DNA from: a virus
Taxonomy: Duplodnaviria > Heunggongvirae > Uroviricota > Caudoviricetes
Length of the DNA stretch: 18,003 nucleotides
Strand: one strand, 5' to 3'
Virus record (IMG/VR): IMGVR_UViG_3300021279_000020
Program-made: the position numbers and the translations under genes
Notes under the pieces: generated by a model
The model's input: the letters and a program-made list of their open reading frames with translations, nothing else
Told to the model about the DNA's origin: nothing
Database searches by the model: none
Part shown: positions 1 to 18,003 of the stretch, piece after piece
Position numbering within the stretch: the stretch's first letter is position 1
Layout of the letters: each line of letters opens with the position of its first letter

Positions 1-905
1 AAATACGTCGTGTCCCCGCATATCCAGGGAACACCGCCAGCAGAGCCACCAACGCACTGGCCTGCCATATCCGTCAGGTCTGCACGGAATTTATCAACCA
101 GCGCACCAAACTGTGCTGCGTGATTTCCGGGCGTGCCGCCAAAATCAAATTCCCCCTGCATCCACACCACGGCAAACAGCACATTTTTCGGGTTCTTCTT
201 CAGTGCTGCTTTTGTTCGACCGATAAGGTCCTTATACAGCGGCTTGTCCACACCCCAGCGGGTTGAATTCTCCGAGGCACCACTCGCATCACTGTATGTG
301 CCATCGGCTCCGGTGGTGAACGCAGAGCCACCGCGGCAGCAAGGTACCAGCAGAATGCCCGCATTCGCCGGTATAAACGGCAGCAGTTTTTTGGCGATAT
401 GCAGCCCCTGCCCCACGGTTCCGTACTGCCCCTTTGACAGATCCGCTTTCGGATGGTTAAGGCGGCTCATGTCCTGCACATCATGCAGACAATGGTCCGC
501 CGGAATGATGTCGTTATATCTGCATGCTGCACCACCCGGTGTCACCGTACTGCGACGCGCCAGTTGCTTAATACGCGGCTCCGGACGGTCATATGTCTCC
601 GGCAGCGGAAGACCTTCACCATACGACATGCCGTTTGACTGCCCTGCCAGAACCACAACAAAGTAATACTCCGGGTCGCTGGTGGCACTGATTACTGCAC
701 CTTCTCCACCTGTCGGCTTCACCACAACAGGTGTGCTCACATCACCTTCTGCGACAATCGCCTGAATAAGTGCTGCGCCATCATCCGTATACGAAGAAAA
801 CGGCCCACCGTATGGTTGCCATCCTTCACGAATTTTTTGCGCAAGTGCATCAGCAAGGTCTGACGGCGATGCCGCCCTGACCACATCGTAATGTTTAAAT
901 GTCAT
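1..905 (-). CDS. nanS: Prophage NanS-p-like sialate O-acetylesterase (N-terminal DUF1737-like extension plus SGNH/DUF303 esterase domain); start ATG at 905..903, 3' end runs past the window start
   Basis: Hand translation of the minus strand from 905 gives MTFKHYDVVRAASPSDLADALAQKIREGW...YYFVVVLAGQSNGMSYGEGLPLPETYDRPEPRIKQLAR...LLVPCCRGGSAFT...VWMQGEFD. The GQSN, CCRGGSAF and WMQGEFD blocks match my recollection of E. coli NanS/YjhS. RBS GGGAGG sits 4 nt upstream. The ORF is absent from the track because it has no stop inside the window. Confidence 0.85.
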   Translation of the reverse strand, partial: MTFKHYDVVRAASPSDLADALAQKIREGWQPYGGPFSSYTDDGAALIQAIVAEGDVSTPVVVKPTGGEGAVISATSDPEYYFVVVLAGQSNGMSYGEGLPLPETYDRPEPRIKQLARRSTVTPGGAACRYNDIIPADHCLHDVQDMSRLNHPKADLSKGQYGTVGQGLHIAKKLLPFIPANAGILLVPCCRGGSAFTTGADGTYSDASGASENSTRWGVDKPLYKDLIGRTKAALKKNPKNVLFAVVWMQGEFDFGGTPGNHAAQFGALVDKFRADLTDMAGQCVGGSAGGVPWICGDTTY

Positions 906-1099
906 GAATCCTCCCGGCCGGGATAGTGTACTGAATCAGATAAAGAGCGGGCTGAAGTCCGGAAGTTACAGGACAATGGCAGAAGGGAGACTTACAGCCC
1001 GCAATTCGAAAAAGGCCGCGCAGTTGCGCAGAGTGATTACCATGGGGTATTATTCGCCAGCTGAAATATTACTTCACGTTTTGTTGTTTATTCCTTGCC

Positions 1100-1128
1100 G
1101 CCCGCGTCTCCCAGCGCGGGCTTTTTTT
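1100..1128 (+). terminator. Rho-independent terminator-like hairpin (CCCGCG / CGCGGG stem, 8-nt loop, then CTTTTTTT)
   Basis: Inverted repeat 1101-1106 / 1115-1120 followed by a T-run at 1122-1128 on the plus strand. Confidence 0.45.
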
Positions 1129-1133
1129 GCCCA

Positions 1134-1160
1134 TAAAAAAAGCCCCTCCGGAGAGGGGCT
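1134..1160 (-). terminator. Rho-independent terminator (8-bp stem AGCCCCTC/GAGGGGCT, 4-nt loop, then U7 on the minus strand)
   Basis: Plus strand shows AAAAAAA then AGCCCCTCCGGAGAGGGGCT; on the minus strand this is hairpin followed by TTTTTTT. It lies downstream of the TerB / small-peptide pair. Confidence 0.6.
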
Positions 1161-1403
1161 GACGCTGCGTATCTGTATCATCATGCGCATGGTGCCGGGT
1201 GCCTCCCGGTGAGTTCAGTATCAGCACCTGAACCCGCACAGAAAGGATAAGGGATGTAACCAAACACCTGTCGCTGATATGCCCCTCCGCACAGGGGGAT
1301 TCACCATGCAGGATTTTTTTAACAAATTCTCAGTCGGGCAGACAACTGTCAACCGTCTGAATTGTGAGACATTTAAAATTTTCGGGGCATGACTGATACC
1401 CGG

Positions 1404-1568
1404 CTAACTACCTGGCATGTCCTTTTTAACCAAAGGAAAAAGCACCACCACAATGCCGACCACCAGCACTCCATCCGCCAGCACCGACATGATCCTGCTG
1501 GTGAAATCCACCATCACCACCAGAAACAGCAGGAGTGCCACAGCGGCCAGACGCAGTTTTACCGTCAC
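1404..1568 (-). CDS. Small hydrophobic protein, 54 aa, two predicted TM helices (VTVKLRLAAVALLLFLVVMVDFTSRIMSVLADGVLVVGIVVVLFPLVKKDMPGS); GTG start overlapping the TerB stop (GTGA)
   Basis: Hand translation of the minus strand. RBS GGAGAA lies 6 nt upstream of GTG at 1568..1566. The stop TAG is at 1406..1404. It is below the 60-aa cutoff of the ORF track. Two hydrophobic stretches are visible. Confidence 0.5.
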   Translation of the reverse strand: MTVKLRLAAVALLLFLVVMVDFTSRIMSVLADGVLVVGIVVVLFPLVKKDMPGS

Positions 1569-1996
1569 AGGTGGTTCTCCAGTCGCAGGCCAAGAACACC
1601 AGCAATCTCTTCCAGAACCTTACGCTCTTCCGGCTCAATTTCACCATCTGCTTCAGCAATGGCCACCGCCACATCCAGCACATCTTCCGCTTCACGCGTA
1701 TCGTGTTTCACATCTTCAATTTCACGCAACGCCGATCGACGACCAATTTTAAAGTTGGTGTCAAGCTGACCTGTGATCGTGGCACTGATGGCATTAATTT
1801 CTGACGTAAACGCGGACAACGCAGGCTGGTTACGCAAGACCTGCTCGATCTTCGCTTTCTCTGAAGCCTCACATTCACCATCTGCATAGGCTACCAGGTA
1901 GGCAGCATTAATAACCGCCTGTGCCAGATCGCGTTTCTCAAACTTTTTAATTTCCGCTGCCGCTCTGCGGGTTTTCTTTTTGAAAATACCAAACAT
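1565..1996 (-). CDS. TerB-domain (tellurite-resistance TerB family) protein, 143 aa; start at ATG 1996 (internal Met of the 167-aa track ORF)
   Basis: Track ORF 1565..2068. RBS AGGAA lies 9 nt upstream of ATG 1996. Two ADG-containing acidic helical repeats (LVAYADGECEASEKAKIEQVL and AIAEADGEIEPEERKVLEEIAGVLGL) are typical of the TerB fold. Confidence 0.8.
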   Translation of the reverse strand: MFGIFKKKTRRAAAEIKKFEKRDLAQAVINAAYLVAYADGECEASEKAKIEQVLRNQPALSAFTSEINAISATITGQLDTNFKIGRRSALREIEDVKHDTREAEDVLDVAVAIAEADGEIEPEERKVLEEIAGVLGLRLENHL

Positions 1997-2128
1997 CGTG
2001 ACGTTCCTTTGGGTGGGTGAGCCAACGCCCGGGAGCGATCTGCCCACAGAGAAAGTCACACTGACCACTCCGTAAGCTCACCCCCGAAAGGCTCTGTGGT
2101 TGATATGCGCCGGGCGTGGCGCGGATAC

Positions 2129-2152
2129 AAAAAAGGCCCGCAAAAGCGAGCC
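2129..2152 (-). terminator. Terminator-like hairpin plus U-tract immediately 3' of the tRNA cluster (GGCUCGC uuuu GCGGGCC UUUUUU on the minus strand)
   Basis: Plus strand shows an A-run at 2129-2134 then GGCCCGCAAAAGCGAGCC; the stem has one G-U pair. Confidence 0.45.
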
Positions 2153-2165
2153 TGGTAAATAAATA

Positions 2166-2242
2166 TGGCGCGTTGTACTGGATTCGAACCAATGACCGAT
2201 TGCTTAGAAGGCAATTGCTCTGTCCGGCTGAGCTAACAACGC
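2166..2242 (-). tRNA. tRNA-Arg (anticodon UCU), 77 nt
   Basis: Reverse complement folds as a canonical cloverleaf: acceptor GCGTTGT/ACAACGC, D-arm GCTC..GAGC, anticodon stem ATTGC/GCAAT with loop CTTCTAA, T-loop GGTTCGAATCC, discriminator G and encoded CCA. Confidence 0.9.
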
Positions 2243-2255
2243 AGTGTACCGATAA

Positions 2256-2332
2256 TGGACCGCCATCGAGGACTCGACCCCCGCGCAACCAGCTTCGAAG
2301 GCTGGCGCTCTGTCCCGATGAGCTAATGGCGG
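2256..2332 (-). tRNA. tRNA-Arg-like (anticodon UCG), 77 nt, non-canonical features (C1:G72 acceptor pair, T-loop GUCGAGU)
   Basis: Reverse complement: acceptor CCGCCAT/ATGGCGG, D-arm GCTC..GAGC, anticodon stem CCAGC/GCTGG with loop CTTCGAA, T-stem CGGGG/CCTCG, encoded CCA. Confidence 0.7.
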
Positions 2333-2341
2333 TATGTGATA

Positions 2342-2417
2342 TGGTGGCCCTTGCTGGATTTGAACCAGCGACCTGGCGATTATGAGTCGCTCGCTCTCAC
2401 CACTGAGCTAAAGGGCC
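2342..2417 (-). tRNA. tRNA with CAU anticodon, most similar in my recollection to tRNA-Ile2 (ileX-like, lysidine-modified), 76 nt
   Basis: Reverse complement GGCCCTTTAGCTCAGTGGTGAGAGCGAGCGACTCATAATCGCCAGGTCGCTGGTTCAAATCCAGCAAGGGCCACCA gives a complete cloverleaf with anticodon loop CTCATAA. Confidence 0.88.
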
Positions 2418-2457
2418 GGGCGCAGGATAATAACGGTACGTAACTAATCCTGCAATA

Positions 2458-3516
2458 TCATCCGTTCTGACTGACTAAATCCTGAACTTCCCTGACCGTC
2501 TGCTCAAAACGTTCAGTCTCCAGCTCAACGCCAGTTGCACGACGTCCCAGCGCCATCGCTGCTTTGACTGTCGAACCCGACCCCATGAAAAAATCTGCAA
2601 CCAGGTCACCCGGACGACTGCTCGCGCTGATTATCTGCTGCAGCATTTCTGCTGGTTTTTCGCACGGATGTTTCCCGGGATAGTACTGCACCGGTTTATG
2701 CGTCCACACATCGGTGTACGGAACCTGCGCCGTCACGCCAAAATACCGCCGCAGATACTTATATTCACTCTGCAGTTCCGCATACTGCCGGTTCAGTTCA
2801 CTGTATGTGCTGACCAGTTGGTGATGTAGCTTTTCCAGTTCTCCGCGCTGATGCTTCTCTTCTGCCACCCGGGCAAACAGCGCCTGTAATTTCAGATAAT
2901 CGCTTTCGTCCGGTAGCTGCCACTGGCTGGCACTGAACCAGTGCGACACCATGTTTTTCTTTCCTGTGGCATCAGCAATCTGTTTTGCCGTTATCCCCAG
3001 GGCAGCACGTGCATCACGAAAGTAAGAAATCAGCGGGGCCATCACATGCTGTTTCAGTGCCCTGCCCTTCGCCTCATACCCGGCATCTTTCGGGCGATAC
3101 GGCCCCTGATAATGTTCCGCGAACAGAATGCGCTCTGTGGCGGGGAAATACGCCCGCAGGCTTTCCTTGTTGCACCCGTTCCAGCGTCCGGACGGCTTCG
3201 CCCAGATAATATGGTTCAGCACACTGAAGCGTTCACGCATCATGATTTCAATGTCAGACGCCAGGCGATGACCACAGAACAGGTAAAGACTTCCGGCAGG
3301 TTTCAGCACCCGCCAGAACTGCGCAAGACACTGGTCCAGCCATTTCAGGTAATCCTCATCCCCCGTCCACTGGTTATCCCAGCCCTCGGGCTTCACTTTA
3401 AAGTATGGCGGGTCTGTGACTATCAGATCGACAGAGTTTTCCGGTAAGGTCTGGATAAATTCCAGGCAATCAGCGTTGATTAGCTCACAACTGGATATTT
3501 TTACAGTATTAGCCAT
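2458..3516 (-). CDS. Orphan DNA methyltransferase (beta-class N6-adenine/N4-cytosine type), 352 aa
   Basis: Track ORF with ATG at 3516. Motif IV LIVTDPPY is near the N-terminus and the AdoMet motif FFMGSGST near the C-terminus. No adjacent endonuclease candidate. Confidence 0.9.
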   Translation of the reverse strand: MANTVKISSCELINADCLEFIQTLPENSVDLIVTDPPYFKVKPEGWDNQWTGDEDYLKWLDQCLAQFWRVLKPAGSLYLFCGHRLASDIEIMMRERFSVLNHIIWAKPSGRWNGCNKESLRAYFPATERILFAEHYQGPYRPKDAGYEAKGRALKQHVMAPLISYFRDARAALGITAKQIADATGKKNMVSHWFSASQWQLPDESDYLKLQALFARVAEEKHQRGELEKLHHQLVSTYSELNRQYAELQSEYKYLRRYFGVTAQVPYTDVWTHKPVQYYPGKHPCEKPAEMLQQIISASSRPGDLVADFFMGSGSTVKAAMALGRRATGVELETERFEQTVREVQDLVSQNG

Positions 3517-3652
3517 AGATCAATAAGCACTTCTCTGATAGGCTCATTCTGCTTTTGCGCAAAGCAGTGGGCCTGAGGTTTGCTTGTGATCCGGACGCAT
3601 GAGCAGATGGCTGGTGAGTGCCCCTAACACCCACCAGCCGCCCATTTACCAC

Positions 3653-3680
3653 AAATAAAAAAGCCTTCAGGACTGAAGGC
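3653..3680 (-). terminator. Rho-independent terminator (GCCTTC stem, then UUUUUUAUUU on the minus strand) overlapping the stop of the 65-aa ORF
   Basis: Plus strand AAAAAAGCCTTCAGGACTGAAGGC; on the minus strand this is hairpin followed by a T-run. Confidence 0.55.
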
Positions 3681-3864
3681 GTCTGTAACAACCGAACTGA
3701 TAGTCTGCCAGACCCGCCATAACAAGCTGGGTCAGTATTAACTGACAGCGTTCGCGTGAAAGGTACGTATTCTGTGCAATCTCCCCGACTGTCGCCGGTT
3801 CGGTGACGCTTAATTCATTAAACACCACTCTGGCGGTTTCTGTCATATCCTGCTGTTTCAGCAT
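3667..3864 (-). CDS. Small protein, 65 aa, possible winged-helix/HTH fold (MLKQQDMTETARVVFNELSVTEPATVGEIAQNTYLSRERCQLILTQLVMAGLADYQFGCYRRLQS)
   Basis: Internal ATG at 3864 of track ORF 3667..3987, with SD AAGGGG 7 nt upstream. Bracketed by two terminators. Confidence 0.5.
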   Translation of the reverse strand: MLKQQDMTETARVVFNELSVTEPATVGEIAQNTYLSRERCQLILTQLVMAGLADYQFGCYRRLQS

Positions 3865-3987
3865 GTCTTTTCCCCTTTTCCGGTTAACGTGACACACCAA
3901 TAACTCTTGTCGAAAAAGCCAGCAAGCTGAAAGAACGGTATTAATAACCACCAGCGAATTTATTGCGCTGCTGTATATTACGGACAC

Positions 3988-4008
3988 AAAAAAACCACCT
4001 TCCGGTGG
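3988..4008 (-). terminator. Rho-independent terminator (CCACC GGAA GGUGG then U7 on the minus strand), about 75 nt downstream of the Q-position gene
   Basis: Plus strand AAAAAAACCACCTTCCGGTGG. Confidence 0.55.
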
Positions 4009-4080
4009 CTTCCTTGTGCGAAAAAACTTGCGTTTCGCCTCGCGATACAGCCTTGCGAAGCTTATACGGATTGAAGCAGT

Positions 4081-4653
4081 TTATTGATCAGTTTGCAACA
4101 TTTTTTTCTCTGTAACAAAAGCCATACGCATGGGGGCATGTAACATAAATTCAGATATCCCCAACCACTGATCAATTCGGCGTCTGCACGTAACCAACGT
4201 CCACTCAGGATGATCTGCATTTAACCTTTCGGCCATTTTCAGTTTGCTCATTCCCCGTCCTTCGTACCTTTGCCGGAGAATATTGATTAGTCCGGGATAT
4301 TCCCCAAGCACCTCACTGATAACGCGATCAATAATCAACGCCTCTGTGTCTGTACAATGTGACAACCAGCTCTTCTGCTTCCCTCTGGTCATATCCCGAA
4401 AAAATGCCTCAAGTTCCGGTTTATCCAGCCCGGATTTCTTCATTCTGCGTAAAACTTCATTAACTGCTGTTTTCGTCAGCTTTTTCGAAACCAGTAACCG
4501 GTTAAACATATTTCCGGATTTACCCCCACCGATATACGACCACCGCCCCCACATCCGTAATTTCCCCTGGATCCAGACTGCTTCCAGCGTGTTCAGGCGT
4601 AAATGTTCGCCGCTTTTGCCTGTAATTTCCGGATATATCATATTTACGCTCAC
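4081..4653 (-). CDS. Putative late-gene antiterminator (Q-like by position, possibly QuuQ-type), 190 aa; GTG start overlapping the rusA stop (alternative ATG at 4641)
   Basis: Track ORF. It sits directly downstream of rusA and upstream of terminators, tRNAs and late-region cargo, which is the canonical Q position. I see no homology to lambda Q and no zinc-finger cysteines, so the family assignment is positional. Confidence 0.5.
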   Translation of the reverse strand: MSVNMIYPEITGKSGEHLRLNTLEAVWIQGKLRMWGRWSYIGGGKSGNMFNRLLVSKKLTKTAVNEVLRRMKKSGLDKPELEAFFRDMTRGKQKSWLSHCTDTEALIIDRVISEVLGEYPGLINILRQRYEGRGMSKLKMAERLNADHPEWTLVTCRRRIDQWLGISEFMLHAPMRMAFVTEKKMLQTDQ

Positions 4654-5009
4654 TCACTCTCAATTTTGTAAATCTTCACACCCAGCCGACCACCAGGAAC
4701 AAGCTGACCACGTACAATATTGATTTCATCAAACTGCTCGTCATCAATGAGCACTCCCGCATGCGTCAGCGCATCCAGCGGTGCTTTCAGAATGTTGTCC
4801 AGGTCACGACGACGCTTATCCGGTGGCTCTGCAATAATTTTTATTGCCAGCCGTCCGGACAGGCTTAATTTCAGCCGCTGCTGGCGAACAATAAGCGCCA
4901 CTGCACGGCGATAACGCTCCCCGGCTTTTGATACAAAATATGTGCTGCCACGGCGTCGCCAGTAAGTGTTCACCGTCGGCGGGTAAGGTAAAACCAAATC
5001 TATGAGCAT
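4650..5009 (-). CDS. rusA: RusA Holliday-junction resolvase, 119 aa
   Basis: Track ORF with ATG 5009 and SD AAGAGGTGA. The N-terminus MLIDLVLPYPPTVNTYWRRRG and the later DxDN-containing region match the RusA family pattern. Confidence 0.88.
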   Translation of the reverse strand: MLIDLVLPYPPTVNTYWRRRGSTYFVSKAGERYRRAVALIVRQQRLKLSLSGRLAIKIIAEPPDKRRRDLDNILKAPLDALTHAGVLIDDEQFDEINIVRGQLVPGGRLGVKIYKIESE

Positions 5010-5021
5010 CAGTCACCTCTT

Positions 5022-6071
5022 TTACCCGAGCACGCCAGTCGCAAAGGCGTGATCAAGAAAACGAAAAATTAACTCAATCTGAGAGCCGTACTTTTTCTCA
5101 AACTCCAGCGGGTCTGCATGAAGTTCGTTGTGGTGCTCCCGGCACAACGGTAGCGTGAAAATATCGTGGGCCTTTGTCCCCATTCCCCCCTGACCATGAC
5201 CAATCAGGTGATGCGGATCGTCAGCAGGCTTACCACAACACGCACACGGCTGTGTCTTTACCCAGCGCGTGTATTTCTCATTAACCCAACGGCGACGTTT
5301 AGGCCGCCTCATGAACGATTCAGGAGACTCCGGATCAACAGCGATACTGACAACCGTTTTTTTCTGTGGTGGATTTTGTTGCTGGTGGACGTGAAGTGGC
5401 AGCGCAATATTTTTTGTGCGCTGCTTCAGTATGCTGATGGCTGTCTGTTCTCCCGGTACGATGTCACTCTCACGGTATACGGAGCGGATTTTTTCCACCG
5501 GTAATCCCAGCGAACGACGCGCTACTGCCTCAGGTAGTGCATCCACCACCTGATTGCAGGCCGCCCACCAGGATAATTCGGCCAGCGATAACTCCCTCTC
5601 CTGCGTACCGTTTATTGCGTGACGTATAACATCAATCATCCAGACTGCCAGATTCTGCTGAGCAAGTTGATCGAGTGATTCTGATGTCTGGTCGCGCAGC
5701 TGGTTGTCACAGTGCCAGCACAACACCATCGCGCCGGTACCGTAACGGTGAATGACGGTTTCGCTGTGATGATAATCGCCGTGTGGCCACTGGCAGGATT
5801 TCACGTGACGTAATAACCAGTCAGACAGTGCACCTGCACCACCTGCTGCACGAATAACCCGCTCATCGCTGAAAAATGGCAGTAATGTTTCATCCTCTGC
5901 CAGCGGCTGGCGAACGGCAGGAACGACTCCGGACGGCAGACCGCGCATGTTTTTCGGTTCCGGCTCTACCAATATTCTGCCGTTATGGAATGCTGACATT
6001 GATTCACGGCCCGGCTTAAGGAGCACCATCCCGAGTTCCGGTACCAGAACAGGTCGAAGTAATACCCGCAC
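5022..6071 (-). CDS. DUF968-family prophage protein with C-terminal HNH-like motif (YdfU-like), 349 aa, GTG start
   Basis: Track ORF. RBS GGAGG lies 5 nt upstream of GTG 6071. C-terminal CxxC...HH...CREHHNELH is a zinc-binding HNH-type signature. The DUF968 then hok neighbourhood resembles the K-12 Qin arrangement as I recall it. Confidence 0.75.
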   Translation of the reverse strand: MRVLLRPVLVPELGMVLLKPGRESMSAFHNGRILVEPEPKNMRGLPSGVVPAVRQPLAEDETLLPFFSDERVIRAAGGAGALSDWLLRHVKSCQWPHGDYHHSETVIHRYGTGAMVLCWHCDNQLRDQTSESLDQLAQQNLAVWMIDVIRHAINGTQERELSLAELSWWAACNQVVDALPEAVARRSLGLPVEKIRSVYRESDIVPGEQTAISILKQRTKNIALPLHVHQQQNPPQKKTVVSIAVDPESPESFMRRPKRRRWVNEKYTRWVKTQPCACCGKPADDPHHLIGHGQGGMGTKAHDIFTLPLCREHHNELHADPLEFEKKYGSQIELIFRFLDHAFATGVLG

Positions 6072-6072
6072 G

Positions 6073-6345
6073 TTACCTCCAGATGCGCTGCTGGAATGTG
6101 CGGGACGGACGCGGTGGGCGTTCGGAATAAGGGAGCCTGACGGAGATTATCCAGTGACGACGATCGAAGCTGAGGGCTTTCTCAAACTCATATCCGCGCC
6201 TGCGGTAACACTGGATCAGCCATTCGGCCTGTTCTTCAGTGCATGGGTCATGCTGGTACCAGTCAGTTTTAAATACGTGTGAACGCCGCCCCCGCTTAAT
6301 GGTCGGATCGACTTCAGAATTGTGGGATTTTATATGTTGCGCCAT
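6073..6345 (-). CDS. Hypothetical prophage protein, 90 aa (possibly Rem-like by synteny)
   Basis: Track ORF with ATG 6345 and SD GGAGAA 5 nt upstream. Its stop abuts the DUF968 start. Confidence 0.65.
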   Translation of the reverse strand: MAQHIKSHNSEVDPTIKRGRRSHVFKTDWYQHDPCTEEQAEWLIQCYRRRGYEFEKALSFDRRHWIISVRLPYSERPPRPSRTFQQRIWR

Positions 6346-6513
6346 CGGGTTCTCCGGTGACGCAGCAGGTGCCAGTTGTTCAGGCTGACGCGCGAATTGT
6401 AAACCAGAATGCCAGGAAAAAACAAAGTCTGCCGAAACGGGGTAAGTGCGGGTGCGTTGAGGATGCCTGACACATCAGAGGTGGCGAGGGATTTCTCCCT
6501 CGCCTGGTCACTC

Positions 6514-6669
6514 TTACTTCTCAGATTCGTAGTCTACGAAGACAGCAACCTCCGTCTGGCCGGTTCGGATTCGTACCTCGCAGAGGTCTTTCCTCGTTAC
6601 CAGTGCCGTCACTATGACGGTTAAACAGATGACGATCAGGGCGATTAACATCGCCTTTTGCTGCTTCAT
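6514..6669 (-). CDS. hok: Hok/Gef-family type I toxin, 51 aa (MKQQKAMLIALIVICLTVIVTALVTRKDLCEVRIRTGQTEVAVFVDYESEK)
   Basis: Near-identity by recollection to E. coli HokD/RelF. Single TM helix followed by a conserved C-terminal region. Confidence 0.88.
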   Translation of the reverse strand: MKQQKAMLIALIVICLTVIVTALVTRKDLCEVRIRTGQTEVAVFVDYESEK

Positions 6670-6726
6670 AGTCTGCTTCTCCTTGACCTTTCGGTCCGTA
6701 AGAGGCAATCTATATGTGACGAGCAT
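6514..6726 (-). CDS. mok: Mok-like in-frame N-terminal extension reading frame over hok (MLVTYRLPLTDRKVKEKQT then Hok)
   Basis: Track ORF 6514..6726. The extension matches my recollection of the MokC N-terminus (MLNTCRVPLTDRKVKEKRA). Confidence 0.6.
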   Translation of the reverse strand: MLVTYRLPLTDRKVKEKQTMKQQKAMLIALIVICLTVIVTALVTRKDLCEVRIRTGQTEVAVFVDYESEK

Positions 6727-6780
6727 ATAGGGGCCTCACTTCGATTTATAGTCGGGTGGGGCTTTTATCTATCTGCCGTT
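6715..6780 (+). ncRNA. sok: Possible Sok-like antisense RNA opposite the mok start; coordinates approximate
   Basis: Inferred from hok/mok architecture. A plus-strand -35-like TTGACC sits at 6683-6688. I could not place the -10 or the terminator with confidence. Confidence 0.3.
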
Positions 6781-6914
6781 GGTGTTCATGCCCGAGGCAG
6801 ATAGCCTCAAGCACCCGCAGCAATTCTACAAAAACAAACTATTATTTTCTATGTCCTTTCACTTGTCTCATTTCTGACTATACTGATCGCTCACACAACA
6901 CAAAAGGTATAAAA

Positions 6915-7088
6915 ATGACCGTTCATGGTATATCGGAAAACAGTACTGTTCACTTACGTGAAAAAAATGGAGAATGGCTTGTAATGCAAATTATTAGAAA
7001 CGAAGATATTACATATCAACTCCGAAATACAGATACAGACGAAGAAGTAATCGCCACGCTTCAGGACATTATCTCCCCAAATAAATAA
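6915..7088 (+). CDS. Candidate small protein, 57 aa (MTVHGISENSTVHLREKNGEWLVMQIIRNEDITYQLRNTDTDEEVIATLQDIISPNK), on the opposite strand to its neighbours
   Basis: Internal ATG of track ORF 6756..7088. Upstream TATACT (-10-like) and AAGG SD; followed by the GCGGGG...CCCCGC hairpin at 7099-7119. Confidence 0.35.
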   Translation: MTVHGISENSTVHLREKNGEWLVMQIIRNEDITYQLRNTDTDEEVIATLQDIISPNK

Positions 7089-7130
7089 TCAAATCAGCGG
7101 GGCGCACAATACCCCGCACTATTCCACTTA

Positions 7131-7214
7131 TCATCCCCAGCGGCAAATCGAATACACCACCAGCGCCACCGCCATTGCAATTCCTACCGCCACGAATGCC
7201 TCAGGCCAGGTCAT
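7131..7214 (-). CDS. Candidate hydrophobic micro-protein, 27 aa (MTWPEAFVAVGIAMAVALVVYSICRWG), ATG overlapping the stop of the upstream 160-aa gene (ATGA)
   Basis: Hand translation. SD GGAGG lies about 10 nt upstream. Single predicted TM helix. Below the track size cutoff. Confidence 0.4.
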   Translation of the reverse strand: MTWPEAFVAVGIAMAVALVVYSICRWG

Positions 7215-7693
7215 CGTAAAATATCCTCCGCGCTTATCAGTCCGTTTCGCTTCAGGTAGTCCATCGCTTTATCCGGTAGTTTGCTTGATTTATTAACGCT
7301 TTTTAAGGAATGAGATAACCGCTTCACCCACATTGTTAATTCACTTACCTGATCGCCTGATGCTGGATTATTGTCGCTTTTTCCAGGCAATATGTGCTCT
7401 CGACTGGATTTCCAGAATATCCACGCCAAATCCACATTTGGATCCCGGTAATTCATCCCTTCGTTAGCACGAAGCAACAATGTTGCATGGTTTTTATCAT
7501 CCGCATAGAACCTGATAAGCGCTTCGAACTGTTCGCGACCGTCATCAGGAATTACCTGAAAGTTGCCAGCCTGACGCATAGCTATTTCCATGATCTCAAC
7601 CATATCCCCTGGTAGAATTTTACAATGCTGACCAATATGCCTCTGCTGCCTGGCATATTCGAGGATGTGCTCCAGCTTGATACGATTAATCAT
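7211..7693 (-). CDS. Hypothetical protein, 160 aa
   Basis: Track ORF. ATG 7693 overlaps the stop of the 122-aa gene (ATGA). Confidence 0.75.
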   Translation of the reverse strand: MINRIKLEHILEYARQQRHIGQHCKILPGDMVEIMEIAMRQAGNFQVIPDDGREQFEALIRFYADDKNHATLLLRANEGMNYRDPNVDLAWIFWKSSREHILPGKSDNNPASGDQVSELTMWVKRLSHSLKSVNKSSKLPDKAMDYLKRNGLISAEDILR

Positions 7694-8058
7694 GATTTAT
7701 CTCCATTAAGCATGGCATCCCGGCAGGCATTCCAGCCTTCATCAAATCCGACAATGCCATTATTTAAAGATGGACGAGCATCCGGCACCACCGGTACTGG
7801 TTGGGCTACATATAACGGCTGAACATACCAGCCCTTTGATAACCAACTATCAGCAACGTTTTTACTCCTGGTTATTGCTGGAATACCCAGGCCATTGTCT
7901 GAATGCAGCCATGCCACCGGAACCGCTTCCAGCGATGCCAGTGCAATTTTGAATAGCTCGCCCTCTACCCTGGCCATCTCTGAATTAGGGTAACATTTTG
8001 CAACCGCTATTTTTAATTTGGCTTCTTTGATTAATTGCTCTTTGGTTAATTCAGTCAT
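7690..8058 (-). CDS. Hypothetical protein, 122 aa
   Basis: Track ORF with ATG 8058, preceded by a hairpin (ACCGCC..GGCGGT) and a distal AAGGAG. Confidence 0.75.
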   Translation of the reverse strand: MTELTKEQLIKEAKLKIAVAKCYPNSEMARVEGELFKIALASLEAVPVAWLHSDNGLGIPAITRSKNVADSWLSKGWYVQPLYVAQPVPVVPDARPSLNNGIVGFDEGWNACRDAMLNGDKS

Positions 8059-8153
8059 TTTTCATTACCGCCCTTTCAGGCGGTCTCCTTATGTTCTGAG
8101 GGTGCAGGAATCCCTCCGGTTAAGGATTAAATTTTTAACAGTGCTGAATTTAA

Positions 8154-8510
8154 TTATTCAGTTCTGGATTTTGACGCCCTGCGTATCCGCGCTTTCGCGT
8201 TACGCTCAATCTGAATTAACTTTTCTATATTTTTTCGCCTTTCCTGTTCCTCCTGGCGCAATAGCTTTACATCATCTGCCAGTCTGGTTTCTCTTTTCGC
8301 CACAGAGAGCATCCAGTCAAACGGCTCCACAACTGAACCGCAGATTTTACAGCGGACCTGACGCTCTTTTTCGTCAACCCGGACAGAGGCGTGATGGCAG
8401 TATGGTCTTTCCGATGGCTCATAAAGAAAATTAACCTGATTACGTGGGTCATCCTCTTTTACCGGAAATAAAACAATATTACTTAACTCATCTTCTGGTT
8501 TTATTTCCAC
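8154..8510 (-). CDS. Hypothetical protein with putative zinc-ribbon motif (C-HH...C-x2-C), 118 aa, GTG start
   Basis: Track ORF 8154..8552. SD AGGAGA lies 6 nt upstream of GTG 8510. Overlaps the 3' end of the upstream gene by 23 nt. Confidence 0.65.
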   Translation of the reverse strand: MEIKPEDELSNIVLFPVKEDDPRNQVNFLYEPSERPYCHHASVRVDEKERQVRCKICGSVVEPFDWMLSVAKRETRLADDVKLLRQEEQERRKNIEKLIQIERNAKARIRRASKSRTE

Positions 8511-8814
8511 ATCGCTCTCCTTTGATGCGAATGCCAGCAACACGTAGTGCATGTTCTAAGTCAGCCAGATAAAGCCAGCTGCCATTTTCCTTAGGTATCA
8601 TAATATGGCGCTCATCAGCATTTATCGGGTGTCCATAGCGAAGTTCATAACCAACCGGTAACTGGACTTCCCTTGCCTCCAGTTCTGCAATGCGCTTGTC
8701 TTTGGCCTCCAGTTCATCAAGGACCTTTTTTATGGCTGGCGAATGTGTCATATAACTCGCAGCCGGACCAGCAAGCATTATCCTGAGCTGTACTTTCGCT
8801 TTTTCTATTTTCAT
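8488..8814 (-). CDS. Hypothetical protein, 108 aa
   Basis: Track ORF. Its ATG immediately follows the TAG stop of the upstream gene. Confidence 0.7.
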   Translation of the reverse strand: MKIEKAKVQLRIMLAGPAASYMTHSPAIKKVLDELEAKDKRIAELEAREVQLPVGYELRYGHPINADERHIMIPKENGSWLYLADLEHALRVAGIRIKGERCGNKTRR

Positions 8815-9126
8815 CTACGCCATTACCTTGTTTCGCAACCAGACACAAACCGGGCCATCTTCAGTATCATGAATGGAGCCAATAAACCAGCCTTCTCCCT
8901 CTGGTCGTTCCGGTTCCCAGGCGGAAATACCGGAGTCATCTGCATCTGAATTAAAATCATCTTCATCCATACTGCAAATAGTCCACTGAAGATTATTTAC
9001 CTTCATCCAGGCGTCAAATTCCTCGGTGGAAATATATTCACGACCTGCGCAAAACTTTTCATACTCCGGATGTGTCCAGCAGCCATATTCATCACGTTCT
9101 ACCTGCATTTCTTTAATTTCGCTCAC
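8815..9126 (-). CDS. Hypothetical acidic protein, 103 aa (GTG start with AGGAGG SD; alternative ATG at 9153)
   Basis: Track ORF 8815..9153. A strong AGGAGG lies 6 nt upstream of the in-frame GTG at 9126. Confidence 0.7.
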   Translation of the reverse strand: MSEIKEMQVERDEYGCWTHPEYEKFCAGREYISTEEFDAWMKVNNLQWTICSMDEDDFNSDADDSGISAWEPERPEGEGWFIGSIHDTEDGPVCVWLRNKVMA

Positions 9127-9418
9127 TTGTTGCCTCCTGGAAAATAACCGCATGTCCCAGTTTCTCCGCCAGTGCCAGTTCTGCCTTAGCGCCTGCCGAC
9201 CGCTGCCAGCCTTTCAGCATGTAAATCGCATCCACGCAGCGTATCATCGCCATGCAGATATCCATGTACTGCGGCTGTGTCAGCCCGTCCGGAAGTACTG
9301 CCGGGTTTAAAACGGTATGCCCTTCCCGTTTCAGTGCTTCTTCCGCCCTGTGAAATGCCTCGCAGTTGAAATTTTCATATCCCGTCATTGGACCGGCGAT
9401 ATAAATGCTCACCCTCAC
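9113..9418 (-). CDS. DUF4406-like / nucleoside 2-deoxyribosyltransferase-fold protein, 101 aa, GTG start overlapping the upstream stop (GTGA)
   Basis: Track ORF. The N-terminal VSIYIAGPMTG motif resembles deoxyribosyltransferase-like folds. SD AGGAGGG lies 7 nt upstream. Confidence 0.65.
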   Translation of the reverse strand: MRVSIYIAGPMTGYENFNCEAFHRAEEALKREGHTVLNPAVLPDGLTQPQYMDICMAMIRCVDAIYMLKGWQRSAGAKAELALAEKLGHAVIFQEATSERN

Positions 9419-9669
9419 GCCTGAACCCTCCTGTCGAAATAAACGTAGTTATTCACTATGCGCAGCGGCATGCCTAATTTTCTGGCAATTTCCCTTCTTT
9501 GCATGCCTCTCTGATGCAGTTGCCGCGCCAGCTCAATATCACGCTGAGAATATTTTGCCGACGGGTGAAAATCACCACGTAACATCATGCTGATGCCCAG
9601 CTCCCGTGCCTTCGTTCTCACTGCCGCTTCAGTTCGTCCGATAAGTGCACCAACGCTTTTTACCTTCAT
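9415..9669 (-). CDS. Small HTH DNA-binding protein, 84 aa (sigma-70 region-4-like or NinH-like)
   Basis: Track ORF with ATG 9669. Helix-turn-helix-like segment QRREIARKLGMPLRIVNNYV. Confidence 0.7.
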   Translation of the reverse strand: MKVKSVGALIGRTEAAVRTKARELGISMMLRGDFHPSAKYSQRDIELARQLHQRGMQRREIARKLGMPLRIVNNYVYFDRRVQA

Positions 9670-9728
9670 TGTTCCCGCGCACTACCGGAGTATCAGAATT
9701 TCAGCCCGGCACCACGTCTTCCACCCAC

Positions 9729-10445
9729 TCACCGTTGCTGTTCTCTGGTGGCGGTAATATCCCGGAGAATATCCCGGCACTTGTTCAGCTCCCGCAGCGC
9801 GGCGCAGACTCGCTCCCACTTCTGAACCTGACCTTTTGCCCGGCGCAGCTCGCGGTTAGCCACATGCAGCGATGGTAGAATCAGGTCATCTGCTTTCGTT
9901 TCGGTGACCGATGGCTGTAACTTCACAATGTCTTCCACGATTTCTGTTTTCATTTCTTCCTGTGTCGTCGTTTCCTGGACTGGTAACGCAACACCTGCTG
10001 GCTGAGGAAAGGCTTTACCATCGGTTTCCGCTACGGATGCAGCTTCCGGCTCTGCCGGTAAATCAGCGCCCGGTATGCAGTAACGAAATTTACCGCCCTG
10101 ATTTACGCGAATCAGACGCCCTTTGCTGATTGCCATGGCCAGCGATGAATTCGCCCGGCGGGAGGTAATCCCGAACATAAGTGCCAGCTCATCCGCCGTT
10201 TGTGGGCCATGTTGTTCAATCGCCTCAGTCAGCATTTGCGCTGTCACTTTCGGTACCGGTGACACTGGTTCACTTTCACCTGCCTGAGTCAGCCACCACA
10301 TCGACCCCTTGTTATCCGCTTCACCACGGCGCTTCAGTTTCCACAGTTCGTTGACCGCATCTTCACGGCTGATTCCAAGGCGGGCCGCCACTACCTGTGA
10401 AGAGGCTCTTTTCAGTGCTTTCAGTGCGTCAAATACGGTTTCCAT
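9729..10445 (-). CDS. Hypothetical protein with two winged-helix-like segments, 238 aa (start ATG 10445 with GGAGG SD; the track's TTG at 10463 is less likely)
   Basis: Track ORF 9729..10463. GGAGG lies 8 nt upstream of ATG 10445. Confidence 0.75.
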
Positions 10446-10478
10446 TAAAATTTCCTCCGACAAAATCGTTTCCCAGAT

Positions 10479-11141
10479 TCAAATAAAACCAGCAGCCTTC
10501 CGGCGTTCGTATTCCTGTTTCAGCCGTTCAATTGGCGTTGGCCCTTGCGGGTGTTTCGCCCCTTCCAGTTGTCGTCGCACTGGCGGAACACTCATCCCGT
10601 TACCAACATGCTTTGCCCATTTCGTCAGTTGCCGTTCCGCAAGTCGTTTTAACTCACCCTGCGTCATCTGGCGCTCAATCCCTCTGGTACGCATTTCGAG
10701 GCAGATGTGGTACAGCACAGGCTGTGGCCACGGGTATTTATCACTCCCGTCGTATCGCCAGGATTCATTGCGCCAGCGCCGGTACTCTTCCATCACGGCA
10801 TCCACCGTAAGACCAAATGGATTTGCCCCACTCTCCGAAATCAGTGCAACAAACTCAGCCAGGTCCGGGGGCCACGTTTCACCCGCCCGGCAGCGGTCCA
10901 TGCACTGACGGCAGACCAGACGGATTTGCTGTTCAGTCATCGCACCAATCTGGGCAATCCAGAGCTTCGAAGGTGCGGCCCCGTTCTTCTGAGTCCAGCG
11001 GTTCGAATACACCTCCCCCATAAGCTCCCACAGCTTCCAGGCCGTTTCCGTTGCTGATAAATCCGTTGTCACGTTCCCACTGTTCGCGTGCTGCCCGGAT
11101 TTCCTGAACTGCCCGTGATGCCGTGCCACCTGATGCTGCAT
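10479..11141 (-). CDS. P: Replication protein P-like (helicase loader), 220 aa
   Basis: Track ORF with ATG 11141 and SD AAGGGGG. Blocks such as PPDLAEFVALI and YDGSDKYPWPQPVLYHIC resemble lambda P (PSPGQFVAWC, YPDAESYPWKSNAHYWLV) from memory. Confidence 0.75.
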   Translation of the reverse strand: MQHQVARHHGQFRKSGQHANSGNVTTDLSATETAWKLWELMGEVYSNRWTQKNGAAPSKLWIAQIGAMTEQQIRLVCRQCMDRCRAGETWPPDLAEFVALISESGANPFGLTVDAVMEEYRRWRNESWRYDGSDKYPWPQPVLYHICLEMRTRGIERQMTQGELKRLAERQLTKWAKHVGNGMSVPPVRRQLEGAKHPQGPTPIERLKQEYERRKAAGFI

Positions 11142-11970
11142 GGCTTACCCCCTTGCTGACTGGTTTTACCTGTGCCCAGACGTGCTGCACGTGACGGGCA
11201 AATTTCTGCTCCCACTGAACCTGCGTGAAAACCTTCCCCTCTGCCATCCAGTAATCCCGGAATGCGGCAAGCTCAGCAGGTGTAAATTCCGGCTCAGGCA
11301 GAGCCATACCCCACACTGCTGCCCGTTGTCGAAAATCCGGCGACGGCTGCCAGACAGTAGTCATCGAAAATTTCCCGATGGGTTCGCTCAGGCCATCCAA
11401 GAATACAGGGGGCGCTGCCTGTAACGACAAAACTTCCTGCTCACTGGTCGGAGCACTCTCGCGTGCGTTATGTGTGGGGTTTAGATCTTTGGGTTCCTTT
11501 GGGTTCCGTGATCCGTTTTTGGGTGTCTTTGATGGAAAATTTGGGTGTCTTTGGTTATTTTCCATGCAGCTAAGAGTTCCGTTTTTGGGTTTGTTTTGTG
11601 CTGAAACATAACCATTTTCGGTACTGTTTTTATTAACAGTACCAATTTTACCCACCTTTAAAGACTCCCGTTTTTGGGTGTATTCAGGCTCGGCAACACT
11701 TTCTTCTACACCGATAAGTCGGTACACCACAATTTGCTTTGTTCTGCCTTTTCTCTCACCAGTATCAACAATTAACCCAATCTCCATCAGGTGTCGTAAA
11801 CTGTCCTGCACAGTCTTTTTGTTCAGTTCCGTTACTTCTGCCAGTGCAGATATAGACGGGTATGCGCACAAATCGGCACCGCACATATCAGCAAGCCAGG
11901 TCAATACTGACTTACTGGATGAACTGCCGGTTTTCACCTTTTTAGCCCATCGTAGTGCATCGATACTCAT
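10933..11970 (-). CDS. O: Replication initiator O-like protein, 345 aa, containing the ori iterons; its 3' end overlaps the P start by about 209 nt in another frame
   Basis: Track ORF 10933..12045 (TTG); preferred start is ATG 11970. Iteron array and AT-rich tract lie inside the gene, as for lambda O/ori. Confidence 0.75.
   Translation of the reverse strand: MSIDALRWAKKVKTGSSSSKSVLTWLADMCGADLCAYPSISALAEVTELNKKTVQDSLRHLMEIGLIVDTGERKGRTKQIVVYRLIGVEESVAEPEYTQKRESLKVGKIGTVNKNSTENGYVSAQNKPKNGTLSCMENNQRHPNFPSKTPKNGSRNPKEPKDLNPTHNARESAPTSEQEVLSLQAAPPVFLDGLSEPIGKFSMTTVWQPSPDFRQRAAVWGMALPEPEFTPAELAAFRDYWMAEGKVFTQVQWEQKFARHVQHVWAQVKPVSKGVSHAASGGTASRAVQEIRAAREQWERDNGFISNGNGLEAVGAYGGGVFEPLDSEERGRTFEALDCPDWCDD
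11486..11682. repeat. ori-like iteron array: repeated (T)CCGTTTTTGGGTGT / TTTGGGT motifs flanking an AT-rich tract
   Basis: Direct repeats containing TTTGGGT at about 11488, 11498, 11517, 11540, 11584 and 11673, with an AT-rich segment at 11600-11655. Confidence 0.6.
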
Positions 11971-12493
11971 ACGAACCCCAGACAGATATTTGTTTATCTG
12001 CAAAGTAATGTTGGTATTGCTGACGATACGCACGCTTGAAAGCAATGGCTTTTTCTATAAGCTCGTCAGTCTCACGTTCCACAACAACTGGATCCGCAAA
12101 AAGCAGCCCGGACTCCACCACATCGCCATACTCTTTGTTTAACCCGGCGATCATGTACGTAATGCTTTTTCCGTCAGTAATTTCACAATACAACCTGAAA
12201 TCACTTACCCGGATAGCCTCCATAATTGCCGGAATCAGCGCCGTGAATTTTTCACGCTTATCCCTGGTGTCGATAGCCTTCCAGCGTTCGAATATCTTCA
12301 CTCGATTAACGCCCAGCGCCCGTTGATCAACCTCGCCATCATTAAACGTGACGCGTTGAACATCGATGTTCGGGCGTTCTTTCAGAGCCCAGAATGCTTC
12401 CGTGATTAATATCGTCGCCTGCTCCTGTGTCATTCCTGGTCGGCATACCCAGGCATCCAGAGCCTCACAAACCTGTTCAGGGGTGATTTTCAT
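11942..12493 (-). CDS. CII-position protein, 183 aa (possibly YdaT-like)
   Basis: Track ORF with ATG 12493. Located between the Cro-like gene and O. Family assignment is tentative. Confidence 0.65.
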   Translation of the reverse strand: MKITPEQVCEALDAWVCRPGMTQEQATILITEAFWALKERPNIDVQRVTFNDGEVDQRALGVNRVKIFERWKAIDTRDKREKFTALIPAIMEAIRVSDFRLYCEITDGKSITYMIAGLNKEYGDVVESGLLFADPVVVERETDELIEKAIAFKRAYRQQYQHYFADKQISVWGSYEYRCTTMG

Positions 12494-12743
12494 TGTTCAC
12501 CGCCAGTGATTCATTCGCTGTAGGCTTAATCCTGCCAATAGTCAAAACCGCATCAGCAGAAAATAATCCGTTTGATGCCAGAGCAATTTTTTCAGCGTAA
12601 TTTGTTTCGCCTGTATATTCTGTGCGCGGTAATTTTCCATTATTCATCCATTTGTAGATTGCTCTTTGGCTGACACCGCAAACATCGGCTACAACAGAAA
12701 CGCGAACTGCTTTGATTACATCTGCAAGTGTTGCATGGCTCAT
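12477..12743 (-). CDS. Cro-like HTH regulator (YdaS/Cro family), 88 aa
   Basis: Internal ATG 12743 of track ORF 12477..12815, with SD GAGGG 6 nt upstream. HTH segment VADVCGVSQRAIYKWMNNGKLP. Divergent from the CI-like gene. Confidence 0.75.
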   Translation of the reverse strand: MSHATLADVIKAVRVSVVADVCGVSQRAIYKWMNNGKLPRTEYTGETNYAEKIALASNGLFSADAVLTIGRIKPTANESLAVNNENHP

Positions 12744-12822
12744 ATCACCCTCACAATGTGAACTTTGAGTACACAATATAACAGAACTGACAGTACATTC
12801 AATAGCAAATATCATTGAACTT
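12744..12822. promoter_or_regulatory. Divergent cro/cI intergenic region (oR-like) carrying an AGTACATT operator-like motif
   Basis: 79-bp AT-rich intergenic region between divergent regulators; AGTACATT at 12792-12799 and AGTACA at about 12768. Confidence 0.4.
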
Positions 12823-13242
12823 ATGGTTCATGAAGATGAAGCGCGTAAAGAGTTCGCCAGCAGGCTTGCGCTAGCCTGTGAAAATGCTGGCTTTGAACAA
12901 CACGGAAGGCAGGCAGAAATTGCCCGTCGAATGAAGCTAACACCCAAAGCGGTTAGTAAATGGTTTAATGGAGAGACAATTCCCCGTCGAGAGAAACTGA
13001 AAGAATTGGCAGCACTTATCGGAACAACACCAACTTACCTTCTGGGGGAGGACACTGAAGAAAGCGGAAGCCTGCGTTTCTATCAGGAGTTAAGTCCGAG
13101 GCAAAAAATCATCATTGAACTTCTTGATGAACTCCCTGACAGTGAAACTGATGAACTTTTAAAAACTCTTGAGGAGAAAAAACAGAAGTACAACGCAATT
13201 TATGAAGAATTAGCGCGAAAGAAAAAACAAAAAGCCTCATGA
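12823..13242 (+). CDS. CI-like repressor, HTH_XRE N-terminal domain with coiled-coil C-terminus, 139 aa; no S24/LexA-type peptidase domain
   Basis: Track ORF. HTH segment GRQAEIARRMKLTPKAVSKWFNGE. The C-terminus is Lys/Glu-rich and helical, and the protein is too short for a peptidase domain. Confidence 0.8.
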   Translation: MVHEDEARKEFASRLALACENAGFEQHGRQAEIARRMKLTPKAVSKWFNGETIPRREKLKELAALIGTTPTYLLGEDTEESGSLRFYQELSPRQKIIIELLDELPDSETDELLKTLEEKKQKYNAIYEELARKKKQKAS

Positions 13243-13299
13243 ATCTGCATAAATCCGGTAGCTTCCCTCCGGGTTTATGCTCCTCTCATCCCCTCCTGA

Positions 13300-13365
13300 T
13301 ATTTTATCCCTCACAAAAATGTACTAAAAGTACTTTACATTAGTGAACAATAAGTACATTATATC
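13300..13365. promoter_or_regulatory. oL/pL-like operator region: inverted 8-mers AATGTACT (13318-13325) and AGTACATT (13353-13360)
   Basis: The same 8-mer is present in the cro/cI intergenic region, and further GTAC-centred repeats lie between the two copies here. Confidence 0.35.
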
Positions 13366-13537
13366 AACCAACCACCCCACCCACAGAACGCCAGGCAATA
13401 CTTCGAGTTACCCGGCAGTGGTCAGGAGTTAAGTAGCCAGCCCGAGGCGTATGAACATGACGGCGGGAACACTTTGTATAACAGCGCAGCAGGTTTTTAG
13501 TTCCGCTACCCCGGCGTTAAGGGGAAATGAGGTCAAC

Positions 13538-13690
13538 ATGGATACGCTCAATCTTGGCAACAACGAATCTCTGGTATGCGGTGTGTTCCCTAACCAGGAC
13601 GGCACGTTTACCGCGATGACGTATACCAAAAGTAAAAAGTTTAAAACCGAAGCTGGCGCGCGTCGCTGGTTAGCCAGAAACACTAACTGA
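13538..13690 (+). CDS. Small early protein, 50 aa (possibly DUF1391/YdfA-like); alternative start ATG 13451
   Basis: Track ORF 13451..13690. SD GAGG lies 7 nt upstream of ATG 13538. Confidence 0.5.
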   Translation: MDTLNLGNNESLVCGVFPNQDGTFTAMTYTKSKKFKTEAGARRWLARNTN

Positions 13691-14180
13691 TTAGCACCAG
13701 TAAAAACAGGTTGCCACTGGTTAATTTACCCTGAAAAGTCAGGGCATAACACGAAAGCGCACGGCGAAGTTCGTATATCTGTACGGCGTCGTTAAATTTT
13801 CTTCGACCGTGCACTTCCGGTTGTGGCAATCCGCGAAATGGCGCGGCGGTAAGTATGGCTGGGGTTTCCTCCATTGCTCCAGAAAATGCACCGGGTTGTC
13901 AGGTTGACCATACGCTTAAGTGACAGCCCCGCCACAATACCCATGTGTAGTCTTTGGTGGCATCAGTTCTACTCCGTGACTGCTCTGCCACCCTTTTTAA
14001 AGTGAATTTTGTGATGCGGTGAATGCGGCTATGCGCACGCGGAACAGTTAAAACCGTAAAGTGGTCTTTTACGGGGCGTAACGGGCATACTTCTGTATTC
14101 CGGCGTTAATTGTTAACTGGTTAACGTCACCTGGAGGCACCAGGCACCACATCACAAAATTCATTGTTGAGGACGCGATA

Positions 14181-14369
14181 ATGGAAACGTTATTACCAAA
14201 CGTTAATACGTCTGAAGGGTGTTTTGATATTGGTGTTCTGCTCAGTAACCGGGAGTTTACTGAAGATGCCATTAAGATGAGAAAATATGAGCCTTATCTT
14301 CTCAATGATAATTCCATACTCTCCAGAATTGCCCTTCTTAAACTTGGTATTTTCGGGGGGCAGCAGTGA
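14181..14369 (+). CDS. Hypothetical small protein, 62 aa
   Basis: Track ORF with SD GAGGA 8 nt upstream of ATG 14181. Confidence 0.55.
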   Translation: METLLPNVNTSEGCFDIGVLLSNREFTEDAIKMRKYEPYLLNDNSILSRIALLKLGIFGGQQ

Positions 14370-14554
14370 CTTCTGCATTTGCACTGGTAATGACTGTTTT
14401 TCTTATAACGGGTGAGCCACAGAATGTGATTACCGGAATTTATGCCAGTAAAGAATCATGCCTCCGTACAAGAGACGAGCAAAAAATTTCTGGCGAATGC
14501 CTCCCGTTAAAAAAAGTATCGCTGTACCTGAATAACGAAATACCGGCTGGATAA
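14366..14554 (+). CDS. Hypothetical small protein, 62 aa, with hydrophobic N-terminus (signal-peptide or TM-like); GTG start overlapping the upstream stop (GTGA)
   Basis: Track ORF. GGGGGG lies 5 nt upstream of GTG 14366. N-terminus TSAFALVMTVFLITG. Confidence 0.5.
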   Translation: MTSAFALVMTVFLITGEPQNVITGIYASKESCLRTRDEQKISGECLPLKKVSLYLNNEIPAG

Positions 14555-14646
14555 TCCACCAGCCATATTAACGCCATACCCGTTGATTAAGCATGCCAGC
14601 AATGGCAGGGGTTCGTACAACCTTAAAATAGTTATGAGGTTTATCC

Positions 14647-16311
14647 ATGAGCACTGATAAAGAAGAATTTTCGCTATATTGCGAAGCAAAAAATGACAAG
14701 GTCAGAAAACGCCTTGGGATTAAAGGGGGTTTTTACTGGACTACAGCAAAAAAATTATCTGTTGCCATCTCACGGTGCGTTGTTGCAATGGACGAGGCAG
14801 GCTACGACGCTGATGATTTCAAAAAACCTGTCCGCGTCCATTTCCCCGTTGTGAATGACCTTCCACCGGAAGGCGTGTTTGATACCGAATTCTGCAACCG
14901 CTATGAAAAAGGCGGGGAAGATGGCATCACAATGATATTTATAGCGCCTTCCCCCTCAGTTCAGGACAAACCAGCCAGCACTGACAATACCAACGTCAAT
15001 GGCGAAGACATGGCTGAGATTGAGGATAATATGCTCCTGCCGATTTCCGGTCAGGAACTGCCCATTCGCTGGCTTGCGCAACATGGCAGCGAAAAACCGG
15101 TAACGCACGTTTCACGGGAAGAACTTCAGGCATTACATATCGCACGAGCTGAAGAACTACCGGCTGTTACTGGCCTGGCTATTTCCCACAACACAAAGCT
15201 GCTCGACCCGCTGGAGATTCGCGACCTTCACAAACTGGTACGCGACACAGACAAAGTTTTCCCTAATCCCGTTAATTCCAGTCTGGGGTTAATGACTGCT
15301 TTTTTCGAAGCATACCTGAACGCTGACTATACCGATCGAGGTCTGCTGACAAAAGAGTGGATGAAAGGAAATCGTGTTTCTCGCATCACCCGCACGGCTT
15401 CCGGTGCAAATGCCGGTGGCGGAAATAAAACGGATCGTAATCCTGATTTAGTACACACCCTCGATACTCTGGATGTGGAGATTGCAGCAGCCACACTTCC
15501 GATGGATTTTAATATTTATGAAATTCCCGTGAGCGTTTATCGTCGCGCAAAAGAAATCGTCCTGAAAAAAGAAAGTCCGTTCAGGGAATGGTCCCCAGCA
15601 CTTCGCGCAACCCCTGGTATCCTGGACTATTCCCGCGCAGCTATTTTTGCACTTATCCGGAGCGCCCACCCTGAGTTTTATCACTACCCGGGACGTCTTC
15701 AGGGGTATATCAATGCCAACCTGACAGAGACCGATCACGAGAATCCCACAGCTGAAACGCTCATGGCTGCCCGGCATACACCGGAAAAAGATATCCTGGA
15801 AGAAATTAACCGCGAGCTGGCTGCTGAGTGCAAAACAGAAGAAGAAAAAAATGATGAAGAAAACCCGCAACCATCTGGCGCAATGGCAGATGAACAGGCA
15901 ACGGCTGAAACAATGGCAGCGGATACAGTTGAACATCATCAGGACCCGCAGCCGCTGGATGACAAGTCACAGGTAAAAGTTACCGCTGAAGAAGTAAATA
16001 AAATTATGGAGGCAGCAGACATCAGTCGACCAGATGCAGACAAATTGCTTGCCGCTTCCCGTGGTGAGTTCGTTGAAGGCATCAGTGACCCTGCCGATCC
16101 GAAGTGGGTTAAGGGGATCCAGAGTCGCGACGCCGAGGACCAGAACCAGCAAGAAACAGAACAGAACGGTCAGAAAGCGGAACAAAACAGCCCAAATGCG
16201 TTACAAAACGAGCCAGAAACGAAACAACCTGAACCAGTCGTGCAACATACCAGGAGACATTCAACGAAGAAAGCCAGGATGAAGCCCGGGAGAAAGATCC
16301 AGAGGAAATGA
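14647..16311 (+). CDS. RecE (exodeoxyribonuclease VIII) N-terminal-region-like protein, 554 aa, with a long acidic low-complexity C-terminal tail; no recognisable nuclease domain
   Basis: Track ORF with SD GAGGT 8 nt upstream. The segment NTNVNGEDM..EIE.NMLLPISGQELPIRWLAQHGSEKPVTHVSR...NADYTDRGLLTKEWMKGNRVS matches my recollection of the non-catalytic N-terminal part of RecE. Unverified. Confidence 0.65.
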   Translation: MSTDKEEFSLYCEAKNDKVRKRLGIKGGFYWTTAKKLSVAISRCVVAMDEAGYDADDFKKPVRVHFPVVNDLPPEGVFDTEFCNRYEKGGEDGITMIFIAPSPSVQDKPASTDNTNVNGEDMAEIEDNMLLPISGQELPIRWLAQHGSEKPVTHVSREELQALHIARAEELPAVTGLAISHNTKLLDPLEIRDLHKLVRDTDKVFPNPVNSSLGLMTAFFEAYLNADYTDRGLLTKEWMKGNRVSRITRTASGANAGGGNKTDRNPDLVHTLDTLDVEIAAATLPMDFNIYEIPVSVYRRAKEIVLKKESPFREWSPALRATPGILDYSRAAIFALIRSAHPEFYHYPGRLQGYINANLTETDHENPTAETLMAARHTPEKDILEEINRELAAECKTEEEKNDEENPQPSGAMADEQATAETMAADTVEHHQDPQPLDDKSQVKVTAEEVNKIMEAADISRPDADKLLAASRGEFVEGISDPADPKWVKGIQSRDAEDQNQQETEQNGQKAEQNSPNALQNEPETKQPEPVVQHTRRHSTKKARMKPGRKIQRK

Positions 16312-17000
16312 AAAGTGCCGTATACCCGAACAAGGAGTGCACCGAAGGCGATCAACATGCCAATGGCAATAATGAAACAGGCGAGACAGCAAATCCCTTA
16401 ATTAAGGTGAGCGGTCATCATGAAAGCACATCCACCAGCAGGTTGTGGCACCATCTGATGATTGACCTTGAAACAATGGGCAAAAATCCTGATGCGCCAA
16501 TAGCCTCAATAGGCGCTGTATTTTTCGATCCACAAACCGGAGAGCAGGGGCCTGAATTCAGCAAAATAATTGATATGGGTACATGTGGCGGCACTGTAGA
16601 CATAAGCACCATCGAATGGTGGCTTCAACGCTCTGGCGAAGCCCGTGCCGCCATTTTAGCTGATCGAATACCGCTTGATGATGCGCTTTTACAATTACGG
16701 GAATTTATAGACGAAAACTCCGGTGAGTTTTTTGTTCAGGTCTGGGGAAATGGAGCCAACTTCGACAACGTGATTTTACGCCGTTCATATGAACGGCAGG
16801 AGATCCCCTGCCCGTGGCGTTACACCAATGATCGCGATGTAAGAACGATGGTCGCTCTGGGGTTGGTGATGGATTTCGATGCCCGCAACGTCACCACATT
16901 TGAGGGTGAACGCCATAATGCCCTGCACGATGCGCGTTACCAGGCAAAATACGTTTCAGTTATCTGGCAAAAACTGTTCCCGAATCAGGCTGATTTTTAA
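16308..17000 (+). CDS. DEDDh-family 3'-5' exonuclease (DnaQ-like), 230 aa; ATG overlapping the upstream stop (ATGA)
   Basis: Track ORF. Exo I motif MIDLETMG, Exo II WGNGANFD and Exo III HNALHDARY. Alternative start at Met51 (16458). Confidence 0.85.
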   Translation: MKSAVYPNKECTEGDQHANGNNETGETANPLIKVSGHHESTSTSRLWHHLMIDLETMGKNPDAPIASIGAVFFDPQTGEQGPEFSKIIDMGTCGGTVDISTIEWWLQRSGEARAAILADRIPLDDALLQLREFIDENSGEFFVQVWGNGANFDNVILRRSYERQEIPCPWRYTNDRDVRTMVALGLVMDFDARNVTTFEGERHNALHDARYQAKYVSVIWQKLFPNQADF

Positions 17001-17070
17001 TGTTCAACCGTCGCCGGTTGTGACTGGTATTCTGCAACCGGCGCTCATCTGATGTAAGAGATAAAAAGCG

Positions 17071-17322
17071 ATGAGTGAAGTAATCATGATTGTCTCTCCC
17101 GGCAAATGGGTATCTGAAGAGCAGTTAATTGCGCTGAAAGGAATAAAAAAAGGAACACTGAAAAAAGCCAGGGAAAAATCATTTATGGAAGGGAGAGAGT
17201 ATAAACATGTCGCTCATGACGGCATGCCGTGGGATAACAGCCCATGTTTTTACAATCTGGAAGAAATTGATCGCTGGATCGAGCGTCAGGCATCGGCAAG
17301 GCCAAGACGTCACCTTGCTTAA
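17071..17322 (+). CDS. Excisionase-like small DNA-binding protein (Xis/DUF1233-like), 83 aa
   Basis: Track ORF immediately upstream of the integrase; small basic protein with EGREY and W motifs. Alternative start ATG 17086. Confidence 0.55.
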   Translation: MSEVIMIVSPGKWVSEEQLIALKGIKKGTLKKAREKSFMEGREYKHVAHDGMPWDNSPCFYNLEEIDRWIERQASARPRRHLA

Positions 17323-17356
17323 TCCAAAACAACACTAATCAACGAGAGAAGCTGGC

Positions 17357-17893
17357 ATGAAATATCCGACAGGCGTAGAAAAACACGGGGGGACATTACG
17401 CATCTGGTTTGTTTATAAAGGCGTAAGAGTCAGGGAAAACCTCGGTGTCCCTGACACAGTAAAAAACAGACGCATCGCTGGTGAACTACGCGCTTCTGTT
17501 TGTTACGCAATAAAAACGGGGATTTTTGACTACGCAAAACAGTTCCCCTACTCCCACAATCTGGAAAAATTTGGGGAAGCCAGACAAAATTTGACGATAG
17601 GTGAACTGGCCGAAAAATTTCTGGCACTAAAAGAGGCCGAAGTTGCCAGAAGTTCACTCAATACATACCGTGCCGTCATCAAAAATATCCTGAGCATAAT
17701 CGGTGAAAAAAATCTTGCCTCATCGATTAATAAAGAAAAATTACTGGAGGTTCGTAAAGAGTTACTGACTGGATACCAGATCCCCAAAAGTAACTATATT
17801 GTTACACAACCCGGGAGATCGGCTGTTACCGTAAATAATTACATGACAAATCTTAACGCCGTGTTCCAGTTTGGTGGTAAGCGTACAGCCTGA
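17357..17893 (+). pseudogene. Tyrosine integrase N-terminal fragment (arm-binding plus core-binding regions only, 178 aa); the reading frame ends and the catalytic domain is missing
   Basis: Track ORF with N-terminus MKYPTGVEKHGGTLRIWFVYKG typical of integrase arm-binding domains. All three forward frames hit stops within about 30 nt after 17893. Confidence 0.65.
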
Positions 17894-18003
17894 ACCGTCT
17901 GGTCAGAATCTGACGAATTAGACAAAGTGGTGTCCACCAAATAAGTAGTGGGAACCAAAGTGTCAGATATGCAGAAAAATGTGACTCCCGGCAGGCGAAA
18001 AGG

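Follow-up and report, generated by a model that had tools for sequence, protein, structure and literature searches.

TerB domains have been without a mechanism since the 1990s, and they turn up repeatedly: in operons for tellurite, colicin and phage resistance, in DjlA and in the recently validated defence systems Shango, Bunzi and Dionysus. TerB has been reported to be membrane-associated, and a role in 'membrane surveillance' was proposed in Shango, Bunzi and Dionysus, where the TerB domains of SngA, BnzA and DinB go together with membrane-embedded partners such as the pore-forming DinC. Concerning phages, Iyer et al. proposed that their Ter genes act against superinfection (PMC7824862). The closest described relative of the locus studied here is the tciA-tciB(-tciC) group of phage P1, annotated by Lobocka et al. 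(2004). A CRISPRi study of P1 scored tciA, tciB and tciC as non-essential (PMC10695390), so that the role of tciAB, if any, is conditional. Searching the literature, we found no experiments on TciA or TciB, including tellurite, colicin or phage-inhibition phenotypes, and the function of the pair, the P1 name included, is inferred only by homology.

We show here that a locus in a stretch of 18,003 nucleotides of viral DNA (the window) is the lambdoid-prophage form of this P1 module, located in an exchangeable cargo slot of the late operon. The original prediction had noticed a TerB-fold protein and a small membrane peptide in the position where other phages carry the Shiga toxin genes, and did not recognise them as a characterised system. 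That last point has to be revised: the pair is not a new system and already has names (P1 tciA/tciB, PHROG 632/1470, Pfam DUF3927). The features of the slot and its neighbours are as follows.

4081 to 4653, minus strand: Q-like late antiterminator (DUF1133 and Phage_antitermQ; from Pfam and the annotation of relatives)
2458 to 3516, minus strand: N6/N4 DNA methyltransferase (Pfam N6_N4_Mtase, 1e-43)
2166 to 2417, minus strand: tRNA-Met/Ile2 (CAT), tRNA-Arg (TCG) and tRNA-Arg (TCT), left flank of the slot
2126 to 2153, minus strand: intrinsic-terminator-like hairpin (2153-2134) and T-run after the last tRNA
1997 to 2123, minus strand: leader RNA of tciA, about 125 nt (from nucleotide conservation and covariation)
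1565 to 1996, minus strand: tciA, 143-aa TerB-family ORF (ATG 1996-1994, TGA 1567-1565)
1404 to 1568, minus strand: tciB, 54-aa DUF3927 ORF (GTG 1568-1566, TAG 1406-1404)
1129 to 1338, minus strand: STnc100-family sRNA (EcOnc27/PasD relatives; Rfam RF02076), right flank of the slot
1 to 905, minus strand: 5' part of nanS-p/yjhS (sialate O-acetylesterase-type; annotated DUF1737/DUF6645), running off the window end

The TerB assignment of the 143-aa protein is borne out by a Pfam TerB (PF05099) match of 61.7 bits (cut-off 24.4, E 1e-16) over residues 26-138, by its match to PHROG 632 (E 1.6e-69) and by 42% identity to P1 TciA over 143 aa (E 8e-34), while the relation to TerB of K. pneumoniae (PDB 2JXU, E 8e-8) is one of distant sequence similarity only. 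The AF2 model obtained from a 22-sequence alignment (pLDDT 87.8, pTM 0.82) presents six helices in a predicted all-alpha TerB-like bundle, and the top PDB fold retrieved by Foldseek was 2h5n (PG1108; probability 1.0, TM 0.53-0.61, E only 0.015), which we take to be TerB-like. Charge analysis showed a basic N-terminal helix with a net charge of +7 over residues 1-22, starting with MFGIF-KKK (of which 'MFG.FKKK' is conserved), and an acidic TerB bundle of net charge -13. The duplicated acidic A-D-G-x5-E motifs that constitute the predicted metal site of TerB are present as A38-D39-G40...E46 and A116-D117-G118...E124; D39/G40 are conserved at 90% or more, and E46, A114 and E124 are invariant. As a whole, TciA has a TerB fold of six helices, is soluble and acidic, and bears a strongly basic helix at its N-terminus; the dN/dS of its gene is 0.02-0.06.

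The second protein, described beforehand as a 54-aa two-helix membrane peptide, matches Pfam DUF3927 (PF13064) with 59.5 bits (cut-off 25, E 3e-16) and PHROG 1470, and is 48% identical to P1 TciB. Its hydropathy profile agrees with that description and presents two hydrophobic segments of 14-15 residues each (approximately residues 7-20 and 33-47). Alignment showed that the linker between them, DFTSRIMSVLADG, is conserved, as are D21 and D32, and that P45 and K48 are invariant. Because positive charges lie at both ends, we predict a hairpin of two hydrophobic helices with an N-in/C-in topology, which would put the best-conserved part of TciB on the periplasmic side and TciA on the other. The overlap of the tciA stop with the tciB start, also noticed in the original prediction, is the GTGA at 1568-1565 with a GGAG 8 nt upstream of the GTG, and tciB is translated by coupling to tciA. 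A small ORF lacking conservation would have refuted the prediction; dN/dS values of 0.17-0.33 against diverged alleles indicate purifying selection on it instead. An intact tciB is kept in 76 of 80 close IMG/VR loci and also next to 5'-truncated, leaderless tciA alleles, and at least 998 recorded contigs encode the identical 54-aa protein; this, together with the matches to curated families, places both ORFs far beyond chance. A tblastn search of phages with the 54-aa protein gave no match, probably due to low-complexity masking, and homologues were collected by HMM searches of ORFs. As for natural TerB-DUF3927 fusions, which would have been Rosetta-stone evidence, the longer matches proved to be frameshift or chimeric artefacts, and the AF2 model of one frameshift fusion (P0124, no alignment, pLDDT 41.9) was unusable.

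Compared with P1, the window carries homologous proteins in the same order and on the same strand, their start and stop abut or overlap in both, and both loci adjoin phage tRNA genes downstream of a DNA methyltransferase. P1 differs by a third membrane peptide of 35 aa, TciC, by having no structured leader, and by the position of the pair in the C1-repressed ban operon (GenBank notes) instead of a Q-dependent late operon. The window locus has no TciC, some 30 nt lying between the tciB stop and the STnc100 flank, and since most other carriers lack it as well, we do not treat it as defining. PGAP annotates the pair in roughly 13% of complete E. coli genomes (about 700 of 5,426), and the small ORF accompanies TerB in many unrelated phages, which answers the question of co-occurrence raised at the outset. 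Start and stop overlap or lie within 5 nt of each other in E. coli and five other enterobacterial genera, in P1, pJN2-26 and Klebsiella phage 5 LV-2017, in the N4-like phages Pollock and FSL SP-076, in Machinavirus jumbo phages, and in Pseudomonas Nican01 and Pantoea LIET2. What is new here is that the coupling of TerB and DUF3927 extends across lambdoid prophages, P1-like phage-plasmids, N4-like phages and Machinavirus jumbo phages, the N4-like and jumbo carriers being strictly lytic. Other arrangements exist: TciA has no small membrane partner in phages K481, PMBT3 and phiM5, the Pseudomonas phages AF and Zuri have a different 1-TM partner in the place of TciB, and Vibrio phage BUCT194 presents a TerB-TerC-TerB arrangement with a TerC/Alx-type membrane protein beside TerB.

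This distribution bears directly on the view taken in the original prediction, that of a stress, abortive-infection or membrane-effector pair. In its toxin-antitoxin or abortive-infection form, a membrane-damaging TciB would be held in check by TciA until an infection sets it free and the cell dies. The tight two-gene architecture with a small hydrophobic peptide, the position in a prophage cargo slot and the presence of TerB proteins in defence systems with pore-forming effectors all speak for it. A purely prophage-borne abortive-infection locus does not fit the occurrence in strictly lytic N4-like and jumbo phages, however, where the pair is conserved and suicide would be self-defeating; moreover, the genes lie behind terminators in a late operon with no promoter found, there is no PADLOC match, and the truncated leaderless tciA alleles that retain an intact tciB are circumstantial evidence in the same direction. 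We consider such a pair quite improbable.

The comparison with validated defence systems leads to another possibility. The pair shares with Shango, Bunzi and Dionysus a TerB domain associated with a membrane partner, but has no adjacent helicase, ATPase, MAEBL or 4-TM toxin partner and is phage-encoded, lytic phages included. A phage TerB held by TciB could act as an anti-defence decoy, mimicking the TerB sensors of the host (Ter, Shango, Bunzi, Dionysus) or heteromerising with them, and thereby blinding membrane surveillance. Consistent with this idea, TerB proteins are required parts of the validated systems, homodimers are predicted for DinB, jumbo phages are among the targets of Dionysus, and the lytic and jumbo carriers have no gain from protecting a lysogen. 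Yet TciA has no significant similarity to the TerB models of defence systems: in PADLOC-DB v2, which includes Shango and Bunzi, its best match was PDC-S48 with a non-significant E of 0.0024 over 35 residues, and TciB had none. Furthermore, most carriers are E. coli prophages, whose hosts have no known dependence on systems of this kind, and a decoy seems unlikely to us.

Turning to the slot, the predicted gene order (Q-like, methyltransferase, three tRNAs, cargo, then nanS-p/yjhS with its start at 905) was confirmed by annotation and by comparison with the Stx2a phage Stx2_EH2201. Homology to this phage covers 3962..2118, then 1371..1137 and 905..1; because it breaks there, with stx2AB in place of window positions 2117-1372, this segment is the exchangeable cargo and its equivalence to the stxAB position is established. 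The slot of the stxAB cassette is identical, from the tRNA-proximal terminator to the STnc100 sRNA and nanS-p, in a 95%-identical backbone, while the genes are unrelated to tciA-tciB. Among 131 phage records positive for TciA, no more than 3 could bear an Stx name, and the two occupancies look mutually exclusive. The terminators thought to frame the pair do exist, with another affiliation than supposed. The upstream one (2129-2152 in the original prediction) is the hairpin 2153-2134 with its T-run, which is not private to the pair since it is also found in the Stx2a phage; relatives carry hairpins of different sequence at the same position. The downstream one (1134-1160) is the hairpin 1160-1141, which forms the 3' end of the STnc100 match at 1338-1129 (147.2 bits against a gathering score of 47, full length 1-206). 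This flank begins about 30 nt after the tciB stop and is 79.5% identical to the region after stx2B, where the STnc100/EcOnc27 sRNA is also found in Stx2 phages (PMC12370729, PMC12711010, bioRxiv 10.64898/2026.05.13.724894). Elsewhere, tciA-tciB occupies this slot behind other Q proteins and other tRNAs, and only 61 of 107 loci have a same-strand tRNA in the 400 nt upstream, a count that rules out an obligatory tRNA linkage.

Scanning 900-4800 for sigma-70-like promoters gave 0 sites, and a candidate found by hand, TTGTAT-17-CATATC, was poor. Because the scan gave no such promoter and the genes lie behind terminators, tciA-tciB is probably transcribed, like stx2, by Q-antiterminated read-through during lytic development, the Q-like protein being the presumed driver; a weak promoter may lie within the leader. 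These observations also weigh against lysogenic conversion, in which expression of the pair from the prophage would give the host tellurite or colicin resistance. The homology to TerB of the ter operon, the P1 annotation 'tellurite resistance' and the lysogen-benefit cargo held by this slot in other phages would favour it, and TciA does share with the TerB of terZABCDEF (2JXU) the domain family, the all-alpha fold and the duplicated acidic motifs. But the partner in the window is a 54-aa hairpin and not TerC, the N-terminus is polybasic, and neither the window ORFs nor the annotated genes of near-identical prophages include terC, terD, terE or terZ, when TerB alone is considered insufficient in the absence of other ter genes (PMC8421299). 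Considering also that the carriers include phages that never lysogenise, we regard lysogenic conversion as very unlikely. The coupling that spans lambdoid to lytic phages and the purifying selection on tciB rather point to a role in lytic development, and not in lysogenic conversion or a prophage-only abortive infection. In line with use in the lytic phase, the pair belongs to the C1-repressed ban operon in P1, and in lambdoid elements it stands after Q and before the holin-endolysin-spanin genes.

Within lytic development, the pair could be an antiholin-like accessory tuning the triggering of the holin. In several genera it comes directly before the holin-endolysin-spanin genes, and TciB is holin-like in size and in its two hydrophobic segments. 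However, the pair is nowhere near the lysis genes in P1, N4-like and jumbo phages, nanS-p and the sRNA stand between the two in the window, and TciB matched none of the holin Pfam families; we regard a function in lysis timing as very unlikely.

A long inverted repeat at about 2043-2099 had been attributed to the upstream region of the pair. The repeat is there (2099-2092/2051-2044), but it makes up a single helix within a larger and conserved leader RNA, which is the second new element of this work and comprises the following parts.

2122-2118/2111-2107, minus strand: helix P0, with its loop at 2117-2112
2099-2092 (CCACAGAG) / 2051-2044 (CTCTGTGG), minus strand: helix P1, the inverted repeat
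2083-2076/2022-2015, minus strand: helix P2
about 2070-2065/2038-2033, minus strand: helix P3
2116-2112 with 2030-2026, minus strand: pseudoknot of the P0 loop
about 2010-2005, minus strand: Shine-Dalgarno (SD) sequence AAAGGA of tciA

Covariation backs five of the pairings, two of them of pseudoknot type, and the leader is conserved between E. coli prophages and jumbo phages, at 73-100% identical nucleotides. The leader model R1 matched only upstream of tciA; in lambdoid and jumbo phages the leader lies downstream of a tRNA, and it is absent from the P1-like, N4-like and Pseudomonas versions of the pair. An in-frame GTG at 2068 was rejected as the tciA start because the leader contains indels whose length is not a multiple of three, its poly-G run varies, and conservation extends to the SD that precedes ATG 1996. 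Likewise, conservation of the local hairpin GGTCA-GTG-TGACT (2066-2054) does not reach the jumbo phages, and the P3 pairing takes its place. Two nested sub-folds of the E. coli-type leader have similar energies (about -20 and -22 kcal/mol), which do not tell a pseudoknot from a switch. With double-pseudoknotted cis-acting RNAs (HDV-like/theta ribozymes, riboswitches) the leader shares crossing helices in the order 5'P1-5'P2-3'P1-3'P2 and, with the HDV-like/theta ribozymes found downstream of phage tRNAs, its placement. It differs by having no enclosing P3/L3 or P4 and by the extra P0 hairpin whose loop pairs downstream. Rfam 15, run on the window and on a jumbo-phage copy of the leader, returned only terminator-like partial matches at E<=10 and no ribozyme or riboswitch model, so that an HDV-like/theta ribozyme identity is unsupported.

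The leader would set translation or mRNA stability. It is conceivable, though we would rather bet against it, that it represents an undescribed class of pseudoknotted cis-regulatory RNA (riboswitch or self-processing) gating an inner-membrane module of TerB and a micro-membrane-protein from lambda-like prophages to jumbo phages. A related scenario is that of ion or metal homeostasis, in which TciA would sense a cation through its ADGxxxxxE motifs and gate or partner an oligomeric TciB whose conserved Asp residues line the path, the leader being a cation or metabolite riboswitch. The invariant acidic motifs of TciA, the conserved D21 and D32 of TciB, the TerC/Alx-type protein adjoining TerB in BUCT194 and a pseudoknotted leader of no known family beside the SD are in line with this scenario. 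Against it, the literature offers metal binding by TerB as a prediction, a 54-aa hairpin with such hydrophobic segments is short for a channel, and several versions of the pair have no leader; ion homeostasis is an unlikely explanation.

The explanation that we find best, and hold with little confidence, is a membrane-tethered TerB module that shields the inner membrane of the infected cell. TciA would dock on the cytoplasmic side of the inner membrane via its basic N-terminal helix and a putative contact with TciB, and there the pair would exert, in minimal form, what is called 'phage inhibition / pore-forming-colicin resistance' in the Ter system. The inner membrane would thus be kept refractory to second insults (genome entry of a superinfecting phage, colicins, depolarising abortive-infection effectors) until the phage's own holin fires. 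Small inner-membrane superinfection-exclusion proteins such as T4 Imm are made during infection; TciB would likewise be a small inner-membrane protein, of unrelated sequence, and the likeness is an analogy. Observations in support of a membrane site are the hydropathy of TciB, the opposite charges of the N-terminus and body of TciA, the 1-TM partner in AF and Zuri, the TerB-TerC-TerB arrangement of BUCT194, the reported membrane association of TerB and the superinfection proposal of Iyer et al. Counting against the shielding mechanism are plasmid R478, whose Ter phenotypes were ascribed to a cluster of several genes (terC/D/E/Z being absent from the window), the solitary TciA of K481, PMBT3 and phiM5, and the predicted topology, with the conserved part of TciB on the periplasmic side.

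Together, these data make tciA-tciB the smallest natural TerB module, with one soluble TerB protein and one 54-aa membrane hairpin. Given this size, its presence in so many complete E. coli genomes and the availability of tractable phages (P1, N4-like), the pair is a convenient handle on TerB at the membrane. If confirmed, the leader would be an additional class of cis-regulatory RNA in E. coli prophages, absent from Rfam, and if it does gate the module, its signal would reveal what TerB domains respond to, a question open since the ter operons were described. Finally, in pathogenic E. coli the pair is an alternative occupant of the Shiga-toxin slot, and its expression logic therefore likely mirrors that of stx.

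The original prediction described a TerB-domain protein followed by a coupled small reading frame, and the locus is real and was correctly described, the pair itself being an ordinary one. TciA scores 61.7 bits against the Pfam TerB family (PF05099; cut-off 24.4) and matches the TerB of K. pneumoniae (2JXU) with an E-value of 8e-8, and TciB scores 59.5 bits against DUF3927 (cut-off 25). The GTG start of tciB and the TGA stop of tciA overlap in the tetranucleotide GTGA, with a GGAG 8 nt 5' of this GTG.

Gene pair and adjoining small RNA in the window
1996-1565, minus strand: tciA, 143 aa, ATG at 1996 to TGA at 1567-1565 (ORF reading and Pfam)
1568-1404, minus strand: tciB, 54 aa, GTG at 1568 to TAG at 1406-1404 (ORF reading and Pfam)
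1338-1129, minus strand: STnc100 sRNA, full length, 147 bits (Rfam family with EcOnc27, found 3' of stx2B, and related to PasD)

On the 5' side of tciAB stand a Q-like protein (DUF1133 and Phage_antitermQ), an N6/N4 DNA methyltransferase and three tRNAs, and on the 3' side the STnc100 sRNA is followed by the start of nanS-p. Otherwise the window consists of an early region of the kind usual in lambdoid prophages (exonuclease, dicB/DicF, repressors, YdaT, replication genes, hok/sok, DUF968, RusA). Within it, a sok antisense RNA (104.6 bits; 6816-6667, minus strand) and an adjoining hok/mok-type ORF (about 6726-6514, minus strand) constitute a type I toxin-antitoxin, and the early-left region presents a DicF sRNA (61 bits; 13942-13993, plus strand), dicB being encoded by close relatives of the prophage.

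TciA is a homologue of TciA from phage P1 (42% identity, E-value 8e-34) and TciB of P1 TciB (48% identity). They fall respectively into PHROG 632 ('tellurite resistance') and PHROG 1470 ('TciB-like'), their PGAP names are 'tellurite resistance TerB family protein' and 'DUF3927 family protein', and in phage JLK-2012 the pair is annotated tciA/tciB in the same slot, with another Q and other tRNAs. As an annotated family, then, the pair was known before: judged by sequence, it is a member of a named phage gene family whose function comes as yet from annotation. Our literature search found no functional experiment on TciA or TciB; in a CRISPRi screen of P1, all three tci genes came out as non-essential (PMC10695390), and other papers on phages merely mention a lone terB. 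The third tci gene of P1, tciC (25823-25930 in the P1 locus L004), encodes a 35-aa single-TM peptide that the window lacks. Of 5,426 complete E. coli genomes, 707 contain at least 80% of the 1,361-nt locus, and the closest is 96.6% identical across it.

Among phage records, 131 contain a full-length TciA-like protein; the carriers include P1/P7/D6/SJ46-type phage-plasmids, Klebsiella phages, N4-like Schitoviridae, Machinavirus jumbo phages and phages of Pseudomonas, Vibrio, Pantoea and Sinorhizobium. When 17 loci were inspected, a DUF3927 ORF lay directly 3' of TerB (overlap or gap of at most 5 nt) in 11 of them: E. coli, JLK-2012, P1, two jumbo phages, two N4-like phages, pJN2-26, Pantoea LIET2, Klebsiella phage 5 LV-2017 and Pseudomonas Nican01. 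The tciB homologues of the last two were unannotated (51 aa, L010 2923-3078, and 60 aa, L015 2435-2617). In the Pseudomonas phages AF (L007 2433-2654) and Zuri (L014 2443-2646), the coupled position is taken by another single-TM protein of 67-73 aa with a conserved C-terminal domain and, in AF, a GTGA overlap; it represents an alternative family of membrane partners. The small partner is absent in three phages among the 17 loci. The N4-like Vibrio phage BUCT194 has a TerB-TerC/Alx-TerB cluster (L016 424-2426), which connects this TerB clade with a membrane protein of the TerC type.

The concern that the small ORF might not be conserved can be set aside, since tciB is conserved, coupled and under constraint. 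It is intact in 76 of 80 close IMG/VR loci (a contig end cuts one, and the other three carry a frameshift or truncation) and kept in 8 of 9 loci from other species (Franconibacter, Pantoea, Pseudescherichia, Enterobacter pulveris, Buttiauxella), and against diverged alleles (dS 0.5-2.7) its dN/dS is 0.17-0.33, that of tciA being 0.02-0.06. A toxin-antitoxin or abortive-infection pair is a rival reading of this coupled module. In a whole-library profile search, DUF3927 proteins form only 114 clusters at 50% identity, nearly all of 19-90 aa; the few longer ones were rejected as real fusions, being frameshift or chimeric artefacts.

The limits of the slot come from aligning the window with the Stx2a-converting phage Stx2_EH2201. 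Identity is 95% over the methylase, the tRNAs and the hairpin/T-run (2153-2126), the homology ending at 2118; similarity restarts at 1371 (STnc100 region, 79.5%) and again at the start of nanS-p, and the exchangeable cargo is thus 2117-1372. In Stx2_EH2201 this position is occupied by stx2AB, which bears out the proposed equivalence of the tciAB and stx slots. The two terminators that had been attributed to the pair itself are instead shared flanks, also present in the Stx2 phage, the downstream one being the end of the STnc100/EcOnc27 sRNA that also follows stx2B. Stx-named phages are essentially absent among the TciA-positive records, so tciAB and stx look like alternative occupants of the slot. 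Lying directly after tciB, the STnc100 sRNA could derive from the 3' UTR of the tciAB transcript. The module adjoins phage tRNA genes in lambdoid phages, in P1 (L004 24349-26009), in jumbo phages (L005/L006) and in the window (2417-2166), a linkage that is frequent (61/107 loci) and not obligatory; a DNA methyltransferase also lies 5' of tciAB in both P1 and the window.

The inverted repeat noticed upstream of tciA exists, not as a free-standing structure, but as helix P1 of a larger element.

Leader element in the window
2123-1997, minus strand: tciA leader RNA, about 125 nt (pairings P0, P1, P2 and P3 and a P0-loop pseudoknot; covariation)

This leader is conserved, with nucleotide identities of 73-100%, across E. 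coli prophages, a Klebsiella phage with a P1-like TciA allele, five other enterobacterial genera and Machinavirus jumbo phages. Across 22 distinct leaders, P0, P1, P2 (GGGTGAGC/GCTCACCC) and P3 are jointly 89% paired, against 41-50% with the partners slid; 14 pairs of these four helices differ in both partners, with all five P0 pairs covarying, in sequences that are closely related (effective number 2.3) and from which the structure itself was derived. As a fifth pairing, that of the P0 loop (CGCCC) with GGGCG at 2030-2026 is 99% paired, against 13-57% slid; in nine sequences one of its pairs is U-A instead of C-G, and another appears as C-G, U-A and G-C. Because P1 and the P0-loop pairing both cross the P2/P3 helix, the modelled RNA would either form a double pseudoknot or switch between folds that are similar in energy, and CCUUUC beside P1 is complementary to the Shine-Dalgarno sequence of tciA. 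An ion or metal module governed by a riboswitch is the rival that bears on this leader. In viral contigs, a pattern scan located the leader only 5' of TerB genes, and the covariance model matches only those sites (89.7-162.5 bits), with no match upstream of P1-like, N4-like, Pseudomonas or Vibrio tciA.

The G-run on the 5' side of P2 (2085-2081, minus strand) varies from 4 to 12 G among near-identical leaders (GGGGTGAGC ... GGGGGGGGGGGGAGC in the relatives L036, L082, L141, L199 and L223), which could be slipped-strand variation or homopolymer sequencing error. Common 5'-truncated tciA alleles of 120 aa (cluster P0163, 284 members; L229 2501-3027, L230 1281-1807) lack the leader and keep tciB intact; in L229, two overlapping opposite-strand ORFs just 5' of the truncated gene may be an IS element. 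In Stx2_EH2201, the region 5' of stx2A (L003 5322-5386) keeps a P0-like hairpin (GCGCC-GGGTCT-GGTGC) and a Shine-Dalgarno context like that of tciA (CCAAAAGGAAC), and matches the leader model weakly (26.8 bits). From the sequences, it looks as if the leader core with tciAB and the stx cassette had been swapped for each other inside this element.

The genomic context points to expression of tciAB in lytic growth, because the module lies in a Q/lysis context, with the order Q - tciA - tciB - holin - endolysin - spanin in other genera and at least four different Q families preceding it; no sigma-70-like promoter was found in a scan of 900-4800; an intrinsic-terminator-like hairpin, differing in sequence by lineage, stands 5' of the module in almost all lambdoid contexts; P1 tciAB lies inside the C1-repressed ban operon; and N4-like phages place it among early or middle genes. 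A role in lysis timing is the rival raised beside this gene order. Lysogenic conversion is another, and a role confined to lysogens is argued against since phages that do not lysogenise at all have the pair too. Between the Q-like gene and the methyltransferase, a terminator-like hairpin (3680-3663, minus strand) is a candidate tR' of the late operon.

Hydropathy places hydrophobic segments of TciB at about residues 7-20 and 33-47; together with the basic residues at both ends (K4, R6; K48, K49), they predict an N-in/C-in hairpin. The stretch between the helices, DFTSRIMSVLADG, is the best conserved, and residues P45 and K48 never vary. AF2 models TciA confidently (pLDDT 87.8) with six helices, the closest solved fold being, weakly, 2h5n (Foldseek E 0.015, TM 0.53-0.61). 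Residues 1-22 (MFGIFKKKTRR...) carry a net charge of +7 and the remainder -13; the 'MFG.FKKK' head is kept across the family, two ADGxxxxxE motifs are near-invariant, and we infer that the N-terminus is a membrane-binding helix.

With identity, coupling, conservation, slot and leader structure established, our best guess at the mechanism, a tentative one when taken as a whole, is that tciAB would be transcribed by Q-dependent read-through, that the leader would set translation or mRNA stability, and that TciA would be tethered to the inner membrane via its basic helix and TciB. The pair would then be a protective 'membrane-guard', the equivalent of the phenotypes of phage inhibition and colicin resistance known from Ter systems, acting in infection against superinfecting phages, colicins or depolarising defence effectors; an anti-defence decoy is the rival at this last point. 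The membrane-guard reading has its precedent in the proposal of Iyer et al. on phage Ter genes (PMC7824862) and its other basis in the 'membrane surveillance' role proposed for the TerB proteins of defence systems. Neither an Rfam family match for the leader nor, in the literature search, a TerB-associated RNA motif was found. The interest of the locus lies in the function of TerB, in the breadth of the coupled module over phage types and in a structured leader that is apparently undescribed.

Follow-up and report, generated by a model that had tools for sequence, protein, structure and literature searches.

In bacteriophage Mu, the 62-aa protein Com is made from the same late transcript as the adenine-modifying enzyme Mom, which is toxic when it appears early, and com is located just upstream of mom. 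The translation start of mom is buried in an RNA stem, and this start is unlocked by the small upstream protein, a zinc-finger RNA binder whose gene overlaps mom. In phage lambda the late promoter pR', which is constitutive and adjoins Q, lies 194 nt from the terminator tR', which is read through only by Q-modified polymerase (pR'-qut-tR', 6S RNA). Mapped short RNAs of pR'-tR' regions have been described in Shiga toxin (Stx) phages, where the promoter-to-terminator distance of StxS is 258 nt (PMC7547250). According to the accessible passages of PMC5778455, the enzyme M.EcoGII methylates adenine in any sequence context, is harmful if constitutively expressed and is silent in the lysogen. The same passages describe M.EcoGII as active alone, both in vitro and in vivo.

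The locus described here is part of an 18,003-nt stretch of DNA from a tailed phage (the window; Caudoviricetes, IMG/VR record IMGVR_UViG_3300021279_000020). The minus-strand gene order around the interval between the Q-position gene and a DNA methyltransferase gene is typical of an E. coli lambda-like prophage (Table 1); past the methyltransferase gene follow three tRNA genes, a gene for a TerB-domain protein and a match to Rfam family STnc100. The late operon of such a prophage is entered through this interval, which is composed of two mosaic modules; the two terminators belong to different modules, T1 to that of Q and T2 to that of a small gene. The second module consists, in this order, of a conserved box, a 65-aa winged-helix gene, the hairpin T2, a leader RNA of ~140 nt and an adenine methyltransferase gene. 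It is a mobile cassette, found behind many unrelated Q types, and in many Shiga-toxin phages it sits between Q and the toxin genes. For the whole, the best explanation, to which we give somewhat better than an even chance, is that T1, T2 and the leader silence the methyltransferase until Q acts, and that the winged-helix protein is a dedicated partner of the enzyme.

Table 1 Features of the late-operon entrance and its surroundings (window coordinates, written in the direction of transcription)
Feature	Coordinates	Strand	Basis or remarks
DUF968 protein	6071..5022	minus	
RusA	5009..4650	minus	
Q-position gene, 190-aa DUF1133 / Phage_antitermQ protein	4653..4081	minus	Pfam, PHROG 753; upstream mosaic module
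Candidate late promoter (pR'-like)	4098..4059	minus	putative; overlaps the Q stop codon
T1 intrinsic terminator	4009..3988	minus	hairpin 4009..3995, seven U 3994..3988
Bipartite box	3925..3890	minus	conserved, fixed spacing, 25-61 nt 5' of the ATG
65-aa gene, predicted winged helix	3864..3667	minus	PHROG 331; RefSeq WP_000917768.1
T2, probable terminator	3680..3657	minus	hairpin 3680..3663, U-tract from 3662
Structured leader RNA	3653..3514	minus	folding, covariation, covariance model
DNA methyltransferase, 352 aa	3516..2458	minus	PF01555, Pfam E = 1e-43

Both flanking genes are as named in an earlier note on this DNA, which had been made from the letters and their open reading frames. The Q-position protein matches DUF1133 in Pfam (E = 7e-104) and also Phage_antitermQ above threshold (33.5 bits, cut-off 26), and belongs to PHROG 753, annotated as 'anti-termination protein Q-like'; the gene on the other side encodes a PF01555 methyltransferase. 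T1 begins 72 nt 3' of the Q stop codon. It consists of the hairpin GCCACCGGAAGGTGG followed by seven T, and together with its flanks it folds with -17.6 kcal/mol (z = -5.0; 0 of 200 shuffles equal or better). Scanning positions 3300-4400 with a terminator consensus gave 3 sites versus 0.8 +/- 1.0 in shuffles, which is weak evidence by itself, and T1 was listed only in its plus-strand form. The main weight of the terminator evidence lies on the comparison with related loci rather than on this pattern scan. A T1-like terminator was found 104-150 nt upstream of the ATG of the small gene in 19 of 20 diverse loci, with stem sequences that differ. At least five unrelated Q families are found in front of the small gene (DUF1133, a zinc-finger type of 250 aa, a 126-131-aa type, the 229-aa Qin type and a 236-260-aa type), and in more distant loci the gene is also preceded by Q proteins of the Pfam types Antiterm and Phage_antiter_Q, the latter that of lambda. 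Phages that carry other Q types lose their DNA similarity to the window at about position 3915-3996, i.e. at T1. T1 reads as a tR'-like end of each Q module, because unrelated stems occupy the same position behind at least five unrelated Q families.

A late promoter may be located around the end of the Q gene. The sequence TTGCAA (4098..4093), a 17-nt spacer, TTCAAT (4075..4070) and a second -10-like element, TAAGCT (4064..4059), recur in 17 distinct DUF1133-Q intergenic sequences as TTGnnn, 17 nt, TTCAAT, 3-4 nt, TA(A/C)GCTTCGCAA, and the Q 3' end around these blocks varies among the same 17 loci. A strict sigma-70 scan does not call a promoter at 4098..4059. The conserved blocks could form a late promoter with a second -10-like element, for which T1 would be the tR'. 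The transcript of such a promoter would end at T1 after ~75 nt, and in the lysogen it would yield only this short RNA. T1 takes the place that in lambda and in StxS is held by the terminator that only Q-modified polymerase passes. Unlike in those leaders, the promoter-to-terminator distance would be only ~75 nt, Q is of the DUF1133 type, and T1 is followed by a second terminator and a protein gene. One of the two readings offered in the earlier note, a Q-controlled leader with tandem terminators, agrees with the architecture (T1 72 nt after Q, promoter-like blocks ahead of T1, both terminators placed between Q and the late genes). The terminators stem, however, from two mosaic modules, and a protein is encoded in the interval as well.

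The 65-aa open reading frame lies between the two terminators with a good Shine-Dalgarno sequence, as had been noticed before. It runs from ATG (3864..3862) to TGA (3669..3667), and AGGGG (3876..3872) precedes the ATG by 8-12 nt; both ATG and Shine-Dalgarno sequence are kept in homologues. A codon-aligned comparison with 19 loci gave pN/pS values of 0.09-0.23 for this frame. Compared to other genera, the synonymous difference amounts to 0.69-0.89 per site, which is near saturation, and the non-synonymous difference to 0.08-0.15. From its substitution pattern the open reading frame is a real, strongly conserved protein-coding gene under strong purifying selection. Loss of the reading frame in related prophages, the outcome that the earlier note linked to a pure RNA leader, was not what was found. 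It has to be considered, however, that the equivalent lambda interval is non-coding and that both terminators are real, from which the whole might be taken for a non-coding Q-controlled leader with tandem terminators and the open reading frame for an untranslated chance frame. This is scarcely credible. Such a chance frame is refuted by a pN/pS of ~0.1 at near-saturated synonymous divergence, and 335 protein clusters, a conserved start context and a confidently predicted fold also speak against it; the region is not purely an RNA leader because its reading frame is under strong purifying selection. A longer frame of 106 aa, starting from GTG 3987 as in many database entries, was rejected, since the stretch upstream of the ATG carries indels that are not multiples of three. 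In four loci this stretch has a 44-nt deletion, and it is the ATG and the Shine-Dalgarno sequence that are conserved.

The 335 clusters, obtained by protein search, are from Escherichia, Shigella, Salmonella, Klebsiella, Citrobacter, Buttiauxella and other Enterobacteriaceae. A profile search against 1.84 billion representative proteins returned only 90 matches, many of which are fragments. By these searches the family is small and restricted to prophages of Enterobacterales. The window protein (WP_000917768.1) is orf47 of phage SfV and L23 of phage phiP27, and its residues 1-64 match PHROG 331, a group annotated as of unknown function (E = 1e-37). The suggestion that the protein is winged-helix-like was borne out by structure prediction. 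AlphaFold2, run with a 20-sequence alignment, predicted a winged helix (pLDDT 84) with three helices (residues 5-19, 26-31 and 37-49) followed by a two-stranded beta-hairpin wing (strands 53-56 and 59-62). Structure searches against the PDB and viral folds returned only generic winged helices, with TM scores of 0.64-0.77 to solved ones; the best of them are those by which O-methyltransferases dimerise through protein-protein contacts. At the sequence level, a profile comparison with the PDB had no match with E < 0.1, and the PADLOC defence and anti-defence models gave no match to the protein. The match to TrmB (PF01978) is sub-threshold (E = 0.0024; 18.1 bits, Pfam cut-off 25.6) and does not make the protein a member of that family. 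It shares with TrmB-family regulators a weak winged helix-turn-helix resemblance only, and differs from them in having 65 aa and a single domain. What the RefSeq label 'TrmB family transcriptional regulator' describes is the fold, not a function.

What is conserved in the family is the hydrophobic half of helix 3, an N-terminal DMT motif and a basic wing motif; the invariant residues are spread across the predicted fold. The start of helix 3, which holds the residues that usually read bases, varies. The isoelectric point of the window protein is mildly acidic at 5.1 and ranges from 4.7 to 9.6 across the family. The acidic isoelectric point and the variable start of helix 3 argue against a classical sequence-specific DNA binder. 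This bears on the second reading of the earlier note, a controller-like helix-turn-helix protein that regulates the methyltransferase. Classical controller (C) proteins of restriction-modification systems bind as dimers to operators and time methyltransferase transcription, and they resemble the window protein in being small helix-turn-helix proteins encoded directly upstream of a DNA methyltransferase gene. The window protein is, however, a predicted winged helix and not of the five-helix Xre type, and no match to HTH_3 was found for it in Pfam. A palindromic C-box is lacking, the only conserved upstream element being an asymmetric bipartite box, and no restriction enzyme gene is linked: the neighbouring genes are Q, tRNA genes, the TerB protein gene and lysis genes. 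Furthermore, the setting is a phage late operon, and a late promoter under Q antitermination leaves an operator-type switch little to act on. A C protein is thus a very improbable reading, and in its classical form it is excluded because fold, operator and nuclease partner all disagree. What stands of the controller idea is the very conserved pairing with the methyltransferase gene.

The bipartite box lies between T1 and the ATG. In the window it has the form TTGCTG-N12-AGAGTTAT-N2-GTGTGTCA, and its family form is TTGCTG-N12-AGAGTTAY-N2-3-GTGTGTCA. All loci examined that have a phage context carry it with unchanged spacing, including those in which protein identity is down to 23-32%. The window holds no second copy of the box, and the box shows no consistent dyad symmetry. 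As RNA, the stretch from T1 to the ATG is not structured (z = 0.1). A hairpin within the box, or pairing of the box with codons 4-6 of the open reading frame (CUUGCUG/CAGCAAG), would comprise only 3-5 bp, and the complement in codons 4-6 is missing in distant loci; this role was discarded. Comparison by eye showed no agreement with the consensus sequences of sigma-54, sigma-32, sigma-E, CII, LexA, DnaA, boxA and ops. The spacing of the box is promoter-like (TTG, 17 nt, TA), and the -10 is non-canonical, TAYNNG, with a conserved final G. Neither the promoter scan nor a reading of the sequences supported a canonical sigma-70 promoter on either strand.

The layout of terminator, box with promoter-like fixed spacing, gene and a terminator of its own, T2, is that expected of a self-contained moron. 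The box would then be the promoter of the small gene, which would be expressed in the repressed prophage to serve the lysogen, for instance by regulating the transcription of host or prophage genes or by excluding other phages, and its linkage to the methyltransferase gene would reflect shared inheritance only. Morons are known to insert downstream of pR' (PMC4104026), and retention of the box next to strongly diverged proteins would be expected of a site read by a constant host factor. In addition, the small gene is intact where the methyltransferase gene has been replaced. Against this count the candidate -10, which lacks the near-universal final T, the empty promoter scan and the unremarkable base composition of the small gene, which is that of its neighbours without a sign of foreign origin. 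Pairing with a methyltransferase gene in 6 of 9 distant homologues, despite repeated swaps of the flanking modules, is hard to account for by linkage alone. We consider a moron unlikely.

The stem-loop of T2 is GCCTTCA-GTCC-TGAAGGC, followed by TTTTTTATTT, and folds with -10.5 kcal/mol (z = -3.1; 1 of 200 shuffles as good). That this terminator overlaps the stop of the open reading frame had been pointed out before; indeed, the TGA forms the first three bases of the T2 3' arm, and the 5' arm is coding. In other genera the pairing is kept by changes in the non-coding 3' arm (TTC/GAA, TCC/GGG, TCCGC/GCGGA), and the stop codon is always located in or beside the loop. T2 is a conserved hairpin with a U-tract that is good only in the E. 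coli/Shigella group and weak elsewhere, and is therefore probably a real terminator in the window. The two hairpin-plus-U structures first recognized from the letters, with correct coordinates, are in this way backed by folding as well as by comparison. Translation of the small gene could weaken T2, because ribosomes would finish inside it.

The ~150-nt spacer between the small gene and the methyltransferase gene is far better conserved than the synonymous sites of the flanking genes and includes an invariant 21-mer. A hidden coding frame was rejected. Single-base indels rule out both a 60-aa frame from TTG (3691..3509) and an ATG frame (MGGWWV), the variation in the spacer has no three-base rhythm, and the candidate frame stops after 7 codons in most genera. 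The spacer folds with -61.4 kcal/mol (z = -4.7) into hairpin I (3645..3599) and domain II (3591..3518). The closing helices of domain II pair the 15 nt directly 5' of the methyltransferase AUG: in helices 3 and 4, 3591..3583 is paired with 3527..3518, just upstream of the AUG at 3516. No Shine-Dalgarno sequence was found at a working distance from this AUG.

This fold is backed by covariation. In an alignment of 14 leader sequences, distant loci included, 94% of the cells are paired, and 12 of 33 base pairs show changes on both sides with pairing kept. Column shuffles gave 4.5 +/- 1.5 such pairs (0 of 500 reached 12) and slid partners 0-5. Compensatory changes occur in all three pairs of helix 4, and 8 of 10 pairs in the upper stem of hairpin I covary. 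A covariance model found the window leader with 130.7 bits (E = 2.5e-28) and gave one strong match per locus; it had no match in the K-12 Qin prophage, which lacks the cassette, and for that reason K-12 was set aside as a source of mapped transcript starts. The spacer is thus a structured leader RNA that pairs the region of the translation start. No Rfam family matched it at the gathering threshold or up to E = 10, and it is a candidate new RNA family for Rfam. A Chi site (GCTGGTGG) was considered as the cause of the invariance of hairpin I and rejected, as four loci (L222, L231, L233 and L237) have no Chi and keep the helix by compensation.

The 352-aa methyltransferase of the window is 95% identical to the enzyme of phage 1720a-02, which is named as very similar to M.EcoGII in the accessible text of PMC5778455. 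By this identity it is a beta-class N6-adenine methyltransferase of the M.EcoGII group with predicted lack of sequence specificity. The label of orphan methyltransferase given to it before holds in so far as no restriction gene lies nearby, but as a member of this non-specific group it is not an ordinary orphan. Silence in the lysogen and harm upon constitutive expression, as described in the accessible passages on M.EcoGII and M.EcoGI, fit a gene behind two terminators and a closed leader (PMC5778455).

A PF01555 methyltransferase gene is the next gene 3' of the small gene in 75 of 84 loci, at a fixed distance of 147-152 nt. The loci of nine distant homologues, 20-51% identical to the window protein by direct global alignment, were fetched. 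Six of them (P0182, P0173, P0148, P0153, P0181 and P0184) have the order Q, small protein, PF01555 methyltransferase, lysis genes. In the other three, the homologue is found near a Dam-type methyltransferase gene next to an insertion sequence, in a remnant prophage with the leader retained, or at a chromosomal site where no phage genes could be recognised. On this comparison the small winged-helix protein travels with a toxic, non-specific adenine methyltransferase even where its homologues share only 20-51% identity, and because of this deep gene pairing it is tied to the enzyme. It is probably a regulator of the methyltransferase. A minority of E. coli prophages (L004-L007) has kept the small gene with another gene in place of the methyltransferase. 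Leader and methyltransferase occur without the small gene in L167 and probably in L162, L177 and L201, and L225 and L227 have the small gene without the structured leader, with a plain terminator and a Shine-Dalgarno sequence instead. Since loci exist without leader, without methyltransferase or without small gene, no component of the cassette strictly requires another. Catalysis does not depend on the small protein, because M.EcoGII acts alone in the experiments described in the accessible part of PMC5778455.

The protein might instead act on the enzyme or on its product, either as an inhibitor or antidote of a toxic methyltransferase, or as a binder of adenine-methylated DNA that shields it in the producing cell from methylation-dependent nucleases such as Mrr. 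The small size and mildly acidic character of the protein and the position of its gene just in front of that of a toxic enzyme would suit such a role (toxicity as given in the accessible text of PMC5778455), and so would conserved residues that are not at the base-reading positions and the structural similarity to the winged helices by which O-methyltransferases dimerise. There are winged helices that sense m6A (PMC11037411), and according to the accessible passages the expression host of M.EcoGII carries an mcrC-mrr deletion (PMC5778455). On the other hand, no winged helix of the DpnI or Mrr type and no antitoxin was matched by sequence or by specific fold, and a 150-nt spacer with a terminator is unlike the operons of toxin-antitoxin systems. 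As a late protein, it would also be absent when methylated DNA enters the next host. Action on the enzyme or on methylated DNA is therefore judged quite unlikely.

Returning to the favoured explanation, the cassette could work as follows. In the lysogen, transcripts from the late promoter would end at T1 and any leakage at T2, and residual methyltransferase mRNA would be poorly translated with the leader closing its start site. T1, T2 and leader would thus be three successive locks on the toxic enzyme. After induction, Q-modified RNA polymerase would pass both terminators, the small protein and the methyltransferase would be the first late products, and the progeny DNA would become broadly methylated, against restriction. 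The winged-helix protein would be the dedicated regulator or cofactor of the enzyme, a part of the explanation that has less support than the locks, and its likeliest mode of action would be the tuning of methyltransferase expression via the leader or the box.

More specifically, the small protein could be an RNA-binding winged helix that forms a new translational switch together with the 140-nt leader. As the first product of the transcript that Q antiterminates, the protein would recognise hairpin I, which is invariant, and would free the methyltransferase start from the helices in which it is buried. The enzyme would then be licensed only in cells committed to lysis. This specific form is tentative, and on balance we doubt it. 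Com-Mom of Mu has the nearest known logic. In both cases a small gene lies upstream of a gene for a toxic adenine-modifying enzyme and the start region is held in a stem, which in the window is predicted and supported by covariation. Unlike Com, the window protein is a predicted winged helix encoded 150 nt and a terminator away from the enzyme, which is an ordinary SAM-dependent methyltransferase. Searches with the small protein in Pfam, PHROGs and the PDB gave no homology to the Com zinc finger. The comparison is an analogy, in which RNA binding by the small protein is hypothetical. If true, the switch would be a functional analogue of Com-Mom assembled from unrelated parts, and the leader would represent a new class of cis-regulatory RNA.

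The small gene has been annotated before, by fold only. In the literature searched no paper names the protein by accession, and the papers found on M.EcoGII, on Stx-phage pR' regions and on prophage small RNAs do not mention the gene, the pairing or the leader. The word 'upstream' does not occur in the text of PMC5778455, the accessible passages of which are silent on a small upstream gene, terminators and a leader RNA. Judged by the literature searched, neither the pairing nor the leader has been described before.

M.EcoGII-type enzymes are widely used as tools for the mapping of chromatin and protein-DNA contacts, and they are common in prophages of E. coli, Shigella, Salmonella and Klebsiella. 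The analysis provides a concrete, testable design for their control, with two terminators, a leader RNA that closes the start and a dedicated 65-aa partner. Toxin output of Stx phages with the cassette could also be influenced by T1, T2 and the small protein, because all toxin transcripts have to cross the cassette.

The methyltransferase gene is preceded by a structured leader RNA that is more strongly conserved than the neighbouring synonymous sites, and its structure is backed by covariation. In the predicted, covariation-backed fold the translation start region of the methyltransferase gene is paired within the leader. The leader had no match in Rfam, and it is a candidate for a new cis-regulatory RNA family. 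The bipartite box upstream of the small winged-helix gene is also conserved, with fixed spacing, and was found in very divergent loci as well. It looks like a promoter, but its −10 element is non-canonical.

Features in and around the cassette (box, small gene, terminator T2, leader RNA and methyltransferase gene), with positions in the window unless a locus is named
Feature	Position	Strand	Remarks
Bipartite box TTGCTG-N12-AGAGTTAY-N2-3-GTGTGTCA	3890-3925	-	upstream of small gene
Candidate late promoter to end of terminator T1	4059-4098 to 3988	-	
Structured leader RNA	3514-3653	-	~140 nt; upstream of methyltransferase gene
Chi sites inside cassette (n=2)	3631-3638 and 3948-3955	-	
Other Chi sites	678, 1460, 5381, 7157, 14556, 16432		
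tRNA trio	2166-2417	-	anticodons CAT, Arg-TCG, Arg-TCT
TerB-domain protein	1565-2068	-	after tRNA trio
STnc100	1129-1338	-	full-length Rfam match, 147 bits; late region, downstream of TerB gene
hok/sok-type toxin-antitoxin locus	6514-6816	-	
DicF small RNA	13942-13993	+	full-length match, 61 bits
P0175, small-protein family member	L235/L236 2501-2713		70 aa; alone, chromosomal setting

Chi (GCTGGTGG) occurs eight times in the 18-kb window against 0.57 expected from shuffles, with six of the sites on the minus strand, and one of them forms the 5' arm of the first leader hairpin (hairpin I). Loci L225/L227, whose spacer is unrelated, also carry a Chi site in the terminator hairpin of that spacer. 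Chi was considered as the cause of the conservation of hairpin I and was rejected.

Many database entries for the small protein start too early, giving versions of 72, 79, 94 or 106 aa that extend across T1 and the leader; from its conserved start the protein counts 63-65 aa. In many records it is named 'lipoprotein', 'DUF3927' or 'TrmB family transcriptional regulator'. The locus of E. coli FHI_NMBU_10 (L001) matches window 3400-4300 exactly and is 97.5% identical, with gaps, over 2445-6394. Its methyltransferase gene (L001 5069-6117) is annotated as frameshifted in RefSeq; the window copy is intact. The family member P0175 has as neighbours an operon for an Mla/Pqi-like transporter and a DUF1398 gene, and the Q gene, box, leader and methyltransferase are all absent near it at L235/L236. 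This copy may have been left behind by a prophage or have become domesticated.

By the DicF match, the prophage belongs to a Qin/Rac-like family on its early and immunity side. At the hok/sok-type locus, a sok Rfam match (6667-6816, minus strand) lies with a 70-aa frame (6726..6514, minus strand) ending in a Hok-like peptide. In the late region, the tRNA trio resembles the ileZ-argN-argO set of Stx phages, which carry their toxin genes at the place held here by the TerB-domain gene. Some related prophages (e.g. locus L005) lack the methyltransferase/tRNA/TerB block and have the STnc100 sequence a short distance downstream of the small gene. Should the candidate late promoter be real, a terminated RNA of ~75 nt ending at T1 would be expected in uninduced lysogens; this predicted RNA has the same position as lambda 6S RNA and, in Stx phages, the regulatory RNA StxS.

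Follow-up and report, generated by a model that had tools for sequence, protein, structure and literature searches.

A run of small, uncharacterised genes in the early-right operon of an Escherichia coli prophage is probably a hypervariable accessory segment of the pR operon, made up of independent small genes and not of the parts of a multi-component system. The genes lie in a viral contig of 18,003 nt (IMGVR_UViG_3300021279_000020, hereafter the window) that is a Qin/Rac-type lambdoid prophage of E. coli. Among related prophages every gene is distributed in its own way, and in ORF1 and ORF4 this is true of every domain. The genes meet at short conserved joints, each of which runs from the final codons of one gene across the ribosome-binding region of its successor.

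Results

Position and organisation of the block

The block is made up of six minus-strand ORFs of 101, 103, 108, 118, 122 and 160 aa and a micro-ORF for a predicted membrane peptide of 27 aa (Table 1). It is placed between O/P-DUF1627-HTH on one side and hok/sok-DUF968-RusA-DUF1133 (Q-like) on the other; hok and sok were both detected in the window. The first-pass annotation had described an operon-like run in a nin-like position, and this was correct, with replication genes on one side and a Q-like gene on the other. It was also right that the genes are uncharacterised, DUF4406 being the sole confident family. A near-identical annotated prophage is present in E. coli ST130, and the RefSeq calls there match the six ORF lengths, with the exception that the ORF4 counterpart is recorded as an incomplete pseudogene. 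Phage protein families cover all six ORFs (PHROGs, E values of 1e-18 to 1e-74), so that they are genes and not chance ORFs.

Every overlap and abutment previously listed between the ORFs was found again on the sequence. The interval of 7211-9418 assigned to seven ORFs holds the six larger ones, but the micro-ORF lies just outside it. The coupling stands, but the genes do not form a single run of seven: a 95-nt non-coding stretch parts ORF3 from ORF2, and there are thus two translationally coupled runs, DUF4406-ORF5-ORF4-ORF3 and ORF2-ORF1-micro-ORF, joined by this linker. Such tight coupling is nothing special to the block. The same packing occurs in the rest of the operon, where DUF968 and RusA are spaced by 12 nt and RusA and DUF1133 overlap by 4 nt. 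A consensus scan found no sigma-70 promoter-like site ahead of either run. The terminator-like hairpin past the micro-ORF is likely the end of the accessory run; terminator-like sites in the region are as numerous as expected from shuffled sequence, which makes this hairpin weak evidence.

Table 1. Features and gene junctions of the block, numbered from the first base of the window
Feature	Position	Strand	Remarks
Terminator-like hairpin	7097..7117	-	GCGGGGTATTGTGCGCCCCGC then TGATTTGATT; 14 nt past micro-ORF stop; consensus scan only
Micro-ORF, 27 aa	7131..7214	-	single hydrophobic helix MTWPEAFVAVGIAMAVALVVYSICRWG; last gene of run; ATG in ORF1 stop (ATGA)
ORF1, 160 aa	7211..7693	-	composite protein; phrog_924, phrog_24004 (residues 1-50), phrog_660 C-terminal half
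ORF2, 122 aa	7690..8058	-	phrog_5117, E=2e-28
Linker, 95 nt	8059..8153	-	conserved, non-coding, inter-cassette; between ORF3 and ORF2
ORF3, 118 aa	8154..8510	-	GTG start 23 nt inside ORF4
ORF4, 108 aa	8488..8814	-	short Ea22-like protein; phrog_250, E=3e-18
ORF5, 103 aa	8815..9126	-	acidic (pI 4.1); GTG start, AGGAGG Shine-Dalgarno
DUF4406 protein, 101 aa	9113..9418	-	first gene of run; GTG start, GTGA overlap with HTH gene
ORF1 stop / micro-ORF start	7214-7211	-	ATGA
ORF2 stop / ORF1 start	7693-7690	-	ATGA
ORF4 end / ORF3 GTG	8488 / 8510	-	23-nt overlap; AAGGAG ahead of GTG
ORF5 stop TAG / ORF4 ATG	8817-8815 / 8814	-	abutting
DUF4406 gene / ORF5 GTG start	9113-9418 / 9126	-	14-nt overlap
HTH gene stop / DUF4406 start	9418-9415	-	GTGA

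The genes do not vary as a unit

Prevalence was counted over 5,426 complete E. coli genomes and differs between single genes by up to 150-fold (11 to 1,679 genomes). ORF3 is carried by 1,679 (~31%), ORF5 by 626 (~12%) and ORF4 by 39; ORF1 is full-length in 13 and partial in 549, and this ORF2 allele is full-length in only 11. The DNA of the micro-ORF is conserved in 1,324, about a quarter. The whole block was found in one genome of the 5,426, there with a divergent ORF2 allele (58% identity), and its exact arrangement was seen again in one viral contig (L031). The proposal that the seven ORFs constitute a module is contradicted by this range of prevalence and by the near-uniqueness of the complete set.

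In 57 anchored viral contigs, 53 gene families occupy the slot, arranged in about 40 orders; closely related E. coli prophages make up most of the sampling. The slot measures 0.2-3.1 kb and is nearly empty (~0.2 kb) in two loci (L087 and L091). The commonest cargo is the ORF2 family, with 34 members in the 57 loci, and the alternatives to the genes of the block include true Ead_Ea22 members (94 and 116 bits) as well as true DUF551 and HNH genes. An independent sample of 118 loci, anchored on the linker, displayed the same shuffling. The DUF4406 gene was found in only 27 of these 118 loci and is therefore itself optional cargo; that it had seemed to anchor the left side of the slot in a conserved way was an ascertainment artefact, the loci in question having been fetched by DUF4406. 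Exchange also takes place within genes, as the composites ORF1 and ORF4 attest. Searches that included tblastn located a homologue of ORF3 (gp17), the linker, the micro-ORF and the C-terminal module of ORF1 between int and exo in the Stx2a phage ArgO145. The comparison of gene content across related prophages thus gave strong variable-cargo behaviour, and the outcome that the first-pass annotation had named as speaking against it, well-characterised nin-region genes that show no such behaviour, did not arise.

For a role in defence, which had also been suggested, no positive evidence emerged. PADLOC-DB 2.0 profiles returned no match to the six ORFs at E<=0.1, and among ten other cargo families of the slot they returned only generic HNH and coiled-coil similarity. 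Family scans within the block interval yielded nothing but DUF4406, with no named inhibitor family from Pfam or NCBIfam among the block proteins. The seven ORFs likewise had no match to the Nin families (NinB/Orf, NinD-H, NinX-Z) of Pfam and NCBIfam, and sequence searches of solved structures gave nothing for any of the six larger proteins.

DUF4406 protein, ORF5 and ORF3

The DUF4406 protein is confidently predicted from its sequence to have a nucleoside 2-deoxyribosyltransferase-like fold. The initial remark that it is DUF4406-like was borne out by Pfam PF14359 (E=5.4e-36; 123.3 bits against a gathering cut-off of 22), in which residues 4-93 align to profile positions 2-91 of 91. A weak Pfam match to Nuc_deoxyrib_tr was also obtained, and the protein belongs to phrog_355, 'nucleoside 2-deoxyribosyltransferase' (E=1e-45). 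In 18 sequences from several phyla, conservation reaches 90% or more at Y6, G9, N38-P39, W71, S74, G76 and E80. This includes the segment S74-x-G76-A77-x-x-E80, which fits the motif S/D-x-G-x-x-x-E, and E80 may be the equivalent of the catalytic Glu of deoxyribosyltransferases and DNPH1.

ORF5 is modelled as an acidic alpha/beta domain that has no solved structural relative; among PDB entries, its model resembles neither the known DNA mimics nor the known inhibitors. Its conserved motifs are RDxxGxWTHP and WxPxxPxGxGWFIGSIHDTEDGPxCxWLR. Plasmids and the P1-like phage D6 also carry it. Domain fusions were considered as a guide to its function, and proved insufficient: among ten long relatives scanned, one alone had a known domain (DHHA1).

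ORF3 (phrog_1621, E=3e-55) has a conserved motif in its N-terminal part, ELSNxVxFP, together with a zinc ribbon of the type CxH...CxxC and a basic helix of 55 residues. The earlier description of ORF3 as Zn-ribbon-like holds: C38, H40, C54 and C57 are invariant in 38 of 38 homologues, and in the AF2 model (pLDDT 76.5; hairpin 43-54, helix 63-117) the two metal-ligand pairs flank the predicted beta-hairpin, as in a zinc ribbon. Against Pfam Zn_Ribbon_TF (TFIIB-type, PF08271) it scored 22 bits, under the cut-off of 29. The best PDB match of the model in Foldseek was a TFIIB ribbon (E=0.22), and a sequence search of the PDB at E<=10 returned only S27e (0.46) and a dirigent protein (1.6); none of these is significant. 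In both ORF3 and ORF5 the motifs are strongly conserved over identity ranges of 45-97%, and the fold predictions are confident.

ORF4 and ORF2 loosely resemble Ea22-type proteins, and ORF1 is a composite

Ea22 proteins are mosaic, with a common N-terminus and coiled coil and portable C-terminal domains that include DUF551, and they are pro-lysogenic (PMC10834534, PMC7093339, PMC8614690). ORF4 has an N-terminal segment and a coiled-coil stretch ELEAKDKRIAELEARE, after which come a C-terminal domain of small size and the tail AGIRIKGERCGNKTRR, which is shared. Judged by sequence alone, this may be an Ea22-type architecture: the ELEAKDKRIAELEARE stretch is heptad-like, and the C-terminal domain is found in longer proteins too; residues 39-108 turn up again in proteins of 153-195 aa. 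ORF4 falls under the threshold of Pfam Ead_Ea22 (PF13935 / IPR025153), with 15 bits against 27 and E=0.037 over residues 26-51 only, and the match is limited to the coiled-coil stretch. In ORF2 a helical segment at the N-terminus ('IALASLEA') precedes a domain with the pattern PVAW...PLY...P. Some phage records name ORF2 'Ea22', and certain RefSeq genomes call it 'valyl-tRNA synthetase'; it had no match in Pfam, Ead_Ea22 included. As both proteins lie under the Ead_Ea22 threshold, the analogy to Ea22 function is loose. ORF2 also matches the N-terminal half of phrog_660 and ORF1 its C-terminal half. In ORF1, residues 1-50 resemble the N-termini of DUF551 proteins, DUF551 relatives are among the homologues, and residues ~116-160 form a module that always stands directly ahead of the micro-ORF. 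Matches to ORF1 across loci are partial.

ORF4-ORF3 was considered as the counterpart of lambda ea22-ea8.5 and rejected: none of the solved Ea8.5 homologues was matched by the ORF3 sequence, and the AF2 model of ORF3, a zinc ribbon with a single long helix, includes no homeodomain-like part. An obligate pair of an Ea22-like protein and ORF3, suggested by a first clustering, was likewise dismissed, as the proteins upstream of ORF3 in fact differ. They include one with a GxxGxGKS-like motif and stubs of 47-50 aa, and share only their last 8-16 residues, AGIRIKGE(EHGNKTRR), which overlap the ribosome-binding region of ORF3. An ORF4-type C-terminal domain precedes ORF3 in roughly 60% of cases, and ORF5-ORF4-ORF3 occur together in a few loci (L001, L031 and L037), so some of these genes may be paired in function.

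A conserved linker and a putative membrane micro-ORF

The linker is present in a single copy per locus in at least 120 viral contigs. Its copies are 90-100% identical and stand between at least five different upstream gene ends and at least six downstream gene starts. It consists, in order, of an AU-rich stretch, a hairpin GGAGGG...CCCUC, an AGGAG Shine-Dalgarno sequence, a GNRA-type hairpin (ACCGCCU-GAAA-GGGCGGU) and the next start codon. The predicted RNA fold has -30.3 kcal/mol (z=-3.8). Changes in paired positions are sparse (mostly G-C to G-U, one double change and a few mismatches), the 5' arm of hairpin 1 having been fixed by the search pattern. The linker had no Rfam match at E<=1 in a scan of the whole window, and a local scan at E<=10 gave chance-level matches only; the families considered included the prophage sRNAs AgvB, AsxR, STnc100, sok and DicF. 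Pas sRNAs end in a poly-U terminator (bioRxiv 10.64898/2026.05.13.724894), and the linker, which has none, is unlike them. A boxA/boxB (nut-like) site was unconvincing, with ~8 of 11 bases alike, and neither a sigma-70 promoter-like site nor a U-tract terminator was found in the linker. It may be a structured site for translation initiation or for processing, with the GNRA hairpin bringing the distant Shine-Dalgarno sequence beside the start codon of the next cassette. Alternatively, it may act in cis as a transcription or antitermination signal.

The frame of the micro-ORF is kept in 29 DNA variants, and conservation of the DNA begins at its stop codon. One divergent allele is rich in synonymous changes and indels are in-frame, both of which support the micro-ORF as a gene. 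Automatic annotation mostly misses it: it is recorded sporadically as a 27-aa hypothetical protein, is not annotated in RefSeq ST130 and has no PHROG. Cluster membership suggested a fusion to DUF551 proteins, which was discarded since the peptide is absent from the 121-aa members.

Discussion

The block is best read as an ordinary mosaic accessory region of the lambdoid type, whose genes are uncharacterised. Their transcription would be delayed-early, through read-through from pR when the prophage is induced or a cell is infected, and the conserved joints would be where relaxed homologous recombination swaps the cassettes. Exchange of DNA between lambdoid phages by such recombination is reported to have been shown experimentally (PMC3945230, PMC2327257). 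The products would work singly on host or phage physiology. The DUF4406 protein could be an N-glycosidase or transferase acting on nucleotides or nucleosides, and ORF4 and ORF2 could form coiled-coil oligomers whose variable C-terminal domains bias the lysis-lysogeny outcome, as with Ea22 of lambda and Stx phages. ORF3 may bind protein or nucleic acid through its zinc ribbon and long helix, ORF5 would be an acidic binding domain and the micro-ORF a membrane peptide. More speculative, and in our view doubtful, is the proposal that the linker is a functional RNA element which, with the micro-protein, provides a fixed scaffold for interchangeable early genes; equally doubtful is the separate proposal that ORF3 or ORF5 is a new host-targeting or counter-defence protein.

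One or several of the genes might be counter-defence proteins, each directed against a different host system, so that the slot would be an anti-defence island with arms-race turnover. Small, highly variable and singly exchangeable genes in an early operon are the typical signature of such regions; the strong acidity of ORF5 (pI 4.1), the acidic and tiny nature of other slot cargo (F4, F6 and F12), the occurrence of ORF5 on plasmids and in D6, and the nucleotide-processing fold of DUF4406, with which a nucleotide that serves host immunity could be removed or changed, all point the same way. We nevertheless regard this as unlikely, since no protein has homology to a named inhibitor in NCBIfam or Pfam, no DNA mimic or inhibitor known from the PDB resembles the ORF5 fold, and the sole experimentally studied relatives, the Ea22 proteins, act on the lysis-lysogeny choice and not on immunity (PMC7093339).

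Decay of a cryptic prophage, which would leave recombination debris and gene fragments of no present function, would account for the assembly of ORF1 and ORF4 from pieces of other proteins, for the ORF4 pseudogene in ST130 and for the fragments that are common among database relatives. It is very improbable given that the reading frames are all intact and tightly coupled, that ORF3 and ORF5 have strongly conserved motifs and confident fold predictions, that divergence of the micro-ORF is synonymous-biased, and that the same genes occur in the sequenced phage genomes ArgO145, vB_EcoS-689R5 and D6. Least credible of all is a single undescribed multi-gene system of the prophage, for defence or otherwise, which tight coupling and the recurrence of the arrangement in L031 and, with the 58%-identity ORF2 allele, in one complete genome might suggest, but which is already largely refuted by the distribution data (the unequal prevalence, dozens of other combinations and almost empty slots), and which is further opposed by the blank PADLOC result, the same coupling throughout the operon and the finding of no ATPase or nuclease domain, and no sensor or effector domain, among the seven proteins.

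Read as a hypervariable accessory segment, the block is a clear example of the shuffling of small early genes in E. coli lambdoid prophages, Stx phages included, which works at the level of both genes and domains and also passes between the two early operons. The practical gain is negative, in that further work should not treat the block as one system of seven genes. Still worth testing are ORF3 and ORF5, which are abundant, well conserved and have no known fold relative, together with the putative DUF4406 enzyme, the structured linker and the predicted membrane peptide. Since Ea22 proteins, relatives of these genes, affect how Stx phages balance lysis and lysogeny, a function, once found, would bear on the induction of toxin phages.

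The closest parallel in content is the exo-xis ('ea') region in the pL operon of lambda and Stx phages (ea22, ea8.5, orf60a/61/63/73), likewise a mosaic set of non-essential small early genes. Both have Ea22-type proteins, which in the block too would combine a coiled coil with exchangeable domains at the C-terminus, and in both a small zinc-binding protein follows directly after an Ea22-like gene; in ArgO145 some cassettes of the block are physically within this region. The block differs in that its cassettes lie in the pR operon past the replication genes, not between exo and xis, that ORF4 and ORF2 score below the Ead_Ea22 threshold, and that ORF3 shows no sequence homology to Ea8.5 and its model has no homeodomain-like part. 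In position, the block corresponds to the nin region of lambda and P22 (P/ren to Q), between replication genes and a Q-type antiterminator. It shares with that region dispensable, tightly overlapping small ORFs, a RusA-type resolvase nearby and a NinG-related HNH gene among the alternative cargo of the slot, but its content is of the ea22 type instead. Morons are promoter-gene-terminator insertions in lambdoid phages. The block resembles them as optional cargo between conserved genes and in the terminator-like hairpin that follows ORF2-ORF1-micro-ORF, but no sigma-70 promoter-like site precedes either run, and the genes are coupled to their neighbours and are not autonomous. With the cryptic prophages Qin and Rac (hokD-rem-ydfU-rusA-quuQ), the window has in common hok/sok, a Rem-like 90-aa protein, DUF968 (YdfU), RusA and DUF1133, as well as DicF and dicB on the other arm. 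The K-12 prophages presumably have other genes (relBE, flxA) at the equivalent place, and cargo of the kind found in the block is typical of the prophages of STEC and other wild-type E. coli.

Prophage context and gene layout

The window is a lambdoid prophage of the Qin/Rac type, and its early-right operon has the block of small minus-strand genes in a nin-like position. A prophage of E. coli ST130 matches the region at 99% identity. On the minus strand, the block is preceded by a Cro-like gene, YdaT, O-like and P replication genes, DUF1627 and an 84-aa HTH protein, and is followed by hok/sok, a Rem-like 90-aa protein, DUF968, RusA, DUF1133 (Q-like), a methyltransferase and three tRNAs; the other arm carries DicF and dicB. 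The nin-like position proposed in the first-pass annotation is borne out by the location of the block between the O/P replication genes and DUF1133. The hok/sok locus is directly downstream of the block, with a promoter-like site on the same strand. Where the window has a 110-aa plus-strand ORF ahead of hok, RefSeq calls just a 57-aa hypothetical protein in ST130.

Features of the block and of the surrounding prophage
Feature	Position	Strand	Remarks
DUF4406 protein	9113-9418	-	101 aa
ORF5	8815-9126	-	103 aa
ORF4	8488-8814	-	108 aa
ORF3	8154-8510	-	118 aa
Linker	8059-8153	-	95 nt, non-coding, between ORF3 and ORF2
ORF2	7690-8058	-	122 aa
ORF1	7211-7693	-	160 aa
Micro-ORF	7131-7214	-	27 aa, hydrophobic; 3' of ORF1
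Terminator-like hairpin	7117-7097	-	consensus scan; weak, such sites at chance frequency
110-aa ORF	6756-7088	+	between terminator-like hairpin and hok; no family matches
Promoter-like site	7019-6990	-
hok/sok type I toxin-antitoxin locus	6514-6816	-	Hok/Gef Pfam E=1e-22; Rfam sok 104.6 bits
Three tRNA genes	2169-2417	-
STnc100 sRNA	1129-1338	-	147 bits
DicF sRNA	13942-13993	+	61 bits
Second STnc100-like match	13991-14213	+	32 bits, sub-threshold; adjoins DicF

The ORF list and minus-strand sequence confirm six consecutive ORFs and a micro-protein. The DUF4406 gene starts at a GTGA (9418-9415) and overlaps ORF5 by 14 nt, the TAG stop of ORF5 abuts the ATG of ORF4 (8817-8814), ORF4 and ORF3 overlap by 23 nt (8488-8510), and ATGA sequences join ORF2 to ORF1 (7693-7690) and ORF1 to the micro-ORF (7214-7211). 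These had been described as a single linked run of seven within 7211-9418. The junctions and the micro-protein stand, but the non-coding linker divides the genes into two runs, and the micro-ORF falls just outside that interval. Tight packing is the norm throughout the operon, so packing alone says little.

Predicted products

The DUF4406 protein (PF14359, E=5e-36; phrog labelled nucleoside 2-deoxyribosyltransferase) is the sole block protein with a confident curated family, and it has a motif, S74-x-G-A-x-x-E80, with conservation of at least 90% across phyla. ORF1 to ORF5 all belong to PHROGs of unknown function, with no match in NCBIfam and no sequence relative among solved structures. Residues C38, H40, C54 and C57 of ORF3 never vary, and its C-terminal helix is basic and very conserved. 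In the AlphaFold2 model of ORF3 (pLDDT 76.5), a helix of 55 residues comes after a small zinc ribbon; for this model Foldseek returned generic TFIIB-type ribbons only (best E=0.22). ORF5 is acidic (pI 4.1), with two strongly conserved motifs and a confidently predicted structure (pLDDT 82.7, pTM 0.74); clustered at 50% identity, its family has 1,096 representatives. Its homologues lie on plasmids at 95 of 665 places in E. coli and occur in the P1-like phage D6 (matches H37/H38), and the cassette thus travels beyond lambdoid prophages. A known extra domain was found in one of ten long ORF5 relatives scanned: in this single case, the 455-aa database protein P0393, a DHHA1 phosphoesterase domain lies upstream of the ORF5-like domain, a combination that may be a gene-call fusion.

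Against Pfam Ead_Ea22, the coiled-coil stretch of ORF4 alone matches, below threshold, and ORF2 is named 'Ea22' in some phage records. An ORF2 homologue is named 'valyl-tRNA synthetase' in several RefSeq genomes (matches H8-H17 and H100-H102); no search supports this name, with no Pfam or NCBIfam match, and it looks like a propagated mis-annotation. ORF1 is composite, its first 50 residues being the N-terminus of DUF551 proteins and its last ~45 a module always found before the micro-ORF. A few database proteins (P0003, P0006, P0043) are in-frame fusions of an Ead_Ea22 part with the zinc-ribbon part of ORF3; these fusions probably arose through small indels in the 23-nt overlap.

The first-pass annotation had proposed a candidate undescribed module, noting that operons of this kind commonly hold accessory, anti-defence or defence genes. 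Defence found no support in a PADLOC search of ORF1 to ORF5, which gave no match, and ten alternative cargo families of the slot showed generic HNH or coiled-coil similarity only. On general grounds one or more of the genes could plausibly act in anti-defence, which we regard as possible though unlikely. That the block is pure debris is very improbable, since its frames are intact, its motifs conserved and its folds confidently predicted, and its genes occur in sequenced phage genomes.

Independent variation of the genes

To gauge prevalence, 5,426 complete E. coli genomes were searched by megablast, and a gene was counted where a match spanned at least 80% of its length. ORF3 was found in 1,679 genomes, ORF5 in 626, ORF4 in 39, ORF1 in 13 and ORF2 in 11, against one for the whole 2.7-kb stretch. 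The micro-ORF was also present in 57 of 80 IMG/VR contigs picked via DUF4406; in these 57, DUF4406 and the micro-ORF are 0.2-3.1 kb apart, and the genes between them belong to 53 protein families arranged in about 40 orders, the alternative cargo including true Ead_Ea22, DUF551, HNH endonuclease, small acidic and small membrane proteins. The same shuffling was seen in 118 contigs anchored on the linker, where DUF4406 is optional (27 contigs). The exact arrangement of the window was found again in one viral contig (L031) alone, and ST130 has it with a divergent ORF2 allele. Variable, uncharacterised cargo, as first proposed, agrees with this diversity; a module does not, since the genes vary separately across related prophages. 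These distributions contradict a single seven-gene system, which is scarcely credible.

Linker, micro-ORF and cassette joints

The RNA fold of the conserved linker (-30.3 kcal/mol, z=-3.8) is more stable than shuffles and has a GGAGGG...CCCUC hairpin; most changes seen in the hairpins turn G-C into G-U, and a double change occurs once. An AGGAG Shine-Dalgarno sequence lies 24-27 nt ahead of the start codon, and a GNRA-type hairpin between them would bring the two nearer. No Rfam family matches the linker, which occurs in at least 120 viral contigs and in the early-left region of the Stx2a phage ArgO145. It may act in translation initiation or processing, or serve as a recombination joint.

The micro-ORF stays in frame across 29 DNA variants, one of which is a divergent allele that carries numerous synonymous changes; in-frame indels and this synonymous-rich divergence support coding. 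The product (consensus MxWPEAFxxxGIAMAVALVVYSICRWG) is a single helix with no PHROG. Of the 5,426 E. coli genomes, 1,324 have the micro-ORF DNA conserved; the ORF is annotated sporadically, and not at all in RefSeq ST130.

At four joints, short conserved stretches run from a gene end into the start region of its neighbour, a pattern that is classical lambdoid mosaicism. In a different frame, the DUF4406 3' end encodes M(R/Q)LFSRRQ, a spurious N-terminus that recurs in whichever gene comes next. Proteins before ORF3 have different bodies and a common tail, AGIRIKGE(EHGNKTRR) (8488-8535; viral loci L028-L225), which overlaps the Shine-Dalgarno sequence and start of ORF3; they end alike because the cassette joint falls inside the upstream gene. 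One such protein type has a GxxGxGKS-like motif (SGFTGCGKSAIAGE). The ORF1 C-terminal module and micro-ORF form a fixed right end, and the linker, found between many different gene pairs, is the fourth joint. Exchange by relaxed homologous recombination is reported to have been shown experimentally in lambdoid phages (PMC3945230, PMC2327257).

We infer that the block consists of delayed-early accessory genes, independent of one another, which would be read through from pR, translated as two coupled runs and ended at the weakly supported terminator-like hairpin, a kind of site that the consensus scan finds at chance frequency. Fold and relatives suggest a nucleotide-processing enzyme for DUF4406, Ea22-like coiled-coil modulators for ORF4 and ORF2, a zinc-ribbon, long-helix binder for ORF3, an acidic binding domain for ORF5 and a membrane peptide for the micro-ORF. 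ORF3, ORF5, the linker and the micro-protein are individual targets worth attention.

Comparison with the exo-xis region

The block is a further instance of an already known kind of region. In ArgO145, the early-left accessory region from int to exo contains an ORF3 homologue (gp17), the linker, the micro-ORF and the C-terminal module of ORF1, and gp17 has the same 23-nt overlap, with an ead/Ea22-like gene. Ea22 proteins are pro-lysogenic and mosaic, combining a common N-terminus and coiled coil with portable C-terminal domains such as DUF551 (PMC10834534, PMC7093339, PMC8614690). ORF4-ORF3 was rejected as a counterpart of lambda ea22-ea8.5, as ORF3 is not Ea8.5-like and its upstream partner is variable. 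The pieces found in ArgO145, together with what is described for Ea22 proteins, indicate that the block and an exo-xis-type region have part of their cargo pool in common, although such cargo sits early-left in ArgO145, whereas the block of the window is in the pR operon.

Follow-up and report, generated by a model that had tools for sequence, protein, structure and literature searches.

A probable dicBF-type early-left operon with a minority DicF allele in a lambdoid prophage of Escherichia coli

The non-coding stretch at the N position of the window (the whole 18,003-nt stretch of DNA that was analysed) was identified, with a probability of about 93%, as belonging to a lambdoid E. coli prophage, in which it forms the promoter-proximal portion of an early-left operon of dicBF type. 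This operon is an already known system, described for the E. coli K-12 prophage Qin; dicBF is a textbook operon and DicF was among the earliest bacterial sRNAs to be described. Because the stretch contains DicF, together with structured flanks that are predicted to be cut to release it, it was not read as a nut site or an antitermination RNA.

Operon layout and gene context

The presence of an Rfam DicF match together with ydfA and dicB indicated a ydfA-dicF-dicB early-left operon that does not contain ydfB and ydfC. The genes and signals of the operon are as follows.

12823-13242: gene of a DicA-like HTH repressor (139 aa), directly upstream of the pL-like promoter (Pfam scan)
13334-13362, + strand: pL-like promoter, TTTACA-17 nt-CATTAT, within GTAC-type operators, corresponding to dicBp (promoter scan)
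13365-13537, + strand: conserved 5′ leader from the predicted transcription start (homology among 72 loci)
13538-13690, + strand: ydfA, a DUF1391 small protein and first annotated gene of the operon (Pfam PF07151; PGAP, NZ_CP053731 homologue; K-12 ydfA)
13942-13998, + strand: DicF sRNA (minority allele) with its Rho-independent terminator (Rfam RF00039; fold −15.8 kcal/mol)
14181-14369, + strand: dicB, a 62-aa cell-division inhibitor and next gene of the operon (Pfam PF05358, E = 1.4e-36, full length)

By its sequence identity to the characterised system, the operon was shown to run from the DicA-like repressor gene to a putative pL-like promoter, followed by ydfA, a predicted structured leader, dicF with its own intrinsic terminator, a predicted structured spacer and dicB. 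The gene context given by Pfam and by annotated homologues was HTH repressor, DUF1391/ydfA, DicB, DUF1482/ydfD, exonuclease VIII, xis and int. The annotated order in K-12 Qin is dicA-ydfA-ydfB-ydfC-dicF-dicB-ydfD, and the order in the window was found to match it, with DicF coming after ydfA because ydfB and ydfC are absent. DicF was thus found in a dicBF-type setting, after a DicA-type repressor and ydfA(BC) and before dicB, in a lambdoid prophage. The nucleotide identity to K-12 was ~90% from 13726 to dicB, and about 50 nt of the promoter/operator were found to align closely with PL/OL of HK022. The module is kept in some 95-100 distinct prophage or phage sequences and matched 4,732 of the 5,426 complete E. 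coli genomes, and in phage Tritos DicF is annotated at the homologous position. A scan of genome contigs with the DicF core gave 10 loci, five of which came from non-enterobacterial MAGs and included at least two chance matches, and viral contigs were used instead.

The ORF at 13451-13690 was found to contain ydfA (Pfam DUF1391, E = 5.4e-29, residues 31-77), which in homologous records is annotated by PGAP as a 50-aa protein starting at 13538. The initial annotation had described a small non-basic ORF here; the small ORF is ydfA, but YdfA was found to be mildly basic, with 4 K and 3 R against 2 D and 2 E as read from the sequence. Its statement that no N gene is recognisable agreed with the result, as the first ORF is DUF1391 and the Pfam scan, which covered 20 ORFs of the window located in 7211-17893, gave no N-family protein. 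The homology of the 5′ leader in the 72 loci begins at ~13364-13367, irrespective of the upstream immunity region. The leader was found to contain a conserved SD and ATG (13457), from which most homologues have an open frame continuous with ydfA; a start at this ATG would give a product of 77 aa. Compensating indels occur, but the frame is kept in 42 of 46 sequences. In 13366-13540 no thermodynamic structure signal was found in comparison with shuffles (z = +0.1 and +1.6).

DicF, its terminator and the minority allele

The Rfam/Infernal check proposed earlier was run and placed DicF at 13942-13993(+) with 61.1 bits against a gathering score of 48, covering model positions 1-52 of 52; K-12 DicF scores 76.7 bits, above the copy in the window. 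The hairpin previously noticed as GGTGGCA...TGCCACC before CTTTTT is present and is DicF's own Rho-independent terminator, with its arms at 13956-13962 (GGTGGCA) and 13986-13992 (TGCCACC), then C and the TTTTT run (13994-13998). In the RNA it was found to form a bipartite stem-loop, GGUGGCA-U-CAGU...ACUG-CUC-UGCCACC, followed by C and UUUUU, and a C-G pair of the K-12 stem is replaced here by U-A, a compensatory change. One of the possibilities offered at the outset, another non-coding RNA, was therefore the right one, DicF being a discrete ncRNA that ends at this stem and U-run.

The DicF of the window is a minority allele, found in 206 of the 5,426 complete E. coli genomes (~4%). The first ~11 nt of DicF were found to differ from K-12, and a 14-nt deletion removes the AU-rich RNase E site of K-12; it is probable that the precise 5′ end differs from that of K-12 as well, together with those targets that are recognised through the 5′ seed. 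By RNAduplex computation, the DicF core was predicted to pair with ftsZ (−60 to +40) at −18.1 kcal/mol, against −16.9 kcal/mol for K-12 and with the same ftsZ segment, so that complementarity to the ftsZ ribosome-binding site is predicted for this allele. The predicted xylR pairing was −8.7 kcal/mol here against −20.3 kcal/mol in K-12. This drop is due to the replacement of the 5′ seed, the one of K-12 DicF (nt 5-17) being absent, and the loss is a difference between alleles that leaves the family membership unaffected. As the ~4% allele keeps the ftsZ-pairing core and swaps the xylR seed, prophage copies of DicF may not be functionally equivalent.

Predicted processing and the DicF-dicB spacer

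The region 13691-14185 as a whole was found to fold better than all 100 shuffles (z = −3.8), and the following RNA elements were recognised around DicF.

13729-13744, + strand: boxB-like hairpin CCCTGAAAAGTCAGGG, with a CCCUGA/UCAGGG stem and an AAAG tetraloop (fold −9.0 kcal/mol)
13745-13825, + strand: long irregular leader helix, ~22 bp with an apical hairpin (fold −30.7 kcal/mol, z = −3.7)
13893-13929, + strand: conserved precursor hairpin GGGUUGUCA...UGACAGCCC, just upstream of DicF (consensus fold; helix 7, 98.5% of cells paired)
13996-14172, + strand: structured DicF-dicB spacer, ~175 nt (sub-threshold Rfam STnc100 match; spacer model R1; inverted repeat)
14102-14128, + strand: GTTAAC hairpin with arms GGCGUUAAUU and GGUUAACGUC and the middle GUUAACU as loop (covariance-model alignments; helix 16, 99.5% of cells paired)
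14130-14144, + strand: hairpin CCUGG-AGGCA-CCAGG, common with STnc100 (CCGGG-AGGCA-CCCGG) through compensatory change

In the 95 homologues 97.7% of cells were found to be paired against 97.5% in shuffles, with 9 pairs showing double changes, a comparison that is largely uninformative because the sequences are very similar. The terminator aside, almost all predicted pairs are invariant among the homologues and the covariation support is thin. An attenuator-like pairing of the leader segment GGCGCGGCGG with the 3′ arm of the terminator, contained in the whole-region alifold consensus, was rejected, as the change that compensates the G-to-A of this allele lies within the terminator, not in the leader.

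As cited in a later paper, the K-12 dicF RNAs include species of 190 nt and 53 nt that depend on RNase III and RNase E, and the transcripts comprise a terminated one of 1,146 nt and a read-through one of 1,608 nt (PMC10448788). A 72-nt species of K-12 DicF with an RNase III 3′ end is likewise described in later papers (PMC5069750; PMC9438474). These processing coordinates were taken from papers citing Faubladier et al. 1990, and every processing step given here for the window is extrapolated from K-12. The published sites, the 5′ end of the 190-nt species and the 3′ end of the 72-nt species, were found to coincide with two long predicted helices. The first is the helix at 13745-13825 (helices 1-2, with 98-99.6% of cells paired in the 95 homologues), which is the predicted RNase III substrate from which the long DicF precursor obtains its 5′ end, with a cut expected at ~13814-13819, as placed from the cited 190-nt species through the K-12 alignment. 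The second lies in the spacer, where the RNase III site for the 3′ end of the 72-nt species, as cited in PMC5069750, would map to ~14012.

By homology to K-12 Qin, relief of the repressor would allow transcription from ~13369, which would stop at the DicF terminator (13956-13998) or read through into dicB. RNase III would cut the leader helix to give the long precursor, followed by trimming with RNase E to a mature DicF of ~50 nt. In the read-through RNA, RNase III would cut the 21-bp helix just past DicF (~14012), giving an alternative DicF 3′ end and separating DicF from the dicB mRNA. DicF with Hfq may then pair with the ftsZ ribosome-binding site, by which cell division would be blocked.

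The spacer was found to contain a 21-bp closing helix (14001-14021 / 14145-14165) that encloses several hairpins, and inside this helix a perfect inverted repeat of 14 nt, against a maximum of 11 in shuffles. The spacer matched Rfam STnc100 (RF02076) over model positions 1-206 with 32.3 bits (E = 1e-5), below the gathering threshold of 47, as does the K-12 spacer with 34.4 bits. In the reverse direction, model R1, made from 14 spacers only, was found to detect the true STnc100 copy at 1170-1322(-) with 49.3 bits (E ~4e-13), followed by the next unrelated match at 9.1 bits. The similarity of sequence and structure is thus significant, full-length and reciprocal, and three helices differ between the spacer and STnc100 by compensatory changes. 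The true STnc100 copy ends in GCCCCUCUCCGGAGGGGC and a U-run, whereas no 3′ terminator hairpin of its own, as of a stand-alone sRNA, was found for the spacer, and the 3′ part of the STnc100 model aligned poorly, onto the start of dicB. The putatively RNase III-processed spacer goes by structure with STnc100 and PasD and was taken as a paralogue of the STnc100 fold. It is conceivable, though rather doubtful, that the spacer is an unrecognised STnc100/PasD paralogue from which staggered RNase III cuts in the closing helix (~14012 and ~14156) release a regulatory RNA of ~140 nt, and that the minority DicF has targets different from those of K-12.

The GTTAAC words at 14112-14117 and 14120-14125 had been reported as tandem palindromes. 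The repeats are present, but instead of separate palindromes they were found to belong to one RNA hairpin within the spacer, as its two arms and its loop. This hairpin takes the position of the STnc100 hairpin GGGUUCAG...CUGAACUC, and as the sequence differs at the equivalent position, it is the structure and not the GTTAAC words that the spacer and STnc100 have in common.

Alternative readings and comparison with known systems

The hairpin CCCUGAAAAGUCAGGG could be a functional or degenerate nutL-type boxB, and the region an N-dependent antitermination site that has lost its N gene or had it replaced, a reading that is very unlikely. Its position within the first few hundred nt of a pL-type transcript fits, the hairpin is stable (z = −4.0), and CCCUGAAAA (9 nt) and the AGGGCAU that follows are common to it and to the boxB of lambda nutR. 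Nevertheless, CGCTCTTTA-like boxA sequences were found to have 0 matches with at most one mismatch on the + strand of 13243-14180, no N-like ORF was found among the 20 ORFs scanned, and the lambda boxB consensus GCCCTGAARAAGGGC is unmatched at this hairpin within 3 mismatches. The stem of 6 bp with an AAAG tetraloop differs from the lambda stem of ~5 bp with a GNRA-like pentaloop (GAARA). Three sequence types of the hairpin occur in the homologues: the commonest (K-12) type contains UCAGAC, by which the outer two pairs are lost with no compensation, and instead serves as the 3′ arm of a different hairpin, and the third type contains a different stem with a 13-nt loop, so that the hairpin is not conserved. 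Perfect 6-bp hairpins are expected by chance in 730 nt at 0.94 per shuffle, and 25% of shuffles contained at least two. The hairpin reported at 13729-13744 was thus confirmed in place, while its resemblance to lambda boxB and the suggestion of a degenerate nut site did not hold; it is a small, incidental stem-loop at the mosaic (recombination) junction where the homology to the K-12 dicF leader begins. It is extremely unlikely that the 490 nt hold one or more unannotated small protein genes, such as remnants or replacements of ydfB/ydfC. K-12 carries these two genes between ydfA and the leader, and several ORFs of 25-60 codons are present on both strands, but ydfB and ydfC are simply missing, the K-12 homology resuming past the ydfC stop codon. 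Indels of 14 nt and 4 nt cut the ORFs, and in agreement with the initial annotation, which saw no convincing ORF in ~490 nt, none in 13691-14180 on either strand keeps its length or frame across the 95 homologues. PGAP annotates nothing in these 490 nt, and the RNA elements account for the sequence. Somewhat less improbable, but still unlikely, is that the invariant GTTAA-N-GTTAAC-N-GTTAAC acts as DNA, either bound by a protein or contributing to a secondary dicB promoter. The repeats are identical in nearly all of the 95 homologues and, as related by Ragunathan et al. (PMC10448788), an earlier study proposed a promoter upstream of dicB; the same authors found no evidence of an internal promoter, the primer extension product being an RNase III end. 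The promoter scan was negative at the repeats, and the equivalent hairpin of STnc100 contains another sequence.

The leader might also be a put-like or another new cis-acting antiterminator RNA, by which RNA polymerase would pass the DicF terminator and continue into dicB, exo, xis and int, and hardly any probability was assigned to this. There is no N gene and yet an intrinsic terminator lies inside the early-left operon, the promoter/operator is homologous to PL of HK022, whose transcript starts with putL, and in homologues whose immunity regions differ the conserved leader begins precisely at the predicted transcription start; in our own hand alignment of 43 columns, ~65% identity to putR (stem II) was read. 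Two covariance models, R2 (putR) and R3 (putL), were made from HK022 and IMG/VR sequences with the cryo-EM pairing, separately because MAFFT misaligned putL with putR. The two models detect each other's element (45.8 and 41.3 bits) but gave at most 4.4 bits in 13363-14180, a result against the earlier suggestion of a protein-independent antitermination RNA, and put sequence and structure were not found there; the best match anywhere in the window was 11.3 bits (E = 0.24) at another place, and blastn gave nothing significant. The put RNAs of HK022 suppress terminators by acting in cis on RNA polymerase, at its β′ zinc-binding domain. HK022 put contains stem I with an A9-G35 platform and stem II with a G42-U65, G43-A64, C44-A63 motif (PMC9378689), and in a residue-by-residue comparison with that structure the sequence offered no place for the put helices or for the CAAU motif, which includes the essential A64. 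The leader 13366-13540 folds no better than shuffles, although folding energy alone is no test for put, as MFE folding of putL and putR fails to give the known structure. The sole alternative pairing that would compete with the terminator, between GGCGG of the leader and the 3′ arm of the terminator, is contradicted by the compensation inside the terminator, and in K-12 both terminated and read-through transcripts occur with no such element invoked (PMC10448788). The identification of DicF removes the false lead of a missing N or a new antiterminator.

In comparison with K-12 Qin, the dicBF-type operon of the window contained the repressor, the pL-like promoter, ydfA, leader, dicF, spacer, dicB and ydfD in the same order, with a leader, DicF core and spacer that are ~90% identical, the same terminator architecture, the ftsZ-complementary core and predicted helices at the published RNase III sites. 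It differed from Qin in having no ydfB and ydfC, in an immunity region with HK022-like operators and the 139-aa repressor, in a conserved 5′ leader of ~170 nt that is missing from K-12, and in that the prophage keeps replication, recombination, xis and int genes. An HK022-like promoter/operator, an operon without N and a conserved leader at the transcription start are in common with HK022 putL/putR, whereas a match to the put models, the put helices with their essential residues and a fold-stability signal of the leader are absent. In common with lambda nutL/nutR, the region is promoter-proximal in the early-left transcript of a lambdoid phage, and CCCUGAAAA occurs in it within a short, GC-rich hairpin; a boxA, a GNRA-like pentaloop, an N gene and a conserved hairpin structure were not found.

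In the lambda N leader, a long helix that precedes the first regulatory gene of the pL operon is cut by RNase III, by which the upstream RNA is split from the downstream cistron. By analogy, the long helix of the spacer just before the first regulatory gene may part upstream RNA from the downstream cistron in the same way; the sequence is different, and the upstream product here would be a trans-acting sRNA. With STnc100/PasD the spacer shares the closing GGUG/CACC helix, GGUGAAU followed by a hairpin, the GUUAAC-type hairpin and the AGGCA-loop hairpin, together with helices that differ by compensatory changes and reciprocal covariance-model matches. It differs in its score below the gathering threshold (32-34 against 47 bits), in a longer closing helix (21 bp) and in being an internal segment of a polycistronic mRNA without its own terminator, instead of a stand-alone sRNA gene. 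This likeness suggests a recurrent phage RNA module, present either as a processing cassette within an operon or as a free sRNA.

The dicBF operon at the N position

The stretch 13451-14180 (+), described in the initial annotation as an N-position region lacking an N gene, was indeed found to encode no N-like protein and to contain the dicBF operon instead. When the window was searched against all Rfam families, as had been proposed, a significant match to DicF (RF00039) was found at 13942-13993 (+), scoring 61.1 bits against a gathering score of 48 and covering the whole model. In the Rfam alignment, the GGTGGCA/TGCCACC hairpin with its U-run formed the terminator stem-loop of DicF, and among the options offered for this stretch "another non-coding RNA" was correct, the RNA being DicF. 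The quoted strings were found at their positions: CCCTGAAAAGTCAGGG at 13729-13744 (reading of 12800-14800), GGTGGCA at 13956-13962, TGCCACC at 13986-13992 followed by C and by TTTTT at 13994-13998, and two GTTAAC words at 14112-14117 and 14120-14125. The surrounding genes were as follows.

12823-13242: HTH_3 repressor gene (Pfam)
from 13451: ORF with DUF1391 (YdfA family), residues 31-77 matched (Pfam)
14181-14369: DicB, full length (Pfam, E = 1e-36)
14366-14554: DUF1482, YdfD-like (Pfam)
downstream of the DUF1482 gene: exonuclease VIII, Rv2179c-like exonuclease, excisionase, N-terminal part of an integrase (Pfam)
opposite strand: cro-like HTH protein, YdaT, O-like protein, lambda P-like protein

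The best E. coli homologue was found to carry the same annotation. Qin, the cryptic lambdoid prophage of E. coli K-12, contains the gene order dicA-ydfA-ydfB-ydfC-dicF-dicB-ydfD, and identity to it was about 90% from 13726 via dicF into dicB. The identified genes and the K-12 match therefore establish the "N position" as the dicBF operon. A 938-nt region was matched in 4,732 of the 5,426 complete E. coli genomes and in many temperate phages, in one of which, Tritos, DicF is annotated there. The RNA is thus the long-known DicF in its standard operon and is already known; the minor new points deserving a note are an STnc100-like spacer and a seed-swapped DicF allele.

Proposed antitermination signals

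The hairpin at 13729-13744 was predicted to consist of a 6-bp stem and an AAAG tetraloop (-9.0 kcal/mol), and a sequence of 730 nt would be expected to contain hairpins of such size by chance. Three versions were present among the homologues: the 6-bp type of the window, the K-12 type (UCAGAC), in which two pairs were lost with no compensation and whose sequence instead supplies the 3′ arm in a larger, ydfC-distal hairpin, and GCCUG-13 nt-CAGGC. The proposed resemblance to lambda boxB, as a degenerate nut site, was not borne out, given the tetraloop, the uncompensated pairs, the lack of any match to the lambda boxB consensus at the hairpin with up to three mismatches and the absence of boxA in the region; nut function, having failed its defining tests, was rejected as unsupported. 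Homology between differently composed upstream parts begins exactly at this hairpin, which therefore marks a mosaic junction. It may be an evolutionary relic.

The suggestion of a protein-independent antitermination RNA merited a real test, since the promoter/operator was clearly homologous to HK022 PL/OL, the put RNAs of HK022 serve instead of N and the leader runs from the predicted start. Covariance models of putR and putL were built from HK022 and IMG/VR relatives with base pairs from the cryo-EM structure (PMC9378689), and as a positive control the putR model detected putL and vice versa (41-46 bits). In 13363-14180, neither model gave a score above 4.4 bits, and the leader 13366-13540 was no more stable than shuffles. 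An alternative pairing of the leader with the 3′ arm of the terminator was contradicted by the location of the compensatory change. The put-like reading, failing its defining tests by low model scores, a leader no more stable than shuffled sequence and the place of the compensatory change, was therefore rejected at the sensitivity reached.

Two IMG/VR loci, L147 and L168, were found to be divergent putL-like sequences with compensatory changes in the 5′ duplex (AGACG/CGUCU vs UGUCG/CGACA); judged from their sequences, the changes are consistent with the cryo-EM helix A3-G7/C15-U19.

DicF and the DicF-dicB spacer

In K-12, transcription of the operon begins at dicBp, 5′ of ydfA, and either stops at the DicF terminator (1,146 nt) or reads through (1,608 nt); a 190-nt DicF precursor receives its 5′ end from RNase III, and the 53-nt mature DicF is produced by RNase E (PMC10448788). 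A 72-nt DicF with a later 3′ end results from RNase III cleavage of read-through RNA (PMC5069750, PMC9438474), and published work assigns pairing to the ribosome-binding site of ftsZ to the 3′ part of DicF and pairing to xylR to its 5′ end. By homology, the window copy would follow the same scheme of RNase III and then RNase E maturation. When the RNase III sites were transferred through the K-12 alignment, the 190-nt 5′ end was placed at about 13814-13819, in the 3′ arm of the 13745-13825 helix (irregular, about 22 bp, -30.7 kcal/mol, z = -3.7), and the 72-nt 3′ end at about 14012, in the middle of the 21-bp helix 14001-14021/14145-14165; both would thus lie in long predicted helices. The structured non-coding sequence first noted here was upheld, 13691-14185 being more stable than 100 of 100 shuffles (z = -3.8), and its K-12 equivalent likewise exceeded shuffles (z = -4.7).

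Compared with K-12, the window DicF was found to contain a 14-nt deletion across the RNase E site, differences in about the first 11 nt (13942-13955 being the DicF 5′ end) and a compensated change in the terminator. This is a minority allele, present at at least 99% identity in 206 of 5,426 complete E. coli genomes and unannotated there. In RNAduplex, the ftsZ pairing is predicted to be retained (-18.1 vs -16.9 kcal/mol in K-12) and the 13-bp xylR duplex is predicted to be lost (-8.7 vs -20.3 kcal/mol).

The spacer 13996-14172 (+) between DicF and dicB is a significant reciprocal covariance-model match to STnc100 (RF02076), below the Rfam cut-off. In a permissive Rfam search, 13991-14213 matched the full model with 32.3 bits (E = 1e-5), and the canonical K-12 spacer scored 34.4 bits, both below the cut-off of 47. 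The covariance model built solely from 14 DicF-dicB spacers in turn found the genuine STnc100 copy of the window (1129-1338 (-), 147 bits in Rfam) with 49.3 bits (E ~4e-13), the best unrelated match scoring 9.1 bits. In both RNAs a hairpin comes after GGUGAAU, another occupies the GTTAAC position (GGCGUUAAUU/GGUUAACGUC in the spacer, GGGUUCAG/CUGAACUC in STnc100) and a further one has an AGGCA loop (stem CCUGG/CCAGG and CCGGG/CCCGG, respectively); both also have a closing GGUG/CACC helix, and their helices differ by compensatory changes. Because STnc100 holds the equivalent hairpin at that position, the GTTAAC words, initially taken as tandem palindromes, are present as words and form a single RNA hairpin with the middle GTTAAC as its loop. 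STnc100 and PasD are connected in a 2026 preprint, which leaves DicF and dicB unmentioned; no paper connecting the spacer with STnc100 was found in an incomplete coverage of the literature. A 19-nt perfect hairpin (CGTAAAGTGGTCTTTTACG, 14055-14073) was found in a variable patch of the spacer; only some homologues have it, and it scores terminator-like on the minus strand.

Homologous segments, about 100 of them distinct, were gathered from IMG/VR and genomes, and a 95-sequence alignment was made, in which the non-coding module 13729-14180 was highly conserved except for four variable patches, and 97.7% of cells were standard pairs in the domain-wise consensus structure. The covariation check gave one clear compensatory event, C-G to U-A in the DicF terminator, with an adjacent U-G to C-G change; most other pairs never vary. 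Support for the structure thus comes chiefly from thermodynamics, from agreement with the mapped RNase III sites and from the STnc100 comparison, not from covariation within the set.

Flanking features, promoter and leader

Elsewhere, the window was found to contain the following.

6667-6816 (-): sok match (Rfam RF01794, 104.6 bits)
6514-6726 (-): 70-codon ORF overlapped by the sok match, putatively hok
2169-2417 (-): three tRNA genes, tRNA-Ile and two tRNA-Arg per the homologous record
17357-17893 (+): integrase ORF, 178 aa, arm-binding and SAM-like N-terminal domains

The tRNA genes were followed by TerB-family and DUF3927 genes (1389-2068) and then STnc100, which is the late-region layout of Stx-type phages; the homologous record, however, carries no toxin gene annotation. 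The integrase ORF, whose stop codon lies 110 nt short of the window end, may carry a frameshift or be truncated.

A 12-bp inverted repeat (GCATAAATCCGG/CCGGGTTTATGC, 13247-13280 (+)), directly 3′ of the repressor stop codon, is probably the repressor gene terminator or an insulator before the pL-like promoter. In 72 loci the conserved leader begins precisely where transcription is predicted to start, irrespective of the upstream immunity region, and 13365-13537 (+) was kept in about 50 distinct homologues of differing immunity regions. From a conserved ATG at 13457, preceded by a likewise conserved SD at 13444-13447, a reading frame continues into ydfA in 42 of 46 sequences, although compensating +1/-1 indels alter its middle residues, and forms a 20-codon upstream ORF in the remaining 4; judging from this frame, the YdfA encoded here may have 77 aa and not the annotated 50.

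The promoter/operator at 13300-13362 (+), AAAATGTACTA...GTACTTTACATTA.TGAAC...AAGTACATYATA, is a homologue of HK022 PL/OL, whereas the repressor is a 139-aa HTH protein of DicA-like type and the promoter is followed by no put RNA. Compared with K-12 Qin, the window was found to contain the leader 13365-13537, which is missing in Qin, a different immunity region and a dicBF operon without ydfB and ydfC.

What the first reader, a model, noticed from the sequence alone, without database searches (positions are those of the whole stretch)
14181..14554. Two coupled small early ORFs, one with a signal/TM-like N-terminus
These sit in the early-left operon between the immunity region and the recombination genes, where lambdoid phages carry kil, cIII, sieB-type host-interaction or exclusion genes. 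The second ORF starts by a GTGA overlap and begins with a hydrophobic segment. I recognise neither.
Basis: partly seen in the sequence, partly recalled or inferred. Interest (0 to 1): 0.45.

Follow-up and report, generated by a model that had tools for sequence, protein, structure and literature searches.

The report
Prophage dicB and ydfD-like genes
The two small overlapping genes are the known prophage cell-division inhibitor dicB and a relative of the known lysis gene ydfD, found in most E. coli genomes, so the finding is real but ordinary.

Summary
ORF1 (14181-14369) and ORF2 (14366-14554) are each 62 codons. They overlap by GTGA, and ORF2 opens with a 16-residue uncharged hydrophobic stretch. 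Neither gene is new.

- **ORF1 is dicB:** Pfam DicB E = 1.4e-36, NCBIfam above its cut-off, 61% identical to K-12 DicB, and 100% identical to a RefSeq DicB.
- **ORF2 is a DUF1482 protein:** this is the family of the Qin lysis protein YdfD (Pfam E = 3.7e-15; 47% identical over the full length).
- **Context is the classical dicBF operon of a lambdoid prophage:** repressor, ydfA-like gene, DicF sRNA (13942-13993), dicB, ydfD-like gene, RecE-type exonuclease, xis, int.
- **Conservation:** the 4-nt overlap is kept in 13 of 13 loci, and dN/dS is 0.1-0.35.

The likely mechanism is inferred from K-12 work. On derepression, DicB binds MinC, blocks the Z ring and blocks ManYZ-dependent phage entry. The coupled YdfD-like protein is a division-dependent lysis factor that DicB holds in check.

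Caveats for this allele are that it lacks L63 and its C-terminal part is not acidic. A co-varying Cys pair and an AlphaFold model (pLDDT 80) suggest the hydrophobic N-terminus is a beta-hairpin strand, not a membrane helix.

Verdict: already known, low interest.

The parts
12477..12815 (-). Cro/DicC-position regulator. A 112-aa helix-turn-helix protein transcribed divergently, towards the replication genes.
   Evidence: Weak Pfam HTH_17 match, E = 1.1e-4. It occupies the same position as dicC in K-12 Qin and other loci. Assigned by position; homology to DicC itself was not shown.
12823..13242 (+). Immunity repressor in the DicA/CI position (139 aa, HTH_3).
   Evidence: Pfam HTH_3 E = 5e-10. 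The NCBIfam DicA subfamily scores 57.8 bits, below its cut-off of 101. This is therefore a different immunity type in the same position.
13334..13362 (+). Candidate early-left promoter, equivalent to dicBp/PL: TTTACA-17-CATTAT.
   Evidence: Consensus scan only, 9 of 12 matches. The scan found no more promoter-like sites than in shuffled sequence. The intergenic sequence does not align with K-12 dicBp. The assignment is inferred.
13538..13690 (+). ydfA-like gene (DUF1391), the first gene of the operon.
   Evidence: Pfam DUF1391 E = 5.4e-29 on residues 31-77 of the 13451..13690 ORF. The conserved start region aligns with the annotated 50-aa genes of other loci.
13942..13993 (+). DicF small RNA.
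   Evidence: Rfam RF00039, 61.1 bits against a gathering score of 48, E = 1.7e-11, full model. It aligns with K-12 dicF and gives the same predicted fold, with a compensatory GGCGG/CCGCC to GGUGG/CCACC change.
14181..14369 (+). dicB, the cell-division inhibition protein (62 aa). This is ORF1 of the finding.
   Evidence: Pfam DicB E = 1.4e-36, 1-62 of 62. NCBIfam NF049927 scores 111.2 bits against a cut-off of 100. It is 61% identical to K-12 DicB and 100% identical to RefSeq WP_000449173.1, annotated as DicB. dN/dS is 0.11-0.23.
14366..14554 (+). ydfD-like gene, DUF1482 family (62 aa, GTG start, GTGA overlap with dicB). This is ORF2 of the finding.
   Evidence: Pfam DUF1482 E = 3.7e-15, 56 bits against a cut-off of 25. 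PHROG 1092 E = 3.8e-32. It is 47% identical over the full length to K-12 'lysis protein YdfD'. There are 104 close relatives named DUF1482. dN/dS is 0.14-0.35, and the overlap is conserved in 13 of 13 loci.
14647..17000 (+). RecE-family / 3'-5' exonuclease gene, here split into two ORFs (14647..16311 and 16308..17000).
   Evidence: Pfam Exonuc_VIII and Rv2179c-like domains. NCBIfam exodeoxyribonuclease VIII positions 1-530 of 877. tblastn against a one-piece 823-aa homologue changes frame near 16245.
17071..17322 (+). Excisionase-like gene (DUF1233).
   Evidence: Pfam E = 1.6e-31.
17357..17893 (+). Integrase N-terminal part (178 aa), truncated.
   Evidence: Only the Pfam Arm-DNA-bind_2 and Phage_int_SAM_3 domains match. 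Stop codons occur in all three frames downstream.

Best explanation
**What it is.** The two ORFs are dicB and the gene that follows it in the dicBF operon, a member of the YdfD/DUF1482 family. They lie in the early-left (PL-type) operon of a mosaic, partly decayed lambdoid prophage of Escherichia.

**How it most likely works.**
1. The immunity repressor at 12823-13242 keeps the operon off. This step is inferred from its position and from K-12 DicA.
2. On derepression, one transcript carries ydfA-like, DicF, dicB and ydfD-like. The gene order is shown here. A single ydfABC-dicFB-ydfD transcript was shown for K-12 (PMC10448788).
3. DicF RNA is cut out of the transcript and represses ftsZ translation.
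4. DicB binds MinC and takes it to the septum through ZipA. This dissolves the Z ring, so cells filament. Through the same MinC interaction, DicB blocks ManYZ, the inner-membrane entry route of lambda-like phages. It is therefore both a Kil-like division inhibitor and an exclusion factor. This was shown for K-12 DicB (PMC6832061). It is inferred here from 61% identity and family membership.
5. Ribosomes that finish dicB restart at the overlapping GTG, so the YdfD-like protein is made only together with DicB and probably in smaller amounts. The conserved overlap is shown; the coupling is inferred.
6. In K-12, YdfD lyses dividing cells. DicB or SulA suppresses that lysis, and YdfD is reported to bind IspG and block isoprenoid, and hence cell-wall precursor, supply (PMC8835842).

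The pair therefore behaves as a division brake plus a division-dependent killer, with the brake made first.

**Fold of the ORF2 product.** It is best read as a small beta-beta-alpha-beta protein whose hydrophobic N-terminus is a hairpin strand and a likely binding surface. This is a prediction.
For: **Identity**
- Pfam DicB E = 1.4e-36 and DUF1482 E = 3.7e-15.
- NCBIfam DicB above its cut-off.
- 61% and 47% full-length identity to K-12 DicB and YdfD.
- RefSeq annotation of identical or 97% identical genes as DicB and DUF1482.

**Operon context**
- DicF by Rfam at 13942-13993.
- ydfA-like, repressor, exonuclease, xis and int genes.
- Same gene order in K-12 Qin, PPompW and Stx2a phages, mEp460 and several E. 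coli chromosomes.

**Selection and coupling**
- dN/dS of 0.11-0.35.
- RTGA overlap and an upstream purine-rich motif in 13 of 13 loci.

**Function in K-12**
- PMC6832061 for DicB-MinC-ZipA and ManYZ exclusion.
- PMC8835842 for YdfD lysis, suppression by DicB/SulA, IspG binding and rescue.
- PMC10448788 for the ydfABC-dicFB-ydfD transcript and DicA repression.
- PMC5069750 for DicF and for the same flanking genes in many strains.

**Fold**
- G16, C32 and C45 are invariant in 20 family representatives, and Cys12/Cys18 occur together or not at all (6 both, 14 neither, 0 single).
- AlphaFold2 on 25 diverse sequences gives pLDDT 80.2, with strands 5-12 and 18-26, helix 29-39 and strand 43-47.
Against: **No experiment on this allele.** All functional steps are transferred from K-12 proteins that are 61% (DicB) and 47% (YdfD) identical.

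**Differences in the window's YdfD-like protein**
- It ends at ...PAG and lacks L63. In K-12 YdfD, deleting L63 or changing it to Ala abolished killing on plates (PMC8835842, section 2.4). The tail after PAG does vary across the family, though.
- Its part from residue 23 to the end has net charge +1, against -2 in K-12. The published idea that an acidic C-domain competes with the IspG substrate therefore does not transfer.

**Other gaps**
- NCBIfam has no YdfD model that it matches.
- The IspG mechanism rests on one paper with pull-down and overexpression evidence.
- Klebsiella phages carry DUF1482 in the same slot without dicB, so the DicB-YdfD pairing is not obligatory.
- No + strand intrinsic terminator follows ORF2, so the end of the transcript is unknown.
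- The promoter is only a consensus match.
- The hairpin model comes from an alignment-dependent prediction. A shallow alignment gave a low-confidence helix instead.
Confidence: 0.9

Rival explanations
1. ORF2 encodes a membrane-anchored or exported small protein, which is the reader's 'signal/TM-like' reading. The hydrophobic N-terminus would insert in the inner membrane or be cleaved after the invariant G16. The Cys32/Cys45 domain would then act on the envelope, for example on septal wall synthesis or as an exclusion or holin-like factor, rather than on cytoplasmic IspG.
For: - The N-terminus is a hydrophobic, uncharged 16-residue segment.
- The motif [ILV]-[TS]-G followed by E fits the -3/-1 rule for signal peptidase. 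This is my own reading of the sequence. G16 is invariant.
- There are two invariant cysteines, as in disulfide-bonded periplasmic peptides.
- Two distant family members have longer N-termini that start with K/R (P0132, P0149).
- YdfD lysis depends on cell division (PMC8835842).
- From memory, Masuda et al. 2016 proposed association with the cytoplasmic membrane. That paper is not in the library.
Against: - The hydrophobic core is only 11-12 residues, too short to span a bilayer as a helix.
- Nearly all members lack a positively charged n-region.
- The Cys12/Cys18 pair co-occurs across the T-G-E turn.
- The pLDDT-80 model puts residues 5-12 in a beta-hairpin inside a compact fold.
- Per PMC8835842, citing Masuda, the C-terminal part without the hydrophobic segment is still toxic.
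- His- and GST-tagged YdfD were handled in solution, and extra IspG or its product rescued cells (PMC8835842).
Confidence: 0.2
2. This allele of the DUF1482 gene does not lyse cells. It has diverged to another role, such as tuning DicB or another host target, or it is on the way to decay. If so, the K-12 YdfD function does not apply here.
For: - It is only 47% identical to K-12 YdfD.
- It lacks L63, whose loss abolished killing in K-12 YdfD (PMC8835842).
- The charge of the C-terminal part is reversed.
- Some alleles are frameshifted, for example strain OkiPb01713.
- The surrounding prophage carries a split exonuclease gene and a truncated integrase.
Against: - Purifying selection acts within this 62-aa allele class (dN/dS 0.14-0.35).
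- The family-invariant residues are all kept.
- The 62-aa ...PAG form is the commonest in its subfamily: 59 of 104 close relatives are 62 aa long. It also occurs in PPompW and Stx2a phage genome records.
- The tail after PAG is variable across the family, so L63 is not a family requirement.
Confidence: 0.25
3. The ORFs are homologues of the classical lambda early-left genes the reader listed: kil, cIII or sieB.
For: Only the map position and the small size support this.
Against: Pfam, NCBIfam and PHROG searches give DicB and DUF1482 as the only families matched. PADLOC gives nothing. The resemblance to Kil and to exclusion genes is functional, not homology.
Confidence: 0.01
4. The ORFs are chance open frames in a non-coding leader.
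For: Short ORFs are common in the window: 79 of at least 60 aa.
Against: Full-length family matches, dN/dS well below 1, conserved length, start and overlap in 13 loci, and annotation in RefSeq and phage records.
Confidence: 0.01

Closest known systems
DicB of the Qin cryptic prophage, E. coli K-12 (Pfam PF05358, NCBIfam NF049927)
   Same: - Same length (62 aa).
- 61% identity over the full length, with the N-terminal 35 residues nearly identical.
- Same place downstream of DicF, with a nearly invariant leader.
- Same 4-nt overlap with the next gene.
   Different: - The C-terminal half is diverged (YEPYLLNDNSILSRIALLKLGIFGGQQ against QERELLNKICIVSMLARLRLMPKGCAQ).
- It belongs to the allele class common in STEC and PPompW-type prophages.
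- MinC/ZipA binding and ManYZ inhibition are untested for this class.
YdfD lysis protein of Qin, E. coli K-12 (Pfam DUF1482, PF07358)
   Same: - 47% identity from end to end.
- Same hydrophobic N-terminus, G16-E17, Cys32 and Cys45, the EQK..G.C.P motif and PAG near the end.
- Same position and overlap after dicB.
   Different: - 62 rather than 63 aa, with no terminal Leu.
- GTG start instead of ATG.
- The part from residue 23 onward has net charge +1 instead of -2.
- Lysis and IspG binding are untested.
Lambda Kil and Rac KilR (prophage early-left division inhibitors)
   Same: Small proteins from the PL-side operon that stop Z-ring formation on induction. This is the same biological role and map position as DicB, by established knowledge.
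   Different: No sequence relationship was found. By established knowledge, lambda Kil acts on FtsZ/ZipA directly. DicB works through MinC (PMC6832061).
Single-gene lysis proteins (phiX174 E, Qbeta A2, LysM)
   Same: Small phage proteins that lyse growing cells by blocking supply or use of a cell-wall precursor. PMC8835842 draws this comparison for YdfD.
   Different: They come from unrelated families and from small lytic phages. YdfD-type genes sit in the early operon of temperate phages that also have normal holin/endolysin cassettes, so lysis is probably not their natural end purpose. That last point is inference.
SieB / superinfection exclusion genes of lambdoid phages
   Same: DicB lowers plating of lambda-like phages about 100-fold by blocking ManYZ-dependent DNA entry (PMC6832061). 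This is an exclusion phenotype from the same genome region.
   Different: No homology was found, and no PADLOC defence model matches.

Membership tests
DicB (PF05358 / NF049927) | Full-length match to the family profile above the curated cut-offs | tested here: met
   Pfam 124.4 bits against 27. NCBIfam 111.2 bits against 100. Residues 1-62 align to profile positions 1-62.
DicB (PF05358 / NF049927) | About 62 aa, encoded downstream of dicF in an operon next to a dicA/dicC-type immunity region | tested here: met
   62 aa. DicF at 13942-13993, a repressor and a divergent regulator at 12477-13242, and ydfA-like at 13538-13690.
DicB (PF05358 / NF049927) | Binds MinC and needs ZipA to reach the septum. 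Expression causes MinC-dependent filamentation. | not testable with these tools
   Known for K-12 DicB only (PMC6832061). No solved structure or mapped interface is available for comparison.
DicB (PF05358 / NF049927) | Inhibits ManYZ-dependent phage entry and mannose use | not testable with these tools
   PMC6832061 for K-12. No test is possible in silico.
YdfD / DUF1482 (PF07358) | Match to the family profile above the gathering score | tested here: met
   56 bits against 25, residues 4-61 on profile positions 1-57. PHROG 1092 E = 3.8e-32.
YdfD / DUF1482 (PF07358) | Family-invariant residues: G16, C32 and C45 (plus L7 and the EQ..G.C.P motif) | tested here: met
   All are present in the window protein. 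They are invariant in 20 to 25 diverse members.
YdfD / DUF1482 (PF07358) | Hydrophobic N-terminal segment | tested here: met
   MTSAFALVMTVFLITG, with the first charge at residue 17. Whether it spans the membrane is unresolved.
YdfD / DUF1482 (PF07358) | Sits directly after dicB with a 4-nt start/stop overlap (Escherichia members) | tested here: met
   GTGA here and RTGA in 13 of 13 loci. This does not define the family as a whole: the Klebsiella phage members lack dicB.
YdfD / DUF1482 (PF07358) | Intact C-terminus including L63, required for killing by K-12 YdfD | tested here: not met
   The window protein ends at G62. The requirement is from PMC8835842. The tail is variable in the family, so this lowers confidence in 'lytic like K-12 YdfD' but not in family membership.
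YdfD / DUF1482 (PF07358) | Causes division-dependent lysis, binds IspG, and is rescued by ispG or HMBPP | not testable with these tools
   PMC8835842 for K-12 YdfD only.
   No such family appears among the Pfam, NCBIfam, PHROG or PADLOC matches.

The most novel reading that the evidence does not exclude
The hydrophobic N-terminus of YdfD-family proteins may not be a membrane anchor or signal peptide at all. It could be the first strand of a beta-hairpin in a compact beta-beta-alpha-beta mini-domain, locked by an extra Cys12-Cys18 pair in one subgroup. It would then serve as a sticky protein-binding surface. If so, the published 'membrane-associated lysis protein' picture needs revising. The conserved co-translation with DicB, and with other small partners in Klebsiella phages, would then mark a poison/brake pair that lambdoid phages use early after induction, not a lysis device.
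Probability: 0.3. Interest if true: 0.35.

Novelty: already known. Interest (0 to 1): 0.12.

Why it matters
It matters little as a discovery. dicB has been known since the 1980s, and ydfD has been described as a lysis gene since 2016. 4633 of 5426 complete E. coli genomes match this region, and about a thousand carry this same allele class.

The result is useful for annotation. The window's two 'unrecognised' ORFs, together with the DicF RNA just upstream, form the dicBF host-takeover module of a Stx-phage-like prophage.

A small open point remains. The allele class found here is common in STEC prophages. It differs from the only tested YdfD in features reported as important: the terminal Leu and the acidic C-domain. 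The family's fold prediction also disagrees with the membrane-anchor picture. A cheap expression and topology experiment would settle both points.

Tried and rejected
no such family was matched in Pfam, NCBIfam, PHROGs or PADLOC.
- **Opposite-strand ORFs under the finding** (14069..14272, 14193..14384, 14440..14577, 14507..14689): no family match. Rejected as chance frames.
- **Solved structures by sequence:** nothing for DicB, and only chance-level hits for ORF2.
- **AlphaFold2 on a shallow alignment of near-identical sequences:** pLDDT 57, unusable. Repeating with 25 diverse family members gave pLDDT 80.
- **Intrinsic terminator after ORF2:** none on the + strand, only a stem without a T-run.
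- **RNA structure in the conserved dicB leader:** z = -1.28, not significant.
- **Genome-contig scan with the family alignment:** only 5 loci, because the search patterns were narrow. It is not a good measure of spread. One hit sits in a 'Veillonella' MAG and is probably a binning artefact.
- **Masuda et al. 2016 (PMC5975272):** not in the library. Its content is cited through PMC8835842 or marked as recalled from memory.
- **Literature search for DUF1482:** no paper in the library uses the term.

Full report
**1. The observation**

Window 14181..14369 is a 62-codon ATG ORF and 14366..14554 is a 62-codon GTG ORF. The junction reads ...CAGCAGTGACTT..., so the GTG of the second ORF overlaps the TGA of the first by four bases. 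GAGGA lies 8 nt before the first start, and a G-run lies 6 nt before the second. The second protein begins MTSAFALVMTVFLITG and has no charged residue before E17.

A 62-codon ORF is not significant in itself, because the window has 79 ORFs of at least 60 aa. The test of reality has to come from homology and conservation.

**2. What the ORFs are**

- **ORF1 is DicB.**
  - It matches Pfam DicB over its whole length (E = 1.4e-36, 124 bits against a gathering score of 27).
  - It matches NCBIfam 'cell division inhibition protein DicB' above the curated cut-off (111.2 against 100).
  - It is 61% identical to K-12 DicB.
  - It is 100% identical to a RefSeq protein annotated as DicB in E. coli strain 48.
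- **ORF2 is a DUF1482 protein.**
  - It matches Pfam DUF1482 (E = 3.7e-15, 56 bits against 25) and PHROG 1092.
  - It is 47% identical, end to end and without gaps, to the K-12 protein that RefSeq calls 'lysis protein YdfD'.
  - A search of 5.8 billion proteins returned 104 close relatives. Nearly all are from E. coli and named 'DUF1482 family protein'. Most (59 of 104) are 62 aa long, and they usually end in ...PAG like the window's copy.

**3. Context**

Rfam finds the DicF small RNA at 13942-13993 on the same strand (61 bits against a gathering score of 48). Upstream lie a ydfA-like DUF1391 gene, an HTH repressor (12823-13242) and a divergent HTH gene (12477-12815). The divergent gene is followed by YdaT-like, DnaT/O-like and lambda-P-like replication genes, hok/sok, RusA, a Q-type antiterminator, three tRNAs and a DNA methylase. 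Downstream lie a RecE-family exonuclease, an excisionase and an integrase.

The order ydfA - dicF - dicB - ydfD - exonuclease is the same in the following:
- K-12 Qin;
- the PPompW and Stx2a phages of EHEC;
- phage mEp460;
- several E. coli chromosomes.

4633 of 5426 complete E. coli genomes match this region, and 1017 match at least 80% of it. The whole window is a mosaic. The best complete genome covers 75% of it at 96.6% identity.

**4. Conservation**

- In all 13 loci that hold both genes, the second gene starts at an RTG that overlaps the dicB stop by four bases. A purine-rich motif precedes it.
- Among six alleles of the window's class, Nei-Gojobori dN/dS is 0.11-0.23 for dicB and 0.14-0.35 for the ydfD-like gene. 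Against the K-12 class it is 0.35-0.49, with dS near or above 1.
- The ORFs on the opposite strand match nothing.

**5. Mechanism, and what is shown against what is inferred**

The sequence-level parts are shown here: gene identity, order, overlap and selection. The biochemical steps come from K-12.

- **Regulation and transcript.** The operon is repressed by DicA and transcribed from dicBp upstream of ydfA. [quoted passage not shown]
- **DicF.** It represses ftsZ through its 3' part (PMC5069750).
- **DicB.** It binds MinC, and the complex is taken to the septum by ZipA and breaks up the Z ring. Through the same MinC contact, DicB blocks ManYZ. This lowers infection by lambda-like phages about 100-fold and impairs growth on mannose (PMC6832061).
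- **YdfD.** It lyses growing cells, and co-expressed DicB or SulA prevents this. It is reported to bind IspG, and extra IspG or its product rescues cells (PMC8835842).

I infer three things. The window's genes do the same. The overlap couples ORF2 translation to dicB. The brake (DicB) is therefore always made with, and ahead of, the killer.

The promoter I list (13334-13362) is only a consensus match. The region does not align with K-12 dicBp, as expected for a different immunity type. No + strand terminator follows ORF2.

**6. Caveats for the ydfD-like allele**

- PMC8835842 reports that removing or changing the last residue (L63) of K-12 YdfD abolishes killing. The window protein ends one residue earlier, at G62. 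Across the family the tail after PAG is variable: nothing, L, LKTAP, FTVQM or VSF. L63 is therefore not a family feature.
- The same paper proposes that an acidic C-domain competes with the IspG substrate. In the window protein, residues 23 to the end carry net +1, against -2 in K-12.
- Klebsiella phages carry a DUF1482 gene in the same slot, preceded by unrelated small ORFs and no DicB homologue.

Family membership is secure. 'Lytic through IspG' is a moderate inference.

**7. The hydrophobic N-terminus**

- **Family size.** A profile search of 1.84 billion cluster representatives found only 53 family members.
- **Conserved residues.** In 20 full-length representatives, G16, C32 and C45 are invariant. 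Positions 12 and 18 are Cys in both (6 members) or in neither (14), never in one alone. Position 12 lies inside the hydrophobic stretch and position 18 lies just after the T-G-E motif. A co-occurring pair there argues for a turn at 13-17.
- **Structure prediction.** AlphaFold2 on near-identical sequences gave a poor model (pLDDT 57). On 25 diverse members it gave pLDDT 80.2 and pTM 0.62. The elements are strand 5-12, turn, strand 18-26, helix 29-39, strand 43-47 and helix 48-55.
- **Length argument.** The hydrophobic core is only 11-12 residues, too short for a membrane-spanning helix.

I therefore favour a small soluble beta-beta-alpha-beta domain with a sticky hairpin. That fits the report that the N-terminal 28 residues of YdfD carry the IspG contact and that tagged YdfD was handled in solution (PMC8835842).

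The membrane or signal reading is not excluded. The [ILV]-[TS]-G/E motif could be a signal-peptidase site, and two distant members have K/R-bearing, longer N-termini.

**8. Comparison with known systems, and verdict**

Both genes are members of named families and sit in their canonical operon. Identical or nearly identical proteins are already annotated in RefSeq. They are not homologues of kil, cIII or sieB.

- **Novelty:** already known.
- **Interest:** low (0.12).
- **Residual interest:** the untested allele class and the structural question about the N-terminus.

Noticed in passing
window 13942-13993 (and 13925-13945 upstream): The DicF copy is a variant. Its 3' part, which pairs with ftsZ, is identical to K-12. 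The 5' arm, which pairs with xylR in K-12, differs at several bases, and 14 nt are missing just upstream. The stem shows a compensatory change, GGCGG/CCGCC to GGUGG/CCACC, that keeps the same predicted fold (PMC5069750). Its target range may differ from that of K-12 DicF.
   Followed up: partly
window 14100-14180: The untranslated leader just before dicB is almost invariant among four otherwise diverged prophages, and better conserved than the coding sequences. It contains a GTTAAC-rich palindromic stretch and a CCTGG...CCAGG hairpin. The predicted structure is not significant (z = -1.28). It could be a processing or regulatory site.
   Followed up: partly
window 14647-17000: The RecE-family / 3'-5' exonuclease gene is split into two ORFs of 554 and 230 aa that overlap by ATGA. 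Compared with a one-piece 823-aa homologue, the frame changes near 16245. The PPompW phage record also notes a frameshift in its copy.
   Followed up: partly
window 17357-17893: The integrase ORF stops after 178 aa, keeping only the arm-binding and SAM-like N-terminal domains. All three frames downstream contain stops. Together with the split exonuclease gene, this suggests a decaying, possibly cryptic prophage.
   Followed up: partly
family alignment (P0123, P0126, P0137, P0138, P0144, P0145; locus L006 2501-2695): In the DUF1482 family an extra pair of cysteines at positions 12 and 18 is always present together or absent together: 6 both, 14 neither, 0 single. This could be a disulfide or part of a four-Cys metal site. 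It may reflect a single clade. The window protein has F12 and P18.
   Followed up: partly
L005 2143-2692 and L006 2273-2695 (Klebsiella phages): DUF1482 genes occupy the same repressor-to-exonuclease slot. They are preceded by unrelated small ORFs (83 and 37 aa; 72 and 40 aa), again with a 4-nt overlap, and there is no DicB homologue. The partner of the YdfD-like gene is replaceable.
   Followed up: partly
L002 4291-5146 (E. coli strain 48): The closest relative of the window's dicB/ydfD-like genes (99% identity) has a frameshifted Rha-family regulator gene inserted between DicF and dicB. This insertion is absent from the window.
   Followed up: no
L012 2901-3090 (E. coli OkiPb01713): The DUF1482 gene of this allele class is frameshifted in this strain, while dicB is intact. 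Loss of the second gene is tolerated.
   Followed up: no
window 6514-6816, minus strand: A hok/sok toxin-antisense RNA module lies inside the prophage. The Hok/Gef protein is at 6514..6726 and the sok RNA at 6667-6816.
   Followed up: no
window 1129-1338 and 2169-2417, minus strand: An STnc100 small RNA (147 bits) and three tRNA genes lie downstream of a Q-type antiterminator (4081..4653) and a DNA methylase (2458..3516). This is the layout seen upstream of toxin genes in Stx-type phages.
   Followed up: no
window 13683-13874, minus strand: A 63-aa ORF antisense to the ydfA-DicF spacer is annotated as a hypothetical protein at the same place in strain 48. It matches no family.
   Followed up: no
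L008 (contig JAGZPX010000007.1): A dicB/ydfD pair of the K-12 class sits in a metagenome bin labelled Veillonella parvula. This is probably an E. coli contig mis-binned into that genome.
   Followed up: no

Follow-up and report, generated by a model that had tools for sequence, protein, structure and literature searches.

A RecE-like N-terminal region and a DEDDh exonuclease in a lambdoid prophage, probable halves of one gene broken by an 85-bp deletion

The analysed stretch of 18,003 nucleotides (hereafter the window; IMG/VR record IMGVR_UViG_3300021279_000020, Caudoviricetes) contains the early-left operon of a prophage from the repressor to the integrase gene, the latter truncated by an insertion sequence. 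The genes of this operon named here lie on the plus strand. The early-left side starts with a cI-like HTH repressor (12823..13242), assigned by Pfam HTH_3 and by synteny with two related loci (L005 and L006). It is followed by the DicF sRNA (13942-13993; Rfam), dicB (14181-14369; Pfam DicB) and a DUF1482/ydfD-like gene (14366-14554; Pfam DUF1482), in the order annotated for the Qin prophage of K-12. These belong to the same operon as a 554-aa ORF at 14647..16311, which lies directly downstream of the DUF1482 gene; a sequence scan placed a Chi site on the minus strand between the two (14556..14563). Next come a 230-aa ORF (16308..17000), the excisionase gene xis (DUF1233; 17071..17322) and the 5' part of the integrase gene int with its Arm-DNA-binding domain (17357..17876), the last two identified by Pfam scan. 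At about position 17876, int is interrupted by one end of an IS66-like element (17877-18003): the final 127 bases correspond to sequence found at IS66-family ends, upstream of tnpA. Besides the exonuclease gene, only DUF1391, DicF, DicB and DUF1482 were detected in the operon with Pfam and Rfam. A promoter and terminator scan against shuffled sequences supported no separate promoter for the locus, with 4 promoter-like sites versus 6.5 in the shuffles and a marginal excess of terminator-like sites (9 versus 6.5, sd 2.7).

The first 534 residues of the 554-aa product (14647..16247) correspond to the N-terminal region of RecE. They match PF06630 (Exonuc_VIII; E 4e-34, aa 51-189), and the product covers positions 1-530 of the 877 positions of NF007259, the NCBIfam equivalog for exodeoxyribonuclease VIII. 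Its score of 760 bits is below the curated cut-off of 1269, as is that of an intact 812-aa homologue (871 bits, positions 1-602 of 877). This homologue aligns to residues 42-591 of K-12 RecE with 55% identity, and the similarity ends exactly where the RecE nuclease domain begins. The latter, the PD-(D/E)xK 5'-3' domain PF12684/DUF3799, occupies residues 615-850 in K-12 RecE, but neither of the two window ORFs encodes it and the intact homologue lacks it too. An initial sequence-only reading of the window had likened the protein to only the non-catalytic part of RecE, and the profile matches and the alignment over about 590 residues agree with this. In the AF2 model, a small alpha/beta domain (aa 4-100) is followed by helical domains up to about aa 380 and then by a disordered acidic/Q-rich linker. 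The acidic low-complexity stretch spans aa ~361-534 (43 of 174 residues are D or E). It was correctly recognised in the sequence-only reading but is not the end of the protein, as had been stated there, because a basic out-of-frame tail of 20 residues, TRRHSTKKARMKPGRKIQRK, comes last. This tail, with 10 K or R residues, and the TGA stop codon occupy 16248..16311.

The 230-aa ORF begins with an ATG that overlaps the stop codon of the upstream ORF (ATGA), with a GAGG sequence located 2 nt upstream. Its product consists of remaining linker and a DEDDh domain at aa 48-220 (nt ~16449-16967). It matches the Rv2179c-like family PF16473 over the full domain (1-177) with an E-value of 2e-63 and 214 bits compared to a Pfam gathering cut-off of 27. 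The domain also matches PDB 8kel in a phmmer search (E 5e-7) as a distant homologue of T4 DexA; this entry, deposited as 'Exodeoxyribonuclease', was identified as DexA from its residue numbering and from the S87A/D90A mutant 8ken. None of the five catalytic residues is missing (D53, E55, D153, H203 and D208, equivalent to D7, E9, D119, H186 and D191 of DexA). Together with the family match, they indicate a DnaQ-like 3'-5' exonuclease rather than a RecE-type PD-(D/E)xK nuclease, as had been proposed from the letters of the sequence. A further Chi site (GCTGGTGG on the minus strand) was found by sequence scan within the exonuclease coding sequence (16432..16439). GenBank gene callers begin the second ORF downstream of D53 and E55, which yields a product of 174 aa. 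PADLOC reported only a weak generic match to a Cas-associated DEDDh protein for the 230-aa ORF.

Related prophages explain this arrangement. A search for a fused version of the two ORFs revealed a single 812-aa ORF in the relatives examined, including ATCC 25922 (WP_000102132.1), STEC1585 and a 99% identical allele (P0001/L013) of E. coli O146. The 812-aa prophage 'exonuclease' (WP_000102132.1; P0001) is the same gene with the same neighbours dicB, DUF1482, xis and int, whereas the window copy lacks 85 bp, is read as 554 and 230 aa and has lost a zinc ribbon. Alignments to four intact alleles (L001, L002, L003 and L013) place the missing 85 bp at the junction 16247..16248, flanked by a GCAAC(A) direct repeat. 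The lost segment encodes a CxxC-x7-CxxC zinc ribbon, and the reading frame is shifted because 85 is not a multiple of three. Apart from the deletion, the window differs from the closest intact allele (L013) at only 17 of 2354 bases. The alternative frame of bases 16248-16311 reads ATYQETFNEESQDEAREKDPEE, which is the ancestral sequence and lies in the same frame as the exonuclease upstream of its ATG. Before the ATG, this frame stays open for exactly 75 nt, close to the earlier estimate, and the ATG itself is an internal Met codon of the ancestral gene (Ile in L003).

The best overall explanation, which we consider very probable, is that the locus is a single ancestral gene of about 812 codons broken in two by the 85-bp deletion. 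Loss of the segment between the GCAAC(A) repeats, and with it of the zinc ribbon, would have put the downstream part out of frame, so that the N-terminal half became a 554-aa ORF ending in junk residues and the nuclease half a 230-aa ORF whose first ATG overlaps the new stop codon by chance. The N-terminal targeting part and the nuclease would thereby be uncoupled in the window copy. Judged from the alignments, the apparently coupled genes would thus be the halves of one gene, and the two-gene atypical module suggested by the sequence-only reading is not supported. That reading had also treated a frameshift fusion as possible but not required; the fusion does exist, but as the original form of the gene and by far its most common one. 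Termination-reinitiation may still allow translation of the nuclease half. However, since int is also disrupted by an insertion sequence in the window copy, the locus is probably decaying.

The deletion allele was found on 8 public contigs (NCBI, JGI, Logan and ENA). The identical junction is present in two isolate assemblies and several independent metagenome assemblies, and in one of these isolates (L006) int is intact with 424 aa. A 40-nt junction query had no match in 5,426 complete E. coli genomes, and neither had an exact junction search in the GTDB representatives, with one genome per species. The copies have not diverged from one another. Because the allele occurs in two immunity backgrounds (L010 versus the window), it has persisted and spread, which is compatible with a retained function and counts against our main reading.

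Across Enterobacterales, the intact fusion has been retained, and its slot between small genes and xis is constant. A total of 1,052 complete genomes covered at least 80% of the query, and nearly all of the best 120 protein clusters were 812 aa long with PF06630 and PF16473. The fusion is old: among the C-terminal DEDDh representatives of 50%-identity clusters, 9 of 10 also carried PF06630. The order of cI, small genes, long exonuclease, xis and int is kept in 29 loci from Kluyvera, Enterobacter, Citrobacter, Phytobacter and others. In relatives, the gene is annotated as 'exonuclease' or '3'-5' exoribonuclease domain-containing protein', and PGAP sometimes splits intact 812-aa ORFs into a 'RecE family' pseudogene and a 597-aa 'exonuclease'. 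Literature searches revealed no paper on the DEDDh-RecE fusion.

Compared to RecE (exonuclease VIII of the Rac prophage in K-12), the intact fusion shares the N-terminal ~590 residues, the acidic linker and the CxxC-x7-CxxC zinc ribbon, and its gene occupies the same lambdoid early-left slot upstream of xis and int. Unlike in RecE, a DEDDh 3'-5' domain takes the place of PD-(D/E)xK/DUF3799, a RecT partner is lacking, and the prophage is rich in Chi in contrast to the Chi-free Rac-type regions. T4 DexA (8kel/8ken), EcD (PMC12153337) and M. tuberculosis Rv2179c, the founder of PF16473, share the DEDDh fold family and the catalytic residues, but are stand-alone proteins of ~180-230 aa, and the identity to DexA is low. 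The ydfE pseudogene of the K-12 Qin prophage lies at the same chromosomal site beside rspB and in the same operon position after dicB-ydfD. Truncated by IS2, it corresponds to the N-terminus of a sister variant of 823 aa (P0151), which shares the middle region and the DEDDh domain, whereas its YdfE-type first ~256 residues are unrelated to the RecE-like N-terminus of the window. K-12 YdfE was considered as a RecE-like N-terminus and rejected because BLASTP gave no similarity; it belongs to the sister variant.

No annealase family was detected by profile scans in any sizeable ORF of the window, and the next genes after the exonuclease are xis and int, as had been noted earlier. Annealase families were equally absent from the 63 upstream same-strand ORFs of the 29 related Enterobacterales loci. 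The lack of an annealase, which the sequence-only reading took as a sign of an atypical module, is therefore the rule in 29 of 29 related loci. The 554-aa protein is related to RecE, and because the window covers the operon from the repressor as far as the IS-truncated int, no RecT/Bet protein or RecE nuclease domain lies nearby; neither of the findings named as refuting the sequence-only reading was thus made. The scans also gave no match to any other recombination-gene family that they would recognise. No recognised RecBCD inhibitor was found, Gam and Abc2 being covered only via Pfam scans of the listed ORFs. The window contains 8 Chi sites (0.57 expected), 6 of them on the minus strand. In the related loci, 163 Chi sites were counted in 329 kb, of which 142 (87%) are on one strand, and the homologous gene itself contains Chi in most of these loci. 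Rac-type RecE+RecT regions have none in 48 kb, although these closely related controls effectively sample a single lineage. Chi is also missing from the 6.7-kb Qin remnant of K-12, which counts against our main reading.

This lack of an annealase fits the Rec-module-less, Chi-rich class of lambdoid phages that has already been published (PMC12315714, PMC3784561). Phages with no Rec module and high Chi (LLS type, Zheng et al. 2025, PMC12315714; Rec- Inh- class, Bobay et al. 2013, PMC3784561) likewise have neither an annealase nor a recognised RecBCD inhibitor, and share a Chi density of roughly double the E. coli chromosomal value, the sites being strongly skewed towards the inferred active orientation. 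However, this class is defined by the absence of Rec proteins, whereas the window lineage conserves a RecE-fronted nuclease beside int. Sporadic int-proximal nucleases of the DnaQ type and 'RecE-2' proteins have been mentioned without analysis, the DnaQ-type genes were not counted as Rec-module members, and 3'-5' nucleases are described as usually inhibiting recombination (PMC12315714).

The interruption itself could be explained differently. If the split were functional, an N-terminal scaffold and a DEDDh exonuclease would act, together or separately, as two translationally coupled working proteins. The ATGA overlap with GAGG just upstream, the five intact catalytic residues, the frequency of stand-alone DEDDh proteins of ~180 aa in the family and the occurrence of the allele on several contigs in two immunity backgrounds are in line with this. 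Nevertheless, we regard it as unlikely, since the length of the underlying deletion is not divisible by three, 20 junk residues resulted from it, the start ATG is a non-conserved internal Met, and the GAGG-ATG spacing is only 2 nt. In addition, the junction is absent from the complete E. coli genomes searched, the second ORF called in GenBank starts past D53 and E55, and the undiverged copies carry no readable signal of selection. An assembly or sequencing artefact, or a bypass by programmed ribosomal frameshifting, is barely credible even in a region of low complexity and repetitive composition: the same junction was assembled independently in isolates and metagenomes, a loss of 85 bp is no homopolymer error, and reading the sequence between 16248 and 16311 revealed no slippery heptamer of the form X XXY YYZ.

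Other explanations concern the role of the gene. The RecE-like N-terminal region and the location in the slot that recE-recT occupies in Rac might suggest one half of a RecET/Red-like module, with its annealase unrecognised or beyond the window. This is highly improbable given the operon content between repressor and int, the lack of annealase matches in the window and in the related loci, and the 3'-5' polarity, which cannot produce the 3' tails used by an annealase. Moreover, recT is present in 1,749 genomes and adjoins a PD-(D/E)xK recE in 13 of the 14 rows listed, these being every listed row that covers recT fully. A defence role of the HREX/EcD type, in which a DexA-like exonuclease selectively degrades the cytosine-modified (5hmC) DNA of invading T-even phages, draws on the sequence homology of the DEDDh domain to T4 DexA and on the E. 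coli DexA homologue EcD (HAK9828821.1), for which digestion of T4 DNA and protection of cells have been shown (Kang et al. 2025, PMC12153337); DexA homologues are reported to be common in Escherichia (PMC12153337). We nonetheless consider it very doubtful. The equivalent of DexA W152, the Trp needed for 5hmC recognition, is T173 in the window protein, although this assignment is alignment-dependent, and the family column has W in 37 of 84 sequences. DexA D90 is kept as D125, whereas EcD has lost this tetramer-forming Asp to Ala; for DexA D169, the alignments disagree, with D by phmmer and V187 by MAFFT. Furthermore, EcD is a stand-alone protein beginning with MIDTET and no protein with this start occurs among the 150 nearest cluster representatives, the gene lies in a repressed early-left operon beside int rather than being a lysogen-expressed moron, and the 812-aa protein has no PADLOC match.

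Returning to the favoured interpretation, the ancestral protein of about 812 aa would combine folded domains at its N-terminus, a long acidic linker that is disordered, a small zinc ribbon and a DEDDh exonuclease, with the 3'-5' domain of the Rv2179c/DexA family standing in place of the 5'-3' PD-(D/E)xK nuclease of RecE. From its domains and gene context, we infer that the intact protein would be produced after prophage induction and would degrade DNA from 3' ends in a Mg-dependent manner. We further infer that the fusion is not half of an exonuclease-annealase pair of the RecET/Red type and that the lineage relies on RecBCD, Chi and RecA of the host. An early-lytic DNA 3'-end exonuclease acting alongside host RecBCD is thus favoured, and an anti-phage role of the HREX type is less likely. 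Tentatively, and with somewhat less than even probability, the nuclease may trim 3' tails or ends, for instance to generate ends suitable for RecBCD loading, or degrade competing DNA. A pro-recombination role is not obvious, as the 3' tails needed by RecA would be degraded by an enzyme of 3'-5' polarity.

A broader view, which we consider quite unlikely, is that the RecE N-terminal region is a portable delivery or scaffold module for nucleases of either polarity. The PD-(D/E)xK version would work with RecT in Chi-free prophages. The DEDDh version would be the one DNA enzyme conserved in lambdoid prophages that lack an annealase and are rich in Chi, and would cooperate there with host RecBCD, for instance by clearing 3' tails to let RecBCD load on phage ends and reach correctly oriented Chi sites. 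If this were true, the nuclease swap would mark a switch of recombination strategy, between superseding the host and using it.

The window copy is a damaged version of a very common and already catalogued prophage gene and not a new recombination module. The family exposes an annotation problem, as its intact ORFs are sometimes split by PGAP. The RecE N-terminal region of ~590 residues, whose function was still called unclear in a 2023 recombineering review (PMC11610958), is conserved regardless of whether RecT is present and of which polarity the attached nuclease has, and its DEDDh version tracks a Chi-rich, annealase-less prophage lineage. The family therefore bears on the role of the RecE N-terminus and on whether Rec-less lambdoid phages truly encode no recombination helper.

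The 554-aa and 230-aa ORFs of the window (14647-16311 and 16308-17000, plus strand) had been taken in the sequence-only reading for a possible atypical recombination or DNA-processing module. On rechecking coordinates and sequence, both ORFs were found as described, overlapping by ATGA, with the three DEDDh motifs and with 75 nt of open frame 5' of the second ATG. The domain features of that interpretation hold, while the proposed atypical module does not, since the pair is a frameshift-split form of a common prophage gene. For the 554-aa product, searches gave Pfam Exonuc_VIII (PF06630) and positions 1-530 of 877 in the NCBIfam exodeoxyribonuclease VIII model, the latter with a score far below the cut-off. 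In the 230-aa product the Rv2179c-like DEDDh domain (PF16473) is matched over its full length (E 2e-63), and all five catalytic residues are intact. Its sole solved sequence relative is a 227-aa exodeoxyribonuclease (PDB 8kel/8ken, E 5e-7), which was identified as T4 DexA from the residue numbering and the S87A/D90A mutant (PMC12153337).

A megablast search against 5,426 complete E. coli genomes found the region at a coverage of at least 80 % in 1,052 of them. The relatives inspected carry one gene of 2,439 nt encoding 812 aa and annotated as 'exonuclease', and nearly all of the top 120 protein clusters are of this length with both PF06630 and PF16473. Alignment to four intact alleles revealed that 85 bp, coding a CxxC-x7-CxxC zinc ribbon, are absent from the window directly past position 16247; besides this deletion, the closest allele (E. 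coli O146) differs at 17 of 2,354 positions. GCAACA and GCAAC(C/A) repeats border the deletion, as is typical of losses by slippage or microhomology. Because 85 is not divisible by three, the frame coming from upstream runs through 20 codons of basic junk to its stop at 16309-16311. The 75 nt 5' of the second ATG translate as ATYQETFNEESQDEAREKDPEE, which is ancestral sequence. In the ancestral protein this ATG codes for an internal Met, with Ile in its place in one relative, and therefore the ATGA 'coupling' is accidental. Judged from these alignments, the two ORFs are a single gene carrying a deletion that separates the scaffold from the nuclease, and the nuclease ORF might be translated by reinitiation at the ATGA. 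In one intact allele (4048-6486 of locus L002, from NZ_CP046539.1), PGAP annotates a 'RecE family exodeoxyribonuclease' pseudogene and a separate 597-aa 'exonuclease', a double annotation also present in further megablast matches (H2-H4). Because the 812-aa ORF of this allele is uninterrupted, without an internal stop, the split call looks like an artefact of the chimeric architecture.

The 85-bp deletion is real. Eight contigs encode an identical 554-aa product; their sources are two isolate assemblies at NCBI and metagenomes of JGI, Logan and ENA. The junction was seen in all six contigs fetched. Five of these are identical to the window throughout 14647-17000, and the sixth (JGI 3300037678) terminates within the gene. 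The junction is absent from the 5,426 complete E. coli genomes. The sixth contig, compared with window 13367-16802, has the same junction, but the immunity region in front of it differs from that of the window (YdaS/YdaT, a distinct HTH repressor and a PaaA2/ParE toxin-antitoxin pair), and therefore the broken allele has moved between prophage backgrounds by recombination. An IS66-family element contributes the last 127 bases of the window (17877-18003), which form its end, match thousands of records upstream of tnpA and truncate the integrase to 178 aa at about 17876. An isolate with the same deletion has an intact 424-aa integrase beside rspB, the Qin attachment site. The window copy is probably decaying.

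Gene content and the annotation of a relative identify the window as the early region of a lambdoid E. coli prophage. The minus strand carries cro-like, YdaT-like, DnaT-like/O, P, DUF1627, hok/sok, DUF968, RusA-region, Q-like (DUF1133), DNA methylase (2458-3516) and tRNA genes. Three tRNA genes (Arg-tct, Arg-tcg and Met/Ile-cat; 2166-2417, minus strand) adjoin the methylase gene and lie, relative to the Q-like gene, towards the late genes. Rfam also places the sRNA STnc100 at 1129-1338 and the sok antitoxin RNA at 6667-6816 (both minus strand), the latter overlapping a 70-aa ORF (6514-6726) whose counterpart in the relative is annotated as Hok/Gef. The plus-strand series starts with a cI-like repressor (12823-13242), followed by DUF1391, the Rfam-detected DicF sRNA (13942-13993) upstream of dicB (14181-14369), a DUF1482/ydfD-like gene (14366-14554), the two ORFs, an excisionase (17071-17322) and the integrase (from 17357).

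Apart from the truncated int, the whole of this early-left operon, which runs from the repressor to int, is contained in the window, and the E. coli relatives have the same content. In 29 non-E. coli Enterobacterales loci, including Kluyvera, Pluralibacter, Enterobacter, Citrobacter, Phytobacter, Kosakonia, Buttiauxella and Leclercia, the repressor is likewise followed by a few small genes, a long exonuclease gene (676-851 aa), xis and int, in that order. The earlier observation that no annealase precedes xis/int was borne out in the E. coli relatives, among the window ORFs, which gave no match to annealase families, and in the 29 loci, where the 63 same-strand ORFs of at least 90 aa upstream of the exonuclease gene gave no match either. 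recT was found in 1,749 genomes, and among the matches listed it lay beside a PD-(D/E)xK recE wherever it was fully covered (13 of 14). Sixteen of the 29 loci have a gene for an Rrf2-family winged-helix protein of about 123-128 aa, located about 140-520 nt upstream of the exonuclease gene. In loci inspected, such as L029 (7428-7796), it lies directly 5' of the exonuclease, in the place of dicB/DUF1482 in E. coli.

Similarity between the intact protein and K-12 RecE spans RecE residues 42-591 (55 % identity, E 0) and takes in the acidic linker and zinc ribbon. The alignment ends at ..ETGE.A.P.I, before the PD-(D/E)xK domain (PF12684) of RecE begins at 615, and therefore indicates a clean catalytic-domain swap on a common N-terminal region. 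In the ancestor, a DEDDh exonuclease with an intact active site is fused to a RecE-like non-catalytic region, whose role in RecE was described as still unclear in a 2023 recombineering review (PMC11610958). The swap is old and stable. The nearest DEDDh cluster representatives at 50 % identity are mostly C-termini of 550-900-aa proteins, and nine of ten scanned also carry PF06630, one with a complete K-12-type RecE N-terminus. The tenth (P0151, 823 aa) has different first ~256 residues, to which the K-12 Qin pseudogene ydfE (4079-4999 of the Qin locus) is 99 % identical; K-12 therefore holds an IS2-truncated stump of this sister gene, whose N-terminus has no relation to the RecE-like one of the window gene. 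The zinc ribbon is limited to E. coli-type members and RecE. Besides PF06630 and PF16473, precomputed annotations assign a further Pfam family (PF27432) to many chimeras from outside E. coli (P0168, P0302-P0324).

The window contains eight Chi sites (GCTGGTGG) compared to 0.57 expected from shuffles. Two lie on the plus strand (678-685, 5381-5388) and six on the minus strand (1460-1467, 3631-3638, 3948-3955, 7157-7164, 14556-14563, 16432-16439), which is the top strand of the lambda map and, we infer, the active orientation. In 29 related early regions, 163 Chi sites occur in 329 kb (one per 2.0 kb; 0.49 per kb), 142 of them (87 %) on the same strand as the window majority, and most of the 29 loci have at least one within the exonuclease gene. 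None was found in four Rac-type RecE+RecT early regions, which are mutually close relatives (48 kb). The window and related loci fit the published pattern of lambdoid phages without their own Rec module, which are Chi-enriched and use host RecBCD (PMC3784561, Bobay et al. 2013; PMC12315714, Zheng et al. 2025). The latter study mentioned, and set aside, sporadic int-proximal DnaQ-type nuclease genes as well as 'RecE-2' proteins in which no nuclease domain is recognisable (PMC12315714).

RecBCD requires blunt or nearly blunt ends, and host 3' exonucleases help to supply them. The gene would be expressed after induction along with dicF and dicB, and the protein would digest DNA from 3' ends. Because it has the wrong polarity and no partner, it would not serve for resection in an exonuclease-annealase pair. 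End processing suiting a RecBCD-dependent phage is the preferred role; alternatively, the protein may simply degrade competing DNA. This functional reading as a whole is tentative, and we regard it as somewhat more likely wrong than right. An anti-phage role as in HREX is suggested by EcD, the E. coli DexA homologue (PMC12153337), and is possible but weaker than end processing: EcD is a distant stand-alone relative, the Trp required for 5hmC recognition is not conserved in the window nuclease, the Asp lost in EcD is kept, and PADLOC has no model for the 812-aa protein.

The feature in the window is no new module; it belongs to a common prophage gene family, catalogued but uncharacterised, and has been split by a frameshift. 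Its interest lies in the gene family and its link to a Chi-rich strategy rather than in the window locus.

Follow-up and report, generated by a model that had tools for sequence, protein, structure and literature searches.

The 18,003-nucleotide stretch of DNA analysed here (IMG/VR virus record IMGVR_UViG_3300021279_000020, hereafter the window) ends shortly beyond the 5' part of an integrase gene, and we consider it about 90% probable that this gene was interrupted by ISEc8, a 2,442 bp insertion sequence (IS) of the IS66 family with the gene order tnpA-tnpB-tnpC, which transposed into int of a lambdoid E. coli prophage of the Qin/rspB-site type. ISEc8 lies between nucleotides 520 and 521 of int, in the same orientation as the gene, and the int frame runs five codons into the left inverted repeat before meeting a TGA. 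A known IS disrupting a prophage integrase is a familiar, well-understood kind of event, and analogous IS-split integrases are routinely annotated in RefSeq; the specific insertion site is new to the complete-genome collection that we searched. We propose to annotate the resulting 178-aa ORF as a pseudogene of an integrase that ISEc8 has interrupted. It adds one more case to the IS-driven decay of lambdoid prophages, in which an element without a catalytic integrase of its own is probably locked in place, and the sole point of wider interest is that independent ISEc8 insertions seem to cluster in one short stretch of this gene.

The truncated integrase and its junction with ISEc8

The features at the right end of the window, all on the + strand, are as follows.

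17071-17322, +: excisionase gene (xis), 83 aa, directly upstream of int (ORF listing; DUF1233 found by Pfam on the identical gene in L004)
17357-17893, +: truncated int ORF, 178 aa (ORF listing)
17357-17876, +: 5' part of a lambda-type tyrosine integrase gene, nt 1-520, that is codons 1-173 and the first base of codon 174 (alignment to intact int)
17869-17876, +: predicted 8-bp target GTTTGGTG, the left copy of the expected target-site duplication, taken as the 8 nt immediately preceding the IS
17877-18003, +: left end (127 nt) of an ISEc8-type IS66-family IS, running to the window end (alignment and identity to complete copies)
17877-17898, +: left terminal inverted repeat (IRL) GTAAGCGTACAGCCTGAACCGT, 22 nt
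17891-17893, +: TGA stop of the truncated int ORF, inside IRL
17969-18003, +: first 11 codons (MQKNVTPGRRK) of tnpA, an accessory gene of the IS

An earlier note on this DNA, drawn from its letters and ORFs, had the integrase frame ending at 17893 after about 178 aa and lacking its catalytic domain, and our analysis confirms both points. Pfam places Arm-DNA-bind_2 (PF12167) at residues 4-66 of the 178-aa ORF (E 2.1e-23) and a weak SAM-like core-binding match at residues 80-121, while the catalytic domain PF00589, which carries the active-site residues, is absent from the ORF and from all frames to the window end. The intact homologue is 424 aa long and has Phage_integrase (PF00589) at residues 201-392, with SAM-like domain matches that extend to residues 185-191. 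The break at residue 173 cuts the core-binding domain in its C-terminal part, instead of following that region as had been proposed, and the catalytic domain is wholly lost. All that remains in the 178-aa product is the arm-binding domain with the greater part of the core-binding domain.

The order of arm-binding, SAM-like core-binding and catalytic domains in the intact homologue is that of lambda Int-type recombinases; compared with functional lambda-type integrases, the window ORF has the arm-binding domain but is without the entire catalytic domain. A tyrosine recombinase that lacks its catalytic domain carries out no strand exchange, so the fragment cannot catalyse recombination. This copy of int is presumably non-functional, leaving the prophage unable to excise by its own integrase. 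As in lambda Int-type systems, an excisionase gene lies directly upstream of int, and the homologous gene is annotated as 'excisionase family protein'. The prophage still has xis, yet its excision would presumably require a related integrase supplied in trans.

The breakpoint was located by a megablast search of 17357-18003 against 5,426 complete E. coli genomes and by alignment. Intact int genes (annotated 'site-specific integrase') align with query positions 1-520 and not beyond, with identities of up to 99.8%. The best match, at 99.8% over the 520 nt, is a 1,275-nt gene (424 aa) of E. coli FHI_NMBU_10, which lies downstream of an exonuclease gene and xis and adjoins rspB-rspA. In a four-way alignment of the window, an intact int, the IS-interrupted int of strain EC45 and an unrelated IS insertion in yehR (strain E2865), the window tracks int up to ...CAGTTTGGTG (17876) and then continues as GTAAGCGTACAGCCTGAACCGTCTGG..., and the element-start string in yehR and in the EC45 int comes directly after quite different flanks. 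Because the same string starts there after unrelated flanks, the foreign element begins at 17877 and not at about 17890. The earlier note, which had set the change at the latter position, was right that the sequence beyond it is unrelated to int; the alignment to full-length integrases that it had recommended moves the boundary to 17876/17877, immediately before GTAAGCG, with a left junction that reads CCAGTTTGGTG|GTAAGCGTACAGCC.

Codons 174-178 (GKRTA) and the TGA are IS-derived, and where the intact protein reads ...QFG-VDNSY the window reads ...QFG-GKRTA and stops. The remark that all frames close within about 30 nt was essentially correct: the first + frame stops past the junction are at 17878 (TAA), 17891 (TGA, in the int frame) and 17919 (TAG). 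One + frame reopens at the ATG at 17969, which is the IS gene tnpA, and none of the downstream frames encodes an integrase, which disposes of the idea that the catalytic domain might continue in a shifted frame.

Several lines of evidence identify the inserted DNA. The left inverted repeat starts GTAAGCGTACAGCC... at 17877, and positions 17885-18003 have matches at 100% identity in 3,425 of the 5,426 E. coli genomes. These matches number 1-22 per genome, are both chromosomal and plasmid-borne, and lie under the annotation 'IS66-like element accessory protein TnpA'. Of a complete ISEc8 the window includes just the leading 127 nt, with 0-1 mismatch to the corresponding stretch of six full-length copies (2,442 bp). 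Complete ISEc8-type copies measure 2,442 bp (for example that of EC45, L002 5557-7998) and have 22-nt imperfect terminal inverted repeats, in which GTAAGCGTACAGCCTGAACCGT pairs with ...ACGCTTAC at 82% complementarity (L003, L002). Their three ORFs match HTH_Tnp_1, TnpB_IS66 and DDE_Tnp_IS66/zf-IS66/LZ_Tnp_IS66 in Pfam (DDE_Tnp_IS66 E 6e-106). Of this tnpA-tnpB-tnpC set the window itself contains only the first 11 codons of tnpA, which have the same N-terminus and the same 92-nt offset from the IS end as the annotated TnpA in L002 and L003. GTAAGCG is reportedly a typical terminus of the IS66 family, as Han et al. are said to have described in 2001. The window resembles ISEc8 in E. coli, including STEC O157 prophages, both in this terminus and in a tnpA that lies 92 nt from the end. 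ISEc8 is reported to be an abundant IS in STEC that gives rise to small structural polymorphisms and interrupts genes, stx in O157 among them (PMC10758439; PMC12711010).

In comparison with known ISEc8 insertions, the site in the window (int nt 520, target GTTTGGTG) occurs in 0 of the 5,426 complete E. coli genomes, and megablast did not find the exact left junction in any of them. The junction also had 0 matches in IMG/VR viral contigs and in a one-genome-per-species collection, the latter having a scope that says little.

Simple insertion or rearrangement

Six complete E. coli genomes carry ISEc8 in the same integrase gene, and in each the copy is 2,442 bp long and flanked by a perfect 8-bp duplication, after which the rest of int follows.

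CFSAN004176: int nt 406, duplication TAAAGAAC, same orientation as int, L010 5406/5407
O157:H7 PV15-279: int nt 500, duplication AATCTTAA, same orientation, L008 5499/5500
EC45: int nt 556, duplication GTTTAAGG, same orientation, L002 5556/5557
WCHEC050613: int nt 556, duplication GTTTAAGG, opposite orientation, L012 4056/4057
AHS8C65RI: int nt 577, duplication AAAGGAAT, same orientation, L009 5577/5578
Ec-U5: int nt 927, duplication GAACAGAA, opposite orientation, L013 4427/4428

These six IS-interrupted Qin/rspB-site prophages have in common with the window the gene order dicB ... exonuclease-xis-int, the integrase family (91-93% nucleotide identity) and the IS itself, and rspB follows the remainder of int in four of the six. 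The outcome is also the same, namely an 'Arm DNA-binding domain-containing protein' pseudogene together with a C-terminal int pseudogene. They differ from the window in their insertion sites (406, 500, 556, 556 inverted, 577 and 927, against 520), and the int allele of the window is of a 99% class that is seen intact in FHI_NMBU_10.

We inferred GTTTGGTG to be the target because all six comparator insertions have perfect 8-bp duplications; an 8-bp target duplication has also been reported for IS66 (PMC6778807). A simple insertion would have duplicated GTTTGGTG, so that the right end of the IS would be followed by GTTTGGTG+TTGATAAC... and the rest of int, with a predicted right junction of ...ACGCTTAC|GTTTGGTGTTGATAAC. 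By analogy with the six comparators, in each of which a simple insertion left a perfect 8-bp duplication and spared the 3' part of int, a simple insertion is likely in the window as well. On the strength of this comparison, the DNA some 2.4 kb further on, beyond a complete IS and its GTTTGGTG duplication, would probably comprise the catalytic half of int together with attL and flanking chromosomal DNA.

The most serious competing explanation, although an unlikely one, is an IS-mediated deletion or rearrangement, in which ISEc8 entered int or its vicinity and a later recombination with another copy, or an adjacent deletion, removed or displaced the end of the prophage together with the 3' half of int, such that the right flank would now be unrelated DNA. 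ISEc8 is multi-copy, and its up to 22 places per genome offer substrates for recombination; deletions mediated by IS66 that leave non-matching 8-bp flanks have been documented (PMC6778807); and in CFSAN004176 the int remnant past ISEc8 has been cut again by IS600, which is further decay at the locus. The predicted right junction (...ACGCTTAC+GTTTGGTG+TTGATAA...) had 0 exact matches in JGI metagenome contigs or IMG/VR viral contigs, as a rearrangement would have it, but this is a weak negative, given that these collections may not include the samples with the left junction, and such searches are uninformative on samples that possibly lie outside them. Against a rearrangement stand the six comparators, all of them simple insertions with perfect 8-bp duplications and with the 3' part of int retained. 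The earlier note had envisaged a defective prophage end made by deletion, IS insertion or recombination; the IS insertion is what we find, and an end made by deletion or recombination is not indicated by the data. In the six comparator genomes the catalytic half of int lies intact right after the 2,442-bp IS.

When the post-junction half of the intact integrase was used as a protein query, C-terminal fragment clusters P0006, P0008 and P0001 were recovered. Their N-termini correspond to other alleles and breakpoints, and we rejected them as the missing 3' half.

Contig ends at a repeated element

The exact junction-spanning 178-aa product is present on contigs of four independent datasets, and the length of IS retained after the junction is as follows.

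Window: 127 nt of IS
JGI metagenome 3300028453: 127 nt of IS
ENA ERZ27247011 (MEGAHIT; contig name k141_): 140 nt of IS
Logan SRR26282832: 30 nt of IS
Logan SRR7110579: 29 nt of IS

We take the assembler k-mer sizes to be 127 for the window and the JGI contig (metaSPAdes/SPAdes), 141 for ERZ27247011 (MEGAHIT) and 31 for Logan. The IS length retained on each contig equals k or about k-1 of the respective assembler. Because the IS lengths track k-mer size, unlike what a deletion end would give, the contig ends are best explained as breaks in a multi-copy repeat, and the window presumably stops at 18003 on account of the inability of short-read assemblers to cross a multi-copy IS. Annotation of the window should treat its end as a break of the contig within a repeat, not as a biological boundary of the prophage. 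Contigs that end k or about k-1 nt into an IS offer, more generally, a practical way to recognise repeat-induced ends.

The contigs that share the junction show 0-22 substitutions relative to the window over up to 10.6 kb. That they differ to this extent yet share the junction argues that it is real and carried by a small, diverged lineage. Misjoins can arise in repeats, and the window does end in one, but we regard an assembly chimera or sequencing error, in which int would truly be intact and the junction an artefact or a frameshift hiding its continuation, as extremely improbable: the same junction and 178-aa product occur in four independent datasets with differing assemblers and k and 0-22 SNPs, no frame beyond 17877 encodes integrase, and from there on the DNA matches the IS at 100% identity. 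The agreement of the four datasets on the junction led us to reject this explanation.

Equally remote is an IS3-family insertion with the element starting at TGAACCG, about 17891, a terminus to which the earlier note had drawn attention: the likeness of the 7-mer is genuine, since IS629-like ends in E. coli O157 start TGAACCGCCCCGG, but only these 7 nt are common to both (IS629-like ends read TGAACCGCCCCGG..., the window TGAACCGTCTGG...), int homology already ends at 17876, the heptamer lies 14 nt inside an IS66-type repeat, the 127 nt are identical to IS66-type elements that encode tnpA, tnpB and tnpC, and the gene that follows from 17969 is an IS66-type tnpA and no IS3-type orfA, where an IS3 element would have an orfA/orfB transposase with a programmed -1 frameshift. 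With the termini and the following gene both of IS66 type, the IS3/IS629 identity was rejected.

Clustering of insertions and prophage context

Including the window, there are at least seven independent ISEc8 insertions in this int gene, and five of the seven fall within nt 500-577 (78 nt), in a set that is non-exhaustive and biased to sites at or beyond about nt 400, such that any clustering statistics are informal. The target GTTTAAGG was used twice, in opposite orientations (EC45 and WCHEC050613), by IS copies that differ at 81 positions, and the window's own target GTTTGGTG also starts GTTT. A chimeric query that joined the right end of the IS to int 521-1275 gave only EC45 at the top and missed both AHS8C65RI and O157 PV15-279; because two known insertions were missed, the match ranking is no exhaustive census. 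It is conceivable that int nt 500-577 is a genuine ISEc8 hot spot, which we put forward as a tentative lead and not as a result. If true, the hot spot would expose a target-selection rule for IS66-family elements, and would suggest that rspB-site prophages are commonly locked into the chromosome through recurrent IS knock-out of int.

Further IS copies occur in the related remnants. IS600 lies in the int remnant of CFSAN004176 (L010 7850-9321), an IS629-like element of the IS3 family in the exonuclease gene of O157 PV15-279 (L008 3362-4575), and IS1 copies on both flanks in WCHEC050613 (L012 475-1172 and 7606-7683). These copies indicate a progressive IS-driven decay of this prophage family.

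The window as a whole is a mosaic lambdoid prophage. Genes on the - strand comprise a Q-like antiterminator (DUF1133), rusA, DUF968, a DNA methylase, a tRNA cluster, a TerB-family gene and replication genes, and those on the + strand a cI-like gene, dicB, an exonuclease, xis and int. In the best-matching genomes, 65-75% of the window matches prophages at about 93-97% identity, and many of these matches overlie Stx2 genes. Outside int, the window also departs from the rspB-site comparators in being a mosaic whose early and nin regions resemble those of Stx phages.

One feature of this region is a tRNA cluster downstream of the DNA methylase gene.

2166-2417, -: tRNA cluster Met-CAT, Arg-TCG, Arg-TCT

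The methylase-tRNA arrangement is that which precedes stx in Stx phages; here a TerB-family ORF (1565-2068) follows instead, and there are no stxA/B-sized ORFs in the 1565-2417 (-) region of the window.

The exonuclease region upstream of xis (14647-17000) also differs in its organisation between prophages. In EC45 the exonuclease is a single 823-aa ORF, whereas in the window a 554-aa ORF (Exonuc_VIII) and a 230-aa ORF (Rv2179c-like 3'-5' exoribonuclease) overlap by ATGA at 16308-16311. Agreement between the 554-aa product and the fused 823-aa form is lost after about residue 534, and some 49 aa of the 823-aa form have no counterpart. The split in the window may represent either a pseudogene created by frameshift or deletion or a natural two-gene variant, and the same pair of ORFs is also called in L004-L006.
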